Shown here: positions 1-64,000 of the stretch, piece after piece
Layout: each line of letters opens with the position of its first letter
Position numbering within the stretch: the stretch's first letter is position 1
Source: Minisyncoccota bacterium
GTDB taxonomy: Bacteria; Patescibacteriota; Minisyncoccia; Phycocordibacterales; UBA9973
Direction of reading: 5' to 3'
Assembly: GCA_041659785.1 (NCBI GenBank)
Contig: JBAZXO010000001.1
Span: 241,649-305,648 of the forward strand
Length of the DNA: 64,000 nucleotides
The notes under the pieces: generated by a model
Seen by the model: only the letters and a program-made list of their open reading frames with translations
Databases searched by the model: none
What the model was told of the DNA's origin: nothing
Program-made: the position numbers and the translations under genes

Positions 1-53
1 TGGTCGAATCAATAATGGATAATTACTTCGAATGATTTGGTATAATTAGATAT

Positions 54-1616
54 ATGAAAAAGGTAGTAATTTATTGTCGAGTTAGTTCTGTAAAACAAAG
101 TACTGATGGTCATGGACTTGATAGTCAAGAGCATCGTTGTAGAGAATATGCAAAGCAAAAAGGCTACAGCGAACCTGTAAAAGTTTTTAGAGATAGCTTT
201 TCAGGTGGTGGAGATTTTATGAATAGACCCGCGATGTCTGCTCTTTTGGCTTACTTAGATAAAGAACCAGCAACAAATTTTATAGTTATTTTTGATGACT
301 TAAAAAGATTTGCTCGTGATACTATATTTCATCTTAAATTAAGACAAGAGTTTGATGCCAGAGGAGCAAAAGTAGAATGTCCCAATTTTACTTTTGAAGA
401 TACTCCTGAGGGAAACTTTATAGAAACTATTTTAGCTTCACATAATGAATTAGAAAGAAAACAAAATCAAAGACAAGTTATTCAAAAACATAAAGCTCGT
501 CTTGAAAATGGTTATTGGTCTTTTACTTCACCTGCGGGATACAAAATGGGGAAAAATCCTATACATGGTTATCTTCTAAACAGAGTGGAGCCAGAAGCTA
601 GTATTGTGAAAGAAGCACTTGAAGGATTTGCTAATGGAAGATTTGAAAATCAAGTCGAGGTTCAGAGTTTCCTTCAACTAAAAAAGTTTCGTAATCTTAA
701 GAAGGTTAGTCTGGATTCAGTTAAAAGACTTCTTACTCGTGTTGTATATGCTGGGTATATAGAATATAAAGAATGGGGTGTAAGCAGAAGAATAGGACAC
801 CATGAACCTATAATTAGTTTAGAAACTTTTGAGAGGATTCAAGACAAATTAAATGGAAAGATAAAAATATTCTCAAGAAAAGATAACAATAAAGAGTTTC
901 CACTTAGAGGTTTTGTTTTGTGTGCTGAGTGCATAAAACCGATGACTGCGAGTTGGACTACTGGCAGAAATAGGAAACATCCTTATTATCATTGTAAAAC
1001 AAAGACATGTCAGATAAGAGGTAAAACAGTTAAAAGAAAGGAAATTGAGGAAAAATTTGAAGCTATCCTGCGTTCTATAAAACCCAAAGAAAAGACTTTG
1101 GCACTTACAAAAGAAATATTACTTGATGTGTGGAACAAGAGGCTTGCAAGCTTAGATAGCTTAAAAAGAAATCATGAAAATGCTTTAGACGAGGTTAGGG
1201 TAAAAATTAGAAACATGATTGATAGACTTTCAAAAACTGAAAATGAGAGTCTAATAAGGACTTACGAGAAAGAATTAGAAAAACTTAGTAATGAGGAACA
1301 AATACTAGAAAATCAGGCGGAAGTCATGAGAAGTAGAAAGCAAGACTTTGGAACCGCCCTAGATGTAACTTTCGATTTTATTAAAAACCCTTATCTTTAT
1401 TGGAAAAAATACGACCTAAAATCAAAACACCTAGTGTTGAAACTGGTGTTTGAAGACAGAATTATTTATGACAGACAAAATGGATTTGGAACCACTAAAC
1501 TAGCTTTACCCTTAAGGGTATTTGAGCTAAATCAGCTAAGTGATTCTATCGATGTGGACCGTACAGGACTCGAACCTGCCACCCCCTCATTGCAAATGAG
1601 GTGCTCTACCAGATGA
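54..1616 (+). CDS. Large serine recombinase (resolvase/invertase-type N-terminal catalytic domain, recombinase domain, zinc ribbon, coiled coil)
   Basis: N-terminal VIYCRVSSVKQSTDGHGLDSQ motif (catalytic Ser). 520 aa. Cys cluster CAEC...HCKTKTC. TATAAT-like box at 41-46. Confidence 0.85.
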   Translation: MKKVVIYCRVSSVKQSTDGHGLDSQEHRCREYAKQKGYSEPVKVFRDSFSGGGDFMNRPAMSALLAYLDKEPATNFIVIFDDLKRFARDTIFHLKLRQEFDARGAKVECPNFTFEDTPEGNFIETILASHNELERKQNQRQVIQKHKARLENGYWSFTSPAGYKMGKNPIHGYLLNRVEPEASIVKEALEGFANGRFENQVEVQSFLQLKKFRNLKKVSLDSVKRLLTRVVYAGYIEYKEWGVSRRIGHHEPIISLETFERIQDKLNGKIKIFSRKDNNKEFPLRGFVLCAECIKPMTASWTTGRNRKHPYYHCKTKTCQIRGKTVKRKEIEEKFEAILRSIKPKEKTLALTKEILLDVWNKRLASLDSLKRNHENALDEVRVKIRNMIDRLSKTENESLIRTYEKELEKLSNEEQILENQAEVMRSRKQDFGTALDVTFDFIKNPYLYWKKYDLKSKHLVLKLVFEDRIIYDRQNGFGTTKLALPLRVFELNQLSDSIDVDRTGLEPATPSLQMRCSTR

Positions 1617-1627
1617 GCTAACGGCCC
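1555..1627 (-). tRNA. tRNA-Ala(UGC)
   Basis: Reverse complement folds as a 73-nt cloverleaf: GGGCCGT acceptor with G3:U70, anticodon loop TTTGCAA, T-loop TTCGAGT. CCA not encoded. Confidence 0.85.
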
Positions 1628-1684
1628 GTGCATAAACACTAAAACTTACTTTTCTCAATTCTGTGTTGCCTTTACGAGGCGCTA

Positions 1685-1704
1685 CAGATGAGCTAACGGC
1701 CCGT
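1685..1704. repeat. 20-bp direct repeat of the tRNA-Ala 5' end (copy of 1610..1629)
   Basis: cagatgagctaacggcccgt is present at 1610-1629 (within the tRNA) and again at 1685-1704. Confidence 0.7.
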
Positions 1705-1895
1705 AAACTAGTTAAAAGTTTTAAAGTTCATAAAGTATAAAGAAAATACATATTTATATTAGCTTTATAACTTTCTACTTTTCACTTTATAACTATTCGT
1801 TATTCTATCTTATTTTACCAATAATGCAAATTATATTGTTGTTTTTTCTAAAATTTCTGTTAGTATATAAGAAGTTCTTTATAAAAGAAGGAAAT

Positions 1896-2222
1896 TCTGG
1901 GGTAGCTCAGCGGTAGAGCGGTCGCCTGTAAGCGAAAGTGCTAGCAGCTTTCTATCGAAAGATAGATCGAAAATGAGGTGAATTCGGGGAAACCCAAACT
2001 TATAATGAGTGGGCAATCCCGAGCCAAGCTCTAATAAAAAATAGAGAAGGTGTAGAGACTATCTCGCAAGAGAGTAGTGTTCCAATTAATTTGGAATCCG
2101 AAGCGCCTCACTTCTAAATTCTTTGAACAATCAAAGAACACGAAGATGATATAGTCCGTACCATTAGTAATAATGGAGAAAACGTAAGCGATTGGTCGTA
2201 GGTTCGATCCCTACCCCCAGAG
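1896..2222 (+). tRNA. tRNA (most consistent with Asn, anticodon GUU) interrupted by a group I intron. Exons 1896..1929 and 2185..2222.
   Basis: 5' exon TCTGGGG-TA-GCTC-AGCGGTA-GAGC-G-GTCGC-CTGT. 3' exon TAA-GCGAT-TGGTC-GTAGG-TTCGATC-CCTAC-CCCCAGA-G. Acceptor and anticodon stems pair only when 255 nt are removed. Splice follows U35 and the intron ends in G. Confidence 0.7.
1930..2184 (+). ncRNA. Group I self-splicing intron (cyanobacterial tRNA-Leu-intron-like, IC3-type) in a tRNA anticodon loop
   Basis: Contains GGGGAAACCCAAAC...GGGCAATCCCGAGCCAAGC and AGAGAAGGTGTAGAGACT blocks that match conserved P3-P7 core sequences of tRNA group I introns. Terminal G; upstream U for a P1 G.U pair; GCAG internal guide pairs with exon CUGU. 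Confidence 0.75.
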
Positions 2223-2227
2223 CCCAA

Positions 2228-2258
2228 TAAAAAAGCCCCTTATGGGGCTTTTTTTTGT
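2228..2258. terminator. Rho-independent terminator (bidirectional)
   Basis: AAAAAGCCCCttatGGGGCTTTTTTTT hairpin between the tRNA (+) and a convergent minus-strand ORF. Confidence 0.7.
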
Positions 2259-2279
2259 TAATTATTGTATTAAATTTAT

Positions 2280-2687
2280 TTAAGCTGCTGTGCCATCTTC
2301 CCTTTCTAAATCAGAATTACTATTCTTTGTTTTATCTGGAATAGAACCGAGAAAATCGAGAGTTTCTTGCCAACTTTCTTTCTCGCCTATGTGCTCTTTT
2401 ATCTCGTGTTCTAACATACGATTAAAATTAGATATCGTTTCTTCAATCTCCTCTCCAGAACGACCTTTTTCAACCTGCGAAGAAATAATTCTCTCTTTTG
2501 CTCTATAAATAATATCTTTTTTTTCTTCCTCTGTTTTACCTTTACATTCTTTTAAACACTGCCTTGCTAATTCTCGAGCAACTGCACTTTCACCTCTCAA
2601 AATACTACTTTTGTTTTCCTCTTGTAAATCAAGAATTCCTGATTTAAAATTTTCACTATTATTTGGTTTTTTAAATTCCATTGTCAT
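2280..2687 (-). CDS. Hypothetical acidic protein
   Basis: 135-aa ORF with no recognisable domain. Confidence 0.45.
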   Translation of the reverse strand: MTMEFKKPNNSENFKSGILDLQEENKSSILRGESAVARELARQCLKECKGKTEEEKKDIIYRAKERIISSQVEKGRSGEEIEETISNFNRMLEHEIKEHIGEKESWQETLDFLGSIPDKTKNSNSDLEREDGTAA

Positions 2688-3005
2688 ATGTTGATATTAT
2701 ATCACACTACATATAAAAATGCAAGTCAAGTGAGGATTTCTTTTAAAAAAGCTGCAAAATAAGACTATTTTGACAAAACAAAACCCCACCTTGCGGCGGG
2801 GTTTTGCGGCACTTATGTTGTTTACGATAAATGTGATTTTTACCTCACACTCACAATGCGAGTATAGCATACATCTTTTAAAAAAGCAAGCCCCCACACT
2901 TATTTTTTGATTGCGCTAGTAGCGCGTTTGTAAAACTATCAAAAGATAAGTAAGTGTGGGAGCAAGTCTCTGTACTATTTTAATAAAATATGCTATAGTA
3001 TATAG

Positions 3006-3308
3006 GCAGGCATCGGATAGCTACTCTTAAAACTTCGGTTTTTGGGGAGGAAAGTCCGAACACAGTTCACCCGCCTCTGGTGGGCGAAAAACAAGTAGAG
3101 GGTAACGCCCTCCCATAGCGATATGGAGTTGCGAACAGAAACGACCCGGTTAAGTCCGGCTGAAACGGCTAAATACTTACTCCTGTGCAAGATCGTGTCC
3201 GCCGATGAGGCGGAAGAATCGCTTGAGCCTTAAAGTAATTTAGGGCCTAGATAAATTGCTATCCCCTGACTTCGGTCAGGGCACAAAATTCGGCTTATAG
3301 ATACCTGC
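3006..3308 (+). ncRNA. rnpB: RNase P RNA (bacterial type, reduced)
   Basis: GGAGGAAAGTCCGAACACAG (P4 5' strand), GGTAACGCC, ACAGAAAC and CGGCTTATAG (P4 3' strand) blocks colinear with E. coli M1 RNA. P1 pairs GCAGGCATC with GATACCTGC. Confidence 0.85.
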
Positions 3309-3320
3309 AAAAAAATGAGA

Positions 3321-3348
3321 GTCCCCTGCCAAAAGCAGGGGATTTTCT
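3321..3348 (+). terminator. Rho-independent terminator after rnpB
   Basis: TCCCCTGCcaaaaGCAGGGGATTTTCT. Confidence 0.65.
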
Positions 3349-3417
3349 ATTCCCCTCGTTGAGGGGTGGCGCTTGCACCGGGGTGGATATTCCACCTCCC
3401 CCTAAAGGGTACTCAGG
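3349..3417. repeat. GC-rich structured repeat element, copy A (second copy 22424..22510)
   Basis: CCCCTCgTTGAGGGG hairpin + GGGGTGGAtattCCACCTCCCC hairpin + GGGTACTC, colinear with copy B. Confidence 0.7.
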
Positions 3418-3904
3418 AAGAGGAGAATTCTACACTATCCCCTTCTTTTAGATTATTTTTATCTGCGAAATTAGTAGATACTTCTAAAACATATTTCGCA
3501 TTTTTCCCTGGCGAAAAACTCTCAGGATATGATTCAGGTAAGGCATTTTTTTGTATATAAACTACTTTCAAATCTTCTCCTATCCAAATAATATCTAAAG
3601 GAAAATTCATATCCTTCATCCAAAAAGCATATTGGCCAGGCTGAGGAAATACAAAAAGCATTCCTTCGTTTTCTTTTAACTCAGTTCTTCCTGAAAGTCC
3701 CTTTTCTTGTATTTCCGAAGTCAGAGCTAAATCAACTTTTATATTTTGTCCCGCTATCTTTACGTATTTTAAATCTTCCAGCCTCTCCCCAACCTCTCTC
3801 CATTTAATGTAAATGGAGAGAGGCAAAGGGGTGAGGTAAGTATAAATTCCGAAAATTACTATCAAAAAAATTACAAAGCCAAAAAAATAATTTTTATTTT
3901 TCAT
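3413..3904 (-). CDS. DUF192-family protein with N-terminal membrane anchor. ORF extends to 3964; the likely start is the internal Met at 3904.
   Basis: FWMKDMNFPLDIIWI motif typical of DUF192/COG1430. Hydrophobic N-terminus. Confidence 0.6.
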   Translation of the reverse strand: MKNKNYFFGFVIFLIVIFGIYTYLTPLPLSIYIKWREVGERLEDLKYVKIAGQNIKVDLALTSEIQEKGLSGRTELKENEGMLFVFPQPGQYAFWMKDMNFPLDIIWIGEDLKVVYIQKNALPESYPESFSPGKNAKYVLEVSTNFADKNNLKEGDSVEFSSS

Positions 3905-3945
3905 TTTTACTTTACAAACTTTATAACTTTTTACTTTATGAACTA

Positions 3946-5337
3946 CTAATGATCCCCATTCCAACCAAAAAGTTTTCCTATGGAATCTGGAGTCTCACGC
4001 TTATGAGGGACCTTAACCATTCCATCTTGAACGACGATTTTAAGTGGTGCTGCGAGGAGGCAATGATGAGAAGCTAATCCATCCTGATATGCACCAGTAT
4101 CGAAAACTGCCACCAGCTGACCATCATCATCATGAAGTTTCGGCATAAGGATATAGTTACCTCCAGCAGTGTATTTATCATCCGAGTCACAGGTGCTTCC
4201 TGCAAGCCATACTGTCTTCAGGACGCCGTGCATATTGTTAGCTGGAATAACATGCCATTTCTGGTGTATTGCCCATGTATCCTTCAAATCATTCATAAAG
4301 CTGCCATCGATAATATACCAAGCCTTTGCATTTGCTTTCGGGATAGCCTTCTTTGAAAGAACTTTATAAATTGTAATCTGGGCTGGAGCAGCAATATATT
4401 GACCCCATTCCACAGCCAAGTTTGGATGCTTTATGCCTGCTTTATCTGACAAACTTTTTAATACTTTAATGATTTTACTGGAAACACCTTTCGCTGTGTA
4501 GAACTTTTTCTTTTCATAAGGAACACCAAAGCCTCCCCCTATGTCTAAGGTGTCGAGAGATGGGTGTGTTTTTTGAAGTTGCGTATAAATACTAAAGGCA
4601 TGCTTCACCCCATCTAGAATACTCTTTTGAGTTTTTATCTGAGAGCCGAGGTGATAATGCATTATTTTTAAATTTTTTATTTTACCTAAATCAAGTACAT
4701 CACTTTCCGAGAGACCAAAGCGGTCAAACTTTTTATCCCAATGTGTATCTGCTTTAATATCTAAGTCTACTCTCACTCCTACATCACCTTTATATTTAGA
4801 AATTCTTTCTACTTCTTCTAGGCTCTCAATAATAGGGACGATATTCATTCCTTTTGCTCGTAATTCTTCCACCAAATCTAAATATTGATCTGTCTTAGGA
4901 CCATTACAAAATACGCGAATTTTACTATTAAATTTTTCTCTCTCCCAGAGATTTTTTACTATCCAGAGCTCATTAGCTGAGGTTACTTCTAAGTTTGCGC
5001 CTTCAGAAAGAATTGGTAAGATAAATTCTTTATTTTGATTTACCTTCATTGGATAGTGATAAAAGAATTTTCCTTTATAACCATAAATCTTCATATAAGC
5101 CTGGAAATAACCAATGAGGTCTTTGAGTCTATCTTCAATAATGAAAGGAAAGATAACTTGGAGCGGGGTGCCATATTTATGTGCTAAATCACTTAAGTTG
5201 TAAATATGGTGGCCTTCGGTAGCGGTGAGCTCGCCATCTTTGTTCACGCCGAAAAACTGAGTGTTGAATTCATCAGCACCCAGTTTCCAAAATTTTTTCC
5301 AATTCTTCCCCGGTTTTTTTATTTTTTTCTTTGGCAT
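3946..5337 (-). CDS. PLP-dependent decarboxylase, alanine-racemase-fold group IV (Orn/DAP/Arg decarboxylase family)
   Basis: Lys in YHYPMKVNQN, HLGSQ, DIGGGFGV glycine loop, and GSTCDSDD Cys motif. Confidence 0.65.
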   Translation of the reverse strand: MPKKKIKKPGKNWKKFWKLGADEFNTQFFGVNKDGELTATEGHHIYNLSDLAHKYGTPLQVIFPFIIEDRLKDLIGYFQAYMKIYGYKGKFFYHYPMKVNQNKEFILPILSEGANLEVTSANELWIVKNLWEREKFNSKIRVFCNGPKTDQYLDLVEELRAKGMNIVPIIESLEEVERISKYKGDVGVRVDLDIKADTHWDKKFDRFGLSESDVLDLGKIKNLKIMHYHLGSQIKTQKSILDGVKHAFSIYTQLQKTHPSLDTLDIGGGFGVPYEKKKFYTAKGVSSKIIKVLKSLSDKAGIKHPNLAVEWGQYIAAPAQITIYKVLSKKAIPKANAKAWYIIDGSFMNDLKDTWAIHQKWHVIPANNMHGVLKTVWLAGSTCDSDDKYTAGGNYILMPKLHDDDGQLVAVFDTGAYQDGLASHHCLLAAPLKIVVQDGMVKVPHKRETPDSIGKLFGWNGDH

Positions 5338-5377
5338 TTAAGTAAAAACAAGTATACCCCCACACTTATTATAAGTC

Positions 5378-5415
5378 AAAAAAAAAAGTTGCTAGGTAAG
5401 ACCTAGCAACTTTTT
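5378..5415. terminator. Bidirectional rho-independent terminator
   Basis: A10-GTTGCTAGGTaagACCTAGCAAC-T5. Confidence 0.65.
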
Positions 5416-8400
5416 ACGCAACAAAATTCTCATTAATAATTCCCTTCTTCGCATCTATTAAACCAGAAGTATAAACAGTAGTATATGATTCATCTGGATT
5501 CTTGCGGTCTATGGTAATGTGATATTCGCCTTTAGCAAGCAGACAATAATAATGACCATATTTATCAGCAACACGGTGGAAGATTTCTTGCGGGAAGCCT
5601 TTTCTAAAGACACGAATGACAGCATATGATAAAGGAGCTTTAGTTGCAGAATCGATAATAGTACCGAAGGTCTTAGGTTTGAAACCAAGTAAGTGGAGAG
5701 CCAAAAGAATACCATAGACGATAAGGATAGCTAAGTTAAGTTTGTCTGGTCGAGATATGAAAAGTCCAATGACAGAGATGAGTCCTATATAGAAGAGAGC
5801 ATTTAGAGCAGCGTTAATGATGCGTGTATTCTTAGAGTAAAACATCATAAGTTTCTTATCTCTCTTCGCAAATTCATTCCAGTCGAAAGCGAGAGGGTCC
5901 ATCGGAATGTTTTTAATGATAACTTCGTTTGTACCCAAAAGAACTTCCCCGCCAAAATATAAATTATCATAAAGTTCATCACTCATTTTACCAGCAAGTT
6001 TTGCTGAAGGAGCTCGATAGTTAGTCTTCTTTGTAGAAATTTGATATGAACCAGGAGGAACAAGGAAACCAAAACGTCCATCCAGGTCTGTAATCGCTGT
6101 TTGAACTTCTTTACCAGTATTATCATTTAAAACTACATAAACTGGATCAAGTGGTTGTTTGGTGACACTGTCGTATACAGTTCCCCATGGCGCGCGTTTC
6201 TTTCTTAGGCCAAGAGACACAAGTAGGACACTCCAGAGTCGTAATATCATAAATGGGATATCTGCAAAAGAAGCTGCTTCTCCACCTACAGAGGCAAGCG
6301 CAATAGCACTACCTCCCCCTGCTCCGAGGGCTGTGACTGTAGTCGTTGTGGCGTTACCTACCGGTGTATCAGAAAATTCAGTAATATTTTTTCTAGTTGT
6401 AGTGATAGCTTTTTTGATTTCGGGTGTAAGAATAGAATTTACTAAATTAGATATAATTGTTTGTCCTGAATCAATAGAAGAATTACCTTCACCAGAACTT
6501 GAGCCACCAACACCAGAACTTCCTGCTCCACCTCCAGTGCCAGCACCTCCGCTTGTTCCAGTTCCACTTCCGGCACCAGAGCCTGATCCACCGGTGCTAC
6601 CACCCGTACCTGATCCACCGCCTGCGCCAGAAGAACCACTTCCCCCCGTTCCTCCACTTGTTCCAGAGCCTCCAGTTCCTCCTCCTGTTCCAGAGCCTCC
6701 ACTAGTATCTTCTCCACTTGTACCACTTTCTACTGTTACAACAACGCTTCCACTTCCTGTTCTTCCAAGACCACCAGTACATGTAAGAGTATACGTATAA
6801 ATTCCAACAGGAAGAGGGTTTGTCGTATAAGTTCCTGAGCCTTCTGTTGATCCAGACCAGTTTCCAGATTTTATACAACCATTAGTTACATTTTGCGTTG
6901 AAAATGTAATGACTGATGTCCCATTGACTGGAATAGATGTTGGATTGGCAGTAACGGTGACAACTGGAGCAAGGGGTGTTTGAAAATCTGTAATATTTTT
7001 AGTTGTAAAGGATAAAATAGAACCTTCAACTTTTCCACTTGAATTCTTCGCAACAGCGCGGAAATAATATGTAGTGTTCTTTGTGAGACCAGAAATCGTA
7101 TCAGAAAAATCACTAACAGCAGATCCTTGGCTGTTATGCGTCGTTTCATTATTTAAAATAGTTTCAGATGTTCCCCACTCAAACCAGCGTGTCGTATCAG
7201 AAGTGCCATTAGGATCCACATTCCCATTGAGTGTTGCATCTGTATCTGTAATAGATGTTGCACTGTTCGTTATAACTTTTGGTGTTTGCAAAATTATTCC
7301 ACCTCCGCCCGTAGGAGAAGGCGCACCAACATTTGTATCATATGATACTGTTACAGAAGATAATGTGGGCGTAGCAGCTCCGCCAGAAGAGAGAAATGCT
7401 TTATATTGAAAATATCTATCATTATCGCTAATAGTAAGAGGATGATTTGAAACAAAGGCAATATCGTTGTTTGCATCAAGGAAATAATCAGTACCATCAC
7501 AGGCTAAAGCAGGCCCGCACCAATTTGACCAGGTGACATTGTCTGCCGAAGAACGTACTTGAAATTTTACAATTTCAGTGGAAGATGTTCCACTAGTTGC
7601 CCAGGCTAATTTTGTAACTTTGTTTGTTGCAGAACTAGAATCAAAGACCGATGAAGTGAGGTTTCCACTTGCACCATACTGCGAATAATTTATGGTGACA
7701 TCACTTAAGGCGGGAGTGACAGTAGTATCGGTAGTGGCAAGGTTAGCACGATATTGAATATAACGATTACCAGCAAGTGCGCCAATACTTCCTCCACTAA
7801 CTACATTTGTCGTCCAAGCTGTCCATGTACCATCCGGTATAGCTACATTGCCTGCTCGCACATCCACTGTAATACTGGTAAGTGCAGGTAATGTCGTTGT
7901 GTATGCAAGAGTTGTAAAATTTGCTTTTGCTCCTGTGTCTATTACCGCAGAAGTGAAGGTGCCGGAAGCTGCGTACGCAGTAGCAATATTAACTTTACTG
8001 ACAATATTGTCAAAACCACTTGAAACCCACATTGAGTCTGTAAAACTATCAAAAATAAGATTACCTGGACTAGTGCCAACAATATAAGTGTTCAAAACAG
8101 CACCGGTATTGATATCAATTTGACTAATTGTATTATCCACAACATTTGGTGTCCATATTGAACTATTCAAATCATCAAAAGCGGGATAATTGGGACCAAT
8201 GCCAACAGCATAAGTACCGACTATGGCTCCAGTACTAACATTAACTTTAATAACTGTATTATTATTTGCATCTGTGACCCACACAGAATTTGTAATACTA
8301 TCAAAAACTACGCCGCCAACACCAGATGTACCCACAGTGTACGTGCCCAGAACAGCACCAGTCGTAGCATTAAGTTTAATAAGATTATTACTAACAGTAC

Positions 8401-9262
8401 TACTTGTTACCCACACAGAGCCTGTAAAACTATCAAAAGTAATACCAATTGGACCATCAATTACATAATCATTTTTTGTACCCGTATTTATATCTACTTT
8501 GCTAACAGTGTTTGCGCCAAAACCCAAGTTTGCAACCCACACTGAGTTGGTCAAACTATCAAAAGTAATATCTTGCGGTCCTAAACCAACAGCGAAAGTG
8601 CCAACAATAGCACCAGTATTTACATTAATTTTACTAATATTGTCACTACCACTATTTGTCACCCATATGGAGTTAGTAACAGTATCAAATGAGAGACGTG
8701 AAGGTCCAATTCCAACAGTATAAGTACCAACAACAGCACCAGTCGTAGCATTAAGTTTAGTAACTGTGTTACTTCCATTGTTCGCCACCCAAATAGAATT
8801 AGTAACATTATCAAAAAGCACACCAAAAGGACTAGGGCCTACAGCATAATCAGTCTTGGCGCCAGCAGAAGAAGAAGCAGAAAGCCCTACGCTCGCTCCG
8901 ACACCTGAACCAGAAACTACTGTGCTGGAATTTGTGCCATTTGTAAATCCTCCTCCAGAAACTATAGGAGAAGCTGGAGTGATGCTTGTAGTGCCGTCGT
9001 CAGTAAATGCATAGCTAGTAGATGGCAGAGTAACAGTAGCAGATGCTGAAGTTCCTGTTTCTGTATTGTATTCTGTCCAGCCTGTTTGGTTGAGCGCATG
9101 CGTAGCAGTGTTTACTGTGGCTCCACCTAACCAAGATGACTGGAGAAAAGTCGCTGCAGCCGCTTGAGTGAGTTTACCGTAGAAAAAAAGACCGCTCATC
9201 CCTGCGAATATTATTGCAAAGGTTGCGAGAATAAATTGTATAGATGCGTGGCCTTTTTTCAT
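5414..9262 (-). CDS. Large surface protein. N-terminal signal/anchor, YVTN-type beta-propeller repeats, Gly/Ser/Thr-rich linker, C-terminal membrane segments interleaved with two CarboxypepD_reg-like domains.
   Basis: Repeats of the ~40-aa motif VGxxPxxIxFDxxTNSIWVxN. Low-complexity SGGSGTGGGTGGSG run. VYDSVTKQPLDPVYVVLNDNTGK...DGRFGF matches the carboxypeptidase-regulatory-like fold. Hydrophobic helices near the C-terminus. Confidence 0.75.
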   Translation of the reverse strand: MKKGHASIQFILATFAIIFAGMSGLFFYGKLTQAAAATFLQSSWLGGATVNTATHALNQTGWTEYNTETGTSASATVTLPSTSYAFTDDGTTSITPASPIVSGGGFTNGTNSSTVVSGSGVGASVGLSASSSAGAKTDYAVGPSPFGVLFDNVTNSIWVANNGSNTVTKLNATTGAVVGTYTVGIGPSRLSFDTVTNSIWVTNSGSDNISKINVNTGAIVGTFAVGLGPQDITFDSLTNSVWVANLGFGANTVSKVDINTGTKNDYVIDGPIGITFDSFTGSVWVTSSTVSNNLIKLNATTGAVLGTYTVGTSGVGGVVFDSITNSVWVTDANNNTVIKVNVSTGAIVGTYAVGIGPNYPAFDDLNSSIWTPNVVDNTISQIDINTGAVLNTYIVGTSPGNLIFDSFTDSMWVSSGFDNIVSKVNIATAYAASGTFTSAVIDTGAKANFTTLAYTTTLPALTSITVDVRAGNVAIPDGTWTAWTTNVVSGGSIGALAGNRYIQYRANLATTDTTVTPALSDVTINYSQYGASGNLTSSVFDSSSATNKVTKLAWATSGTSSTEIVKFQVRSSADNVTWSNWCGPALACDGTDYFLDANNDIAFVSNHPLTISDNDRYFQYKAFLSSGGAATPTLSSVTVSYDTNVGAPSPTGGGGIILQTPKVITNSATSITDTDATLNGNVDPNGTSDTTRWFEWGTSETILNNETTHNSQGSAVSDFSDTISGLTKNTTYYFRAVAKNSSGKVEGSILSFTTKNITDFQTPLAPVVTVTANPTSIPVNGTSVITFSTQNVTNGCIKSGNWSGSTEGSGTYTTNPLPVGIYTYTLTCTGGLGRTGSGSVVVTVESGTSGEDTSGGSGTGGGTGGSGTSGGTGGSGSSGAGGGSGTGGSTGGSGSGAGSGTGTSGGAGTGGGAGSSGVGGSSSGEGNSSIDSGQTIISNLVNSILTPEIKKAITTTRKNITEFSDTPVGNATTTTVTALGAGGGSAIALASVGGEAASFADIPFMILRLWSVLLVSLGLRKKRAPWGTVYDSVTKQPLDPVYVVLNDNTGKEVQTAITDLDGRFGFLVPPGSYQISTKKTNYRAPSAKLAGKMSDELYDNLYFGGEVLLGTNEVIIKNIPMDPLAFDWNEFAKRDKKLMMFYSKNTRIINAALNALFYIGLISVIGLFISRPDKLNLAILIVYGILLALHLLGFKPKTFGTIIDSATKAPLSYAVIRVFRKGFPQEIFHRVADKYGHYYCLLAKGEYHITIDRKNPDESYTTVYTSGLIDAKKGIINENFVA

Positions 9263-9367
9263 TATTTTTATTATATCATAGCAAAAAAATAAAATGCAAA
9301 TCCCCTCACCCCTTTCTTTCCCCTCTCCATAATTTTAATTATGGAGAGGGGTTGGGGAGAGGAGAAT

Positions 9368-12300
9368 CTATGGAGCAACTGGTGCAGGGTCAGGAGCAGG
9401 AGCAGGCGCTGGTGCAGGATCTGGTGTAGGCGCTGGGTCAGGGACGGGTACAGGATCTGGTGCAGGCGCTGGGTCAGGGACGGGTACAGGATCTGGTGCA
9501 GGCGCAGGATCTGTACAAACATTATTTACTAAAGTTTGTGGAGCTGTACAAGTTGGAACTACTGGTACTGGATCAGGTGTTGGAGCAGGAACAGGGTCGG
9601 GTACGGGGGCTGGAGCTGGTGAAGGATCTGGAGTAGGTGTTGGTGTAGGAGTTACACTAGCACCAGCATTAGAGATCAGAGCATCAAGTTGCGCTTTTGT
9701 AATACATGTCTTCCCTCCTACGTCATCGGTTACACACAAAGACTTCGTATTGACTTGTCCTGCAAAAATATCCCCTATCCCATTCGTAGCATCTGCTAAC
9801 CAAACAGTAACTTTTGCAAAAACATTTTTAAAGAATGCAGTAGCGAAAGATTCTGAAGGAGAACCTGGTAATGGGGTGACGGTACCTGCGACTCCTTCAA
9901 TATTTAGATTCATTTCTTGAATTGCTTTGACCGTGGTAGACAATATAGCATTCGTGTCTAATCCATAAGGCTTACCTTCTGCATCATGAGAGGCATATTC
10001 TGGAGAAATAGCAGCGACTTCTTCAGAGATGAATCCGAAATGGATTGCACTTCCCATATTCATCTCAGGCTTAAAGGTGTAAGAAACGGGACGAAGGTTC
10101 ATTAAGCTAGAGAGACCATTGTTTAAATCTGTTATGTCATTTTTAAATCTTTGAGAAGATATGGTACAGATTATATCTCCTGAAGCATTTGCAGATAGCG
10201 TTCCAGCTGTCGTACAACCTTTCTGCTGGACAACTCCTGTGTTCGTGACACTAAACTTAGACACTGATCCCACCTGTGCATCAATCAGAAGCTGAGCGCC
10301 TGAGCCGACAGCTGTTTCTGTTCGGTTTATGAGCAAGTCTGTGTTGGCGGCAGTGCTGGCGACTTGGTTATATGTTGGAATAATTGAAACAGCAGAACCT
10401 GCACCAGCTGTATTTGTAGAAGTGCTACGTCCTAGATTTATTGGAAATGTCCCATTTGTTCCACTACCCCCAACATAACGAATATCTCCATTGGTTAAGA
10501 CGTTATTTATATTCGCACCACCAACAATACTTGTGTAACCGTCTGAACCTCTTACACTAAACTTACTTACCCCTCCCACCTGCAAATCCATAAAAAGTGA
10601 AGCTCCATTGCTTGCTGTATTCGTTACATTTAATTTAATGGCAGTGGGTGTTCCTGTCGTATTCCAAGTTTGTGCAAGATTGAGAACAGACCCTGCGAGT
10701 GAGCCTGAGCCTGCGAGGGTGGTGTCAAGGATGTCGAGTTTAGAAGCAGGTGTCGTCGTTCCGATGCCGACGTTGCCAGCGAAATAATTAGTGCCACCTG
10801 CTGAATAAATAGCATAATTGCTTGTGCTACCCTTCGTTACATTACCTATATATAAACCGTAGTCATTGGTGACTGCACCAGTTCCAGTTATGTCATCAAG
10901 TTTGACACCATAAACATTTGTCAGTGTCCCCGCCCCAGTGATAGTTGGAAATGAATGAAACCCAACAAACCTATCGGTAACATTAGCACTACCATTAAAA
11001 ATATTTCTTGCTTGGTATGCAACAAAATGGTTTTCTGCCAAACCATTAGTAAGAGTCGCATGGGCATCGAAATCAGCGTAACCAAGATTAGTATCTGTTG
11101 TATTTAAAACTGACCAATCTTCGAATGCATGTCTGTCAATTGTTGTTCGAGTAGCATTTACAGAAAAATTACCATACGTGGTTGAACTACCAACAGAAAT
11201 GTCTCCACTTGAATTTATTCTAAGACGCTCGGTCGCATTTGTTCCGAAAACTAACGGGGTGGCACCAGTCGAATATATTTCTAAATCATTAGCTTGTGAT
11301 GAATTTTGAATAATTTGAACAGGAAACGTCAGCCCGCTAATACCAGCATCGGATTTATGTCTAATCACCAACGATTGATTGCTAGCAATACGCCCTGAAG
11401 CAAATGAACCACCGGTCGTCGTATTGTTCGCATTCCCACTTCCGTCAGAAACTATATCCAACTTAAATCCCGGGCTCGTCGTCCCGATGCCGACGTTGCC
11501 AGCAGTATCTATCGCCATTTTTGCACCTTCACTATCATCTATATGAAAATATAACGGTGCGTTAGTTGCACTATTAGAAGAATGAATATTTAGGTCATAT
11601 GGCGAATCAATGTTTTTTCTGATTTTAGCGTTTAACCCAGAACCTGAAGAAACTCCATTACCTCCTAGATAAAACGAGTTACTTCCAGCAGCAGAATAAG
11701 AAAAAATTTCACCAAGAACTTGCAATTTAGTTAGTGGTGCGGTGGTCCCTATTCCGACGTTGCCACTTTTTAAATATATAGCGGGGGAATCAACAGCACT
11801 ACCTCTTGTTCCTATAACTCCAATGGTTGGGGTAACTCCGTTATCAACATTTATTGACCCAACGTAAGTTGAATAATCGGGGTTATTATTAAATCCTATA
11901 TCTATTCTTCCTTGTGGAACAGTCGGAGATGTCCCTGTAGTACCAGTTATCCATAATTTTGAATTTGTGGGAATAGTAGTACTCCCTCCTGAATTTGAAC
12001 CAATACTTAACAAAGCCCCTGGCGCCGTCGTCCCGATGCCCACATTCCCCGTACTCCCTACTTGAAGTCCAGTATAAGCAATATTGTAAGCTTGGGAGGC
12101 GACAGTTTGAGAAGTTGAAACAGTGAGGCTTGTGGTTGAGCCAAATGCAGTAATTGTTCCTGCACTTGTTCCGTTTGCAAATACGAACTGTGAACCCACC
12201 ATTGCTGAAGTCCACACTGTACCCACGCCTGTGACAGTGGTGAGAGATTGTGATGCTGTACCTGTACTGTATTGGGTTGGGGTGACGGAGAGGATGCCAC

Positions 12301-15300
12301 TTGGTATGACCGTTCCAATCCCTACAGAACCCTTTAATGCAGTTGTAAGAATGCTATCATTTCCAAGAACAACACTATTGCTACCTATGCCTATTGCACT
12401 TGCTCCGATAACTATCTGATTCGTCTGTCCATCTGCATTTGCTTTTGAATCATTGCCTAAAAATAATGAACTTGAACCTATGGAATTTGAAGAGAAACCA
12501 TCAGCAATAAATCTTCCAGCATTGTAGCCTACCGCTGAATTATTAGAGCCTGTGGTGTTGGCCCTAAGAGCAAAGGTGCCTATAGCATTGTTATTAATAC
12601 CAGTTGTATTGAATCGGAGGGATTGATAGCCCATAGCATTATTACTACTACCAGAAGAGTTGGCAGCAAGAGATTCGGCCCCCAGAGCACTATTATTTCC
12701 TCCACTGCTTGCTGAAGCAAGAGCACTAGCACCAACAGCAGTATTATAGCTGGTACCGTTAGAATAAAGCGCTTGATAACCAATAGCTGTGTTGTTACCT
12801 CCGGCGACATTAGAGAATCCACTTTGATAACCTACGTAGGAATTATAATAATTCGCAGTTCCCGCTTGATAACCTAAAGAAGTTAAAAATGATGCATTAT
12901 CAAAATCAATTAATCCTGCCACTTGTAGAAGGTTGTTCGGTGTTATCGTACCGATACCAAGATTTCCATTAACCGTCAACTGTTGCCCTGTGAGTGATCC
13001 AGCTACACCAGAGAATTTACCATACAAAAGCGAGAATGCTTTATCGTTAGCTAAAGAAGATTGTTGTACATTGTTTATATAAAAAGCATTTGAACCTGTT
13101 TCGTATTTACCAGCTCCGTATCCTAATGCAACATTACCACTTCCAGTACTGTTAAGGAGAAGCGAATTGGCTCCGTTAGCTGTATTATTATTACCAGTAG
13201 TATTGTTACCCAAGGCACTTATACCATTAGCCACATTCTGGACTCCAGTGGTATTTAAAAAAAGAGTCTGATAACCAACAGCTACATTTGAATATCCGGT
13301 AGTATTAGAAAAAAAAGATTGAAAACCAATTGCAGTGTTATAACCTGCTATACTGGTACTTCCTACCGCAGAAGATAACCCTGTTTGGTAACCAATAAAA
13401 GTATTATTAATTGCACCTGCAACTATGTTCTTCCCAGCTTGATAACCAAGCTTGGTATCAAAATCTGTATTATTAAAATCAATTAAGTTTGCTACCTGGA
13501 TTAAATTGTTCGGCGTCGTCGTCCCTATCCCCACATTTCCGGTACTCCCCACCTGAAGTCCCGTATACCCAATATTGTAAGCTTGTGATGCGACAGTTTG
13601 AGAAGTTGAAACAGTGAGGCTTGTGGTTGAGCCAAATGCAGTGATTGTTCCTGCACTTGTTCCGTTTGCAAATACGAACTGCGAACCTATCATAGCGGAA
13701 GTGAATGTCGTACCTACACCAGTGATTGTAGTCAAAGATTGTGACGCTGTGCCTGTACTGTATTGGGTAGGGGTGACGGAGAGGATGCCAGCAGGAACAA
13801 GAGTTCCAATACCCAAGTTTCCATTTATTGTTAACTGTTGTCCTGTGAGAGATCCAGCTACACCAGAGAATTTACCGTAGAGGAGAGAATAATTTCGATC
13901 ATTAGCTAAAGAAGGTTGATATATATTGTTTACATAAAAAGTATTGGAACCGGTTTCGTTGTAGCCAGCTGCAAGTCCCAAGGCAACATTGCTATTCCCT
14001 GTGGAGTTATTGTTGAGGGCTTGCATTCCACTAGCGGTATTATAGGAGCCTGTGGTGTTGGATGTAAGAGCATACATTCCACTCGCGGTGTTTTGAGTAC
14101 CTGTGGAGTTATTGTAGAGGGCTTGCATTCCACTCGCAGTATTGTAGGAGCCTGTAGTGTTGGAGAAAAGAGCATACGTTCCACTAGCGGTGTTGAAATT
14201 GCCGTTGGTGTTGGAGTATAGGGCCTGCACTCCACTGGCAGTATTATAAGAGCCTCCAGTGTTAGAAAAAAAAGATTGATAACCAAATGCACTGTTAAAA
14301 TCTGCAGCACTAGTACTTAATGTTGCGCTAGATGTTCCTGCTTGATAACCAATAAAGGTATTATTTTGAGCATTAGCTACTATATTTTTTCCTGCTTGAT
14401 ATCCAAGCTTGGTATTAAAATCTGTATTATTAAAATCAATTAAGTTTGCTACCTGAATAGCGTTGTTGGGTGTTATTGTCCCTATCCCTACTCTGTGGTT
14501 CAGACTATCCACAAAAAGAGAGCTAGTATCTACGGTAAAATTATGAACTCCCAAATCTACATTGGATGTTCCGCCGGTGTAAGGAATATATCCTGAAAGA
14601 TCTAGCACTAAATTCCCGCTACCTAAAATAGAACCGCCATTGATAGTTTTGATATTTGTACCTGAAACTAGAGTGGCTTGTTTGTTATTAAAAGTATTCC
14701 AGTCAGTGGTTGTTAAATATCCATCTACCAATGTCGTAGCAGCGCCTAATTTTGTTTTAATAGTAGCTTGTGTTTCATCACCAGTGTTCGTGCCTGAAGA
14801 AGTACCTGAGAAAGTTCCTGATTGAGTAGCCAGAGTCCCAAGCACGGTAGTATCTAAAGCGAATGTACCAGCAGCAGTCATTTTTACAAAAGATGGTGAT
14901 ACATATGACAGGCCAGATACAGAAGTTAAATTTGCAGAAGAATCTTGTTTCCCATTAAAAGTATTCCAATCCGTATTTGAAAGTGCGCCTGTGGTAGAAG
15001 TGGAAGCTAAGGCTAAGGAGAGTACTTGTGTAGCAAGCGAAAGACCATTTGCTGTACCAAGTGTTACGGGATTATGGTTACTAGCTACTAAGGTTTCTAT
15101 CTGATTATATACAGCATTCTTAGACGGTGCATGAGTCGTGTCAGCATTCCAGCTCACGCCGTAAGCTACATCGCTAATACTCGTAGAAGTAAGTGGTGAA
15201 CGAACATCACAGTTTACATCTGTCGGTAAACATTCTGGGTTTAAAGTATCACCCGGATTATAGAAAGTGCCATTCCATACTGCGAAAACTGTTTTAGAAA

Positions 15301-15385
15301 AAAGAGAAATGACAATAATAGCCATAGCTAAAATAATCCTTTTTCTCATTGATGTATTTTTTATTTTTGAAAATATATTTTTCAT
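9368..15385 (-). CDS. Giant (2005 aa) secreted tail-fibre-like repeat protein with a C-terminal peptidase S74 / intramolecular chaperone auto-processing domain and a Pro/Asp/Ala-rich tail
   Basis: Signal peptide. Dozens of NTAxGxxALxxNTTG and GNVGIGTTTP repeats. SSQRFKNDI...LRPVSYTFK...HFGFISEEVAAISPE...LDTNAILSTTVKAIQE matches the endosialidase/tail-spike chaperone domain. C-terminal PTPTPDPSPAPAPVPDP repeats. Confidence 0.8.
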   Translation of the reverse strand: MKNIFSKIKNTSMRKRIILAMAIIVISLFSKTVFAVWNGTFYNPGDTLNPECLPTDVNCDVRSPLTSTSISDVAYGVSWNADTTHAPSKNAVYNQIETLVASNHNPVTLGTANGLSLATQVLSLALASTSTTGALSNTDWNTFNGKQDSSANLTSVSGLSYVSPSFVKMTAAGTFALDTTVLGTLATQSGTFSGTSSGTNTGDETQATIKTKLGAATTLVDGYLTTTDWNTFNNKQATLVSGTNIKTINGGSILGSGNLVLDLSGYIPYTGGTSNVDLGVHNFTVDTSSLFVDSLNHRVGIGTITPNNAIQVANLIDFNNTDFNTKLGYQAGKNIVANAQNNTFIGYQAGTSSATLSTSAADFNSAFGYQSFFSNTGGSYNTASGVQALYSNTNGNFNTASGTYALFSNTTGSYNTASGMQALYNNSTGTQNTASGMYALTSNTTGSYNTASGMQALNNNSTGNSNVALGLAAGYNETGSNTFYVNNIYQPSLANDRNYSLLYGKFSGVAGSLTGQQLTINGNLGIGTLVPAGILSVTPTQYSTGTASQSLTTITGVGTTFTSAMIGSQFVFANGTSAGTITAFGSTTSLTVSTSQTVASQAYNIGYTGLQVGSTGNVGIGTTTPNNLIQVANLIDFNNTDFDTKLGYQAGKNIVAGAINNTFIGYQTGLSSAVGSTSIAGYNTAIGFQSFFSNTTGYSNVAVGYQTLFLNTTGVQNVANGISALGNNTTGNNNTANGANSLLLNSTGSGNVALGYGAGKYETGSNAFYINNVQQSSLANDKAFSLLYGKFSGVAGSLTGQQLTVNGNLGIGTITPNNLLQVAGLIDFDNASFLTSLGYQAGTANYYNSYVGYQSGFSNVAGGNNTAIGYQALYSNGTSYNTAVGASALASASSGGNNSALGAESLAANSSGSSNNAMGYQSLRFNTTGINNNAIGTFALRANTTGSNNSAVGYNAGRFIADGFSSNSIGSSSLFLGNDSKANADGQTNQIVIGASAIGIGSNSVVLGNDSILTTALKGSVGIGTVIPSGILSVTPTQYSTGTASQSLTTVTGVGTVWTSAMVGSQFVFANGTSAGTITAFGSTTSLTVSTSQTVASQAYNIAYTGLQVGSTGNVGIGTTAPGALLSIGSNSGGSTTIPTNSKLWITGTTGTSPTVPQGRIDIGFNNNPDYSTYVGSINVDNGVTPTIGVIGTRGSAVDSPAIYLKSGNVGIGTTAPLTKLQVLGEIFSYSAAGSNSFYLGGNGVSSGSGLNAKIRKNIDSPYDLNIHSSNSATNAPLYFHIDDSEGAKMAIDTAGNVGIGTTSPGFKLDIVSDGSGNANNTTTGGSFASGRIASNQSLVIRHKSDAGISGLTFPVQIIQNSSQANDLEIYSTGATPLVFGTNATERLRINSSGDISVGSSTTYGNFSVNATRTTIDRHAFEDWSVLNTTDTNLGYADFDAHATLTNGLAENHFVAYQARNIFNGSANVTDRFVGFHSFPTITGAGTLTNVYGVKLDDITGTGAVTNDYGLYIGNVTKGSTSNYAIYSAGGTNYFAGNVGIGTTTPASKLDILDTTLAGSGSLAGSVLNLAQTWNTTGTPTAIKLNVTNTASNGASLFMDLQVGGVSKFSVRGSDGYTSIVGGANINNVLTNGDIRYVGGSGTNGTFPINLGRSTSTNTAGAGSAVSIIPTYNQVASTAANTDLLINRTETAVGSGAQLLIDAQVGSVSKFSVTNTGVVQQKGCTTAGTLSANASGDIICTISSQRFKNDITDLNNGLSSLMNLRPVSYTFKPEMNMGSAIHFGFISEEVAAISPEYASHDAEGKPYGLDTNAILSTTVKAIQEMNLNIEGVAGTVTPLPGSPSESFATAFFKNVFAKVTVWLADATNGIGDIFAGQVNTKSLCVTDDVGGKTCITKAQLDALISNAGASVTPTPTPTPDPSPAPAPVPDPVPAPTPDPVPVVPTCTAPQTLVNNVCTDPAPAPDPVPVPDPAPAPDPVPVPDPAPTPDPAPAPAPAPDPAPVAP
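9400..9520. repeat. ~30-bp tandem repeats encoding the Pro/Asp/Ala-rich C-terminal tail
   Basis: ggtgcaggcgctgggtcagggacgggtacaggatct is repeated head-to-tail. Confidence 0.7.
12021..12300. repeat. Intragenic ~280-bp direct repeat (second copy 13513..13792, ~90% identical)
   Basis: Long near-identical stretch, e.g. cagtttgagaagttgaaacagtgaggcttgtggttgagccaaatgcagt. The antisense ORFs 12123..12419 and 13614..13880 in the track translate almost identically. Confidence 0.8.
13990..14260. repeat. Tandem ~60-bp repeats encoding NTASG-type 20-aa repeats
   Basis: gcttgcattccactagcggtattataggagcctgtggtgttgga units recur four times. Confidence 0.7.
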
Positions 15386-15425
15386 AGTTTAAAAGTTCCA
15401 TACTCAGGAGAACTTTTATTACAAT

Positions 15426-15794
15426 TTACTTCTGAATTTTACTTATCAAAATACCCAAAAGTGTTTTCACGCTATTTTGCGCCTCTGCCTCAGTCTTGCT
15501 AGCGGTAAAATTCTGCCATTCTTTCATTATCTGTTCATCTTTCAAATCTCGAACTGCGTTTTCTAAAGAAAGCCTCGTCTCGAAATCAACTTCTGTATTT
15601 GCTTGTAATACTTTCTTGATAAACAAGGAAGTGAAGTTCAATACTTTATCATTTAATTCAAGCTTACTTTGAGTGGATTTTATTGTTTGTAATTCTTGGT
15701 TGGCAAAATAATAATTAAGCCCGAAAAAAGCGTTACCTATAACAAGTGCCCCAATGATTATAATAATTGAAATGCGATTTTTATTTTCTATCAT
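15426..15794 (-). CDS. Small membrane-anchored hypothetical protein
   Basis: 122 aa with an N-terminal TM helix. Confidence 0.5.
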   Translation of the reverse strand: MIENKNRISIIIIIGALVIGNAFFGLNYYFANQELQTIKSTQSKLELNDKVLNFTSLFIKKVLQANTEVDFETRLSLENAVRDLKDEQIMKEWQNFTASKTEAEAQNSVKTLLGILISKIQK

Positions 15795-15833
15795 ACTCGT
15801 TTAAAAATTCTTGATAATCTCTCTCTATATAAA

Positions 15834-17852
15834 TTATACCCGGTAGTAGAGCTTTTTGCAAAGTCTCACTACCGGGTTATACACTAATAATAATAAGACA
15901 ACAAACAAAAGAACCGTCTTCCAGTCAAGACTAGACAGGAAACTTCGACCAGATTTCATCTCGATATTTTGGTGTACACCACTACCTTCCTCCACTAAAA
16001 AAACTTTACCTTGATAAGTGTCATATCCAGGAGCTACTACTTCGAAATAATACGAACCCCCAGGGACCAAGAATGAATAAGTACCTCTGATGTCAGTAAC
16101 TTGTGGGTTTTCTTGTTGGTAATCTTTTGCGGGCCATAATTCATATTTTTTTGTAGAATTATTTAGATAATATAAAGAAACAATGGCTGAAGGGATACGT
16201 GTTTCCTTTCCATCTGTCTTTTCAAAGACATATCCTTCTGGGTCAACGACAGTTATCATTCTCATTTGGCGAGTACCAAGTACAGGGTCCACATAATTTA
16301 TAACAGTGATCACTTCATACTCACCTGGTACGACAGGAGTCGCCACATCCGCTGTGTATATGCCGTCACCATCAGGGTCCGTATATTCAAAAGAAGAAAG
16401 TACTAATTTATTTTCTACCACCTCACCCGGCCTTTGGCCACCCTCTCCTGTCAGGAGAGGGGCTGGGGGTGAGGTTTTTTCTACCAAATCATTCGTAGAA
16501 AATAGAGCTGAAGCGGTGAGCAAAGAACGAGAAATTATATTTTGAGTAATTTTAGGTGTAGCGGATTTAAAAACAAAATACCCAGTTACACTTTTTGCTT
16601 TACTTATTGGTTTTACCACCAGCTTGAGTGTCTGCCCAGGTAATGAAGATATCTGCTGAGTTACATCTCCTTTTTTCCCTACTGACAAAGCGACATTTAA
16701 ATCAACCAACTCTCCGGACGTTCTGGCGAAAACGAATTCAGATGGTAAATTTTTCTTTTCAGAAAGAGAAAACTTTGCTAAAGGTAAACCTTGAACGAGA
16801 GCAATCTTCCCTGTGCCCACACTTTTCTTCAATTGCCCATTTATATCAGAGAGACCAGGAATATTTAAGCCTACACCATTTAATTTATTTATGTCAGATA
16901 ACCTCTCTACTCCAGTGCCTTTGAGAGTATTAGTGAGCGCGGTGAGTCCGGGAAGGTTTAAGGTTACGCCATTTAATTTACTTATATCAGTCAATCTTTC
17001 TATGCCTACGCTCTTCAATGTATTAGCAAGTTCTGGAAATTTACTAGCAAGAACACGTACCTCATACGGCAATGGAGCAAAGACGAATTGATTAATAGCT
17101 TTTACGGGTAAGATATACCACTTTGTTTTAAATGAAGGTGGTGCAATTTTAGGAATTTCTATAGCTACTGCTTGTGGAAGTGTTTTTGGTCTAAAGAAAT
17201 TTAAAAAGAAATCCAAGGCAGAAACGGATGTAGATTTTATAGTTTTACCAATCTCATTTGTTACCGTCACAACTGGATTCTCGACTGGTGGAGTTACTGG
17301 TGTCGGCGTAGGTGTTGGATTGGATGTCCAGGGTGGATGTCCTCCGCCTCCTCCGCCGCCCCCACTAGTAGATCTAAGGCTTGCTTTTTTCCAATCTGTT
17401 TTTACTTTAAAGTTTGCCGCATTGCAAGAATCTATGGTTGTACAACTAAAATTAATTCTACTATTGTCAGACTTTACAGATGCATAACCTGAAAAGTATC
17501 CTTGCTCATCTATAGTAACTCCAGTAAAGTTAATCCAGCCAAGATTTGAGCTCCATGCATATCCAGAAAGCACTCCCTCTCCATTGTTTTTAACTCCCGA
17601 AGTAGATGGGTTTAATTTTATCCAACCAAATTGCCTGTTCCAAGCAAAGCCTGAAATATCAGTATCCGTAACACTTACGTTGCAGTTATTACAACCAAAG
17701 TTTAACCAGCCAATATTTTCTCCCCAAGCATATTTGTATGTTCCGTCAATCGTCCCATTCGTCTCCGAGGCAAAAGCATGAGGCACAAAAAAAATCATAG
17801 AAACTAAAATTCCCAAAAGAAATACCTTTCCTTTAATTAAATTAACTGCCAT
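15834..17852 (-). CDS. Secreted repeat protein. N-terminal GW-x-NF repeats, poly-Gly/Pro-Thr linker, leucine-rich-like ~40-aa tandem repeats, a CarboxypepD_reg-like domain and a C-terminal TM anchor.
   Basis: Signal peptide. GGGGGGGGHPPWTSNPTPTPTP. Two copies of VERLxDIxKLNGVxLNxPGL. IRGTYSFLVPGGSYYFEVVAPGY. Hydrophobic C-terminus. Confidence 0.7.
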   Translation of the reverse strand: MAVNLIKGKVFLLGILVSMIFFVPHAFASETNGTIDGTYKYAWGENIGWLNFGCNNCNVSVTDTDISGFAWNRQFGWIKLNPSTSGVKNNGEGVLSGYAWSSNLGWINFTGVTIDEQGYFSGYASVKSDNSRINFSCTTIDSCNAANFKVKTDWKKASLRSTSGGGGGGGGHPPWTSNPTPTPTPVTPPVENPVVTVTNEIGKTIKSTSVSALDFFLNFFRPKTLPQAVAIEIPKIAPPSFKTKWYILPVKAINQFVFAPLPYEVRVLASKFPELANTLKSVGIERLTDISKLNGVTLNLPGLTALTNTLKGTGVERLSDINKLNGVGLNIPGLSDINGQLKKSVGTGKIALVQGLPLAKFSLSEKKNLPSEFVFARTSGELVDLNVALSVGKKGDVTQQISSLPGQTLKLVVKPISKAKSVTGYFVFKSATPKITQNIISRSLLTASALFSTNDLVEKTSPPAPLLTGEGGQRPGEVVENKLVLSSFEYTDPDGDGIYTADVATPVVPGEYEVITVINYVDPVLGTRQMRMITVVDPEGYVFEKTDGKETRIPSAIVSLYYLNNSTKKYELWPAKDYQQENPQVTDIRGTYSFLVPGGSYYFEVVAPGYDTYQGKVFLVEEGSGVHQNIEMKSGRSFLSSLDWKTVLLFVVLLLLVYNPVVRLCKKLYYRV

Positions 17853-17888
17853 AAATTAGTACCCTTATATTATACCAACAGAGCAAAA

Positions 17889-19286
17889 TTACCTCAAGTA
17901 TCCTTTTAAAAATTCCTCTTTAAACTCAAAGAATTTATCATCTAAAATTGATTGTCTGATTTTTTTAACTAAATTTACAATAAAATATAAATTATGAATT
18001 GATGCCAGTGTCCCCGCGAGCATTTCTTTGCCATGGAAAAGGTGCGCGATATAGGCGCGAGAGTATCGTGGAGTACCAGAAGTTTCTTTGCGGGGTGTCT
18101 CGCAGGCTGACGAGCCGAGAGGCAGCGCTGTGTCAGCAGACACAGACAGCGACCCCGAAAAGAAATCTTCTGGCGCGGAGCAAACATAACATCCACAATC
18201 ATCTTCGATAGGACCAAGGTCATTTCTGAATTTTGCATTGGTAATTATTATTTTCCCCTTTTTAGTATAAATAGTTCCATTTCTCCCGAGCCGAGTCGGC
18301 AAAACGCAATCAAATAAATCCACACCATTTTCTATGCCCATAAATAAATCTTCTGGCTCACCGATGCCGAGCAAGTGCCTAGGTTTGTCTTCTGGAAGAA
18401 TTTCATTTACCCATTTTACAGCGGTAGACATATCTTCTTTCGCAAAGCTCCCCCCAATACCGAAACCATCGAAATATTTTCCTTCCACATTTATTTCCGA
18501 AATAATTTTCGCAGATTGTTTACGTAAAGATTCTTCTCGCCCACCCTGCACGATACCAAAAAGAGCCGGATCAGAAACAGAAGCGGACGAACGGTCGACG
18601 TTGCGAAGCAGGAGATCCTGAGAATGCTTCTGTTTCTGAGTTAATAATTTTTGATGCTCTCTTAAACTCCTCTCTGCCCAACGATGTGTACGCTCGAGCG
18701 CCTCGCCTTGATATTTCGAATCCTCTGTCGGAGAAGTACATTCATCAAAAGCAAAAATTATATCTGCGCCTAAGTTGTGTTGAATTTGAATTGATTTCTC
18801 GGGAGTGATGTAATGGATAGAGCCGTCCAAGTGAGATTTAAAAGATACACCATCTTGACCAATTTTCGCCAGGCGTGGCGCATCACTGTCGTCAAAACGT
18901 TCAGGGATCAAAAGTGATGGGTCAGTTATTTTCGTAATTTTTGAAATATCTTTCCCGTAGGCAGCACCAAGTGAAAAAACTTGAAACCCTCCACTATCCG
19001 TCATAGTGGGCGCAATACCGCCATCATTTCGCCGCCAATTCATAAAATTACCAATACCTCCTGCGTCACGTACTATCTCGTCGCCTGGCTGTAAATATAA
19101 ATGATAAGTATTACCGAGCACTACTTGCGTGCCAGCATCCCTCACCTGCTCGGGATTTAAAGATTTCACTGTAGCCTTAGTGCCCACAGCGACAAAAGCT
19201 GGAGTTAAAATATCTCCATGCGGAGTAGTTATAATTCCCACCCTTCCCAGACCATCTTTTAATTTTTTTTCTATTTTGAAAATCAC
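17889..19286 (-). CDS. tgt: Queuine tRNA-ribosyltransferase
   Basis: GRVGIITTPHGDILTPAFVAVGT, VVLGNTYHLYL, CGCYVCS zinc site, LPTRLGRNG. Confidence 0.85.
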   Translation of the reverse strand: MIFKIEKKLKDGLGRVGIITTPHGDILTPAFVAVGTKATVKSLNPEQVRDAGTQVVLGNTYHLYLQPGDEIVRDAGGIGNFMNWRRNDGGIAPTMTDSGGFQVFSLGAAYGKDISKITKITDPSLLIPERFDDSDAPRLAKIGQDGVSFKSHLDGSIHYITPEKSIQIQHNLGADIIFAFDECTSPTEDSKYQGEALERTHRWAERSLREHQKLLTQKQKHSQDLLLRNVDRSSASVSDPALFGIVQGGREESLRKQSAKIISEINVEGKYFDGFGIGGSFAKEDMSTAVKWVNEILPEDKPRHLLGIGEPEDLFMGIENGVDLFDCVLPTRLGRNGTIYTKKGKIIITNAKFRNDLGPIEDDCGCYVCSAPEDFFSGSLSVSADTALPLGSSACETPRKETSGTPRYSRAYIAHLFHGKEMLAGTLASIHNLYFIVNLVKKIRQSILDDKFFEFKEEFLKGYLR

Positions 19287-19288
19287 TT

Positions 19289-20080
19289 TTATATTTCTAC
19301 TTGCACAAACTTTAGCTCTTGTATATTTACTGGACTTCTTAATAAAAATTTAATAAATGGATCACGTGGATCAGAAATTATTGTCTCGGCAATAGCCAAA
19401 ACATAAGGACTAATACCGGGCAAGACTACTTGATCCCCTTTTTGTAAAATAAAATCCCTAGGTAAAATTATTTCAAAATTTCCCCCACCTCGTCCAACAA
19501 CTTCCATATAAACATCTTTACCTCCTACAATAGCTTGTGTTTTTTCGCCCGAATTTGAGAACAAAACTACTTTGGAAGAATTTTTATAAACTAAGTCTAC
19601 TCGCCCGACAGGTATATCACCCAAAGCAAAAACAATGTCCCCTATTTTTATTCCTTCCTCTGTGCCCGCATCGATGAGTAAACTATCGTAGACACTTCGG
19701 TTTGGTTTAGCTAAAATAGTAGCCAATACCATAGAAACCTTTTCATTTTTTCTACCTAAAATTTCTTTCAAGGAAACATTTTCGTTGGCGATTGAATCAT
19801 AATTTGCCATTCGCAACTCTTCAGCATTTAATTGAGATTTTAAGTTTTGGTTTTCTGTATAGAGAGAACTTTTAGAAATAAAATATGAAATGGTATCTTT
19901 AAATTTTCCTCCGATACTCGTTTCTAAAACTAAAACTGGATGAAAAATTGTTTGACTCACAGCTGAAAATCCATCAAAAACACCGGATCGAAAATAAAAC
20001 AAAACAGCTAAAAACACAACACCGAGTGCAACGTTAAATAACTTTTTTCTTTTTATTTTTTTATCTAGGAGGTAACTCAT
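19289..20080 (-). CDS. mreC: Rod shape-determining protein MreC
   Basis: N-terminal TM, coiled coil, conserved C-terminal beta domain. Directly follows mreB. Confidence 0.75.
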   Translation of the reverse strand: MSYLLDKKIKRKKLFNVALGVVFLAVLFYFRSGVFDGFSAVSQTIFHPVLVLETSIGGKFKDTISYFISKSSLYTENQNLKSQLNAEELRMANYDSIANENVSLKEILGRKNEKVSMVLATILAKPNRSVYDSLLIDAGTEEGIKIGDIVFALGDIPVGRVDLVYKNSSKVVLFSNSGEKTQAIVGGKDVYMEVVGRGGGNFEIILPRDFILQKGDQVVLPGISPYVLAIAETIISDPRDPFIKFLLRSPVNIQELKFVQVEI

Positions 20081-21107
20081 CTTGATTCCCTATCAAAACA
20101 TCTTTATAAAGAGGAATATCATCTAATATTACTCCCGTACCTCGAGCGACAGCTGAGAGAGGATCTTCTACGACATAGACTGGGATTTTAAGGACTCTTT
20201 GCAAGAGTTGATCGAGCCCCGGAAGTAAAGCTCCTCCACCAGATAAAGTAATTCCACGATGCATTATGTCGGACAAAATTTCAGGTGGAGTCGTTTCTAG
20301 CATATCTTTTATACCCTCCACTAAACCTTTGATTGATAACGACAATGCTTCACGAATATCAGAATCAGTAACTACCACTTCGCGAGGAAGACCAGTGAGT
20401 AAATCTCGCCCATGGACTTCTGTTTCCATATACTCCCCTGGAGATACTGAACCGATAGCAATCTTTACCATCTCGGCAGTCCGCTCTCCAATTAATATTT
20501 TAAATTCATCACGCATATAAGTGATGATGTCATTATTTAATCTATCGCCAGCTATTTTTAAATTTTTTGATTTTACAATTCCACCGAGAGATATCACCGC
20601 AATGTCCGTCGTGCCACCACCGATATCTATAATCATCGAGCCAACGGGATCTTTGATTGGAAGCCTCACTCCAATAGCAGCAGACATTGGTTCTTCTACT
20701 AAGAAAACTTCTCTTGCCCCTGCACTGCGTGCAGCATCATACACAGCTCGTGATTCAACATTGGTCGTACCTGAAGGTACACCGATGAGGACTCTCGGCC
20801 GTGCTAACTTTTTAGATATTTTATCTGCTTTGTTTATCAAATATGAAAGCATCTCTTCGGTCACTTCGAAATCAGATATGACACCGTCGACGAGAGGACG
20901 AATAGCTCTGATGTGTCCTGGAGTTCGGCCAAGCATTTCTTTTGCTTGTGCGCCGACAGCCAAGATTTGATTAGTCTTAATATTTACTGCAACGACAGAA
21001 GGTTCATTGATCACGATACCGTGACCTTTTAAATACACCAAAGTATTACTTGTACCCAAGTCTATACCAATGTCATTAGAAATTAATTTGTAAAATTTTT
21101 CAAACAT
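20061..21107 (-). CDS. mreB: Rod shape-determining actin homologue MreB
   Basis: DIGIDLGTSNTLVY phosphate-1 motif. Full actin/Hsp70 fold length. Confidence 0.9.
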   Translation of the reverse strand: MFEKFYKLISNDIGIDLGTSNTLVYLKGHGIVINEPSVVAVNIKTNQILAVGAQAKEMLGRTPGHIRAIRPLVDGVISDFEVTEEMLSYLINKADKISKKLARPRVLIGVPSGTTNVESRAVYDAARSAGAREVFLVEEPMSAAIGVRLPIKDPVGSMIIDIGGGTTDIAVISLGGIVKSKNLKIAGDRLNNDIITYMRDEFKILIGERTAEMVKIAIGSVSPGEYMETEVHGRDLLTGLPREVVVTDSDIREALSLSIKGLVEGIKDMLETTPPEILSDIMHRGITLSGGGALLPGLDQLLQRVLKIPVYVVEDPLSAVARGTGVILDDIPLYKDVLIGNQDELPPR

Positions 21108-21109
21108 AT

Positions 21110-22381
21110 TTATGCGTTCTTCTCTTTAAGTATTTTTAATAATTCATCGAGCAATACAATCTTCCCTTTCTCTTCTGTGCGCTTTTTTAATTCTATGCCC
21201 CCTACTGATGAGTCCTTCATACTTCTTGCGGAGACAACAGCACGAAAAGGAATACCGAGTAAATCTGCATCAGAAAACTTTTCTCCAGCAGACAAATCTT
21301 TTCTATCATCAAATAAAACTTCCACACCTGCCTTGAGCAAGCTCTCGTAAACTTTTTCTGCTTCTTTCAAGACTGCCTTATCTTCTCCTAGAGAAAGTAA
21401 ATGAACAGTAAATGGTGCGATGGATTCTGGCCAAACCATACCTTTATCATCAGATAAGACTTCCACCACTGTACCCATCAATCTTCCTAAGCCAATACCA
21501 TAAGATCCCATCACCACTAATTTTTCTTCACCATTTTCATTTTTGTATTTTAGGTCAAAAGGTTCTGAAAACTTTGTTCCAAGTGAAAAGATATTGCCTA
21601 CTTCGACTGCTCTTTTTTCAACTAAATTTTCTTTGTTTAATTTAAGCTCTGCAATAACTTCGTCGTTATAAACCTCTTTGTTTATAGCGATACCTGAATT
21701 TTCATCTAAGTAAACAGTATCCTCTCCAACAGAAGTTATCGTTTGAAATTCGTGAGAAAATTTTGAAAAAGTTCCCCCAGAAGCAAAAGTCACATAAGTT
21801 AAGTGCCCAATGCCAACTCTTTTAAAAATATTTTGATAAGCTATTTTCGCTTTTTCATAAAAAACATTGTGCTCTTCCTCGTCCTTCGTAAAAGAATAAA
21901 GAGCTTTCCAATAGAACTCTCTGCCTCTCATTATTCCAGATTTACTCCTTGTTTCATTTCGAAAAATATTTTTAAAGTCGTATGGGAAAATTGGTAAATC
22001 TTTATAAGAGCTCACATATTGTTTTAAAATATTTGAATAAGCTTCTTCGTTAGTAAACGACAAACCAACTTCTCCACCATTTTTTAATTTTGTTTTAAAC
22101 CAAGTATCGACAACTTCATCACTCCATCTGTTCGATTTTTCCCAAACTTCTTTATTTTGAAGCACAGAAGTTCTCATTTCGGTTCCACCAATTTTATCCA
22201 TCTCATCTCTAATTATATTTTCTACCTTATTCAAGACACGTAAACCAAGAGGCAAAAATGAGTATACGCCAGCCATCTCTTTATGAATAAAGCCACCCCT
22301 TATTAAGAGTTCCGCGTTTTTAGAGGTTTCGTCTGCTGGGGCCTCTTTCCTGGTTTTAGTAAAAAGTTTAGATTGTCTCAT
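21110..22381 (-). CDS. proS: Proline--tRNA ligase (bacterial type lacking the INS editing domain)
   Basis: N-terminal LLIRGGFIHK...GVYSFLPLGLRVLNKVENIIR matches ProRS. Only 423 aa. Confidence 0.85.
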   Translation of the reverse strand: MRQSKLFTKTRKEAPADETSKNAELLIRGGFIHKEMAGVYSFLPLGLRVLNKVENIIRDEMDKIGGTEMRTSVLQNKEVWEKSNRWSDEVVDTWFKTKLKNGGEVGLSFTNEEAYSNILKQYVSSYKDLPIFPYDFKNIFRNETRSKSGIMRGREFYWKALYSFTKDEEEHNVFYEKAKIAYQNIFKRVGIGHLTYVTFASGGTFSKFSHEFQTITSVGEDTVYLDENSGIAINKEVYNDEVIAELKLNKENLVEKRAVEVGNIFSLGTKFSEPFDLKYKNENGEEKLVVMGSYGIGLGRLMGTVVEVLSDDKGMVWPESIAPFTVHLLSLGEDKAVLKEAEKVYESLLKAGVEVLFDDRKDLSAGEKFSDADLLGIPFRAVVSARSMKDSSVGGIELKKRTEEKGKIVLLDELLKILKEKNA

Positions 22382-22423
22382 GCGTTCATACTACCCGAAA
22401 AAACTCCTTTTGGCAAAGTTAAA

Positions 22424-22510
22424 ATTCCCCTCTTGAGGGGTGGCTCGTTTACGAGACGGGGTGGAATTATTGTCCACCTCCCCCTGAGGCAAAGCCTCAG
22501 GGTACTCCTC
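22424..22510. repeat. GC-rich structured repeat element, copy B (copy A at 3349..3417)
   Basis: Same two hairpins plus an extra GAGGCaaaGCCTC hairpin. Lies in the rpsB leader/promoter region. Confidence 0.7.
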
Positions 22511-22561
22511 AAGAGAAGAATTTATTTGCAAAATAACGAGCTTTCTGTTATATTAATTCAT

Positions 22562-23287
22562 ATGCAAAAAGTAGAAAAGAAGATTGAGGCAGATACAATA
22601 ATAGAAAAAATGTTCAAGGCCGGAGCACATTATGGCTACAGCAAAACCAGAAGACACCCTTCTGTTTCTAAATACATATATGCCACAAAGAATAAGGGCG
22701 ACATCATCAACCTCGAAAAAACAAACGAGATGTTGGATGAAGCTACCCTTTTTATAAAAAACCTAGGAGCTCAAAACAAAACAGTCCTTTTCGTGGGCAC
22801 AAAACCTGAGGCTAAGGTTGCAATAAAAAATGTAGCAGAATCTTTAAACATGCCTTACGTTATAGAGAGATGGATAGGAGGCACACTTTCAAACTTCACA
22901 GAAATAAAAAAGAGAATTACAGAACTTGAAAATTATCAAAAGGATAGTATTGGTGGAGGACTTGATAAATATACCAAGAAAGAACGCGTAGTTATGGCCA
23001 AGAAAATGGAAAAGTTGGCAAGGTACTACACTGGTTTACTCGGCCTCAAGAAAGCCCCAGATGCACTATTTATCATAGATGCAAAGGCTGAACATATAGC
23101 AGCTACTGAAGCTCGAAAGTCTCATATCCCTGTTATTTCCTTGATTAATTCTGATTCAAATATAAAAGGACTTGATTACCCTATCGTCGCCAATGACTCA
23201 GGTATTCCATCTATCAAATTTTTTGCTAATGCTGTTTTGGAGGCTTATAGAGAAGGTCAAAACTCCACACCAGAAAAGAAATCATAA
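22562..23287 (+). CDS. rpsB: 30S ribosomal protein S2
   Basis: MFKAGAHYGY...INLEKT S2 signature. The long ORF-track N-terminus is leader. Confidence 0.85.
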   Translation: MQKVEKKIEADTIIEKMFKAGAHYGYSKTRRHPSVSKYIYATKNKGDIINLEKTNEMLDEATLFIKNLGAQNKTVLFVGTKPEAKVAIKNVAESLNMPYVIERWIGGTLSNFTEIKKRITELENYQKDSIGGGLDKYTKKERVVMAKKMEKLARYYTGLLGLKKAPDALFIIDAKAEHIAATEARKSHIPVISLINSDSNIKGLDYPIVANDSGIPSIKFFANAVLEAYREGQNSTPEKKS

Positions 23288-23292
23288 ATCTT

Positions 23293-24069
23293 ATGTCTAT
23301 TCAAATCACTACAGAGCAAGTAAAAGAGCTCAGGGATGCAACGGGTATTTCCGTAATGCAATGCAAACGTGCCCTAGAAGAAGCTGAGGGTAATATGGAG
23401 AAAGCTTTAGCTATCTTAAAAAAGACAAGCTCTGACATCGCACTCAAAAAAGCTGACCGATCTTTAAACAGTGGATCAGTCATGATAAAAGGTGAAAATA
23501 ATAAAGCTGTATTAGTGGGGCTACTCTGCGAGACTGATTTCGTTGCTAAAAACGAAGATTTTATAAATCTTTTATTTAAACTTACCGAGAAAGCTTTCAC
23601 TGATGGTGTAGAAAAGATGAAGGCAGAAGCAAAAGAAATGATCGATGCTATCATCCAAAAGACAGGAGAAAATATTCAACTTGGTGATGTATATGAAGTA
23701 TCTGGAGATGTTCTAGGAAATTATGTTCATAATAACAAGGTAGGTATCATCGTTTCATTAGAGGGGGGCAATAAAGAACTTGCTAAAGATATAGCTATGC
23801 ACATCACAGCTATGAAGCCAGAATATATTACAGAAATAGAAATAACTCCTGAAACTAAAAAAACAATGCAGGAAATTTTTGAAAAAGAAGTTGCATCCAT
23901 AGATAAGCCTGCAGAGATAAAAGCAAAGATGCTTGCTGGAAAAATGGCTACATATTTCAAAGAGAAGACCTTGCTTGACCAAATATTCATTAAGGGAGAA
24001 GAGACAGTAGGTAAACTTTTGGAAAAGAATAAGGCAAAAATCAAAGAAGTAAAACGTTATTCGATATAA
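23293..24069 (+). CDS. tsf: Elongation factor Ts
   Basis: N-terminal UBA-like QVKELRDATGISVMQCKRAL. rpsB-tsf synteny. Confidence 0.85.
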   Translation: MSIQITTEQVKELRDATGISVMQCKRALEEAEGNMEKALAILKKTSSDIALKKADRSLNSGSVMIKGENNKAVLVGLLCETDFVAKNEDFINLLFKLTEKAFTDGVEKMKAEAKEMIDAIIQKTGENIQLGDVYEVSGDVLGNYVHNNKVGIIVSLEGGNKELAKDIAMHITAMKPEYITEIEITPETKKTMQEIFEKEVASIDKPAEIKAKMLAGKMATYFKEKTLLDQIFIKGEETVGKLLEKNKAKIKEVKRYSI

Positions 24070-24082
24070 GTAAAAAAAAATT

Positions 24083-24502
24083 ATGTATTTCCTTTTAATT
24101 TTGTTTTTTGGATCACTTCTTGGAATCACTTTTATGATTGGAAGAAAATTACTGCTACTCCAAAACGGAGAGATGACATACAAGGATAGTGCCGAAACTT
24201 TCTTGAAGGTTCAGTATTTAGAAGAATTGAAACATGAAGCCTTAAAAAATATAAAAAAACATAGCTATATAGGGTTAGTAACTGCTATCAGATTGTACGT
24301 TCGATCTTCTAACCTTTTAAAAAATAAATATCAAGAAGCAAAAGTTAAAGTAAACGAAAAATTAAGTAAATACGGGAGTCGCAAGAATGGCGACCTGCAG
24401 GAGAGACAGGAAGTAAATAAGTTTCTGAAGATGATTTCGGATTATAAATACAAGATCAGAGCAATAAAGCATAAGATAAAAGAGGAAGAAGAGAATTTGT
24501 AA
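24083..24502 (+). CDS. Hypothetical membrane-anchored coiled-coil protein
   Basis: 139 aa with an N-terminal TM. Confidence 0.45.
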   Translation: MYFLLILFFGSLLGITFMIGRKLLLLQNGEMTYKDSAETFLKVQYLEELKHEALKNIKKHSYIGLVTAIRLYVRSSNLLKNKYQEAKVKVNEKLSKYGSRKNGDLQERQEVNKFLKMISDYKYKIRAIKHKIKEEEENL

Positions 24503-24522
24503 GTGTGTTAGAATAGTTTATC

Positions 24523-24595
24523 GCCGGCATAGCTCAGTTGGTAGAGCACTTCTTTTGTAAAGAAGATGTCCGGGGTTCGATCCCTCGTGCCGGCT
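24523..24595 (+). tRNA. tRNA-Thr(UGU)
   Basis: GCCGGCA acceptor, anticodon loop TTTGTAA, T-loop TTCGATC. 73 nt. Confidence 0.9.
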
Positions 24596-24621
24596 CCCTT
24601 AAAAAACTAAAATTTAAAAGA

Positions 24622-25320
24622 CTATTTTGTCTTTATTTTATCTGTTGGGATTGTTTGAAGTTTAAAAGAATCTTTAATACGAGCTTCTAAGTCCTCTATG
24701 GTATGGAAACCGGTAAGAACACTGTCATCAATAACTAATGCCGGAAGCACCGTATCTTTTATTTTATATATTTGAAGCATTGAAGTGATTGCAGAAAGAT
24801 CAGTACTATAATCAAAAGAATACACTCGAAGTTCTGGATATTCTGTACGCAATGTTGATAGCACGAGACTCTCCTTCTCACACTCACTACAATTGTCTGC
24901 TGTCGTATAGAAATAAAGAATAAATGCTGTTTTTACTCCACAACGAGCAGAAATCTTTTTTGCTAATAAATAATCTTTAATCTGCAACAATGCATAGTAT
25001 TTTTTCAAATATGATACCTCGGCTGTAGAGCCTAAGTTGTTTTGGCTCCATTCAAGCTTTGTGCCCAGCTCTCCGAGCTCGCTAGAAAAAACAGAGTCCG
25101 AAATATTTTTACAAGAAAGCTCAGACAATAATGAAAATTGGGTTTCTGAAGAAAGAATATCGATGGCTATCTTATCTTGAATATTTTTTAATTGGTCAAT
25201 TTTTTGATTACCAAAAAAATTACTCAAATAAATAGCAGTAAAAAAAAGACCTACTGTAATCAAAAAGACAATAAAATATTTTTTCCAATCAAAATTGTTA
25301 TTCATATCTTTTATCTCCAA
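24622..25320 (-). CDS. Membrane-anchored thioredoxin-fold protein (CxxC)
   Basis: N-terminal TM. CSEC motif in a thioredoxin-like context. Confidence 0.55.
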   Translation of the reverse strand: MEIKDMNNNFDWKKYFIVFLITVGLFFTAIYLSNFFGNQKIDQLKNIQDKIAIDILSSETQFSLLSELSCKNISDSVFSSELGELGTKLEWSQNNLGSTAEVSYLKKYYALLQIKDYLLAKKISARCGVKTAFILYFYTTADNCSECEKESLVLSTLRTEYPELRVYSFDYSTDLSAITSMLQIYKIKDTVLPALVIDDSVLTGFHTIEDLEARIKDSFKLQTIPTDKIKTK

Positions 25321-26555
25321 GATGGCTTTCTAGATATAATCGTATTATAAATCCCATTCAAAAGTCCAAATGGAGCAATTATTCCGAAAACTGGAAAGAA
25401 ATAAAGTACTTTAAAAGAAAAAGAACTTTTTTCTTTACTCATCCTTCTTCCGAAAATGATTGCGAAAATCACCAATAAATATATAACAAAAGCGATAAAT
25501 GTAAAAGATTGTGTATTTATAAAGAATGGATCAAAAATAAAACTCTTCATTTTAAAATTAAAACCAATTGCGTTAAATTGTAAAACTTTTAAATATAAAA
25601 AGTGAGCAAAATGATAGACCATTTGTCCAAAAAGATAGCTAACGGAAAGAGCTGACACTATAGCAAGAGGCAATGTAAACGTAGCAAAATTACCATATTT
25701 TTTTCGTAACAACACTCCTCTATAGTCTATGGCATTATTAATAAAACCATAGATCCAACGTAACCTTTGTTTATAAAGTTTTTTTACTGTATTGGGTGTA
25801 TTGGTATAAACAAAAGCGTCATTACAATGATCTATTTTATAGTTATTTTTCTGCATACGAAAAGCAATCTCCATGTCTTCAGTATTGTGACCATGTCGAT
25901 AAGGACCTAGATTATCAAATACTTTTCTACGGAAAACAGTAAGTGGTCCCGGGGTTACGTTTATGGCTCCTAAAAATCCAAGCATTTTCTTCAAATAAAC
26001 ACCCATATTGTATTCAGCTTTCTGTGCATTTTGAACAATGTTTCTTGGGTTGTCCACAACCACAGAAGGAGCGACGGCCATAGTCTCTCCATCCTTTTCG
26101 AAATAACTCATAATACGTACGAGAGATTCCCTATCCGCAAAAGAGTCAGCGTCTAAGCATCCGAAAAAGTCAGTCTCTAAATTTTCTAATGCTAAGTTTA
26201 GGGCAGTGTGTTTCCCTCCGTTTTCTTTATGAAAAACTTTTATATTAGTATATTCAGTAAATTTATTTATTACATTCCACGTATCATCAGTAGAACCATC
26301 GTCAATAAGAAATATTTTTAATTTATCTTTTGGGTAATTTAAATCTAAAAGAGAGTGAACACTTTTCTCAACTGTATTTTCTTCGTTCCAACAAGGCATA
26401 GCAATAGTGACAGCTGGATAGTTATCTAATTTTATTTCTCCGTTTCTGGTGACTATCTTTTTTCTATTTTCAAGAAAAGTCACAAAATAAAACACCTGCC
26501 CGTAGACAGACAAAAATACTAGTATGTAGAATATAATATTTAAAATCAAAGCCAT
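25311..26555 (-). CDS. Family 2 glycosyltransferase, membrane-integral (processive synthase-like, QRLRW motif)
   Basis: DDGSTDDT, DADSF, QRLRW. Multiple C-terminal TM helices. Confidence 0.75.
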   Translation of the reverse strand: MALILNIIFYILVFLSVYGQVFYFVTFLENRKKIVTRNGEIKLDNYPAVTIAMPCWNEENTVEKSVHSLLDLNYPKDKLKIFLIDDGSTDDTWNVINKFTEYTNIKVFHKENGGKHTALNLALENLETDFFGCLDADSFADRESLVRIMSYFEKDGETMAVAPSVVVDNPRNIVQNAQKAEYNMGVYLKKMLGFLGAINVTPGPLTVFRRKVFDNLGPYRHGHNTEDMEIAFRMQKNNYKIDHCNDAFVYTNTPNTVKKLYKQRLRWIYGFINNAIDYRGVLLRKKYGNFATFTLPLAIVSALSVSYLFGQMVYHFAHFLYLKVLQFNAIGFNFKMKSFIFDPFFINTQSFTFIAFVIYLLVIFAIIFGRRMSKEKSSFSFKVLYFFPVFGIIAPFGLLNGIYNTIISRKPSWR

Positions 26556-26676
26556 ATAACCCCTCTAGTATAACATTTTATGAGCAAAAAGTAAATCCGC
26601 ACACTTAAATTAAGTGTGCGGATAAATTAAAAAACCTCCCTTTTAGAGAGAAGTTTTTTAAGAAAATAAAAGAAAA

Positions 26677-27003
26677 TTACATCTTTCCTTCCATTTTTGA
26701 ATCAGAAGCTCCTGCTGCACAAGCTGCACAAGCCTCCATACACTTTTTGCATTTACAACCAAAAATTTTCAACACAGCTGCAATACCTACAAGTACATAG
26801 ACAATAGCTTCTACCTTAGGCCAAGAACCTAATAACATATTGACGACATTAAGATTACTACCTATCAACATTCCGACACCTACCAAGCCCCAATTCAAAC
26901 CTCCTATCCACAATAAAACTTTAGAAGTTTTATGTACTGCGCAACCACCTCCACATTTTCCACCATTACACATATGACACATATATTTTTTATTTCGTCC
27001 CAT
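26677..27003 (-). CDS. DUF378-family small membrane protein with Cys-rich N- and C-terminal extensions
   Basis: GGLNWGLVG core. CHMCNGGKCGGGC and CKCKKCMEACAACAA clusters. Confidence 0.55.
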   Translation of the reverse strand: MGRNKKYMCHMCNGGKCGGGCAVHKTSKVLLWIGGLNWGLVGVGMLIGSNLNVVNMLLGSWPKVEAIVYVLVGIAAVLKIFGCKCKKCMEACAACAAGASDSKMEGKM

Positions 27004-27141
27004 CTTTTAAACAGGACAATTAACTAATAATAAAGACCTTTGTATTAATACTGGTATTATACCATAATCAAAAAATATGCTACAATAGCGTATTACAAAT
27101 TATAAATTACGAAGGACGGACTTTCGTAAAACAACGAAAAT

Positions 27142-27831
27142 ATGCAAAATAATGACCAAAAACAAATAGCTGGGGCAATCCTCATAGTAGGAGTCCTAAT
27201 TGCCGGAGCAATTTTATTAAAAGACAGCAAATCCCCTACCGTAAATGCACCAGTAGGCCCCGCAGTACCAACGACGACCTTAGCACCAGTCGGAACGATA
27301 GATGGAAATAGAATAATCGGAAATCCACAAGCAAAGGTTACTTTAGTTTTGTATGAGGACTTTCAATGTCCTTTCTGTGGAAAGTTCTTTAAAGAATCAG
27401 AACAAAATATTAGAGAAATTTATGTAAAAAATGGAAATGTGAGATTGGTTTATCGTGACTTCGCTTTCCTGGGCCCAGAATCAATAAAAGCATCTGAAGC
27501 TGCAAGGTGTGCCGATGACCAAGGAAAATTCTGGAACTATTATGATTATCTCTTTACTCATCAAAATGGCGAAAATCAAGGAGCTTTTTCTGACCCAAAC
27601 TTAAAATCTTTTGCTAAAGTACTTGGCTTAGATACAAATAGCTTTAATAAATGTTTAGACGACGGTAAATATACACAAGCAATTGCAAATTCTAAAACTG
27701 AAGCCGGCACTGCTGGAGTAACAGGTACACCAAAAGGTTTTATTCTAAAAAATGGAAAAGTAGTAGACACGATTGATGGAGCTATTCCATTTGAAATAGT
27801 AAAACAAAAACTTGATGCTGCGTTAAAATAA
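27142..27831 (+). CDS. DsbA-family thiol:disulfide oxidoreductase (secreted/anchored)
   Basis: CPFCGKF CxxC within a thioredoxin fold. N-terminal hydrophobic segment. Confidence 0.75.
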   Translation: MQNNDQKQIAGAILIVGVLIAGAILLKDSKSPTVNAPVGPAVPTTTLAPVGTIDGNRIIGNPQAKVTLVLYEDFQCPFCGKFFKESEQNIREIYVKNGNVRLVYRDFAFLGPESIKASEAARCADDQGKFWNYYDYLFTHQNGENQGAFSDPNLKSFAKVLGLDTNSFNKCLDDGKYTQAIANSKTEAGTAGVTGTPKGFILKNGKVVDTIDGAIPFEIVKQKLDAALK

Positions 27832-27843
27832 TCTAAACATTAA

Positions 27844-27871
27844 AAAATCCCGCTCATTGCGGGATTTTTAG
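27844..27871. terminator. Bidirectional rho-independent terminator
   Basis: AAATCCCGCtcattGCGGGATTTTT between convergent dsbA-like and rpoD. Confidence 0.7.
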
Positions 27872-27872
27872 T

Positions 27873-29084
27873 TTAGTCAAAGTAGTTCTTCAGTCTTGCT
27901 ATCTTTTCATGCTGGCGAAGTTTTTCATGAACCTTTGCTTCAATCTGACGAATACGTTCACGAGTTACACCAAACTCTTCCCCTACTCTCTCAAGAGTGT
28001 GTTGAATACCATCAAGCAAACCATAACGCATTTCTAATATTCTACGTTCTTTAGAATTAAGCTCGTCTAGAACTTCGCGGATCTGATCAGAAAGAATTCT
28101 ACGAGAAGATTCTTGATCTGGACGCAAAATCTTATCATCAGGAATAAAGTTTTCTAAGGTGGACTTATCGTCATCATCACCTACTGGCTGTTCTAGTGAC
28201 ACAGTTTCCTGACTAATGTTCTCAATGACGTGTATTTTCTCAACTGGAATACCCATTTCGGTTGCAATTTCTTCCGCTAGGGGCTCTCGGCCTAAATCCT
28301 GACTGAGTCTGCGGTGAGTTTGTTTATACTTAGAAATTGTCTCCACCATATGCACTGGAATACGAATGGTTCTAGACTGATCAGCGAGCGCACGAGTGAT
28401 GGATTGACGAATCCACCAGGTAGCATAAGTAGAAAATTTATAGCCCTTAGTCCAATCAAATTTTTCTACCGCTTTAAATAGTCCTAAATTTCCTTCTTGA
28501 ATCAAATCAAGCAATGTTAAGTTGGCACTTCTACCCACGTATTTTTTTGCGATAGAAACGACTAGACGAAGGTTCGCGCGGGCAAGTAAATTCTTCGCTT
28601 CTAGATCTCCATGCTCTATACGTTTCGCTAGATCTTTCTCGTCACTCGCATGGATAAGCGGATATTGCCCTATTTCTTTTAAATACATTTGAATAGAGTC
28701 ATGCATAGACCCTTTATTCAAATCTTTATCATTCAAATCAATATCTAAGTTGAGTAAATTTCCACCCTCGAGTACATCGATACCAGCTACTGCGAATTTT
28801 TCATAAAGCTCGTCCAAAAAGAGAATGTTGTTTTCTATGTCAGGAAAAGTCTTCAATATCTCATCATAAGTAATGAAACCACGTTTTCTGCCTTTTTCAA
28901 TGATAGTATTCGCAAGGATATCAAGTTTTTCTGTCTTTTTCTGTGCAAAAGATAACTTCTTGACCTTTACTTTTTTTATTTTCTTTACTGCCTTTTTAAC
29001 CTTTTTAACCTTTATTTTTTTTGTTTTCTTAACTTTTTTTACTACTTTCTTAATTACCTTTTTGTTTTTTGTTTTTTTCTTCAT
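27873..29084 (-). CDS. rpoD: RNA polymerase sigma-70 (RpoD) with a Lys-rich N-terminal extension
   Basis: Regions 1.2-4 present ([20 protein letters not shown]). N-terminal ~50 aa are K/V repeats. Confidence 0.9.
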
Positions 29085-29090
29085 ATAATT

Positions 29091-30818
29091 CTATTTTTTA
29101 AAACGACCATTTTTAATATCTTCTTTCCTTTTATTTATCTCATTTATCTTTTTAAAAATTTCTATTTCTTCTTCTTTACCCTTTAAATTGTGTAATTCCA
29201 TCATTTGTTTTGCCAATTCTTCATTTAAATATTCTTCTTCTATGGAAAGTAACATTTCATTCACATCTTTTTCTAAGTTTTCATCGTTTGAATAAAATTC
29301 TTCTACTTCATAGATTAAGTCTTCTTTAATATTTTCATATTTTTCTCTGACTTTTTCTTTTGCTTGTTCTAATTTTTTAAAAATCAATTCTGGGTCTATT
29401 TTTCTATCAGCTAAACCCTCTTGCCAGAAAGCTATTCCCAAGAGCCTGCGCTCAATAGGATCTTTCCTTATTTTCTTCTCTATGTTTAGAATTGCAGTTT
29501 TTGTCTCTTCTTTTTCGTGTTTTAATTCAAATTCCACTTTCTTTAAATCTTCCATTAAGGCACCTTCGGCTATCCCCGACTTATTACTAATTAAAGTAAT
29601 AAAATGTGATTTTTCTATGGAGCTTTCTATATCATTTACGAAGGGAAGAAGGCGTTCTTTTATCTCTCTGCCTGCTTTTCTTGTGTCGTTATGGGTATCT
29701 TTTAAAATCCTCATCAACATAAACTCAATAAAATGTTTCGAATTTCTTATCGCTTCACGCCAAGCATCCACTCCGACTTTTGAAATCAAATCTGCTGGAT
29801 CCATGCCTTCTGGAATATCTGCAACCTTCACATCCATGCCTAGGGATAATGCAATCTTCGCGAAACGATTCGTTGCATTTACTCCCGCGCGGTCTGCATC
29901 ATAAGCAAGAACAATATTTTTAGACAATCTGGTAATAAGTCCAAGGTTATTTATAATATTTTCTTTTGAAACTACAGAATCAGTCATTGCTGTACCAGAT
30001 GAAGCTATTGTATTTTTGAATCCTGCTTGATGAGCTAAAATCAAATCCATCTGACCCTCAACAAGAATAGAAAAACCATTTTTTCTAATTGTGTCTTTCG
30101 CTTTATCTATACCAAAAAGTACAGATGATTTATTGAATATCGGAGTCTCTGGACTATTCAAATATTTAGCAGACTTTCCATCATCCACAAAAATTCTCCC
30201 AGAGAAAGCAACGATGCGTCCACTCGAATCTGAGATAGGAAACATTATGCGCCCACGAAATCTATCATAGAAACCCTTATCAGTCTTTTTTACTAATCCG
30301 ACTTTTTCTAATTCACTATCACTAAAACCTTTTTTTGTAAGATGAGAATACAAATCCCGCCAATCGTTTTTAATAAAACCAACACGGAAATTCTTTATAC
30401 TTTCATCATTTAATCCCCTATTCTTAAGATAAGACAAAACTTCCATATTTTCTCCTAAATTTTTTTCAAAGAAAAGAGAAGCCTCATCCATAATACGATA
30501 CAATTTTTCTTTTTCACTCTCTTCTTTAGGATTGTAAGATTCTAAAACAATTCCTGCTCTACTAGCGAGCAACTTAAGGGCTCCCCTGAAATCAAGACCC
30601 TCGAATTCTTCTACGAAAGAAAAAATGTCTCCCTTAGCCCCGCAGCCGAAACAATAGTAAGTGCCTCTATCAGGAGAAATAAAGAATGAAGGAGTTTTCT
30701 CATTATGAAAGGGGCATCTTGCTTTTAGATTTGTGCCTACGTGGTCTAACTTTATATAAGAAGAGACTACTTCTTCAATTGATAGCCTCTCCTTAATTTT
30801 TTGAACTGGAGAGTTCAT
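29091..30818 (-). CDS. dnaG: DNA primase
   Basis: CPFHNEKTPSF...CFGCG zinc finger. TOPRIM EGQMD. Confidence 0.9.
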   Translation of the reverse strand: MNSPVQKIKERLSIEEVVSSYIKLDHVGTNLKARCPFHNEKTPSFFISPDRGTYYCFGCGAKGDIFSFVEEFEGLDFRGALKLLASRAGIVLESYNPKEESEKEKLYRIMDEASLFFEKNLGENMEVLSYLKNRGLNDESIKNFRVGFIKNDWRDLYSHLTKKGFSDSELEKVGLVKKTDKGFYDRFRGRIMFPISDSSGRIVAFSGRIFVDDGKSAKYLNSPETPIFNKSSVLFGIDKAKDTIRKNGFSILVEGQMDLILAHQAGFKNTIASSGTAMTDSVVSKENIINNLGLITRLSKNIVLAYDADRAGVNATNRFAKIALSLGMDVKVADIPEGMDPADLISKVGVDAWREAIRNSKHFIEFMLMRILKDTHNDTRKAGREIKERLLPFVNDIESSIEKSHFITLISNKSGIAEGALMEDLKKVEFELKHEKEETKTAILNIEKKIRKDPIERRLLGIAFWQEGLADRKIDPELIFKKLEQAKEKVREKYENIKEDLIYEVEEFYSNDENLEKDVNEMLLSIEEEYLNEELAKQMMELHNLKGKEEEIEIFKKINEINKRKEDIKNGRFKK

Positions 30819-30824
30819 ATTTTT

Positions 30825-33800
30825 TTATTCTTCCGTTGATGTTTTAACAAACTTATTCTTAAAACCAGTTCCAGCTGGAATTAATCGTCCAATGATGACA
30901 TTTTCCTTTAACCCTCGGAGTGAGTCTACTCCGCCTTTAATTGCATTCTCAATAAGAACACGGTTTGTATTTTGGAATGATGCAGCTGATAGCCAGCTCT
31001 TTGTACGTAGAGAAACTTCAGTAATACCGAGCACCACTATCTCTGCTTTTGCTTCTTTACCTTCTATTTCTTTTACCCTCATATTTTCTTCTATGAATGC
31101 TGTGTTTTCAACGATATCGCCTGTAGAGAAGTTTGTCTCACCGGCATCTTTGATTTTTCGGCGAGAAAACATTTGACGAATTATTATTTCTGTGTGTTTT
31201 CTAGAAATCGAAGCACTTTGAAGTTCGTAGACCTTGTTTATTTCTTCAATAATATATTCTTCAACTAATTCTTTATTTCCCAATCTAAACATTTCGGCAA
31301 TATCAGCAGATCCATCTGTTAAGAGCTGTCCTTTCTTGACAGAATCTCCAACCTTAACGATAGGTGTTCTTCTGAACGCGACAGTATACTCCATTTCGTT
31401 TGCTTTGCCGTCAGCTTTACTGTCAGACAACACTTTAATTATTTTTTCCTTCTGATTCTCTTTGTCTTTAGCTGTGATAGATATGACTTCACCATCAGTT
31501 TCAGAAATAATTGCAGGATTTTTAGGAATTCTTCTTTCGAAAATTTCTTCAACACGTGGAAGACCAGTAGTGATGTCTGTTCCCGCGACACCTCCAGCGT
31601 GGAACGTACGAAGTGTAAGCTGAGTACCTGGTTCACCGATAGCTTGAGCTGCAATGATTCCGACAGCTTCACCTTCTTCTACTAAATGATTTCTTCCTAG
31701 ATCAAGACCGTAACACATGACGCAAAGACCGTGTACTGTCTTACAAGTAAGAGGTGAACGAACAAATACTTCAGAAAAACCTGCACCCTCAATGTTGTGA
31801 GCCTCTTCTTTAGTAATTAAGAATCCTCTCTTGTAAACTACATTTCCGTCTTTATCTTTCAAGTCACCTGCAAGGACACGTCCACGAATGTTTTTAGAAA
31901 GTGGAATTTCAATACCAGAAATATTTTCTCTCGTGACTATTTTACCTTCCTTTGTACCGCAATCCTCTTCAGTAATAACCACATCCTGAGCCACGTCAAC
32001 GAGTCTTCGGGTCAAATATCCAGCTTTTGCAGTGTTGAGCGCTGTGTCGGATGCACCTTTACGAGCACCGTGCGTAATAACGAAATATTCAATTGGAGAA
32101 AGTCCCTCTTGATAACAAGGAATAATTGGGAATTCTAGAATTTTACCCTGGTTGTTTTGAATAAGACCGATCATACCAGTCATTTGCATAAGAGATGACA
32201 TGGTACCTCTAGCTTTAGAAGTAAATAAATCATAAGTAGAACCTTTTTTATCAAGCGTCTGAGGCAATACTTTTTCTAGATTTTTCTTTACCTGTGTCCA
32301 GATTTCAATAATTTTTTGATATCTTTCATCCAAAGAAAGAAGACCTTCGCTCCATTGTGTAATGATATCTTCTTCTAATTTTTTTCCTTCTTCAATAATT
32401 TTTTTCTTTTCTTCTGGAACTTTAACATTATCGAGTCCCCAAGTAGTACCAGAAACTGTAGAATACTTAAATCCGAATGCTTTAATCTTATCTAGGATGG
32501 CAGGAGTATTGTCTACACCAGAATGAACGATAAGCTCGTCTAAGAGTGCTGAGAGTCTGTCTTGGGTCATTTCATCATTTACATAAGAGAAATCGTTTGG
32601 CAAAATACTGTTGAAAAGAAGTTTTCCAACAGAAGTCTCGAATAATTCCCCGCCAAATTTTTTATATTTATGTGTGTCTGTTGCTAGGACTTTTATTTTT
32701 GCGCGTAGACTCACTATTCCATAATCATGAGCAGTAATTGCAGTATTGGGACTTGAGAAATATTTACCTTCACCAACTTCCCCATCAACTAATTTAGTCA
32801 TCCAGTAACTTCCAAGCACCATATCCATACGAGGGTGCACTATTGGATCTCCGTTTTGTGGTTTAAGTAAGTTTTTATTTGACGCCATTAATTCTTTCGC
32901 TTCCCATTGAGCTTCTTCGAGAAGAGGAACGTATACAGCCATTTGGTCTCCATCGAAGTCAGCGTTGAAGGCCTGACAGACGAGAGGATGAACTTGAATA
33001 GCATTTCCTTCGATCAAAATAGGATTAAAAGCTTGAATACCTAAACGGTGCAAAGTAGGTGCACGGTTTAGAAGAACATATTTACCTTGAATAACTTCTT
33101 CTAATATCGCCCAAACCTCAGGAGAACGTTCTTCTATCAGTTTGTTGGCTCCACGAATGTTGAATGCAAGCTCAGCTAATAAAATCTTTGAAATTACGAA
33201 TGGACGGAAAAGTTCAAGAGCCATATGTTTTGGCAATCCACATTGGTTTAGTTTAAGCTCCGGACCAACGACAATAACGCTACGGCCTGAATAGTCTACT
33301 CGTTTTCCGAGTAAATTCTGACGGAAGAGACCTTGCTTAGATTTTAGGTTATCAGAAAGTGATTTAAGGGGGCGCTTCTGGGACTGACTCATTGCCGCAG
33401 AATCATTTTGTTTAGCTATTGAGTTATCGATAAGAGCATCGACTGCTTCCTGAATAATTCTTTTCTCGTTTCTTAGGATAACATCCGGCGCATTGATTTC
33501 TTTCAATTTCTTCAAACGATTATTCCTGTTTATCACACGACGATAAAGGTCGTTCAGGTCAGAGGTTGCATGACGCCCACCATCGAGCGCTACCATCGGA
33601 CGCAAAACTGGTGGAATAACTGGTATAACAGTCAAGAACATCCATTCTGGACGAATGCCTGCATAAGTCATGGCACGAATTAAGGAAAGTCTTTTTTGTA
33701 ACTTTTCTTTTTCAGCGACACTTGCTTTTTCCAGCATCTTTTCTGTAAGATGTTTAAGTTTATTTAAATCAAGATTCTTAAAAATAGAGTAGATGGCCTC

Positions 33801-34445
33801 AGCTCCGATGTTTGCTTCAAAGCAAGTACCATATTTAAGAGAATAGTGATGAAAAGAAATTTCATTTAGAACTTTCCCTTCATAGATTTCTCCAATTTCT
33901 TTTTTGGTGATAGAAAGTAAATTTTTTAATTTCTCACGAGTGTCGTCATCGGCTGAATTCTTTAATTTAGTTTTAAATTCTTTATCCAAACCAGACAAGA
34001 TTGACTCTCTTTCTTCTTCGTGAACCTTGGTGATTATATATCCTGCAAAGTAGATTACTTTTTCGAGATCAGAGACGGATATATTTAAGAGAATGCTCAT
34101 TCTAGAAGGTACTCCACGCAAAAACCAAATATGAGAAACAGGAGTAGAGAGCTCAATGTGCCCCATACGTTCACGTCTTACTATAGAGCGAGTAACTTCA
34201 ACTCCACATTTTTCACAAATAATATCCTTATAACGAATTCTACGATATTTTCCGCAATAACATTCGTAATCTTTTTCTGGTCCGAAAATTTTCTCATCGA
34301 AAAGTCCTCCTCGTTCAGATCTACCTGTACGATAGTTTATCGTTTCTGGTTTTGTGACTTCTCCGAAAGACCATTCTTTTATTTGGTCCGGAGATGCAAG
34401 CCTAAGCGCTATTTGATCAAATTCAGTTGTATTTAATGTTTTCAT
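30825..34445 (-). CDS. rpoC: DNA-directed RNA polymerase subunit beta'
   Basis: NADFDGDQM catalytic motif, Zn-binding Cys clusters, 1206 aa. Confidence 0.95.
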   Translation of the reverse strand: MKTLNTTEFDQIALRLASPDQIKEWSFGEVTKPETINYRTGRSERGGLFDEKIFGPEKDYECYCGKYRRIRYKDIICEKCGVEVTRSIVRRERMGHIELSTPVSHIWFLRGVPSRMSILLNISVSDLEKVIYFAGYIITKVHEEERESILSGLDKEFKTKLKNSADDDTREKLKNLLSITKKEIGEIYEGKVLNEISFHHYSLKYGTCFEANIGAEAIYSIFKNLDLNKLKHLTEKMLEKASVAEKEKLQKRLSLIRAMTYAGIRPEWMFLTVIPVIPPVLRPMVALDGGRHATSDLNDLYRRVINRNNRLKKLKEINAPDVILRNEKRIIQEAVDALIDNSIAKQNDSAAMSQSQKRPLKSLSDNLKSKQGLFRQNLLGKRVDYSGRSVIVVGPELKLNQCGLPKHMALELFRPFVISKILLAELAFNIRGANKLIEERSPEVWAILEEVIQGKYVLLNRAPTLHRLGIQAFNPILIEGNAIQVHPLVCQAFNADFDGDQMAVYVPLLEEAQWEAKELMASNKNLLKPQNGDPIVHPRMDMVLGSYWMTKLVDGEVGEGKYFSSPNTAITAHDYGIVSLRAKIKVLATDTHKYKKFGGELFETSVGKLLFNSILPNDFSYVNDEMTQDRLSALLDELIVHSGVDNTPAILDKIKAFGFKYSTVSGTTWGLDNVKVPEEKKKIIEEGKKLEEDIITQWSEGLLSLDERYQKIIEIWTQVKKNLEKVLPQTLDKKGSTYDLFTSKARGTMSSLMQMTGMIGLIQNNQGKILEFPIIPCYQEGLSPIEYFVITHGARKGASDTALNTAKAGYLTRRLVDVAQDVVITEEDCGTKEGKIVTRENISGIEIPLSKNIRGRVLAGDLKDKDGNVVYKRGFLITKEEAHNIEGAGFSEVFVRSPLTCKTVHGLCVMCYGLDLGRNHLVEEGEAVGIIAAQAIGEPGTQLTLRTFHAGGVAGTDITTGLPRVEEIFERRIPKNPAIISETDGEVISITAKDKENQKEKIIKVLSDSKADGKANEMEYTVAFRRTPIVKVGDSVKKGQLLTDGSADIAEMFRLGNKELVEEYIIEEINKVYELQSASISRKHTEIIIRQMFSRRKIKDAGETNFSTGDIVENTAFIEENMRVKEIEGKEAKAEIVVLGITEVSLRTKSWLSAASFQNTNRVLIENAIKGGVDSLRGLKENVIIGRLIPAGTGFKNKFVKTSTEE

Positions 34446-34468
34446 ATTTTTGATTTATATTTAGCTTA

Positions 34469-37400
34469 TTAAGCATTATCTTCGGACTTCCGTAGGTCGA
34501 CATCCATGGCAAGGCCTCGTAAATAATTTAGTAAAACATTAAACGATGCTGGAGAATTTGGTGGTCTAATTGTTTCATTTTTGATAATAGAATCGAATGA
34601 CGCTGATCTACCGAGTATATCGTCAGATTTAATTGTAAGCATTTCACGAAGTGTGTAAGCAGCTCCATAACCTTCGAGTGCCCAGACTTCCATTTCTCCG
34701 AATCTCTGTCCTCCACCTTGAGCTTTTCCGCCCAAAGGTTGCTGAGTGATAAGAGAGTAAGGACCCACTGAACGCATATGAATCTTGTCTTCCACCATGT
34801 GGTGAAGTTTGAGCATATACATATAACCAACAGCTACATCTTGCTGAAAGGCTTCTCCTGTTCTTCCGTCGAAAAGTTTTAATTTACCATTTTCTGGTAA
34901 TCCCGCTTTTACCAACTCCTCTTTTATTTCATCATGTTTTGCTCCAAGGAATGGTGGAACGATTGCTTGATAACCGAGACTATTTGCAGCCATACCTAAG
35001 TGTATTTCTAAAATTTGTCCCAAGTTCATACGAGAAGGAACACCGAGTGGTGAGAGAATAACATCTACAGGTGTACCGTCAGCTGTATATGGCATATCTT
35101 CTTCTGGAAGAATCATCGAGATGACTCCTTTGTTTCCATGTCTTCCTGAAAGCTTGTCTCCAACAGAAATATTTCTGATTTGAGCAACTTCAATAACAAT
35201 CTTTTTAATAATTCCCGCTTCTAGTGTGTGCCCTAAATCACGAGAAAATATTTTTACACCAATAATACGTCCACGTTTACCGTGTTCCATACGAAGTGAT
35301 GTATCTTTCACGTCGCGTGCTTTCTCAGCGAAGATTGAGCGCAAGAGTCTCTCTTCTGGCGTAAGTTCAGTTTCCCCTTTTGGAGTAATTTTACCAACTA
35401 AAATATCATTCTCTCTTACTTCAGCACCGATGCGGACAATTCCATCCTCATCCAAATCTTTTAGTTTGAGTTCTCCGACGTTTGGAATATCGCGAGTTGT
35501 GATTTCGGGCCCAAGCTTGGTGTCACGAACAGCGCAAGTGAATTCTTCAACATAGACTGATGTAAATTTGCTCTTTTTTACAAGACGTTCAGAAATAACA
35601 ATAGCATCTTCGTAAGTTGATCCAGACCAAGATAAAAATGCTACGAAAATATTCTGACCGATTGAAATCTGTCCATTTACGGTACTACTCGTATCTGCAA
35701 GTACATCACCCTTTTTGATTTTATCACCGACATTTACGAGTGGACGTTGATGAAAAACAGCGAAGTTGTTATTCCTCAAGAAATTAACTAAGTTATAGGT
35801 TTTCTCATGCTTCTCATCGTGTTTTCCTTTTATCACTATTTTTTTAGCATCTAAATAAGAGACGACACCATCTTCTTCTGCTATGACCAATCTACCTGAG
35901 TCACGTGCAGCTAATTCTTCGACTCCTGTTGCTACGAGTGGCATCTCTGGCAACACGCAAGGTACAGCTTGCTTTTGCATGTTACTTCCCATGAGCGCGC
36001 GGTTTGCATTGTTATGTTCTAGAAATGGAACCATCGAAGTTGCAATGGAGAAAGCTTGGTTGGGAGCGACGTCGATAAAATCAACTTCATCTCTGGAGAC
36101 GATACCTGGTTCTGTTTTGATTCTGGCTTCTACTTTATCTTTTGTTATTTTGCCATCTTCGTCATAAGGAATACCGGCATGCGCAATGTTGTATTTTTCT
36201 TCTTCAAGAGCATTTAAATAAACAATTTCGCCGGTAATTTTTCCATGTTTGACTTTTACATAAGGAGTTTCAATGATTCCAAAATCGTTTATTTTTGCAT
36301 AAGTTGAAAGGTGCAAGATAAGTCCAATGTTTGGACCTTCTGGGGTATGAATAGGACACACTCTTCCGTAGTGAGAAGGGTGCACGTCACGAACTTCAAG
36401 ACCAGCACGTTCACGAGTCAAACCTCCGGGCCCAAGTGCGGACAAGAGACGAATATGCTCTATTTCAGCGAGCACATTTTCTTGCGCCATAAATTGTGAA
36501 AGCTGGTTGGTGGTGAAAAACTCTTTAATACGAGCTTGAAGTGGTCGTTGGTTAATAATAGCAATAGGCATTGCAGTATCAACATCAATAATAGACATTC
36601 TGTCTTGAATGTTTCTCTTAATCTGCATCATTCCTGTGCGAACTTTTTGTTGAAGAATTTCTCCAACAAAACGAACACGCCTCTGACCCAGGTGATCTAT
36701 GTCGTCTGCTTTTGCAAGTGGTGTATTGTTTAGAGTAATAATATGGGAAATTACAGTAGCTAAATCTTCTTTAGATATTACTCGGCGAGCCATTTCGTCC
36801 TCTTCCATAGACTTATCAAATCGTTGATTAAATCTAAATCGTCCTACTGGAGAAAGGTCATAACGTTCTGCTGTAAACAGAGAGTTAATAAATTCTTTAG
36901 CATTATCTGCAGTCGCCATGTCGCCATCTCGAAGACGTTTATAAATCTCAATATATGAATCGTTTAAGCTTTTTACTCCATCTTTAGCAAAAGTTGCCTT
37001 TATGGTTTCTTCCGCCACAGAGTTACCTGAAAATGCTTTTAAAATAGCTTCATTGGTTTCGTAACCCATCGCACGCAAGAGCGCTGTCGCAGGGAACTTT
37101 CTTTTTTTATCTATTCTTATATAAATTCCTCCATCGGCTTCGGACTCTATCTCAATCCAGACTCCGCGAGCTGGAATAATCTTTGCACCGAAATATCTCG
37201 TTCCTTTAGTTTCAGACTCGGTAAAGAAAACTCCGAAGCTTCGTGCAAGCTGGGGCACGATGACACGCTCTACTCCGTTGATGATGAAAGTACCATGCGC
37301 GGTCATAAGAGGAATCTCAGACATGAAAATCTCCTGTTCTTTAACAGTTCCTAGAATTTTATTAGTCAATTTTACTCGCGCTTTCAGAAGCCCTTGGTAA

Positions 37401-37651
37401 GAGAGTTTGTTTATTTTAGAATTATTTTCATCTACCTTAGATTCACTTAGAGAAAAAGAAGTGAATTCTAATTGAAACTTTTTCCCAGAGTAATCGATGA
37501 TTGGAGAGAATTCCTTGAAGACTTCTCCGATGCCCGTCTCGACGAGCCATTTGAAACTCTTTACTTGAGCTTCGATTAGATTTGGAAATTCCGCAAGAGG
37601 TTTCTTGTATCTTGAGAAATACTTCTTTGGGCGAGTTTTTTGTATTGACAT
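34469..37651 (-). CDS. rpoB: DNA-directed RNA polymerase subunit beta
   Basis: Conserved rpoB blocks throughout. 1060 aa, directly upstream of rpoC. Confidence 0.95.
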   Translation of the reverse strand: MSIQKTRPKKYFSRYKKPLAEFPNLIEAQVKSFKWLVETGIGEVFKEFSPIIDYSGKKFQLEFTSFSLSESKVDENNSKINKLSYQGLLKARVKLTNKILGTVKEQEIFMSEIPLMTAHGTFIINGVERVIVPQLARSFGVFFTESETKGTRYFGAKIIPARGVWIEIESEADGGIYIRIDKKRKFPATALLRAMGYETNEAILKAFSGNSVAEETIKATFAKDGVKSLNDSYIEIYKRLRDGDMATADNAKEFINSLFTAERYDLSPVGRFRFNQRFDKSMEEDEMARRVISKEDLATVISHIITLNNTPLAKADDIDHLGQRRVRFVGEILQQKVRTGMMQIKRNIQDRMSIIDVDTAMPIAIINQRPLQARIKEFFTTNQLSQFMAQENVLAEIEHIRLLSALGPGGLTRERAGLEVRDVHPSHYGRVCPIHTPEGPNIGLILHLSTYAKINDFGIIETPYVKVKHGKITGEIVYLNALEEEKYNIAHAGIPYDEDGKITKDKVEARIKTEPGIVSRDEVDFIDVAPNQAFSIATSMVPFLEHNNANRALMGSNMQKQAVPCVLPEMPLVATGVEELAARDSGRLVIAEEDGVVSYLDAKKIVIKGKHDEKHEKTYNLVNFLRNNNFAVFHQRPLVNVGDKIKKGDVLADTSSTVNGQISIGQNIFVAFLSWSGSTYEDAIVISERLVKKSKFTSVYVEEFTCAVRDTKLGPEITTRDIPNVGELKLKDLDEDGIVRIGAEVRENDILVGKITPKGETELTPEERLLRSIFAEKARDVKDTSLRMEHGKRGRIIGVKIFSRDLGHTLEAGIIKKIVIEVAQIRNISVGDKLSGRHGNKGVISMILPEEDMPYTADGTPVDVILSPLGVPSRMNLGQILEIHLGMAANSLGYQAIVPPFLGAKHDEIKEELVKAGLPENGKLKLFDGRTGEAFQQDVAVGYMYMLKLHHMVEDKIHMRSVGPYSLITQQPLGGKAQGGGQRFGEMEVWALEGYGAAYTLREMLTIKSDDILGRSASFDSIIKNETIRPPNSPASFNVLLNYLRGLAMDVDLRKSEDNA

Positions 37652-37740
37652 ATTGAATGCAAAAAATTAATGCTTTTTACAGCTTTATTAATAAAGAGAT
37701 TGCATCCGATACTCAATCAATGAATCTCAAATAGCCTACT

Positions 37741-38490
37741 CTATTTTGACTTTTTTGTCAAATTTTTCCACTCATCAATCTTTGCCCTGTGGCCTGAAAG
37801 CAACACTTTAGGAACTCTATAGCTTTTAGACTTCTTGCCCCGCCCTGGCGGTGGATATTTCAAAATTTCAGGACGAGTGTATACTTCACTTGTTGAGACT
37901 CGTTCTTCTTCAAGTGAATCATACCTTCCTAAAACTCCTGTAACTTGTCTGGCGATAGAATCTATCAATACCATCGCTGGAAGTTCTCCGCCCGTCAAAA
38001 CATAATCCCCTATTGAGATCTCCTCAGCCCCGCCATTAGGACGGGGTAAACCTTTCAAAATTTTAAATACTCGTGCATCAATGCCTTCATAGCGCCCTGA
38101 GATTAAAATAATGTCTGTATATTTTTGCGCAGACTTTTTCGCATAATTTGTATCAAACTTTTTTCCTGATGGAGAAAAAATTATTATTTTAACTTTAGAG
38201 CTTTGGCGCAGTGTTTTTGCGAATGGTTGACGTTGTGAAGCAGGAGATCCCGAGTGAGAACACTGCGCCAAAGCTTTGCTAATTGCTTTCAAAAAAAATT
38301 CTGGGCGTAAAACCATGCCTGGTCCTCCTCCATATGGTCTGCCATCTACCCTTTCCTTAGGCTTACAAAAGCTCATTGGATTATAAAATTTTATTGAAAT
38401 TTTTTTATCTTTTATCGCACGCCCAATTATCGATTCTTTTAAATAAGAATCAAACATATCTGGGAAAATTGTAATTATATGAAAACGCAT
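37741..38490 (-). CDS. trmD: tRNA (guanine37-N1)-methyltransferase
   Basis: MRFHIITIFPDMF...RPYGGGPGMV SPOUT knot motifs. Confidence 0.85.
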   Translation of the reverse strand: MRFHIITIFPDMFDSYLKESIIGRAIKDKKISIKFYNPMSFCKPKERVDGRPYGGGPGMVLRPEFFLKAISKALAQCSHSGSPASQRQPFAKTLRQSSKVKIIIFSPSGKKFDTNYAKKSAQKYTDIILISGRYEGIDARVFKILKGLPRPNGGAEEISIGDYVLTGGELPAMVLIDSIARQVTGVLGRYDSLEEERVSTSEVYTRPEILKYPPPGRGKKSKSYRVPKVLLSGHRAKIDEWKNLTKKSK

Positions 38491-38586
38491 TTATTTTGTA
38501 TTTATAGCACAAATATTGGTTATTAAAAAATGAAATGGCCAGAAGACTTAGGGTCGACTGGCCATGGTGAAGAAATTTTGCAGGTT

Positions 38587-38787
38587 CTATTGAAAGAACT
38601 TATATGCGGCGATGAAGGCCACCACCAGCACGAATAGGATTCTCTTTGCTGTGGGAGTGAGGTGGTTTTTGACCTCTGGGCCAGAATTGTGATGTTCATA
38701 GCACCCCTTTTTTTTCCCAGGACACACTTCATTACCAACGCCGATTTCATGACTTTTATGATTCCATAAAATGATTTCTAAGTTCAT
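38587..38787 (-). CDS. Small (66 aa) Cys/His-containing protein with a C-terminal TM helix
   Basis: AGGAG 7 nt upstream of ATG. Sits where rimM is found in other genomes. Confidence 0.4.
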   Translation of the reverse strand: MNLEIILWNHKSHEIGVGNEVCPGKKKGCYEHHNSGPEVKNHLTPTAKRILFVLVVAFIAAYKFFQ

Positions 38788-38901
38788 TTTTTCTCCTCGT
38801 ACATGAGAGATATTCCTTCGGCTCGAAGCGAGCAACCACGATTGGCAAGGAACTATCTTCTAGGCTAGTAATATAATAAAATAACCTTTTTGTCAACAAA
38901 T

Positions 38902-38935
38902 AAAAACACCCTAAACTTTCGTTTAAGGTGTTTTT
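38902..38935. terminator. Rho-independent terminator after the KH-domain gene
   Basis: A-run, CACCCTAAAC/GTTTAAGGTG hairpin, T-run. Confidence 0.6.
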
Positions 38936-38950
38936 AAAAGCTAAATTTTA

Positions 38951-39298
38951 TTATATTCCTTTCAATTCATCCATGGCCTCATCAACGGTTTTCATTGTTG
39001 GGGCAGTGCTCATAGCTCCCCGTTCTGCTCTCTCAGGTCTGACACTTCCTTCTGGTTCATTAATTTTTAGATTTACGCGAGCGTTATTCTTCATACCAAT
39101 GATGCGGAGTAACGTACGGATAGCCTTTGCTGTATTACCCATTCTTCCGATAATCTTACCCATGTCGAGAGGATTTACAGTTAGTGTTATGAGAACTCCC
39201 ATTTCATCTAATGTTCGATCAATCTTCACATCGTTTGGATTATCGACTAATGCTTTTACCACATACTCTAGAAATACCTTGTCAGCTTCTTCCATCAT
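38951..39298 (-). CDS. KH-domain RNA-binding protein (YlqC/UPF0109 family)
   Basis: VVKALVDNPNDVKI...GKIIGRMGNTAKAIRTLL KH fold. Follows rpsP. Confidence 0.8.
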   Translation of the reverse strand: MMEEADKVFLEYVVKALVDNPNDVKIDRTLDEMGVLITLTVNPLDMGKIIGRMGNTAKAIRTLLRIIGMKNNARVNLKINEPEGSVRPERAERGAMSTAPTMKTVDEAMDELKGI

Positions 39299-39418
39299 AA
39301 TGTTTTCTGAATTTAAATTTTTAATTTTATCTTTCTTTGCAGTATCCGACCGAATGACTGCTCCTATAATTATACTTCACCCTGCCATAGCGGGGCAAGC
39401 TTACACGCCTCTGGTGTG

Positions 39419-39727
39419 TTATTTCTTAGCTTTCAACTCTTTGCGTTTAACTGTTGGCTTTTTCTTGGGTAATACATTTACTTTCTTACCAGCTATAACT
39501 TTATCGTGCACTAAGAAGTTGTGCATAGTATCCGAAGTTTTTGCCCCCTTAGAAATCCAATACTTTATTCTATCAACAAGAAGATTCTTTTCTCCTGCCT
39601 TTGGATTATAAGTACCAAGTATTTCTAAAAACTTTCCACTTTTGGTGCTATTCTTGGAATCAGTTAAAACAGCCCGAAACGATGGATCATTTTTCCTCCC
39701 TATTCTCTGAAGTCTTATTTTTAACAT
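39419..39727 (-). CDS. rpsP: 30S ribosomal protein S16
   Basis: MLKIRLQRIGRKNDPSFR. Confidence 0.9.
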   Translation of the reverse strand: MLKIRLQRIGRKNDPSFRAVLTDSKNSTKSGKFLEILGTYNPKAGEKNLLVDRIKYWISKGAKTSDTMHNFLVHDKVIAGKKVNVLPKKKPTVKRKELKAKK

Positions 39728-39802
39728 AAGAATAGCTTAACATAATTTGCAAAAAAGGCAAATATTGTAAATTTTACATAAAACTTTTATTATTCCAACA
39801 CT

Positions 39803-39833
39803 AAAAAATCCAGAGGTAACCTCTGGATTTTTT
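39803..39833. terminator. Bidirectional rho-independent terminator
   Basis: AAAAAATCCAGAGGtaaCCTCTGGATTTTTT. Confidence 0.7.
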
Positions 39834-39856
39834 AAATTATCTAACTTATTTAATTA

Positions 39857-40105
39857 TTATTGTGTCGAAATACCACAAACTAAATGCGCAGAACATTTGG
39901 GATACACATTGGGACCTTGCCAAAAACAACCTTCTGGAGGAATAGGATGTTCACAAACTGGAAGAGAATGTTTCTTAACGTCTCCTCCGGGTAGAGTTAA
40001 CATTTGAGAGGAAAAGGCAACTTGCGCAAAAACATAACTTCCACTAAACAAAATAACTAATAATAAAAAAGAAATTTTTACACCATTTAATACTTTTGTG
40101 GACAT
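39857..40105 (-). CDS. Small secreted Cys-rich protein, founding member of the downstream paralog array
   Basis: Signal peptide resembles the A-type paralogs. PPEGCFWQGPNVYPKC motif shared with the gene at 45295..46458. Confidence 0.55.
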   Translation of the reverse strand: MSTKVLNGVKISFLLLVILFSGSYVFAQVAFSSQMLTLPGGDVKKHSLPVCEHPIPPEGCFWQGPNVYPKCSAHLVCGISTQ

Positions 40106-40159
40106 ATTTTTAACTAATACTAATTTACTAATAATAATATCTATTATACTGCTATTTAC

Positions 40160-40189
40160 AAAAAACCACTAATTTAAGGTGGTTTTTTG
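40160..40189. terminator. Rho-independent terminator after paralog A1
   Basis: AAAAAACCACtaatttaaGGTGGTTTTTTG. Confidence 0.65.
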
Positions 40190-40201
40190 TAAATGTATAA
40201 A

Positions 40202-40612
40202 TTTTAAAATTTATTCAATTGCTTTCTTTGGGATTCTCTTCATCATCTCTATTTTAGTCTGAGGACCAACTTTACCGTCAGCAGTTAATCCATTGTCACT
40301 TTGCCATTTCACAATTACTGCAATTGTCTTAGGTCCTAACTTACCGTCTAATACTAAACCAAGACCTAGATCATCATTAAGGAATCTCTGTAGTTCTTTA
40401 ACTGCATCTCCTTTACTTCCAACCTTAAGAGTAGAGGTACCGAAGTCGTAAGTTAAGGCTCCTGAACCTTGTGAAGGAGTTTGATTTGAGTTGTTTACAC
40501 AGAGTTGACCTGTTTGAGTGTTGTAGATGTTTCCTCCAGAGCAACCGAGTGCTGGTGGTGTTGGAAACTTTGTACAAGATTCTCCTGTTTGGGTATTGAA
40601 GAGGTTACCATC
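40202..40612. repeat. ~410-bp perfect duplication (3' coding end plus downstream flank of A1, equals 43328..43738 of A2)
   Basis: Identical sequence starting ttaaaatttattcaattgctttctttggg through ...ttgaagaggttacc. Confidence 0.85.
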
Positions 40613-41377
40613 AGAGCAGCCTTGTGGTGATGGAGGTGGATTTTGAGATTGAGTTTGATTTGGAGTTGTGCAAACATTATTAATTAACACTTGTGGTGGT
40701 GTACAGGTAGGTGGTGGGGTGCTGACAGTTCCAGAAGCTCCAATGTTTAAAACTACACTGCCTGTTTCACCTACTGTTTCACCTAAGGTATTTAATACAC
40801 CAGATGCGCTAGAATCTATAATGTTTCCAGTCCAATATGGCTGATAACTGCCAGTTACGGTGGGTAAAAGATCAGAACGAATAGCATGGAAATAGAGATT
40901 TATCATATATGATCCTGTAGGTATCGTTGTTGCTTTAGTGTAACAATTCCATCCTGTATCCAAGGAAGGAATACGGCATGGACTTGAAAAAGATTGATCA
41001 CGGTTTGGATCAAGAATGTATGCAGTACCTACATTCCATAAATAACTTCCAGTGTTAGGTACATTGTCTGCCACAAGGTAATAAGTTGTAGGTATTTGTG
41101 ATATTTGTTGACTGCTAGGACTAGATGTAGTACTAGGTTTTGTCAGAATTATTTGACCTTTTACGCTATCTTTAAGACCAGTTGTTCTCCAGTTAATTGT
41201 TTGACTACTTCCAGATGCCCATGTGCTATTGGTCGTTGGTGAAGTAATAGTTGCAGTTAATTCTGACGCAGTTGGATTAGGAACAGTCTGTGCTTTTATA
41301 ACAGATGTAGAATATCCTACCCCAAACAAAACAACTAAAACGAGAAGCGATATTTTTATATTTTTAAATATTTTCAT
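40211..41377 (-). CDS. Secreted cell-wall-binding protein, paralog A1 (signal peptide, Kre9/KNH-like Ig domain, CxxGxxxNTQTGxxC repeats, C-terminal PG_binding_1)
   Basis: ITSPTTNSTWASGSSQTINW...NVPNTGSYLWNV. LKVGSKGDAVKELQRFLN...DGKLGPKT...DGKVGPQT. Confidence 0.8.
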   Translation of the reverse strand: MKIFKNIKISLLVLVVLFGVGYSTSVIKAQTVPNPTASELTATITSPTTNSTWASGSSQTINWRTTGLKDSVKGQIILTKPSTTSSPSSQQISQIPTTYYLVADNVPNTGSYLWNVGTAYILDPNRDQSFSSPCRIPSLDTGWNCYTKATTIPTGSYMINLYFHAIRSDLLPTVTGSYQPYWTGNIIDSSASGVLNTLGETVGETGSVVLNIGASGTVSTPPPTCTPPQVLINNVCTTPNQTQSQNPPPSPQGCSDGNLFNTQTGESCTKFPTPPALGCSGGNIYNTQTGQLCVNNSNQTPSQGSGALTYDFGTSTLKVGSKGDAVKELQRFLNDDLGLGLVLDGKLGPKTIAVIVKWQSDNGLTADGKVGPQTKIEMMKRIPKKAIE

Positions 41378-41455
41378 AATCTTGTCCGCCTCTGGCGGAT
41401 TTATTAACTTACTAATAATTTATTAACTAATAATAATATTGACCTTTTATAAAAT
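41326..41455. repeat. ~130-bp near-perfect duplication (5' coding end plus upstream region of A1, equals 45168..45294 of A2)
   Basis: Identical aacaaaacaactaaaacgagaagcgatatttttatatttttaaatattttcataatcttgtccgcctctggcggatttattaac... Confidence 0.85.
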
Positions 41456-43249
41456 TTAATTCTCATTTGCTTTCTTTCTACTTTTAACACCAAACAATCC
41501 GTCAGCAGTTAATCCATTATCATTTTGCCATTGCATGACTACTTTAATTGTCTTTTTTCCTAATTTACCATCTACTACTAAATCAATGTTTAATTTATCA
41601 TTTAGAAATCTTTGCAATTCCTTTACTGCATCCCCTGTACTTCCAATTTTTAATGTTTTATCACCGAAGTTATAAAAGGAAGATACTTCTGATGTTTGAT
41701 TGTTGTTTGTGTTATCTGTTGTGTTGTTATTACACAATTGACCCGTTTGAGTGTTGTAGATGTTTCCTTCGGAACAACCTTCATGAGTGATAACTGGAGG
41801 GCAATTATTGGTAGCTCCAGGCCCACCCAAGCATTCTACAGGTAAGGGTGTAGGAAGAGGAACACACCCAAGTTGTTTTTCAGAGGTCATACCATTCGTA
41901 TTGGGTACACAATAAGCTATCGGAATGGTATTTGGAATCGTACCATCACTATTCGCTAATGTTATTAAGCGAAACCCAAGCGGAAAATTTGTTACTATTC
42001 CAGAAGGTCCATTCATAAATACATTAATACTGTACGCTGAACTACTTGCGGGTATAATTGAACCATCTGCGACAGTACCGACAGACTTCCATAAATAATT
42101 TCCCGTGTTTAGAATATTATCTACAACCGTCCAATTTTTTCCACCAATATTTGTTCCACTTAAAACAATTTTACCTTTTGCAGTACTTGGGATTCTCTCT
42201 GTTTCCCATTTAATTGTCTGTGTGCTTCCGATCTTCCAAGTGACATAACCTTGAGGATAAAGAAGGTTGAGTTTTGTATTATCAAACAATGAAACGATAT
42301 TAAAAGATATTGAATTACTCAAAAGAGTACCATTCTGAACTTGAAGTGAGTAAGGACCTGGAATAAATTCATAACCATTTACATCTTTTAATGGAACAAA
42401 ACTAAGAGACGTTGATGAAATAATAATTGGCTTAATTGTTGTTTTAGTAGGAACCAGCGCCTTTCCACTATTATCAGTCAGCACAACAGTTGTATTTGTA
42501 TTAAAATTTGTACCAGAAATAGTAACTGTATCCCCTGGGGATGGTGTCGTGTCAGAAGTGATACGAGATATTGTTGGAGTTGAAGATGTAGGAGTTATTA
42601 CTAAGGCTGAAATTATAGTTTCTATTCTCCCTTTTGTATTCTCACATCGTAATCCTACGGTAACAGGAGAGGAAGAAATATCGAGTGGACCAATTGTTTG
42701 TGTTCCTGAATTTGGAATCTGGCCATTATATTGCCATCTTCCTACAGTAGAACAGGAACTAGAACTTGTGCTTGTTACATTCCATCTAAGAACAGTCGAA
42801 GCACCATCAGAAACAACAGGTGGGGTAAGCGACATTGTGACAACGGGAAAAGTACCTTCCGAGGTTGAAGTAACTCCATACGGAAACCCTACACCCACAA
42901 CTGCTGTAGCTTCCACTACTCCTTCATTCCAACCAGAAGCGGAACACCTAAGGTTGTAAGATCTATATTCATAAGCTTCAGTTCCACGTTTAGCAAGGGA
43001 GCCAGTTGAAAATGAACCGGACTTTTGTTGTTCTCCTGTCCATGTACCACTATCATTATCTCCACTGGCAAAACAACTTCCTGTAACGTTTTTTGCTAAC
43101 CATGTAATTGTCGCTGAACCTCCTGGTGCAACATACGCTGGAGTTGCTGTCATTGTAATTTCTATTGGTGCGACTGTTTGCGCGTGAGTAAAATTAAAAC
43201 CCCCAAACAAAACAACTAATATAAGAATAAATATTTTGAATTTTTTCAT
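41456..43249 (-). CDS. Secreted cell-wall-binding protein, paralog B1 (signal peptide, Ig-like/Kre9-KNH-like domains, C-terminal PG_binding_1)
   Basis: MKKFKIFILILVVLFGGFNFTHAQ. C-terminal LKIGSTGDAVKELQRFLNDKL...DGKLGKKT...DGLFG. Confidence 0.8.
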   Translation of the reverse strand: MKKFKIFILILVVLFGGFNFTHAQTVAPIEITMTATPAYVAPGGSATITWLAKNVTGSCFASGDNDSGTWTGEQQKSGSFSTGSLAKRGTEAYEYRSYNLRCSASGWNEGVVEATAVVGVGFPYGVTSTSEGTFPVVTMSLTPPVVSDGASTVLRWNVTSTSSSSCSTVGRWQYNGQIPNSGTQTIGPLDISSSPVTVGLRCENTKGRIETIISALVITPTSSTPTISRITSDTTPSPGDTVTISGTNFNTNTTVVLTDNSGKALVPTKTTIKPIIISSTSLSFVPLKDVNGYEFIPGPYSLQVQNGTLLSNSISFNIVSLFDNTKLNLLYPQGYVTWKIGSTQTIKWETERIPSTAKGKIVLSGTNIGGKNWTVVDNILNTGNYLWKSVGTVADGSIIPASSSAYSINVFMNGPSGIVTNFPLGFRLITLANSDGTIPNTIPIAYCVPNTNGMTSEKQLGCVPLPTPLPVECLGGPGATNNCPPVITHEGCSEGNIYNTQTGQLCNNNTTDNTNNNQTSEVSSFYNFGDKTLKIGSTGDAVKELQRFLNDKLNIDLVVDGKLGKKTIKVVMQWQNDNGLTADGLFGVKSRKKANEN

Positions 43250-43293
43250 AAGATCTAATATTAACTACTAATACAAATATTATATCACACATA

Positions 43294-43323
43294 GAAAAAA
43301 CCACTCTTAAAAGTGGTTTTTTC
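43294..43323. terminator. Rho-independent terminator after paralog A2
   Basis: AAAAAACCACTcttaaAAGTGGTTTTTT. Confidence 0.65.
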
Positions 43324-43336
43324 TAAATTTTAAAAT

Positions 43337-45220
43337 TTATTCAATTGCTTTCTTTGGGATTCTCTTCATCATCTCTATTTTAGTCTGAGGACCAACTTTA
43401 CCGTCAGCAGTTAATCCATTGTCACTTTGCCATTTCACAATTACTGCAATTGTCTTAGGTCCTAACTTACCGTCTAATACTAAACCAAGACCTAGATCAT
43501 CATTAAGGAATCTCTGTAGTTCTTTAACTGCATCTCCTTTACTTCCAACCTTAAGAGTAGAGGTACCGAAGTCGTAAGTTAAGGCTCCTGAACCTTGTGA
43601 AGGAGTTTGATTTGAGTTGTTTACACAGAGTTGACCTGTTTGAGTGTTGTAGATGTTTCCTCCAGAGCAACCGAGTGCTGGTGGTGTTGGAAACTTTGTA
43701 CAAGATTCTCCTGTTTGGGTATTGAAGAGGTTACCTCCGGAACAACCTAGAGCTGGTGGTGGAGTGGTAGTAGAAGGACAGTTGTTTGTAGCGCTAGGTC
43801 CACCGAGACATTCAGCTGATGGAAGTGTGGAAGATGGAATTACGGGTGGAGTACTGATACTTCCAACAGCTCCGATGTTAAATGCTACTCCAGGACTAAT
43901 AATACCCATCATTCCAACGATATTAGATGGCTCACCATTTACAATAAATTGACCAAGGGAATTAGTCTGGAAAACATCTTTTGGATCAACAGAAAATTCA
44001 ACACCCATACTATATGGACCTGCTGGTACTGATGTTGATATAGTGTAACAACTCCAAGGAGGATTTGTAGAATTACATGGATTTGCAACCTCTCCAACAC
44101 CATTCAAATCTAGACCGTATGCGGTGCCGACTGAACTCCAAGAATATGTTCCTGTATTAGAAACATTGTTTGCAATAAGATATCTAGTGGGAATACGAGT
44201 TCGCACATATTGAGGATCACTAATCCTAAGGACTGCATCAGAATCATTTCTCGTAACAAATACTTGACCTTTCACACTAGCTGGAAGTCTTGTATTTGAC
44301 CAACGAATTGTTTGTGAACTTCCTATTGCCCATGTGCTATTTACTACCGGTGAAGTTATGGTAATTGTTGGCATTGCACTTGATCCGCCACTAGTGCTAG
44401 AACTAGAATCAGAAAGATTGAAAGAAACATAACCTGGCCAAACCGTACCTGTATGTGTTCCACTTACTCCAATAGACATTTTATATGGTGAACCATTTGC
44501 TGGTAAGGTTGTAGGTACCCAACTCATTGATGTTGTTGCCGATCCAGAAGATACTAACACATCACCTACTTTCCAAGAAAAACTCCCTGTATTAGAAACA
44601 CCATTTATTGGAACAATCAAATATGTTTTTCCATTTTTATCTACAACACTGATTTTAGCTACACTTGTAGCGTCGGTAGAAAAAGCATCTGGAAATGTCC
44701 AGCTGATTGTTTGTGTACTACCAATTTGCCATGAATCTCCGGCATTTGGTGAAGTTATAACAATTGGATTTGAAAGAGGGGTATATCTCACTATTACGCT
44801 CGGATGAGCACTTGCACCAGTAGAATACGAATAACAATTCATATTAAATGGCATCTCAGCTGGTGCTGTTGAATTTGCAAATAAAAATAATGATGAGCCA
44901 GAATTAGGACCGGCCGATTCAGACCAATTAGTACCACTATGATCTCCTAGTGTTTGATCTCCTAAAGGGAAAAGATGAATAGTTCCAGCACCGTTTGGAA
45001 CTGTTCCCCCGGTACAATACCAATCATTCGCACCTGTAGATGTCCACGAGAGGGTAATATTTGTTGACAAACCTTGATAACCAGAGAAATTCTGAGGAGT
45101 CGCTGTAAGAGTTACCGTTGGGGCAACTTGTGCATTCGCAATTGTTTTAAACATTAAACCTGCACCAAATAAAACAACTAAAACGAGAAGCGATATTTTT
45201 ATATTTTTAAATATTTTCAT
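43337..45220 (-). CDS. Secreted cell-wall-binding protein, paralog A2 (same termini as A1, different central Ig-like region)
   Basis: N-terminal 19 aa and C-terminal ~135 aa identical to A1. Central 450 aa unrelated. Confidence 0.8.
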   Translation of the reverse strand: MKIFKNIKISLLVLVVLFGAGLMFKTIANAQVAPTVTLTATPQNFSGYQGLSTNITLSWTSTGANDWYCTGGTVPNGAGTIHLFPLGDQTLGDHSGTNWSESAGPNSGSSLFLFANSTAPAEMPFNMNCYSYSTGASAHPSVIVRYTPLSNPIVITSPNAGDSWQIGSTQTISWTFPDAFSTDATSVAKISVVDKNGKTYLIVPINGVSNTGSFSWKVGDVLVSSGSATTSMSWVPTTLPANGSPYKMSIGVSGTHTGTVWPGYVSFNLSDSSSSTSGGSSAMPTITITSPVVNSTWAIGSSQTIRWSNTRLPASVKGQVFVTRNDSDAVLRISDPQYVRTRIPTRYLIANNVSNTGTYSWSSVGTAYGLDLNGVGEVANPCNSTNPPWSCYTISTSVPAGPYSMGVEFSVDPKDVFQTNSLGQFIVNGEPSNIVGMMGIISPGVAFNIGAVGSISTPPVIPSSTLPSAECLGGPSATNNCPSTTTPPPALGCSGGNLFNTQTGESCTKFPTPPALGCSGGNIYNTQTGQLCVNNSNQTPSQGSGALTYDFGTSTLKVGSKGDAVKELQRFLNDDLGLGLVLDGKLGPKTIAVIVKWQSDNGLTADGKVGPQTKIEMMKRIPKKAIE

Positions 45221-45294
45221 AATCTTGTCCGCCTCTGGCGGATTTATTAACTTACTAATAATTTATTAACTAATAATATTGACCTTTTATAATT

Positions 45295-46458
45295 TTAATT
45301 AACTTCTAAATTCATTTGTGCTTTAGTCTTTGCACCAACTAATCCATCAGCGACAAGACCATGGTCAGCTTGCCACTTCTTAATTACGGCAATTGTTTTG
45401 GGACCGAGTTTACCGTCTAAAACTAGACCAAGACTTAATTTATCATTTAGAAATCTTTGCAATTCCTTGACTGCATCTCCTTTACTACCCTTTTTTAGTG
45501 TTGCAGTACCGAAGTCATATGATCCTACTGAGGGGTTTTGGTTTGTATTTCCTACATTGTTTACGCAAAGTAAACCCGTTTGAGTATTGTAGATGTTACC
45601 ACCTGAACAACCTTGAACTTCTGAATTAGCGGAACATTTCAAAACCATTCCACAGCTTGTAGTAGAGTTATAGTTCGGACCTTGAACATAATTACAGCCC
45701 TCAGGTGGACGAGCATAATCGCAAACAGGCGAAGCCGTAGAAGATGTTCCTGTTGATGTACTAATACATGAACCACCAGTTACATAAGTGTATCCAGAAG
45801 AACAAAAAGATGCTGGTGGTGTTGATGAAACAATAACACATTTACCATCCACCATGTGATATTTAGAACCACCATTCTGACAAAAACTTTGCTGTTCCAA
45901 AAGAGATTTTTCTGACGCTGACAAAAGTGGATATGTTGGAATTGATGCTCCAGCAGAAGAAACAATATTTAATGGATATACAGAATATATATTCTGATTT
46001 ACATAAATTTTCAATGCATAAACACCCGGAATGACTACAGAACCATCAACTGCTGGACTCGCTGCTCCTACATTCCATGTATAACTTCCTGTATTCGATG
46101 TTATGGTTCCTTTATCGTCAGCACCTAATGCAATGATGTGCTTTATAATACCTCGACTGTTCCAACCACTGTAATCTTGAATAATACAATCACTGCTACC
46201 TGAAATAGCAGCAATATCTGATGGATTTGTTAACTCTGGACCACGCACTGGCCCACAAAGCCATAAGGTTGCACTTGCAGTTGTTATTCCACCTGCTTCT
46301 GCTGACTGCTTCCAATTTATGGTTTGGCTACTTCCCATCACCCAAGTAGTCCCGTTTGTTGGTAAAGAAAAACCAGGGAGAACAGTCTGCGCATTCGCAA
46401 AACTAAAACCTCCAAACAAAACAATTAATATAAGAATAAATATTTTGAATTTTTTCAT
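45295..46458 (-). CDS. Secreted cell-wall-binding protein, paralog B2
   Basis: B-type signal peptide. C-terminal PG_binding_1. PPEGCNYVQGPNYN Cys motif. Confidence 0.8.
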   Translation of the reverse strand: MKKFKIFILILIVLFGGFSFANAQTVLPGFSLPTNGTTWVMGSSQTINWKQSAEAGGITTASATLWLCGPVRGPELTNPSDIAAISGSSDCIIQDYSGWNSRGIIKHIIALGADDKGTITSNTGSYTWNVGAASPAVDGSVVIPGVYALKIYVNQNIYSVYPLNIVSSAGASIPTYPLLSASEKSLLEQQSFCQNGGSKYHMVDGKCVIVSSTPPASFCSSGYTYVTGGSCISTSTGTSSTASPVCDYARPPEGCNYVQGPNYNSTTSCGMVLKCSANSEVQGCSGGNIYNTQTGLLCVNNVGNTNQNPSVGSYDFGTATLKKGSKGDAVKELQRFLNDKLSLGLVLDGKLGPKTIAVIKKWQADHGLVADGLVGAKTKAQMNLEVN

Positions 46459-46526
46459 AATATATATTATACCTCAATTATTTTTAAATACCTATATCTC
46501 ATTTATATGCTATATTATATAGAATA

Positions 46527-48536
46527 ATGAACAAAAATAACCATAAAATAAAAGAGCAAAAGAACAAATTGCAAGGCATCATATCTGTCTCCTCTAAGGG
46601 TACAGGATATGTCAAAGTTCTGGGACATGAAGAAGACATTGAAATTGATTTCAAGCACCTAAACACTGCACTACATGGAGACGTTGTAGAAATAATTACT
46701 CACAAAAAGGAAAGGGATAGGATCACTGGTGAAGTAACGAAAATAATATCCCGCGCAAAAACTCGTTTCACGGGAATTCTAGAAGAAGAAAACAAGCTAT
46801 TTTTTTTGAAACCAGATGATACGAAAATGTACACCGATATCTTAATTCCGAAAGAAAATTTAAATAATGCTAAAAATGGACAAAAGGTTTTCGTAGAAAT
46901 AACTTCATGGATTGATGCAAAGAAGGCCCCAATCGGAAAAGTGATAAAAGTTCTAGGACATCCAGGAGACAACAACACTGAGATGTATGCGATAGCGATA
47001 GAAAAAGGTTTCGACTCAGACCTTCCTGATAAAGTAGAAATTGAAGCAAAAAAAATAAAACAAAATGGTATAAAAGAAACTGACTATAAAGGGCGTCGCG
47101 ATTTTAGAAATACCTTAACTTTCACAATCGATCCCTCAGATGCGAAAGATTTCGATGATGCAATATCTTTCAAGGAAATTGCAAACGGAGAATATGAGAT
47201 AGGTATACACATTGCTGACGTTTCGTATTATGTAAAAAATGGTACTGCTTTAGATGAAGAGGCACGCGAGAGAGGAACTTCTGTTTATTTAGTAGACAGG
47301 ACAATACCAATGCTTCCGGAAATTCTTTCGAATGATTTGTGTTCCCTAGTTCCCAACAAAGATCGCCTCACCATGAGTGCCGTTTTCGTTGTTGATAAAA
47401 ATGCAAAAGTTAAGGGTGAATGGTTCGGCCGTACGATAATACATTCACAAAAAAGATTTACTTATGAGAGTGCTGAAGATGTAATAAAAATCGCCTCTTT
47501 GGCGATCCGCCGTGGAGGCGGAGTACTCAATGATCCATACCAACAAGCATTATTTACGCTTAATAACTTAGCAAAAAAATTAACCAAAGAAAGATTTGAA
47601 AAAGGAGCAATTTCGCTAGACCAAGAAGAGGTGAAATTTGTACTCGACGCAAATGGAGTGCCAATAAAAGTAATTAAAAAGGAACGCGGTGATTCAAATA
47701 GATTGATTGAGGAATTTATGCTTCTCGCAAATAAAAAAGTCGCAGAAGTTTTGTCACCCAGAAATATCAAGGGAATAAAAAGCTCGAAGATAACAGAAAA
47801 GGATGAAAGCGTATCTATATACAGAGTACACGACCTGCCAAGCAAAGAAAAAATGGCTGATTTAGCATTTTTCTTAAGAAGTTTAGGGCATAAAGTTTCT
47901 TTACAAAATGGCGTTATCCCTACCCATGAAATAAATAAACTTCTTTTAAGTTTAGCTGGGAAAAATGAAGCTGATACGGTAAATCGCGCAGTAATACGCT
48001 CCATGGCTAAAGCAATTTATTCTACGAAAAACATAGGGCATTACGGTCTCGCTTTTGAATATTATACTCACTTCACTTCCCCGATCAGACGCTATCCAGA
48101 CATCATTGTTCACAGACTCCTCACAAAATATCTTTCTGGTAATAAAACCAAAAAAGAAAATTTATTAAATGAATTGAAAGAGTATGAAAAGATTGCATTA
48201 GTTTCCTCAGACCAAGAAAAACGTGCTTCAGATGCCGAGCGAGCTTCTATAAAATATAAACAAGTGGAATATATGTCTAAACGTTTGGGTAAAAGTTTCG
48301 AAGGAGTCATCAGTGGTATGACCGAGTGGGGCATGTATGTAGAAGAAGTAGAGACAAAATGCGAGGGCCTAGTGCGAGTGCGAGACATGACTGACGATTT
48401 TTATATTTACAATGAAAAGAAATTAGAATTAGTTGGGCAAAAAAAGAAAAAGAGATACCGTCTAGGTGATAAGGTAAAGATAAGAGTAAAAGCAGTTGAC
48501 TTAGAAAGAAAAACTATTGATTACGCTTTAGTGTAA
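46527..48536 (+). CDS. rnr: Ribonuclease R / RNase II-family 3'-5' exoribonuclease
   Basis: RNB catalytic motif DAKDFDDAISF. N-terminal cold-shock-like and C-terminal S1 domains. Confidence 0.85.
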   Translation: MNKNNHKIKEQKNKLQGIISVSSKGTGYVKVLGHEEDIEIDFKHLNTALHGDVVEIITHKKERDRITGEVTKIISRAKTRFTGILEEENKLFFLKPDDTKMYTDILIPKENLNNAKNGQKVFVEITSWIDAKKAPIGKVIKVLGHPGDNNTEMYAIAIEKGFDSDLPDKVEIEAKKIKQNGIKETDYKGRRDFRNTLTFTIDPSDAKDFDDAISFKEIANGEYEIGIHIADVSYYVKNGTALDEEARERGTSVYLVDRTIPMLPEILSNDLCSLVPNKDRLTMSAVFVVDKNAKVKGEWFGRTIIHSQKRFTYESAEDVIKIASLAIRRGGGVLNDPYQQALFTLNNLAKKLTKERFEKGAISLDQEEVKFVLDANGVPIKVIKKERGDSNRLIEEFMLLANKKVAEVLSPRNIKGIKSSKITEKDESVSIYRVHDLPSKEKMADLAFFLRSLGHKVSLQNGVIPTHEINKLLLSLAGKNEADTVNRAVIRSMAKAIYSTKNIGHYGLAFEYYTHFTSPIRRYPDIIVHRLLTKYLSGNKTKKENLLNELKEYEKIALVSSDQEKRASDAERASIKYKQVEYMSKRLGKSFEGVISGMTEWGMYVEEVETKCEGLVRVRDMTDDFYIYNEKKLELVGQKKKKRYRLGDKVKIRVKAVDLERKTIDYALV

Positions 48537-48539
48537 ACA

Positions 48540-48565
48540 CTATCAAACACCCAATGTTTAACAAG
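48540..48565. repeat. Degenerate REP hairpin copy
   Basis: CTATCAAACACCCAATGTTTAACA versus consensus CTGTCAAACACCCGATGTTTGACA. Confidence 0.5.
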
Positions 48566-48574
48566 CCGTAATAT

Positions 48575-49090
48575 CTAATAACTATTCCCTATTGTTTTTA
48601 TAAAAGTGTTTGCTCCAGTTCCACCATATTGATAAAACAAACCACCACAATAGTTAGCACCCGGGTCAGGACCCTTTGCTTCTTCTGTCCGATATACAAA
48701 CATATAAAATGGCCCACAATTAACATAGGAATATGCACCACCATTAATACCCCAAATATTTGGATCTGTGCTCTGGTTTGGATCTTTTGCAAGACTACCA
48801 AGAAAAGGAGCTAATTGTGTAGCCAAACTTGTCCAAGAATTATCGCTACTATTTGACCAACCAGCATTAGGTGCTGTTGCTCCCCCAGAAATTGGATAAG
48901 TACCATTTGTGTTAAAATATAATTCTATCGCTAGAATAATTTGATGAACATCAGATTTTCTTTTTGCATCACGTCCTCTTAATCTAGCTGGACTTAATGC
49001 AGCAAAAATTACTGTCGCTAAAAGACCGACAATTGCCACAACAACTAAAAGTTCGATAAGAGTAAAACCTTTTCTTTCATTTTTAAACAT
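48575..49090 (-). CDS. Type IV pilin / pseudopilin with prepilin-type N-terminal cleavage-methylation motif
   Basis: KG|FTLIELLVVVAIVGLLA. Likely start is the internal Met at 49090. Confidence 0.8.
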   Translation of the reverse strand: MFKNERKGFTLIELLVVVAIVGLLATVIFAALSPARLRGRDAKRKSDVHQIILAIELYFNTNGTYPISGGATAPNAGWSNSSDNSWTSLATQLAPFLGSLAKDPNQSTDPNIWGINGGAYSYVNCGPFYMFVYRTEEAKGPDPGANYCGGLFYQYGGTGANTFIKTIGNSY

Positions 49091-49144
49091 ACAGTTCATA
49101 TTATACAACTTAAATCTACGACAAGACAATTAAAAAAAAATTAT

Positions 49145-49179
49145 TTAGCAATCTGGGTCGCTTCGTCGAATTTTAACTG
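49145..49179. repeat. 35-bp imperfect direct repeat (DR1), duplicate of the smc 3' end at 50503..50535
   Basis: ttagcaatctgggtcgcttcgtcgaattttaactg versus ttggcaatctgtgttgcttcgtcgaattttactg. The DR1 reverse complement encodes KFDEATQIAK*. Confidence 0.75.
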
Positions 49180-49201
49180 TCAAACACCCGATGTTTGACA
49201 G
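49177..49201. repeat. REP hairpin copy 1
   Basis: CTGTCAAACAcccgatgTGTTTGACAG palindrome. Confidence 0.8.
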
Positions 49202-49206
49202 TTTAG

Positions 49207-49869
49207 TCAGTCTAAATTAAACTCTTCCCTCTTTTCTTTTACTCCACTAGTTTTAATAAAATAATTGTATTCATTTTTGTTTTTAAATTGTTCAAGGATA
49301 ATTTCATTTTTTAAAATCTCACCAAAACGATTTTCTTTAATATAATCCTGATAACTTGACCAAGGAAAAATATTTTCTTTTCCCTTCCACTCATTTAATT
49401 CTTTTGGATTCAAATGCACATAAGCAGAAAGATGCAGAAGCTGTTCATTGTCTTCAACATGAACTGCTTTATACGGTCCTTCAAAAAGATGCCCAGAAAC
49501 ACCATATCGAGTGTTAAAATATTTTGTATAAGAATTTAAAACACGTTGCATGTATTTACCTATTCCTCTTTCTTTAGTTTCTTTTATGATAAGGTGGAAA
49601 TGGTTGGGCATCAAAGCAAAACCGGTCAATTCCACAAATCTCTTTGAGATTAAGTTACTTTTTACATCATTATCAATGTCAAACACCCGATGTTTGACAT
49701 AGGAAGAAACAATTCTAGAAATTTGAGGAAAATTATTCTCTGCTTGAAAATATAAAATTAGAAAAAGAAAACGAATTCGATCTCTATCGTCTTTAAAAAT
49801 TATTTTCTTTCCTACTCCCCTATTATAAATATGATAATATTCATTTACTGCAATATTGTCTCGGTTCAT
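49207..49869 (-). CDS. REP-associated tyrosine transposase (IS200/IS605 TnpA-like Y1 transposase, RAYT)
   Basis: HuH motif MPNHFHLII and catalytic Tyr region AYVHLNP. Flanking REP hairpins. Confidence 0.8.
   Translation of the reverse strand: MNRDNIAVNEYYHIYNRGVGKKIIFKDDRDRIRFLFLILYFQAENNFPQISRIVSSYVKHRVFDIDNDVKSNLISKRFVELTGFALMPNHFHLIIKETKERGIGKYMQRVLNSYTKYFNTRYGVSGHLFEGPYKAVHVEDNEQLLHLSAYVHLNPKELNEWKGKENIFPWSSYQDYIKENRFGEILKNEIILEQFKNKNEYNYFIKTSGVKEKREEFNLD
49676..49700. repeat. REP hairpin copy 2 (inside the RAYT coding sequence)
   Basis: ATGTCAAACACCCGATGTTTGACAT encodes VKHRVFDI. Confidence 0.75.
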
Positions 49870-49898
49870 TATTTTATTTTACTACCAACGAAGAAAAA

Positions 49899-49923
49899 CT
49901 GTCAAACATCGGGTGTTTGACAG
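49899..49923. repeat. REP hairpin copy 3 (inverted relative to copy 1)
   Basis: CTGTCAAACAtcgggtgTGTTTGACAG is the exact reverse complement of copy 1. Confidence 0.8.
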
Positions 49924-49924
49924 T

Positions 49925-50473
49925 TTAATTAATCAATTTAAAAGTTTTCATTATGTCTGGAATTTGTAAAAGTAATTTAATTTCACTATCATTAAGCCCA
50001 TAAATTTTGACTAAGGAGCGCACATCATAATCATTAGAAACAAAAACATTATTTTGGTTCTCTGCCAAAAACTTATAGCCACTCGCATAAAGTGGATATT
50101 TATAATAAAAATCCTTAGAAATTATTATTATTTGTATATCACCAGTTCCCCTAGTAGAGTTTTTATCTATTATTTTAAAATTAACACTGTGTCTATACTC
50201 TGAGTTTAATTCATCCCCAAAAGAAACAATATACCCTCTCCAATCATAAGGGAAAGTTAATTCAAATCCATAATCTTTATTAGCGTACGTATTCGAGCCA
50301 ATCAGCCAACTAACTGGGGTAATTTTATTATTTATATTTTTTGTATTTCCATTCTTTTCTGTAATTATATTTGAGCTTTGAGACCCTGCATAATAATACC
50401 CAATCGCACATAAAAGTGTCAGAACAATTATAACTGCAATGAATTTCAAGGGATTTTTTTCTAATTTTTCCAT
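49925..50473 (-). CDS. Hypothetical membrane-anchored/secreted protein
   Basis: N-terminal TM after MEKLEKN. No known domain. Confidence 0.5.
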   Translation of the reverse strand: MEKLEKNPLKFIAVIIVLTLLCAIGYYYAGSQSSNIITEKNGNTKNINNKITPVSWLIGSNTYANKDYGFELTFPYDWRGYIVSFGDELNSEYRHSVNFKIIDKNSTRGTGDIQIIIISKDFYYKYPLYASGYKFLAENQNNVFVSNDYDVRSLVKIYGLNDSEIKLLLQIPDIMKTFKLIN

Positions 50474-50498
50474 ATATCGAAAGCTTACTACTTTAATC

Positions 50499-52634
50499 TT
50501 ACTTGGCAATCTGTGTTGCTTCGTCGAATTTTACTGAGAGGAGTTTGGATGCGCCGTCGGAGCCTATAGTGACGCCGTAGAGTATGCCAGCGCGAGACAT
50601 CGTCTCGCGATTGTGAGTGACGACGATGAGCTGAGATTTATGAGAAAGTTTCTCCAACATATCTCCGTATTTTCTAGAATTTGCTTCATCGAGGGCTGCA
50701 TCCGTTTCATCGAGCACGAGGAATGGTGGCGGATTCACTTGTGACATAGCGAAGAGAAGTGCGATAGAGGTTAGGGATCTTTCCCCTCCTGAAAAGGCAT
50801 TGAGTTCTTTTACTTTCTTGTGTGGAAGAGAAACATTTATTTCTATTCCGTGCTCAATTACGACTTCTTCGTCATCTTCTTCTTCAAAATCCAATTCCTC
50901 TTCCGACTCCTCGTCGGATCGCCGTCGAGGCGATTTCTTAATTTCAACAATAGAAAGCGATCCATGTCCCCCGCCGAACATCAGAGAGAAGAACTCCTGA
51001 AATTCCACATTTATTTTCTTTATACCCTCTTTAAATTCTATATCAATTTTTTCTTTCAAGTCGGCAATGAGCTTCTGTAAAGATTCAATACTTTTTTCTA
51101 AATCCTCCATCTCTTTTAACAAGAATTGGTCACGCTCAGAAACTTCCTTATATTCTTTCATTAATTCTGCCCCGTTTCCAAGTCCTGCGTCTTCTAATTT
51201 TATTTTTATACGCTCAATTTTTCTCTTTAAATCTTCCTGACTAATTCCCTCACCCTCTATTTGGAAATTCTTGTAAGATAAAATCTCTGCACCTATTAAA
51301 GCTGAGCCTTCTTTTATCTCATTTTCGAATGCCTCATTTCTACTCGTTAGATTTCTCTCTCTTATAGACACAAGTTCCAAGGCAGAAGATAATTCTTGAT
51401 GCTTAACCTTAAAGGCAAATTTCTCCCTTTCCAAGTCACGCAAGGCTTCCATTTCTTTATTTATCTCTTGTTTTAATGTTTCTATAGAATGAGCCAGCTT
51501 TTCCTCTTCCTCTTGTAATTTTTGTATTTCAGTAACAACATTAATCTGTGAATTTTTTAATTCTTCCAATTCTTTTTCTTCATTATGTTTTTTTTCTATT
51601 TGTTCCTCTCCATTATCTTTAATCTCATTTCCACACAATGGACATCTGCCAGAAATTTTTACCTTATTTTCCCTTATTTCTAAAATTCCTTCTATGCGTC
51701 CAAGCTTGCGTTCAAGTTCATTCTTTAATCCATGAGTAATGTTTATTTTTTGCTCAATAGTTTTCAATTCCTCCAATTTTTTATTTCCGCCGGCGGTGTT
51801 ACTGTCTTCAGTGATGGAAATTTTACTATTAACACTCTTGATCTCCGCCTCGAGGTGGCTTCTCTCCTCTTTTAAATTATCTTTTTCTTTTTCTAAATAA
51901 ACACTCTCATTTTTTAAATATTCTCTATAAAGAGAGGTTAACTCCCCTTGCATTTCTTTTGTTTTTTCAAATTTTTCTACTTGTTTCTTTAAGAAATTAA
52001 TATGTGGAGCATTTTCTCTGCGCAAGAGAACAATTTCTTTCATATTTTCATTTGTTCTTTCTAGTTTTCTCTCACTTTCTTTTATTTTGTATTGATATAT
52101 TTTGAGCCCGAGCGCGTCTTCTACCATTTCCTTTCTGTCTCTAGAATTCGCATTCAGAATTCTGTCAGCCTCACCTTGAGAAATGATGTGGTGCCCAGAA
52201 GAACCGATGTTCACCGAAGCGAGCAAGTTATGAATATCTTTCAATCTAACTTCTGTCCCATTTAAAATATATTTATTTAACCCATCAGAAAAAACCTCCC
52301 GAGAAATCGAGATAACGTCGTAATTCAAATTTATATCTTCTCCCCCATCGTTCGTTAGTTTAAAAACTTTATCAGTATTATTAAAAAATATAGTAACCGC
52401 CGCACGAGAACCTTTTGCTAAATTTTTCGAACCCTTAAAGACAAGGTCTGATCCTCCCTTTCCACGCATTGATTTCATTGATTGTTCACCCAGAACAAAG
52501 CGAATAGATTCTACGACGTTAGACTTTCCAGATCCATTCGGACCCACGATAGAAACGATAGGACTTTCAAACTCCAAAACAGTTTTTTGGGCAAAGGATT
52601 TAAAACCATTTAATTGAAGTGTTTTGAGTCGCAT
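50499..52634 (-). CDS. smc: SMC/Rad50-family ATPase, unusually short (711 aa) with a central CxxC zinc-hook-like motif
   Basis: Walker A GPNGSGKSN, signature LSGGERSL, Walker B LVLDETDAALD, central CPLCGNE. Immediately downstream of rnc. Confidence 0.7.
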   Translation of the reverse strand: MRLKTLQLNGFKSFAQKTVLEFESPIVSIVGPNGSGKSNVVESIRFVLGEQSMKSMRGKGGSDLVFKGSKNLAKGSRAAVTIFFNNTDKVFKLTNDGGEDINLNYDVISISREVFSDGLNKYILNGTEVRLKDIHNLLASVNIGSSGHHIISQGEADRILNANSRDRKEMVEDALGLKIYQYKIKESERKLERTNENMKEIVLLRRENAPHINFLKKQVEKFEKTKEMQGELTSLYREYLKNESVYLEKEKDNLKEERSHLEAEIKSVNSKISITEDSNTAGGNKKLEELKTIEQKINITHGLKNELERKLGRIEGILEIRENKVKISGRCPLCGNEIKDNGEEQIEKKHNEEKELEELKNSQINVVTEIQKLQEEEEKLAHSIETLKQEINKEMEALRDLEREKFAFKVKHQELSSALELVSIRERNLTSRNEAFENEIKEGSALIGAEILSYKNFQIEGEGISQEDLKRKIERIKIKLEDAGLGNGAELMKEYKEVSERDQFLLKEMEDLEKSIESLQKLIADLKEKIDIEFKEGIKKINVEFQEFFSLMFGGGHGSLSIVEIKKSPRRRSDEESEEELDFEEEDDEEVVIEHGIEINVSLPHKKVKELNAFSGGERSLTSIALLFAMSQVNPPPFLVLDETDAALDEANSRKYGDMLEKLSHKSQLIVVTHNRETMSRAGILYGVTIGSDGASKLLSVKFDEATQIAK

Positions 52635-52649
52635 ATTATAATCGTTTTT

Positions 52650-53345
52650 CTAGTCTAACCAATTTTTTACTTTTAATGCATTTTCGGCTGCTTTCTGTTC
52701 AGCTTCCTGTTTACTTTTACCCTTACCTTCAGCGATTAAATCTGTACCGAAATAAACACCTACAGTAAAATGTTTGTCGTGGTCTGGACCTGACTCGTGC
52801 AGAACTTTATACAAAGGAGTAACTGATACAAATTCTTGCGCACGCTCTTGTATCAAACTTTTTGCATCACGCCAAAGCTTTTTATTTACTATTTCCTCTG
52901 TTTCTGGTAAAAGAGTTTTCGCTATAAACTTTTCTACCACATCATAACCTTGGTCTAAATACATCGCACCGACAAGTGCTTCATAAGTATTTGCTAAAAT
53001 ATATTGTCTAGCTTTGCCGAAATCTTTTGCTTCACCTTTAGACAAAAGTAAATAATCATTCATTCCTATCTTCGAAGCAATCTCAGAAATAATAATAGCA
53101 TTCACGAGCGCTGAACGAAGAGCCGTCAATTGTCCTTCTGCATAATTTGGATATTTCTTGTAAAGAAAATCTGTGACAATGAGCTCGAGCACTGCATCAC
53201 CTAAAAACTCCAAACGTTCATTGTGAGAAATATCCGTTTTGGGATTCTCATTTATATAAGAACGATGTGTAAAAGACTGCTTGAGTAATTCTTTGTTTTT
53301 AAAAACTACTTTTATTTTTTTTTCAAAATCTGAAAATTGTATCAT
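52650..53345 (-). CDS. rnc: Ribonuclease III
   Basis: ERLEFLGDAVL signature. C-terminal dsRBD. Confidence 0.9.
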   Translation of the reverse strand: MIQFSDFEKKIKVVFKNKELLKQSFTHRSYINENPKTDISHNERLEFLGDAVLELIVTDFLYKKYPNYAEGQLTALRSALVNAIIISEIASKIGMNDYLLLSKGEAKDFGKARQYILANTYEALVGAMYLDQGYDVVEKFIAKTLLPETEEIVNKKLWRDAKSLIQERAQEFVSVTPLYKVLHESGPDHDKHFTVGVYFGTDLIAEGKGKSKQEAEQKAAENALKVKNWLD

Positions 53346-53354
53346 TTGTTTTTC

Positions 53355-54317
53355 TTATTTTTTGCTTATAATTTCAATTGCTTTGGTAATCAAAGGAATT
53401 ATGTCGTTATAAATACGTAATTCTGGAATAGCTGAAAGCTGAAACCATCTTGCTCCATCGAGTCCACCGGACTTTTCAAGCTCGAGCTCTTTGTGTTCAC
53501 TTTTAGCTAAAAAATACACTACCTTTTTTAAACTTTTTCCTTTTTCTGGGTGAGATGCGACGTATTCATTCTCCCCTAATTTCTCTTCTATATGTATATC
53601 GAGCCCAATTTCTTTCTTGATTGCTTTAATCGTGCCATTTTTAACATCATCTCCTGCCTCTATTTTTCCTTTAGATAAAGTCCAATAACCAAAAACATCA
53701 TGAACAAAAGCAAACAAAACATCTCCATCATCCTTGTTGTCTCTCTTCGTATAAACCAATGCTCCGCCCAAATTCTCGACTGGTAACTTCGTAATATCTA
53801 CCGGCTCTTCTAATTTTTTCTTTTTACTAATTTGTTCTTTGCCTGGTTCACCTATTTCTTTATAAACAGCGCCGAGTACGCCGTTTACAAATTTGCTAGA
53901 ATTTTCTCCGCCAAATGTTTTTGCTAGTTCTATCGCTTCATTTATAGCCACCTTCGGAGGTACTTCATTTCTATCACCAAAAATAAGCTCAGCTAAGCCG
54001 ATTCTTAAAATATTCCTATCAATTATAGAAATTTTATCAATAGGCCAGTCTGGTGCAGCTTTTTCTATAATCTCATCTATGACTGCACGCTTTTTTAATA
54101 CTTGATCTATGAGAGAAAACACAAAAGCCTCGTCCTCGTGACCAGGAGCGAATTCTTTCAAATTTCTTTTTAATACGTCTCTAATTTCCTCACTTGTAGG
54201 ATTATTGCTTTTTTCCCGCCCGACCGAACGGTCGTTCGGGCGGGTATCGCCCGACTGGAAATCCCACTCAAAAAGCGTCTGGAGCACTATTGATCTTGAA
54301 AGGTGCCTATTTGCCAT
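53355..54317 (-). CDS. nusB: NusB-like antitermination domain fused to a C-terminal Nudix-fold domain with a degenerate Nudix box
   Basis: N-terminal SIVLQTLFEWDF...AINEAIELAKTFGGENSSKFVNGVLG matches NusB. C-terminal GKIEAGDDVKNGTIKAIKKEIG resembles GX5EX7REUXEEXGU with substitutions. Confidence 0.65.
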   Translation of the reverse strand: MANRHLSRSIVLQTLFEWDFQSGDTRPNDRSVGREKSNNPTSEEIRDVLKRNLKEFAPGHEDEAFVFSLIDQVLKKRAVIDEIIEKAAPDWPIDKISIIDRNILRIGLAELIFGDRNEVPPKVAINEAIELAKTFGGENSSKFVNGVLGAVYKEIGEPGKEQISKKKKLEEPVDITKLPVENLGGALVYTKRDNKDDGDVLFAFVHDVFGYWTLSKGKIEAGDDVKNGTIKAIKKEIGLDIHIEEKLGENEYVASHPEKGKSLKKVVYFLAKSEHKELELEKSGGLDGARWFQLSAIPELRIYNDIIPLITKAIEIISKK

Positions 54318-54395
54318 ATACTAGTTATAAAGTTATCAAGTTCTTAAAGTCCATAAAGTGAACACTTTTAACTTTCCACTTTACAACTTTATGAA

Positions 54396-54620
54396 CTAGC
54401 TCTTTGCAAGAGCTGCTTTAGCTTTCTTTTGCTTCTTTTCAGTCTTTTTTATTAAATCTAAAACTTTTTTACCGCGGTAAAAACCACAAGATGAGCAAAC
54501 TGTGTGTCTTCTCTTCAAAGCTTTGCAATTTTCACACTTAGAAAAGCTCGTACTCAGAAGCGCGTGGTGAGAGCGTCTGTTCTTCGTATGCGATTTTGTA
54601 TGTCTCATTCGTACTACCAT
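54396..54620 (-). CDS. rpmF: 50S ribosomal protein L32 (zinc-ribbon form)
   Basis: RRSHHAL...CENC...CSSCGFYRGKKV. Confidence 0.8.
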   Translation of the reverse strand: MVVRMRHTKSHTKNRRSHHALLSTSFSKCENCKALKRRHTVCSSCGFYRGKKVLDLIKKTEKKQKKAKAALAKS

Positions 54621-54766
54621 AATAAATACATCCTAACATATTATAGATGAAATGCAAAATTTAATTTCATCTACCCCTACCCAGCCTCCCCCTACAGTAG
54701 GGGGAGGAGAAAGGAGGGGGTACACTGAGATTTTTAAAAAAAGCAAAGTATGATAATATAAATACT

Positions 54767-56521
54767 ATGACAAACACTGAAAAACTACATAATTTAAGGC
54801 ATACTTTAGCCCACTTAACGGCAGCAGCTGTCGGAGAAATATATAAATTTGATAATATCAAACTCACTCTTGGGCCTGATATAGACAATGGATTCTATTA
54901 TGATATTGATTTTCTTGGGGCAAAAGTAGCCGATACTGATTTGAAAAAAATTGAAGATAGAATGCGTAAGATTTTACCTAAATGGACAGAATGGGAACAC
55001 AAAGAACTAACTAAAGAAGAAGCTCTTAAATTCTTTGGTAAGAATGAATATAAAACAGAATTGATAAATGAGATTGCCGAACGTGGAGAAAAAATCACCA
55101 CATATACTTGTGGAGGTTTTACAGACTTGTGCCGTGGTGGACACTTGGAACATCCAGTAAAAGAAATAGACCCCGACTCTTTCAAGCTCGACCGTGTGGC
55201 TGGAGCATATTGGCGCGGAGATGAAAAAAATAAAATGCTTACGAGAATTTACGGACTCGCTTTTGAAACCAAGGAAGAATTGAATGCTTACATAATACAA
55301 AGAACAGAAGCAGAAAAAAGAGATCATAAAAAATTGGGAAAAGAATTGGACCTTTTCACTTTCTCTGAGCTCGTTGGGGCAGGTCTTCCCCTATTTACTC
55401 CCAAGGGAACACTTATCAGGGATTTGTTAGATGGCTTCGTGTGGGAACTTCGTAAAAAAGTCGGCTATGAGAGAGTTGATATCCCACACATTACAAAAAA
55501 GGAATTATATGAGACTTCCGGTCATTGGGAAAAATTCAAAGATGATTTGTTTAAAATAAATACTCGTGAGGAGCACGTCTTTGCTATGAAGCCAATGAAT
55601 TGCCCCCACCACACACAGATATACAACCGCAAGCAGTGGAGCTATAAAGAATTACCTCAGAGATATGCTTCTACAACGAAAGTTTATCGAGACGAACAGA
55701 CGGGTGAACTCGGAGGACTTTCTCGTGTACGTTCTATCACTCAAGACGATGCTCATGTATTCTCTCGATTAAAAGATGCAAGTGCTGAGATGGAAAAAAT
55801 TTACAATATCGTTAAAACTTTCTATGGGACTTTCGGCTTTACCTTAAAACCTCGCCTTTCTTTGCATGATCCTAAAAATATGAAGGCTTATTTGGGTACC
55901 GAAGAAGTTTGGGTAAATTCCGAAAAGGCACTCAGAGAGATAATCGTAAAAAATGGAGAGACGCCAATAGAGGCTGCGGGAGAAGCTGCTTTCTACGGAC
56001 CTAAAATAGACTTCATGGCGAAAGACGCCATCGGCCGAGAACACCAAGTGGCTACCATCCAGCTCGATATGAATATGCCAGAGCGCTTTGACTTATATTG
56101 TATTAATGAAAAAGGAGAACAAGAACGCATCGTGATGATTCATGCAGCCATCATGGGCTCAATAGAGAGGTTTCTTTCTGTGCTCATCGAACACACCGGA
56201 GGAAACTTCCCTCTCTGGCTCGCACCTATACAAGTAAAAGTGATTCCGGTGCGAGAAAATCATAACGAATATGCAAAAGAAATTTTCAATCTATTAAAAG
56301 AGAACAACATCCGCGCAGAATTGGATGACAGTGATGGCAACCTTGGCGGAAAAGTTCGTGATGCAAAAAATAACAAAATGCCTTATTGGGTAGTCATCGG
56401 TGATAAAGAAATAGAAGCTAAAAAAGTCACTCTCGAATCCCGCGACGCTGGTCAGCTTGGTCAAATCTCAAAAGAAGAACTTCTCTCAAAGTTCTTGGAA
56501 GAAATAAAAAATAAAAGTTAA
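54767..56521 (+). CDS. thrS: Threonine--tRNA ligase (lacks the N-terminal TGS domain)
   Basis: Begins at the editing-domain HxxxH region (HTLAHL...GPDIDNGFYYDIDF). RDHKKLGKELDLF. Class II motifs. C-terminal anticodon-binding domain. Confidence 0.9.
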   Translation: MTNTEKLHNLRHTLAHLTAAAVGEIYKFDNIKLTLGPDIDNGFYYDIDFLGAKVADTDLKKIEDRMRKILPKWTEWEHKELTKEEALKFFGKNEYKTELINEIAERGEKITTYTCGGFTDLCRGGHLEHPVKEIDPDSFKLDRVAGAYWRGDEKNKMLTRIYGLAFETKEELNAYIIQRTEAEKRDHKKLGKELDLFTFSELVGAGLPLFTPKGTLIRDLLDGFVWELRKKVGYERVDIPHITKKELYETSGHWEKFKDDLFKINTREEHVFAMKPMNCPHHTQIYNRKQWSYKELPQRYASTTKVYRDEQTGELGGLSRVRSITQDDAHVFSRLKDASAEMEKIYNIVKTFYGTFGFTLKPRLSLHDPKNMKAYLGTEEVWVNSEKALREIIVKNGETPIEAAGEAAFYGPKIDFMAKDAIGREHQVATIQLDMNMPERFDLYCINEKGEQERIVMIHAAIMGSIERFLSVLIEHTGGNFPLWLAPIQVKVIPVRENHNEYAKEIFNLLKENNIRAELDDSDGNLGGKVRDAKNNKMPYWVVIGDKEIEAKKVTLESRDAGQLGQISKEELLSKFLEEIKNKS

Positions 56522-56532
56522 TAATAAATAAT

Positions 56533-56658
56533 ATGGAAAAAATAGAAAATTTAGAAAGTAGAATCAGCGAACTAGAAGAACACAACAACAAAAGATGGTG
56601 GATTGAATATGTTATTGGCGCATTAACTGGAGCTGTAATAGTTTTGTTTTTTAGATAA
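56533..56658 (+). CDS. Possible 41-aa small membrane protein (not in the ORF track)
   Basis: MEKIENLESRISELEEHNNKRWWIEYVIGALTGAVIVLFFR has a coiled-coil start and a TM end. Confidence 0.3.
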   Translation: MEKIENLESRISELEEHNNKRWWIEYVIGALTGAVIVLFFR

Positions 56659-56696
56659 TTTAGATATTAATTTCAGTTAATTTTATATTTATTAAC

Positions 56697-56714
56697 CTAT
56701 CATATATGATATAC
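56697..56714. promoter_or_regulatory. 16-bp perfect palindrome TATCATATATGATA overlapping the -10/RBS of the TrpR-like gene. Putative operator. Identical copy at 57152..57169.
   Basis: ctatcatatatgatatacTAAGGAatgcc ATG. Second copy 33 bp past the stop codon. Confidence 0.5.
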
Positions 56715-56720
56715 TAAGGA

Positions 56721-57119
56721 ATGCCACATATTTCATCTAAAAAACTTAAAAAGGAGCACTTGCAAAAACTTTATAGTGAATTTGGTACTGCTCTTGAAAA
56801 ATCAGCTAAAAAATCTTGGGTAAAATTTTTCTTAAATGACTTTTTAACCCGTACAGAAAAAATAATGCTGGCTAAAAGATTCGCTGTTATTTACCTTCTA
56901 TCAAAAGATGTCCCAGCTTCATATATTGCTGACGCACTTTGTATGAGCCCAGCAACTATTTTTAGAATGTCACTTAAATATGATATTGGTAAATACTCTT
57001 CCCTATTAAAGACTATTCAAGCCGACAACAAAGATCTTTGGGGGATTTTAGAGAAAATTTTAAAAGCTGGATTACCTCCTCGTGCTGGACGAGGAAGATG
57101 GAAATTCTTATACAAATAG
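56721..57119 (+). CDS. TrpR/YerC-YecD-like helix-turn-helix regulator
   Basis: LTRTEKIMLAKRFAVIYLL...SYIADALCMSPATIFRMS resembles the Trp-repressor-like fold. Confidence 0.55.
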   Translation: MPHISSKKLKKEHLQKLYSEFGTALEKSAKKSWVKFFLNDFLTRTEKIMLAKRFAVIYLLSKDVPASYIADALCMSPATIFRMSLKYDIGKYSSLLKTIQADNKDLWGILEKILKAGLPPRAGRGRWKFLYK

Positions 57120-57191
57120 ATATTAAAAAAATTCTTAATCTCTTAGACTATCATATATGATATATTAAGAAATAATGCAAAATCTATTAAA

Positions 57192-57647
57192 TTAAAGATA
57201 AATTATTTCTATTCCAAGCTCTTTAGCTTTTTCATGTTCCCATTTTGAGCCAAGAGATGTTTGCCAACTAGACATAAAATAAAAAGTTGAAACCATGCCA
57301 GATTCGAATATAGGCAAATAAAAATCATTTAATATTTCCTTACCTATTTTTTCAACAGAAAATTTCTTTTTTAAAACCTGCATCGGTGTTTCGAAGGGCA
57401 TTTGATCAAACACGTTCAATCCTTGTCCTTGCAGTTTTATAATCGCTTCATTGAATGCATCTAAATTTTTTTCAACAGACCCAAATCCCCCAGTAGCAAC
57501 AGGCCCGCACACCTGCACAAATGGCTTATCCATGCGGTTAATTATCCTAAGTGCTATAGTGCGTAAATCATTAACACTTTCAACTTTTTCGAGATCTTGC
57601 CAATCTTTTTCTTCCCAATATTTTTTTGTTACATCACTGAATTCCAT
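57192..57647 (-). CDS. Hypothetical Rossmann-like protein (possible nucleoside 2-deoxyribosyltransferase-like fold)
   Basis: VQVCGPVATGGFGS glycine-rich loop. Confidence 0.4.
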   Translation of the reverse strand: MEFSDVTKKYWEEKDWQDLEKVESVNDLRTIALRIINRMDKPFVQVCGPVATGGFGSVEKNLDAFNEAIIKLQGQGLNVFDQMPFETPMQVLKKKFSVEKIGKEILNDFYLPIFESGMVSTFYFMSSWQTSLGSKWEHEKAKELGIEIIYL

Positions 57648-57649
57648 TT

Positions 57650-59710
57650 TTAGATATCTATCTCAGCTAATTTTGCATTTGATTGGATGAAAGATTTACG
57701 AGGAGGGACTTCGGAGCCCATGAGAATGTCGAAGATTTTATTGGCTTCTTCGGCATCAGAAATATCTACGCGTTTCAAAATACGATGTTGTGGATCCATG
57801 GTAGTTTCCCAGAGCTCTTCTGGGTTCATTTCTCCTAGACCCTTAAAGCGTTGAATGTGAATCTTGTTTGATTTCTTTGTAACTTCTTCTGGAGTTTCTT
57901 CTTCAGCTATTTCCTCCCCTTCTACTACTTCTTCAATATCGCTCACATCTGCGCCTTTGCCGACAATTTTCAATTTATCTTCATCAGAATAAGCATAAGA
58001 AATTTCTTTGCCTTTTTTTATTTTATAAAGTGGTGGCTGTGCAATATAAATATATCCAGCATCTACGACTGGTCTAAAATATCTATAGAAAAGAGTGAGG
58101 AGCAGTGTACGAATGTGTGAACCGTCCACGTCGGCATCTGTCGCAATGATTATTTTATGATAACGCATTTTATCTAAATCAAAAGTATCTCCAATAGAAG
58201 TACCCATAGCGATGACAAGAGACTTCACTTCTTTAGAAGCGAGCATTTTATCAATACGTGCGCGTTCTACGTTTAGGATTTTTCCACGAAGTGGCAAGAT
58301 AGCCTGAGTACGTCTATCTCTTCCTTGTTTTGCTGAACCTCCTGCCGAATCTCCCTCTACGAGGAAGAGTTCTGATTCAGAAGCATTCTTACTCTGACAG
58401 TCGGCAAGCTTTCCTGGGAGAGTCATACCTTCGAGTGCACCTTTACGAAGCACGGAATCTTTCGCAGCCTTGGCGGCTTTACGAGCCTTTAATGCAAGGA
58501 TTGATTTATTTATTATAGATTTAGCTTCATCAGGATTTTCTTCCAAGAAAGCAGCGAAGGCTTCTCCGAAAACTGTCGCCACAGCACCCTGAGCCTCCAT
58601 ACTTCCTAACTTTGCTTTCGTTTGTCCTTCAAATTGTATTTCACGAAGCTTCACTGAGATAACAGCGGTCAAACCTTCCAAGACATCGTCTCCAGTAAAT
58701 CCGCCTTCGGATTCTTTCATCATTTCATTCTTTTTGCAGTAGGTGTTGAGGGTTCGAGTGAGAGCTGTTTTAAAACCAGTCACATGTGTACCACCTTCTC
58801 CAGTATAAATATTGTTTGCAAAAGGAAAGATTCTATCTGAGATATCATCTACGTATTGTAGAGCTACTTCTACGCCGACATTGTCTAATTCCTTTTCAAC
58901 ATAAAAAATATTGTTCTGAATTGGTTTCTGTAATTTGTTGTAATACTTTACAAGAGACACCAATCCTCCCTCAAAGTAGAAAGACACTGAAGGTAGCTCT
59001 ACTCCAAGCTCTCTGAAATAAAAAACATCTGATGCGTCTTTCTTGCTCTCCATTTCACGCGCATCAATTATTGAAATTTTTAATTCCTTTACTAGGTATG
59101 CTTGCTGACGAATATGGTTCACCACTGTGTTCCAATCAAATAAAATTTTGCCGAATATTAATTCATCCGGCTCAAAAGTAATGATCGTACCATGGAGCTT
59201 CGAGGCACCGACTTTTTTCACTGCAGACTTTTTCTTTCCTTGAGAATATTCCTGAACATATTTAGCGCCATCTTTGTGTACTTCTGCAAGACAGAAAATA
59301 GAAAGTGCATTCACGACAGATGCTCCCACTCCATGAAGACCTCCAGAAACTTTGTATCCTTCCCCACCGAATTTTCCTCCGGCGTGAAGTGTAGTCATGA
59401 CTGTCTCAAGGGCAGAAACTTTTGTTTTTTTGTGTATATCGACAGGAATACCTCGGCCATTGTCTGCCACACGGATACGGTTGTTTGGAAGGAGCACTAT
59501 TTCAATATCATTACAAAATCCACCCATCGCTTCGTCGCGTGAATTGTCGAAAATCTCCCATATTAAGTGGTGTAATCCCTCAGGGCCAGTTGTACCGATA
59601 TACATACCTGGACGGCGCCTGACGGGTTCTAGGCCCTCTAGGACAGAAATGTCAGAGGCATCATAATGATGCCCTTTTGATACCTCATCTTTTGCCTTTT
59701 CTTTTGCCAT
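57650..59710 (-). CDS. gyrB: Type IIA topoisomerase subunit B (DNA gyrase B)
   Basis: GHKL ATPase N-terminus (LEGLEPVRRRPGMYIGT), TOPRIM, C-terminal GLGEMNPEELWETTMDP. Confidence 0.85.
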   Translation of the reverse strand: MAKEKAKDEVSKGHHYDASDISVLEGLEPVRRRPGMYIGTTGPEGLHHLIWEIFDNSRDEAMGGFCNDIEIVLLPNNRIRVADNGRGIPVDIHKKTKVSALETVMTTLHAGGKFGGEGYKVSGGLHGVGASVVNALSIFCLAEVHKDGAKYVQEYSQGKKKSAVKKVGASKLHGTIITFEPDELIFGKILFDWNTVVNHIRQQAYLVKELKISIIDAREMESKKDASDVFYFRELGVELPSVSFYFEGGLVSLVKYYNKLQKPIQNNIFYVEKELDNVGVEVALQYVDDISDRIFPFANNIYTGEGGTHVTGFKTALTRTLNTYCKKNEMMKESEGGFTGDDVLEGLTAVISVKLREIQFEGQTKAKLGSMEAQGAVATVFGEAFAAFLEENPDEAKSIINKSILALKARKAAKAAKDSVLRKGALEGMTLPGKLADCQSKNASESELFLVEGDSAGGSAKQGRDRRTQAILPLRGKILNVERARIDKMLASKEVKSLVIAMGTSIGDTFDLDKMRYHKIIIATDADVDGSHIRTLLLTLFYRYFRPVVDAGYIYIAQPPLYKIKKGKEISYAYSDEDKLKIVGKGADVSDIEEVVEGEEIAEEETPEEVTKKSNKIHIQRFKGLGEMNPEELWETTMDPQHRILKRVDISDAEEANKIFDILMGSEVPPRKSFIQSNAKLAEIDI

Positions 59711-59807
59711 ATATTAAATACATTATAGCAAAAAATAATATTAAATACCAGCCTATTTTTCATTAAAAAACCTTTACTTTTGAGCTATTTTTCTTTATAT
59801 TTAACCA

Positions 59808-60950
59808 ATGAACAATAATTATGATATTAAATTACCAGAAGAGAAAGCCTTACTCCAAAAGCTAGAAAACAGGACAGATACTGAATCACTTCGGATGAAG
59901 CGCTATCTATCTATGCCGGACCTGTCTCGCGATCCAACCTCCCCTATTTATGAAATAGTACACAGAATTTTATCTCAACCTGATTTTAAAGATTTCGATA
60001 TTGTAAAAAGTCCTGAAATCGTTCCTATCGATGTCACTTTTGATCTTTATAATTTTGCACCCGATCATCCTGCCCGTTCACACTCAGATACTTATTTTAT
60101 TGATGATACAAATATTTTACGCCCACATACAACAGTAATGTGGTATTACTATTTAAATCAACCTGAAATAAAAGAAAAGATAGCTCGGGGTGAAACTGTT
60201 GGATTTTTTTCTTTTGGAAAAGTTTATAGAAAAGATGAGATAGATCGCAATCATATGAATGTCTTCCATCAAATGGATGGTGGTTTTTTAATTCCTAAAA
60301 GTAAAAAAACTATTGGCATAGAAGATTTACAAATAGTTTTAGCTGACATTGCAAAGGCTGTGTTCGGACCTGATATAAAATACAGATTCAATAAAGATAC
60401 TTTCCCATATACCGATCCATCGCTCGAGATGGAAGTTGAAATTGCTGGCAGATGGATAGAAGTACTAGGTTGCGGAATTATGACTGATACAATTATAAAA
60501 AATCTTGGACTCGACCCAGATAAATGGAGTAACTGGGCTTTCGGCTTTGGACTAGAACGTTTAGCTATAATAAGTATGGATTTACCAGACATTCGTCTAC
60601 TCTGGTCTGAAGATGAACGCGTAGTTAAACAATTAAAACTAGGACAAAAATTCGTAGAAGTCAGTAAATACCCGCCCATCGTACGCGATATTTCTTTTAT
60701 TGTTCCCAATACTTTTATACCAAATGATTATTTCGATTTCGTACGAGAATCTATTCCAGACATCGTAGAACAAGTAGAACTTTTAGATAAATACGAAAAT
60801 GAAGCCAAGTTTGGTAAAAATAAAATAAGTTATGCTTATCGTATCACCTATCGCTCCTTAAACAGAACTCTCACTGCCGTAGAAATTGACCAAGTCCACA
60901 AAAAACTAGAAACAGAAACGACCAAAAATTTCGAAGCAGTCATTCGTTAA
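59808..60950 (+). CDS. pheS: Single-chain phenylalanine--tRNA ligase (PheS catalytic core fused to a C-terminal FDX-ACB anticodon-binding domain)
   Basis: DHPARSHSDTYF (motif 1), FHQMDG (motif 2), GFGLERLAII (motif 3). Then PPIVRDISFIV...YRSLNRTLTAVEID matching the FDX-ACB fold. Confidence 0.75.
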   Translation: MNNNYDIKLPEEKALLQKLENRTDTESLRMKRYLSMPDLSRDPTSPIYEIVHRILSQPDFKDFDIVKSPEIVPIDVTFDLYNFAPDHPARSHSDTYFIDDTNILRPHTTVMWYYYLNQPEIKEKIARGETVGFFSFGKVYRKDEIDRNHMNVFHQMDGGFLIPKSKKTIGIEDLQIVLADIAKAVFGPDIKYRFNKDTFPYTDPSLEMEVEIAGRWIEVLGCGIMTDTIIKNLGLDPDKWSNWAFGFGLERLAIISMDLPDIRLLWSEDERVVKQLKLGQKFVEVSKYPPIVRDISFIVPNTFIPNDYFDFVRESIPDIVEQVELLDKYENEAKFGKNKISYAYRITYRSLNRTLTAVEIDQVHKKLETETTKNFEAVIR

Positions 60951-61072
60951 AATATTTGTTATAATTTAACAATAATGAAAAAATACTTCTGGATTTTAAT
61001 CATTCTAATGACTATTTTTACAGCCCTAGGCTTGTATTTAGGCTGGTTAGACAATGGGCCTAGGTTTTTCTT

Positions 61073-64000
61073 TTAAATTTTGTAAATCTCTGCCATTTTG
61101 CAATATTCACATTCGGTATTTTTACCATAAGAATTATAATGACATTCGAGGTTTATCCATTCACCATTTTTTATTAATTCATCATAATCTTTTATATCTT
61201 TCATAAGCAGATCTATTTCCTCTTGGTTAATATGAGTAGAATAAAGTGAGTTTTTGTTTTTAAAATCTTCTTCTAAAAATAGAAGCCTGGATTCAGAGAC
61301 CACCTTGTTTTTATCATCGCCAGAAATTAAATAAGAATACATAGCAAGCTGACGAAGATATGGACTCATTCTATTATTCTCTATTTTCTCAATTGCATTT
61401 TTTGTCCTAGAGGAGCCAGTTTTAAAATCTGTTACTCTTACAAAGTTCTCTGGTAGATATTCTACAAGGTCAATTTTCCCATAGATATTTAAATGTGGGA
61501 ATCTTTTATCCTTATAAGAAATAGACTGCTCAGATCTAAAGTCGGTAGCCATATTCTTATAATAATTAGCAGTCCAGTCATTTATCGCTTCATATGCATC
61601 CTTGCCAAGCTTTTTTAATTCTTCCCCTTCCCCTATTCCTTCTTTAATAAGTTTATTTTTGATTATTTCTTTTATCTCCTTTTCATTAGGTAATTTATTT
61701 TCTTTTAAAATATGTTCGATGGTGCTATGCACGACACTACCAAAAGCAAGACTAGCTCCTTTTACCTCTGGTAATTGTAAGAAATTACGAAAATACCAAC
61801 GCCAAGGACATTCAAAAAAGTTATTAAGTAAAGTAACAGAAACCTTTCTCTCTGTATAATTTTCTCTAACTAATTTTTTTAAATCTTCTTTTATATCAAC
61901 TTTATTTTTATCTAAAGATATTGTCTGAGAAATATAAACATTAGGCCCATGTGATAAAATCTCTTTTTCTGTATCTTCTCTATTCTTTTTTATAAAATGT
62001 ATATCTGGCAATTCTCGGATAATGTGCGCGATTTCCATCCCTACTCCTTTGTAGTTCTCTGTGGCATAAGAAATAGAACAGTACTTTTTAGCTCTGGTGA
62101 GGGCCACGTATAATTCTTTTTTTGCAACTTCTACACCACGTTTCTCCATGTGTTCCTTTATTTTTTCAGGCAAAGTAAATCCACCTCTTTTTTCAGACAT
62201 CAATATCTCTTCATTCATATGGGCCACCCAGACAGTTTTATATTCAAGACCTTTTGACCTATGTAAGGTCATTACCTTTACCCCATTGTCACTACCAAAT
62301 TTTACAAGTTCAATATGTGTATTATAAGACTCTAGTCTGTCTATATACTCTAAAAAGTCTTTAAGTTTTGGATTTTTGTGTCGTTCTTCAAACAAAGTCG
62401 CCAAATGAATAAAACTTCTAATGATTTCTATATTTTGGAGTAGTTCATTATTATCTTTTATATTATTTACCAAGAGATCATTCCCTACAGTACTTATAAT
62501 TACAGAAAGTTTTTCATTTGATAAAGTATTAATATAATTTTTTAATTTATTACCCCATTTTACTATGTCGTCCTTTGAAGCTTTTTCTAATTCATCAATC
62601 GTTAATTTTTCTGGCTTAGTATTCTTCAGAAAAGTGTGAGCTTCTAACGTTTTTATATTACTTGTTTTATCAAGCATAGACTCAGAGATAAGAACTGCAT
62701 TAAATGGTGAAACGATAATACCTAAAATTCGTCTAAAAATTTCTGTCTCTCCCATGGAAAAAAGCGACAAACTTTTCCCGCTTGAAACTGGCAAACCTAA
62801 ATCATTTAATATTTCTAATGCAGAACGAACTTGATAATTTCTAGGCACCAATAGAGCACATTCATTTGGATCAATCCCTTCAGCAATTTTTTGTTTAAAA
62901 TAAAGTCCAGCACCGATAATCTCATCCCGTGGATAAGAATACTCATTTAACATTATTCTATCCATGCCTTTTGTATTAGTTTTTAATTTTTCATCACTTA
63001 AGGAACTTTTCAATAAATCATCCGCCAGGGCAAGTATCGGACCGGTAGAACGATAATTTTCTATTAAGTTAATTAATTTAGCTTTTCCAAAAAAGTGAGC
63101 AAATTCTTCAAAGTATGAAAGTGAGGCGCCAGAGAAACCATAGATAAGCTGTCTATCATCACCCACAACGAAAATATTAGGTTTTTCTACTCCTCCCCAC
63201 ACTCCTTTCAGAAAACTATTTTGTACCCCACTAGAATCCTGGTGTTCATCTACTAAAACATATAAATAATTTTCACGTATATCGGAACGTACATCTTCAA
63301 ATTTTTCCACTAATTCTGTGGCATATTCTAAAACATCATCATAATCCATGAAGGAAAGTTCCTTTTTCTTCTCTTCGTAAATACGATAAAATTCTACCAC
63401 CTCACGTGTGCGCGAAAGAGATTCGATTTTTTTCTCAACTTCCTTTTTTAATTTACCCTTACTCTCTCCTCTGGTAGAGATACTGTCCTCATTATTTTTT
63501 AAATTTTCTATATCACTTTCTATATATGATAAGAATTGAGAGGCACTAATACGTTCACGTTTTAAAATTGAAATTAATTGTTTTAAATCACCGAAATACA
63601 TTGATGGATTAGCTCGTGGACGAAGATATTCCCACGTATTGGAATGCAATATCTCATCGACTAAAAATACCGCCCTATCATCACTAAGTAATTCTGGAAT
63701 TTGAGGAAAATCGAGAAGGTCATAATGTTTTTCAATAAGATTAATAGCGAAACTATGGAAAGTAGATACCGTCACGTCGTCTGCTTGTTTACCTATATAA
63801 TTGTGCAAACGTTCACGCATAGCAGAGACGCCCGCATTAGTAAATGTTAGACATAAAATTCCATCACCTTTTGTGTCAGTTTTTTCTAGAATTTTAGCAA
63901 TACGAAGTGCTAATACTTGTGTCTTCCCTGTTCCTGGACCCGCCACCACCATCACTGGACCATCTATGGTATCTACGGCTTCTCTTTGAGCTTTGTTTAA
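61073..64000 (-). CDS. UvrD/PcrA-like superfamily-1 helicase with a C-terminal PD-(D/E)xK Cas4/AddB-type nuclease domain bearing four Cys. 5' end lies beyond the window.
   Basis: Walker A GPGTGKT near the window edge. C-terminal CPWRW...DLVEY...DFKTG...QLAMYSYL...CHYNSYGKNTECEYC. Confidence 0.75.
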   Translation of the reverse strand, partial: LNKAQREAVDTIDGPVMVVAGPGTGKTQVLALRIAKILEKTDTKGDGILCLTFTNAGVSAMRERLHNYIGKQADDVTVSTFHSFAINLIEKHYDLLDFPQIPELLSDDRAVFLVDEILHSNTWEYLRPRANPSMYFGDLKQLISILKRERISASQFLSYIESDIENLKNNEDSISTRGESKGKLKKEVEKKIESLSRTREVVEFYRIYEEKKKELSFMDYDDVLEYATELVEKFEDVRSDIRENYLYVLVDEHQDSSGVQNSFLKGVWGGVEKPNIFVVGDDRQLIYGFSGASLSYFEEFAHFFGKAKLINLIENYRSTGPILALADDLLKSSLSDEKLKTNTKGMDRIMLNEYSYPRDEIIGAGLYFKQKIAEGIDPNECALLVPRNYQVRSALEILNDLGLPVSSGKSLSLFSMGETEIFRRILGIIVSPFNAVLISESMLDKTSNIKTLEAHTFLKNTKPEKLTIDELEKASKDDIVKWGNKLKNYINTLSNEKLSVIISTVGNDLLVNNIKDNNELLQNIEIIRSFIHLATLFEERHKNPKLKDFLEYIDRLESYNTHIELVKFGSDNGVKVMTLHRSKGLEYKTVWVAHMNEEILMSEKRGGFTLPEKIKEHMEKRGVEVAKKELYVALTRAKKYCSISYATENYKGVGMEIAHIIRELPDIHFIKKNREDTEKEILSHGPNVYISQTISLDKNKVDIKEDLKKLVRENYTERKVSVTLLNNFFECPWRWYFRNFLQLPEVKGASLAFGSVVHSTIEHILKENKLPNEKEIKEIIKNKLIKEGIGEGEELKKLGKDAYEAINDWTANYYKNMATDFRSEQSISYKDKRFPHLNIYGKIDLVEYLPENFVRVTDFKTGSSRTKNAIEKIENNRMSPYLRQLAMYSYLISGDDKNKVVSESRLLFLEEDFKNKNSLYSTHINQEEIDLLMKDIKDYDELIKNGEWINLECHYNSYGKNTECEYCKMAEIYKI

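Follow-up and report, generated by a model that had tools for sequence, protein, structure and literature searches.

The locus examined here lies in a Patescibacteria genome in which smc and rnr converge, and the hypervariable gap between them is the site of a small mobile cassette. Just past smc, this cassette comprises a hairpin-flanked, RAYT-like Y1 HuH gene and one orphan gene, and it is bracketed by two copies of the final 11 codons of smc. The locus thus raises the questions of which transposase system the cassette represents, and how it came to lie between two ends of the same host gene. Coordinates refer to the window, the whole stretch of 64,000 nucleotides (64 kb) that was analyzed.

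Layout of the smc–rnr gap

The far edge of the variable gap is formed by rnr (RNase R-like; 46527–48536, forward strand), which the list of open reading frames places convergent on smc. A sequence search located a degenerate hairpin copy with three mismatches (48541–48563, forward strand) 4 nt past the rnr stop codon, in keeping with the one noted after rnr in the preliminary description, and 12 nt from the stop codon of a type IV pilin-like gene (48575–49090, reverse strand; Pfam N_methyl, PHROG pilin). A promoter scan assigned to the pilin-like gene the promoter-like site TTGTCT-18-TATAAT (49100–49129, reverse strand). Ahead of this site, a T9 run comes immediately after the stop codon of DR1 (49141–49175, reverse strand), a relic smc terminus encoding KFDEATQIAK* with no smc body attached. 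DR1 abuts hairpin C (49175–49203; pattern search and folding), which has a 12-bp stem and a 5-nt loop (TCGGG on the Y1 sense strand) and is situated downstream of the Y1 gene (49207–49869, reverse strand). A perfect copy of the hairpin, hairpin B (49676–49700; pattern search), lies inside the Y1 reading frame. Upstream of the Y1 gene are a promoter-like site (49876–49905, reverse strand; 11/12 matches in the promoter scan) and hairpin A (49896–49926; 13-bp stem), inverted with respect to hairpin C. Between hairpin A and the end of smc is the orphan gene (49925–50473, reverse strand), a hypothetical gene already recorded at 180 aa, which encodes 182 aa when read from its ATG. The second repeat copy, DR2 (50499–50533, reverse strand), also encodes KFDEATQIAK* and is the functional terminus of the smc-like gene (50499–52634, reverse strand; 711 aa, SMC_N 181 bits), the host gene, which has its 3′ end in two copies. 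All features of the preliminary description were recovered no more than a few bases from their given positions, and chance accounts for none of them.

The cassette, orphan gene and smc-tail copy amount to 1358 bp in total, which is also the period of the repeat, and the GC content of the cassette block is 27–29% versus 34–45% in the flanks. The block contains only the Y1 gene and the orphan gene, with no tyrosine or serine recombinase gene. The orphan gene (GC 27–29%) encodes an N-terminal hydrophobic segment; it has no match in Pfam, NCBIfam or PHROG, and when 5.8 billion protein clusters were searched with a word index, the protein matched only itself. The junction running from the Y1 gene through hairpin C and DR1 to the pilin-like gene is identical across three independent assemblies (that of the window, L123 and L124). 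L123 is a short contig from another sample with an odd inverted junction at the hairpin.

The Y1 protein and its hairpin

The identification of the 220-aa protein as a Y1 HuH transposase in the preliminary description is supported by its Pfam Y1_Tnp score (32.6 bits; gathering threshold 23), and by alignment, modeling and fold matching. The HuH motif is N89-H90-F91-H92, and the tyrosine motif is Y150-V-H-L-N-P (YVHLNP), with a C-terminal WSSY tail. In an alignment of 21 homologues, N89-H-F-H92, Y150, H152 and N154 are invariant, and the proline of the tyrosine motif is frequent without being invariant: in a few homologues the motif ends in S or C instead. The AF2 model (pTM 0.77) has 4er8_A (E. 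coli TnpA_REP) as its best PDB match in Foldseek, with 2vic, 2xo6 and 2a6m as further top hits; the fold matches after 4er8_A are IS608 and ISDra2 TnpA. Sequence and predicted fold place the protein in the Y1 HuH transposase superfamily, which is defined by a HuH motif and a single catalytic Tyr on an RRM-like fold. YVHLNP fits Y-x-x-x-N-P, the class 2 tyrosine signature, whereas IS200 transposases carry Y-x-x-x-Q (PMC6006769). Its 28.9 bits against the NCBIfam REP_Tyr_transpos equivalog fall short of the cut-off of 80. A homologue search returned 3330 homologues, and every one with a named source came from Patescibacteria lineages; the Y1/hairpin family is large and Patescibacteria-wide, and a member in this lineage is nothing exceptional, contrary to the preliminary description. 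Class 2 Y1 proteins were already known from many phyla (PMC6006769).

The perfect 23-nt hairpin core, TGTCAAACA-CCCGA-TGTTTGACA, occurs at 49178–49200 (+), 49677–49699 (+) and 49900–49922 (−), and the full palindrome is 25 nt (CTGTCAAACA-CCCGA-TGTTTGACAG), the length first reported, the string quoted there being two letters too long. Shuffled sequence is expected to yield 0 core matches, against the three perfect copies and one degenerate copy observed. The flanking hairpins are inverted, as previously noted, with 33-nt arms (49172–49204 and 49896–49928) that are 97% complementary, and as DNA they form stable hairpins of −11.9 and −12.7 kcal/mol, with z-scores of roughly −7.5 to −8; the degenerate copy folds weakly (−2.4 kcal/mol). 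No GTAG or GTGG, the GT[AG]G tag, stands beside any of the three copies, the foot being AAAC-TGTCAAACA. Within the window the hairpin is confined to the cassette locus, with three local copies and one degenerate neighbor. The flanking and degenerate copies had been recognized before, and the third perfect copy, inside the Y1 reading frame, had been overlooked; dispersal of the motif is seen only in related genomes.

Hairpin A may have regulatory roles. Its 3′ arm appears to supply the −35 box of the Y1 promoter (TTGACA), followed at 18 nt spacing by TAAAAT, its end 6 nt short of the ATG. The same hairpin/promoter geometry recurs in L001, L002, L042, L115 and L152. Hairpin A also scores as a terminator for the orphan gene, and the Y1 protein might regulate its own expression via the promoter hairpin.

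Hairpin B encodes V58-K-H-R-V-F-D64 of the Y1 protein, a peptide that the AF2 model places in a surface loop modeled with low confidence. The Y1 reading frame contains a repeat of the flanking hairpin, at nt 148–190, in 17 homologue loci, and internal and flanking hairpins co-vary even where their sequence is unrelated (L062, CTTGGAGA..; L031, CTTGGCGG..; L114, TGTTCGACT..); in L028 a compensatory change occurs in the hairpin stem. The codons of the internal motif are fixed against the usual codon preference: GTC encodes Val in 10/10 cases, compared with 8% outside the motif, and GAC encodes Asp in 10/10, compared with 32% outside it. A few of the more distant homologues (L062, L031, L013) have a second internal copy between the HuH and Tyr motifs. 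Nearly all homologue loci carry flanking hairpins, with the downstream copy in direct orientation in L002 and L079. In related metagenome-assembled genomes (MAGs), solitary copies with a genome-specific loop are found on several contigs, and 53 of the 104 copies sampled there fall within open reading frames. Intragenic copies lie in frame inside housekeeping genes, where they encode VKHxVFD, and a single frame is used in 18 of the 19 inspected.

With its Y1 gene between inverted copies of a cognate 25-nt hairpin, the cassette is a REPtron-like system. The E. coli TnpA_REP is a RAYT of subclass 2.2 (PDB 4er8; Quentin et al. 2018, PMC6006769). Like the E. coli REPtron, the present system has a single Y1 HuH protein with Y-x-x-x-N-P, inverted cognate palindromes flanking the gene, and a hairpin variant particular to each genome or lineage that co-varies with the gene; TnpA_REP is also the best structural match. 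Unlike the REPtron, it lacks the GT[AG]G foot tag and scores far below the REP_Tyr_transpos cut-off; the protein has 220 aa and ends in WSSY, and its AT-rich hairpin forms a perfect 10–13-bp stem. Copy density in the window is low, half of the sampled copies are intragenic, and close relatives do not share the position of the gene. RAYT REPs are dispersed through their genome in many, mainly extragenic copies; the window, 64 kb of the source genome, has three local copies and one degenerate copy, and related MAGs have solitary copies on several contigs. The earlier assignment to the RAYT type accordingly stands as regards Y-x-x-x-N-P and the inverted hairpins, but not as regards the equivalog cut-off and the tag.

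In subclass 2.4, REPs of variable length and sequence occur in frame within tnpA_REP, between HuH and Tyr (PMC6006769). The present family similarly has a cognate hairpin inside the transposase gene, where it leaves the frame intact and maps to the periphery of the protein. However, the main copy here precedes HuH, has a fixed position (aa 58–64) and fixed codons, and adds no length relative to homologues lacking it (L083, L039); the motifs also differ, being NH[IFV]H/WQ/YIxNNP in subclass 2.4 and NHFH/FQ (FE/FQ)/YVHLNP/WSSY here. With the internal copy ahead of HuH (aa 90–92) and with these motifs, the protein does not fit subclass 2.4. Subclass 2.1, or TIRYT, is described as lacking REP-like hairpins and carrying just GGGGWSAS inverted repeats at its termini (Di Nocera 2013, PMC3733652; Quentin 2018, PMC6006769). 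By eye, the likeness to this subclass extends to NH[YF]H, FQ, Y[IV]HLNP, a proximal SS-motif tail and a similar size (subclass median 238 aa), but the hairpins here are clear in flanking, internal and dispersed positions. Rickettsia palindromic elements and intragenic REPs (Di Nocera 2013) are likewise short palindromes that lie in frame in housekeeping genes and add a peptide; those described here are only ~23–27 nt, use one frame in 18/19 cases and are tied to a Y1 gene with the same motif. IS200/IS605 insertion sequences have subterminal LE and RE hairpins in one orientation, several identical copies and often a tnpB gene; the cassette does not fit them, given the YVHLNP motif, the inverted hairpins, the single copy of the Y1 gene in the window and the absence of tnpB from the 64 kb.

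Duplicated gene ends and empty sites

The direct repeats described earlier as imperfect 35-bp copies are identical at 31 of 35 positions (49141–49175 versus 50499–50533), and all four differences are synonymous third-position changes. DR2 is the true end of the 711-aa SMC_N protein, as the preliminary description held. The tail SVKF(E/D)EAT(Q/A)IAK is exact in 95 of the 120 closest SMCs, and nearly all others are one or two residues off. Between the SMC of the window and that of L154, amino acid identity is 83%, with ~90% nucleotide identity in the head domains; the gene is ~91% identical to L154 up to its end, with no recombination breakpoint visible. The L154 tail differs from DR1 at three positions and from DR2 at five, too few sites to establish polarity.

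Similar pairs occur elsewhere: at a cupredoxin-like gene in L080, at both a DEAD helicase tail and an L28-like tail in L042, and in Ga0172379_10000662, which also has an smc tail pair, with a different hairpin. Across the tail pairs there are 35 differences in 222 nt, 25 of them at third codon positions, and the codon changes comprise 24 synonymous ones, among them a TCC/AGC serine switch, and 6 non-synonymous ones; all relics keep frame and stop. The third-position excess (in-situ decay would predict 50%; P = 0.008 by position and 0.03 by codon) argues modestly against duplication in situ. The hairpin cores at these loci are still 100% identical. Repeat length ranges from 35 to 69 nt, and the distance from relic to hairpin is 0–13 nt. 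In L042 the order is D(f)-28(relic)-cassette-D(relic)-ORF93-28(f), and the spacers differ between the two copies. Relic tails are found in only 3 of about 17 Y1 loci and, among 155 distinct hairpin copies scanned, only beside Y1-flanking hairpins, being absent beside solitary copies. Tail duplication beside cassettes is systematic, with divergence of a coding type.

Measured against relatives, the cassette is an insertion, in agreement with the original interpretation. In L154 and L134 smc abuts rnr, with stop codons 7–10 nt apart and no cassette; in L077 smc is followed after 4 nt by a solo hairpin and then by a 69%-identical pilin homologue 3′ of smc, without the orphan gene, Y1 gene or relic. 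In the L077 sub-lineage the pilin-like gene is native to the smc–rnr locus. The claim that the insertion is recent is not borne out: smc DNA of the nearest relative with an empty site shows only ~90% identity, and no empty-site genome of >95% identity was found. Homologues that are 80–84% identical occupy unrelated contexts (HicAB/MFS, DEAD/L28, NUDIX/DUF8173 and smc/rnr), and hairpin-bounded blocks are rearranged between strains. A typical RAYT is single-copy and vertically inherited at a conserved locus (Bertels et al. 2017), whereas relatives sharing the smc synteny here lack the Y1 gene.

Origin of the cassette

The preliminary description proposed that the insertion had carried or regenerated the smc terminus, and the synonymous-only differences, with the same architecture elsewhere, bear this out to the extent that one copy is a displaced or carried terminus. 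On balance, we lean towards arrival of the cassette by inter-lineage recombination together with a foreign smc end, displacing the resident end, rather than by canonical cut-and-paste with target duplication; the repeat itself does not appear to be a transposase-made target duplication. Incoming DNA would have joined smc seamlessly through homology on one side, leaving one lineage's version as the working end (DR2), and the opposite join would fall exactly at the outer edge of hairpin C, with the other lineage's end (DR1) left as an untranslated relic ahead of the pilin promoter. The Y1 enzyme may have made the hairpin-side join, or the DNA may have been end-joined illegitimately where Y1 had cut it or at the end of a hairpin; such a step would be needed because ordinary RecA recombination could not have used a repeat of only 35 bp with this many mismatches. 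Parallels are offered by tyrosine-integrase islands at tRNA/tmRNA and other gene ends, which restore the 3′ terminus of the gene they enter, and by the homology-facilitated illegitimate recombination of transformable bacteria. The proposed event would resemble these in that a replacement terminus is brought in while the displaced one stays as a direct repeat, and in that a seamless homologous join on one side is paired with a non-homologous join on the other. Unlike such islands, the cassette has no integrase, the repeat cores are non-identical, and the fixed end is a hairpin presumably recognized by the HuH enzyme. An integrase-type element, which would have an identical att core at both ends, was rejected since the block has no recombinase gene and the repeats differ at 4/35 positions.

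Which tail copy is foreign is less secure, and DR2 is provisionally taken as the incoming one. With the opposite polarity, DR1 would have been carried along by the cassette or the downstream pilin unit after a previous residence next to the smc of another lineage, and DR2 would be the resident, unaltered end. We give this a limited chance: it would yield the same final structure, hairpin-bounded multi-gene blocks do move between strains, the L077 pilin after smc means that a unit of smc tail, pilin and hairpin could be excised, and smc lacks a breakpoint near its end. However, the relic is always the tail of the gene across the cassette (in the window, in L080 and for both L042 tails), which fits displacement at a homologous site better than carry-over, and the closer match of DR1 to the L154 tail (3 versus 5 differences) is a slight further hint. 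Duplication in place of a long target site (35–70 bp, through staggered nicks or fork repair), with copies then diverging where they lie, would account for direct repeats bracketing the inserted block in three Y1 loci and for a repeat length that varies as imprecise repair might allow. It is nevertheless unlikely given the predominance of third-position and synonymous changes (25/35 differences; 24/30 changed codons) without loss of frame or stop, the unchanged hairpin cores and the differing L042 spacers; moreover, to our knowledge HuH Y1 transposases of the IS200/IS605 type (IS608, ISDra2) produce no target duplication.

Canonical IS200/IS605 single-strand peel-and-paste, with hairpin C as the right end, the left end in the smc tail and insertion 3′ of a short target motif (..CAGT(T)A|AAATTC), seems very unlikely. 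A Y1 HuH fold is present, the right boundary coincides exactly with the hairpin at three loci, and the similar short sequences CAGTA and CAGTTA precede the two repeat copies; yet no hairpin lies close to the left boundary, the nearest being ~620 nt away in the window, 76 nt away in L080 and 128 nt away in L042. In addition, the two flanking hairpins point in opposite directions instead of sharing an orientation, the window has one gene copy and no tnpB, and the tyrosine motif is Y-x-x-x-N-P, not the Y-x-x-x-Q of IS200 (PMC6006769). As the contig is metagenome-assembled, one could imagine that the repeat is coincidental or that two strains were fused in assembly, and the inverted junction in L123 might be read in that way, but either is scarcely credible: the junction is the same in three independent assemblies, the repeat is 31/35 identical with its frame preserved, and the architecture recurs in unrelated MAGs from other studies. 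Coincidence is also countered by the synonymous-only differences and by the same arrangement at other genes (L042, L080) and at smc in Ga0172379_10000662.

Beyond this locus, it is conceivable, if rather doubtful, that the family constitutes a Patescibacteria-spanning HuH Y1/hairpin system in which the recognition hairpin is written in one frame into the transposase gene and housekeeping genes, and in which cassettes enter the 3′ ends of conserved genes by hairpin-end joining, bringing a replacement terminus and leaving a relic. If true, this would be a terminus-regenerating mode of HuH integration, undescribed for RAYTs or IS200/IS605. The duplicated gene end beside a hairpin at other genes hints at how such cassettes may move.

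Structure and context of the cassette behind smc

The genes of the locus, rnr excepted, lie on the minus strand, as do both smc ends. The smc-like gene (52634..50499; 711 aa, SMC_N) closes with its functional terminus, ...LLSVKFDEATQIAK* (DR2, 50533-50499), and a 25-nt spacer separates this from an orphan ORF (50473..49925) whose 182-aa product is hydrophobic at its N-terminus. Hairpin A (49926-49896) stands between the orphan ORF and the 220-aa Y1 transposase ORF (49869..49207), which contains hairpin B (49700-49676) and is followed 3′ by hairpin C (49203-49175). Immediately after hairpin C lies DR1 (49175-49141), a second stretch coding for KFDEATQIAK*, and then a T9 run with a promoter-like site (TTGTCT-18-TATAAT), a pilin-like gene (49090..48575), a degenerate hairpin (48563-48541) and, on the plus strand, the end of the convergent rnr (stop codon, 48536). 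The 23-nt hairpin core, TGTCAAACA-CCCGA-TGTTTGACA, is present at the locus in three perfect copies and one with three mismatches, and is absent from the remainder of the 64 kb, with zero copies expected by chance in the window. As DNA, the perfect copies fold with –8.8 to –12.7 kcal/mol. The inserted block has a GC content of 27-29%, compared to 34-45% in its surroundings, and an Rfam scan of 48300-50700 (E <= 1) returned no match. Separately, the window holds long perfect hairpins with a CCYCTCTCC...GGAGAGRGG stem (3782-3823, 9320-9351, 16441-16461 and 54685-54707), which could represent terminators or another repeat family of this genome.

Comparison with relatives at rnc-smc bore out the insertion proposed in the preliminary description. 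The order thrS-L32-nusB/nudix-rnc-smc ... rnr is common to the window and its relatives. In the relative locus L154 (SMC 83% identical in amino acids, and ~90% in nucleotides in the head domains) 7 nt separate the stop codons of smc and rnr, in L134 the distance is 10 nt, and in four others (L155-L158) a peptidase gene occupies the gap. L077 (SMC 81%) lacks the cassette: its smc is followed, 4 nt on, by a solo hairpin with a CCCGA loop, then a promoter and a pilin gene (69% identical), and the orphan and Y1 genes, a second hairpin and a relic are all missing downstream of smc. Set against L077, the extra DNA is the unit of 1358 bp that runs from DR2 to DR1. Homology between the L077 solo hairpin and hairpin A outside the hairpin itself was too weak to use. 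The downstream partner of smc varies in almost every relative (Nudix, HAD-like, Maf-like, GC-rich hairpin), and therefore the smc/rnr gap is a hotspot.

The orphan protein matched only itself in a homologue search; a PHROGs search with the Y1 and orphan proteins found no match, and an exact-sequence look-up of the smc and orphan proteins found no record. Two further observations concern the relatives. Window smc (50499-52634) and L154 (6001-8259) share ~90-94% DNA identity in both head domains and only 54-74% in the central coiled-coil and hinge, a part that also differs in length (proteins of 711 and 752 aa); the window gene appears, from this alignment, to be a mosaic. In addition, Paceibacterota-like smc/rnc synteny or the CPR hairpin is seen in records titled 'uncultured Candidatus Saccharibacteria' or 'Gammaproteobacteria' (L077, CAZXCD010000020.1, and the CAZRYK01 contigs), whose bin labels are probably wrong.

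The Y1 protein and its hairpin

The assignment to the Y1-type transposases was upheld by a Pfam profile search (Y1_Tnp, 32.6 bits against a threshold of 23). The narrower label, RAYT, stood only in part. The system resembles a REPtron in its working mode; it differs from strictly defined RAYTs in scoring far below the NCBIfam cut-off for REP-associated tyrosine transposases (28.9 bits against 80), in lacking the GTAG tag, in the absence of Y1 synteny between relatives, and in its often intragenic hairpins. The search for Y1 homologues yielded 3330 proteins, nearly all of 215-230 aa, and those with a source name all come from Paceibacterota, Nomurabacteria or other Patescibacteria. Across an alignment of 21 homologues N-H-F-H and Y-x-H-x-N are invariant, and GHLF(E/Q)GPY and WSSYQDY are also conserved. 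Since a PDB sequence search gave only marginal ISDra2 matches (E ~0.3), a fold search was needed: the best match of the AlphaFold model (pTM 0.77) is E. coli TnpA_REP bound to a REP hairpin (4er8_A), followed by the IS608 and ISDra2 TnpA proteins. By eye only, the NHFH, FQ, Y[IV]HLNP and SS-tail motifs resemble those tabulated for subclass 2.1 by Quentin et al. 2018 (PMC6006769), who describe this subclass as free of REPs. Among the papers searched, none describes a REP/RAYT system in CPR/Patescibacteria.

Y1 homologue loci carry flanking hairpins with genome-specific loops (e.g. CCCGA, CCCGG, TCCGA, CCGAG and TTCAA), and in almost every homologue the hairpin also occurs inside the ORF, at nt 148-190, even where its sequence differs wholly. 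Examples that recur in this manner are CTTGGAGA-ctcag-TCTCCAAG (L062), CTTGGCGG-tgaaa-CCGCCAAG (L031), ACTTGGCGC-ttcgg-GCGCCAAGT (L013) and TGTTCGACT-tacga-AGTCGAACA (L114); L028 has one compensatory stem change in both its internal and its downstream copy. In the TGTCAAACA group, the Val and Asp codons of the internal motif are GTC and GAC in 10/10 cases each, versus 8% and 32% elsewhere. These frozen codons therefore indicate a constraint on the nucleic acid beyond the peptide VKHRVFD, which falls in the sole internal low-confidence loop of the Y1 model. Two homologues without an internal hairpin (L083 and L039) are nonetheless of equal length at that place, and the internal copy is therefore not a simple length-adding insertion. 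In-frame REPs between the HuH and Tyr motifs are described for tnpA_REP of subclass 2.4 (PMC6006769), and thus a hairpin inside a transposase ORF has precedent; the fixed pre-HuH position and family-wide breadth seen here are new to us. TTGACA lies within the hairpin's 3′ arm. Upstream of Y1, in the window and five other loci, this hexamer stands 17-18 nt before a TAAAAT/TATAAT box ending ~6 nt before the Y1 ATG. This spacing makes the upstream hairpin the –35 element of a predicted Y1 promoter, a geometry that suggests Y1 may regulate its own expression by binding the promoter hairpin. Many Patescibacteria genomes also have extra, distant Y1 genes (32-40% identity; chance finds at hairpin loci in L013, L031, L062, L114 and L016), each with its own unrelated hairpin in flanking positions and inside the ORF, and three of these have a further internal copy between the HuH and Tyr motifs.

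A pattern search for the palindrome in a species-representative genome collection matched at least 120 stretches. Among the matches listed, most come from Patescibacteria MAGs; one loop variant is often found on several contigs of a MAG, with no Y1 gene nearby, and 53 of 104 TGTCAAACA-N5-TGTTTGACA copies (L003-L122) lie inside long ORFs. This high intragenic share was unexpected. Of 19 intragenic copies inspected, 18 use one common frame, adding (F/L/P/N)VKHx(V/M)FD, where x was noted as R, S, P or Q, to host proteins that include genuine PyrF, Tgt, MnmA, GatA and TruB. SecD, ComEC-like and other proteins are further hosts, and one 729-aa ORF holds three copies (intragenic examples: L044 4726/4774/4969, L096 1882, L005 4293, L090 2639 and L118 1301). 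The in-frame copies are reminiscent of the palindromic elements of Rickettsia and of the REPs that Di Nocera et al. describe inside genes.

Duplicated gene tails and the arrival of the cassette

DR1 and DR2 are identical at 31/35 positions, and the four differences (GCA/GCG, ACA/ACC, GCC/GCT and AAG/AAA) are all synonymous. Similar relics occur at other loci. In L080, a cupredoxin-like gene ending ...CSVPCGQGHYEQIGTLFVEE* is followed by hairpin, Y1 and hairpin, and the relic CSISCGQGHYEQIGTLFVEE* abuts the downstream hairpin. In L042, both convergent neighbours of the cassette are duplicated, in the order DEAD-helicase tail, L28-like relic, hairpin, Y1, hairpin, DEAD relic, ORF93 and L28-like tail. 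The relic in contig Ga0172379_10000662 is an smc tail. It comes after a hairpin of another, GC-rich kind, where a block bearing a histidine phosphatase gene ends. In the five tail pairs (222 nt), 25 of the 35 differences affect the third codon position, 8 the first and 2 the second; synonymous changes account for 24 of the altered codons and conservative replacements for six, one serine switches between TCC and AGC, and every relic keeps its frame and stop. From these patterns, the copies look like orthologous gene ends that diverged in different lineages while both were translated. Relics lie 0-13 nt from the hairpin and were found only beside Y1-flanking hairpins, at three of ~17 loci; none was found beside solitary hairpins among 155 distinct copies scanned, a match in L117 being a scaffold N-gap artefact and those in L010 belonging to other hairpin families.

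Several side observations touch on the relics. At all three loci with a relic after the downstream hairpin (window, L042 and L080), it is in the reading frame of the Y1 ORF with 1-2 stop codons between (chance ~1 in 27); window 49141-49209 reads ...NLD*LNCQTSGV*QLKFDEATQIAK*. The GC-rich hairpin family, AGGGCGGAGGC-aac-GCCTCCGCCCT (L131 and L132, Ga0172379_10000662; L126, 358-385), is absent from the window. It lies directly 3′ of the smc stop in one genome and beside the relic smc tail in another, where a truncated Nudix-like ORF and the histidine phosphatase gene lie behind smc.

The best-supported route is arrival of the cassette by recombination between lineages. DNA of one lineage, comprising [smc 3′ part - tail - orphan gene - hairpin A - Y1 - hairpin C], would have entered another and joined within smc by homology. 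The join on the other side would coincide exactly with hairpin C's outer edge, 36 nt ahead of the resident stop codon. Through both joins the working smc terminus would have been replaced, leaving the other stranded before the pilin promoter. HuH enzymes cut beside hairpins and religate, and the Y1 enzyme could therefore have made the hairpin-side join; alternatively, illegitimate joining may have occurred at the hairpin or a Y1-cut end, akin to homology-facilitated illegitimate recombination. DR1 is nearer to the L154 tail than DR2 is (three versus five differences), and no recombination breakpoint is visible at the smc 3′ end against L154.

We weighed this route against a genuine long duplication of the target, an IS200/IS605 element of canonical type, a relic borne by the element itself and an artefact. 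Had the copies been identical at birth, as after a long target duplication, a drifting relic should show about half of its differences outside third positions; the observed third-position bias argues against this (P = 0.008). The junction from Y1 through hairpin C and DR1 to the pilin gene is identical in contigs of two other assemblies, and is therefore not an assembly accident. The canonical IS200/IS605 element was rejected on the YVHLNP form of the Tyr motif, the inverted orientation of the flanking hairpins, and the single Y1 copy without a tnpB gene in the window; an integrase-type island was rejected on a block that carries only the Y1 and orphan genes and on repeats that differ at 4 of 35 positions. 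Campbell-type integration via the 35-bp repeat alone was also dismissed as the principal route, the longest run of identity being 16 nt.

Other loci show signs of hairpins as recombination points. In L152, a 61-nt direct repeat (943-1001 and 5976-6036; 95%), consisting of a solo hairpin and 38-nt flank, bounds a 5-kb multi-gene block; one copy follows the Y1 gene and the other lies 5 kb away. In L137 (1803-1860), from another sample, Y1 adjoins the methyltransferase gene located after the solo copy of L152, and thus the hairpin-bounded block is arranged differently between strains. In L142, inverted glutaredoxin genes (2141-2358 and 3304-3521; 74% identical) surround the Y1 cassette, and strains with identical Y1 protein diverge from ~85 nt past the downstream hairpin. 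Finally, the 1.1-kb contig L123 (ENA ERZ27249449 k141_993582) starts with reverse-complement DR1 and hairpin joined to the Y1 upstream region (1-70), which could reflect inversion of the Y1 segment between inverted hairpins or an assembler artefact at the 33-nt inverted repeat.

Implications for Patescibacteria

RAYTs cut REPs in vitro. To our knowledge, the mode of REP/RAYT movement has been unsettled since the first description, and we know of no integration footprint. The Patescibacteria Y1 family offers a readable footprint, a relic gene end set against the hairpin at several host genes, together with a hairpin fixed within both the ORF and the promoter of its own enzyme, in small, streamlined and probably naturally transformable genomes with thousands of metagenomic loci for comparison. 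The in-frame VKHxVFD copies in pyrF, tgt, mnmA, gatA and truB add another case of selfish palindromes shaping proteins. The main interest of the system is that the relic-tail footprint, if it reflects enzyme action, may open the way in which RAYT cassettes move to testing. In that case it would also reveal a route by which accessory genes, such as that for the orphan membrane protein slotted behind smc in the window, enter behind essential Patescibacteria genes without damaging them.
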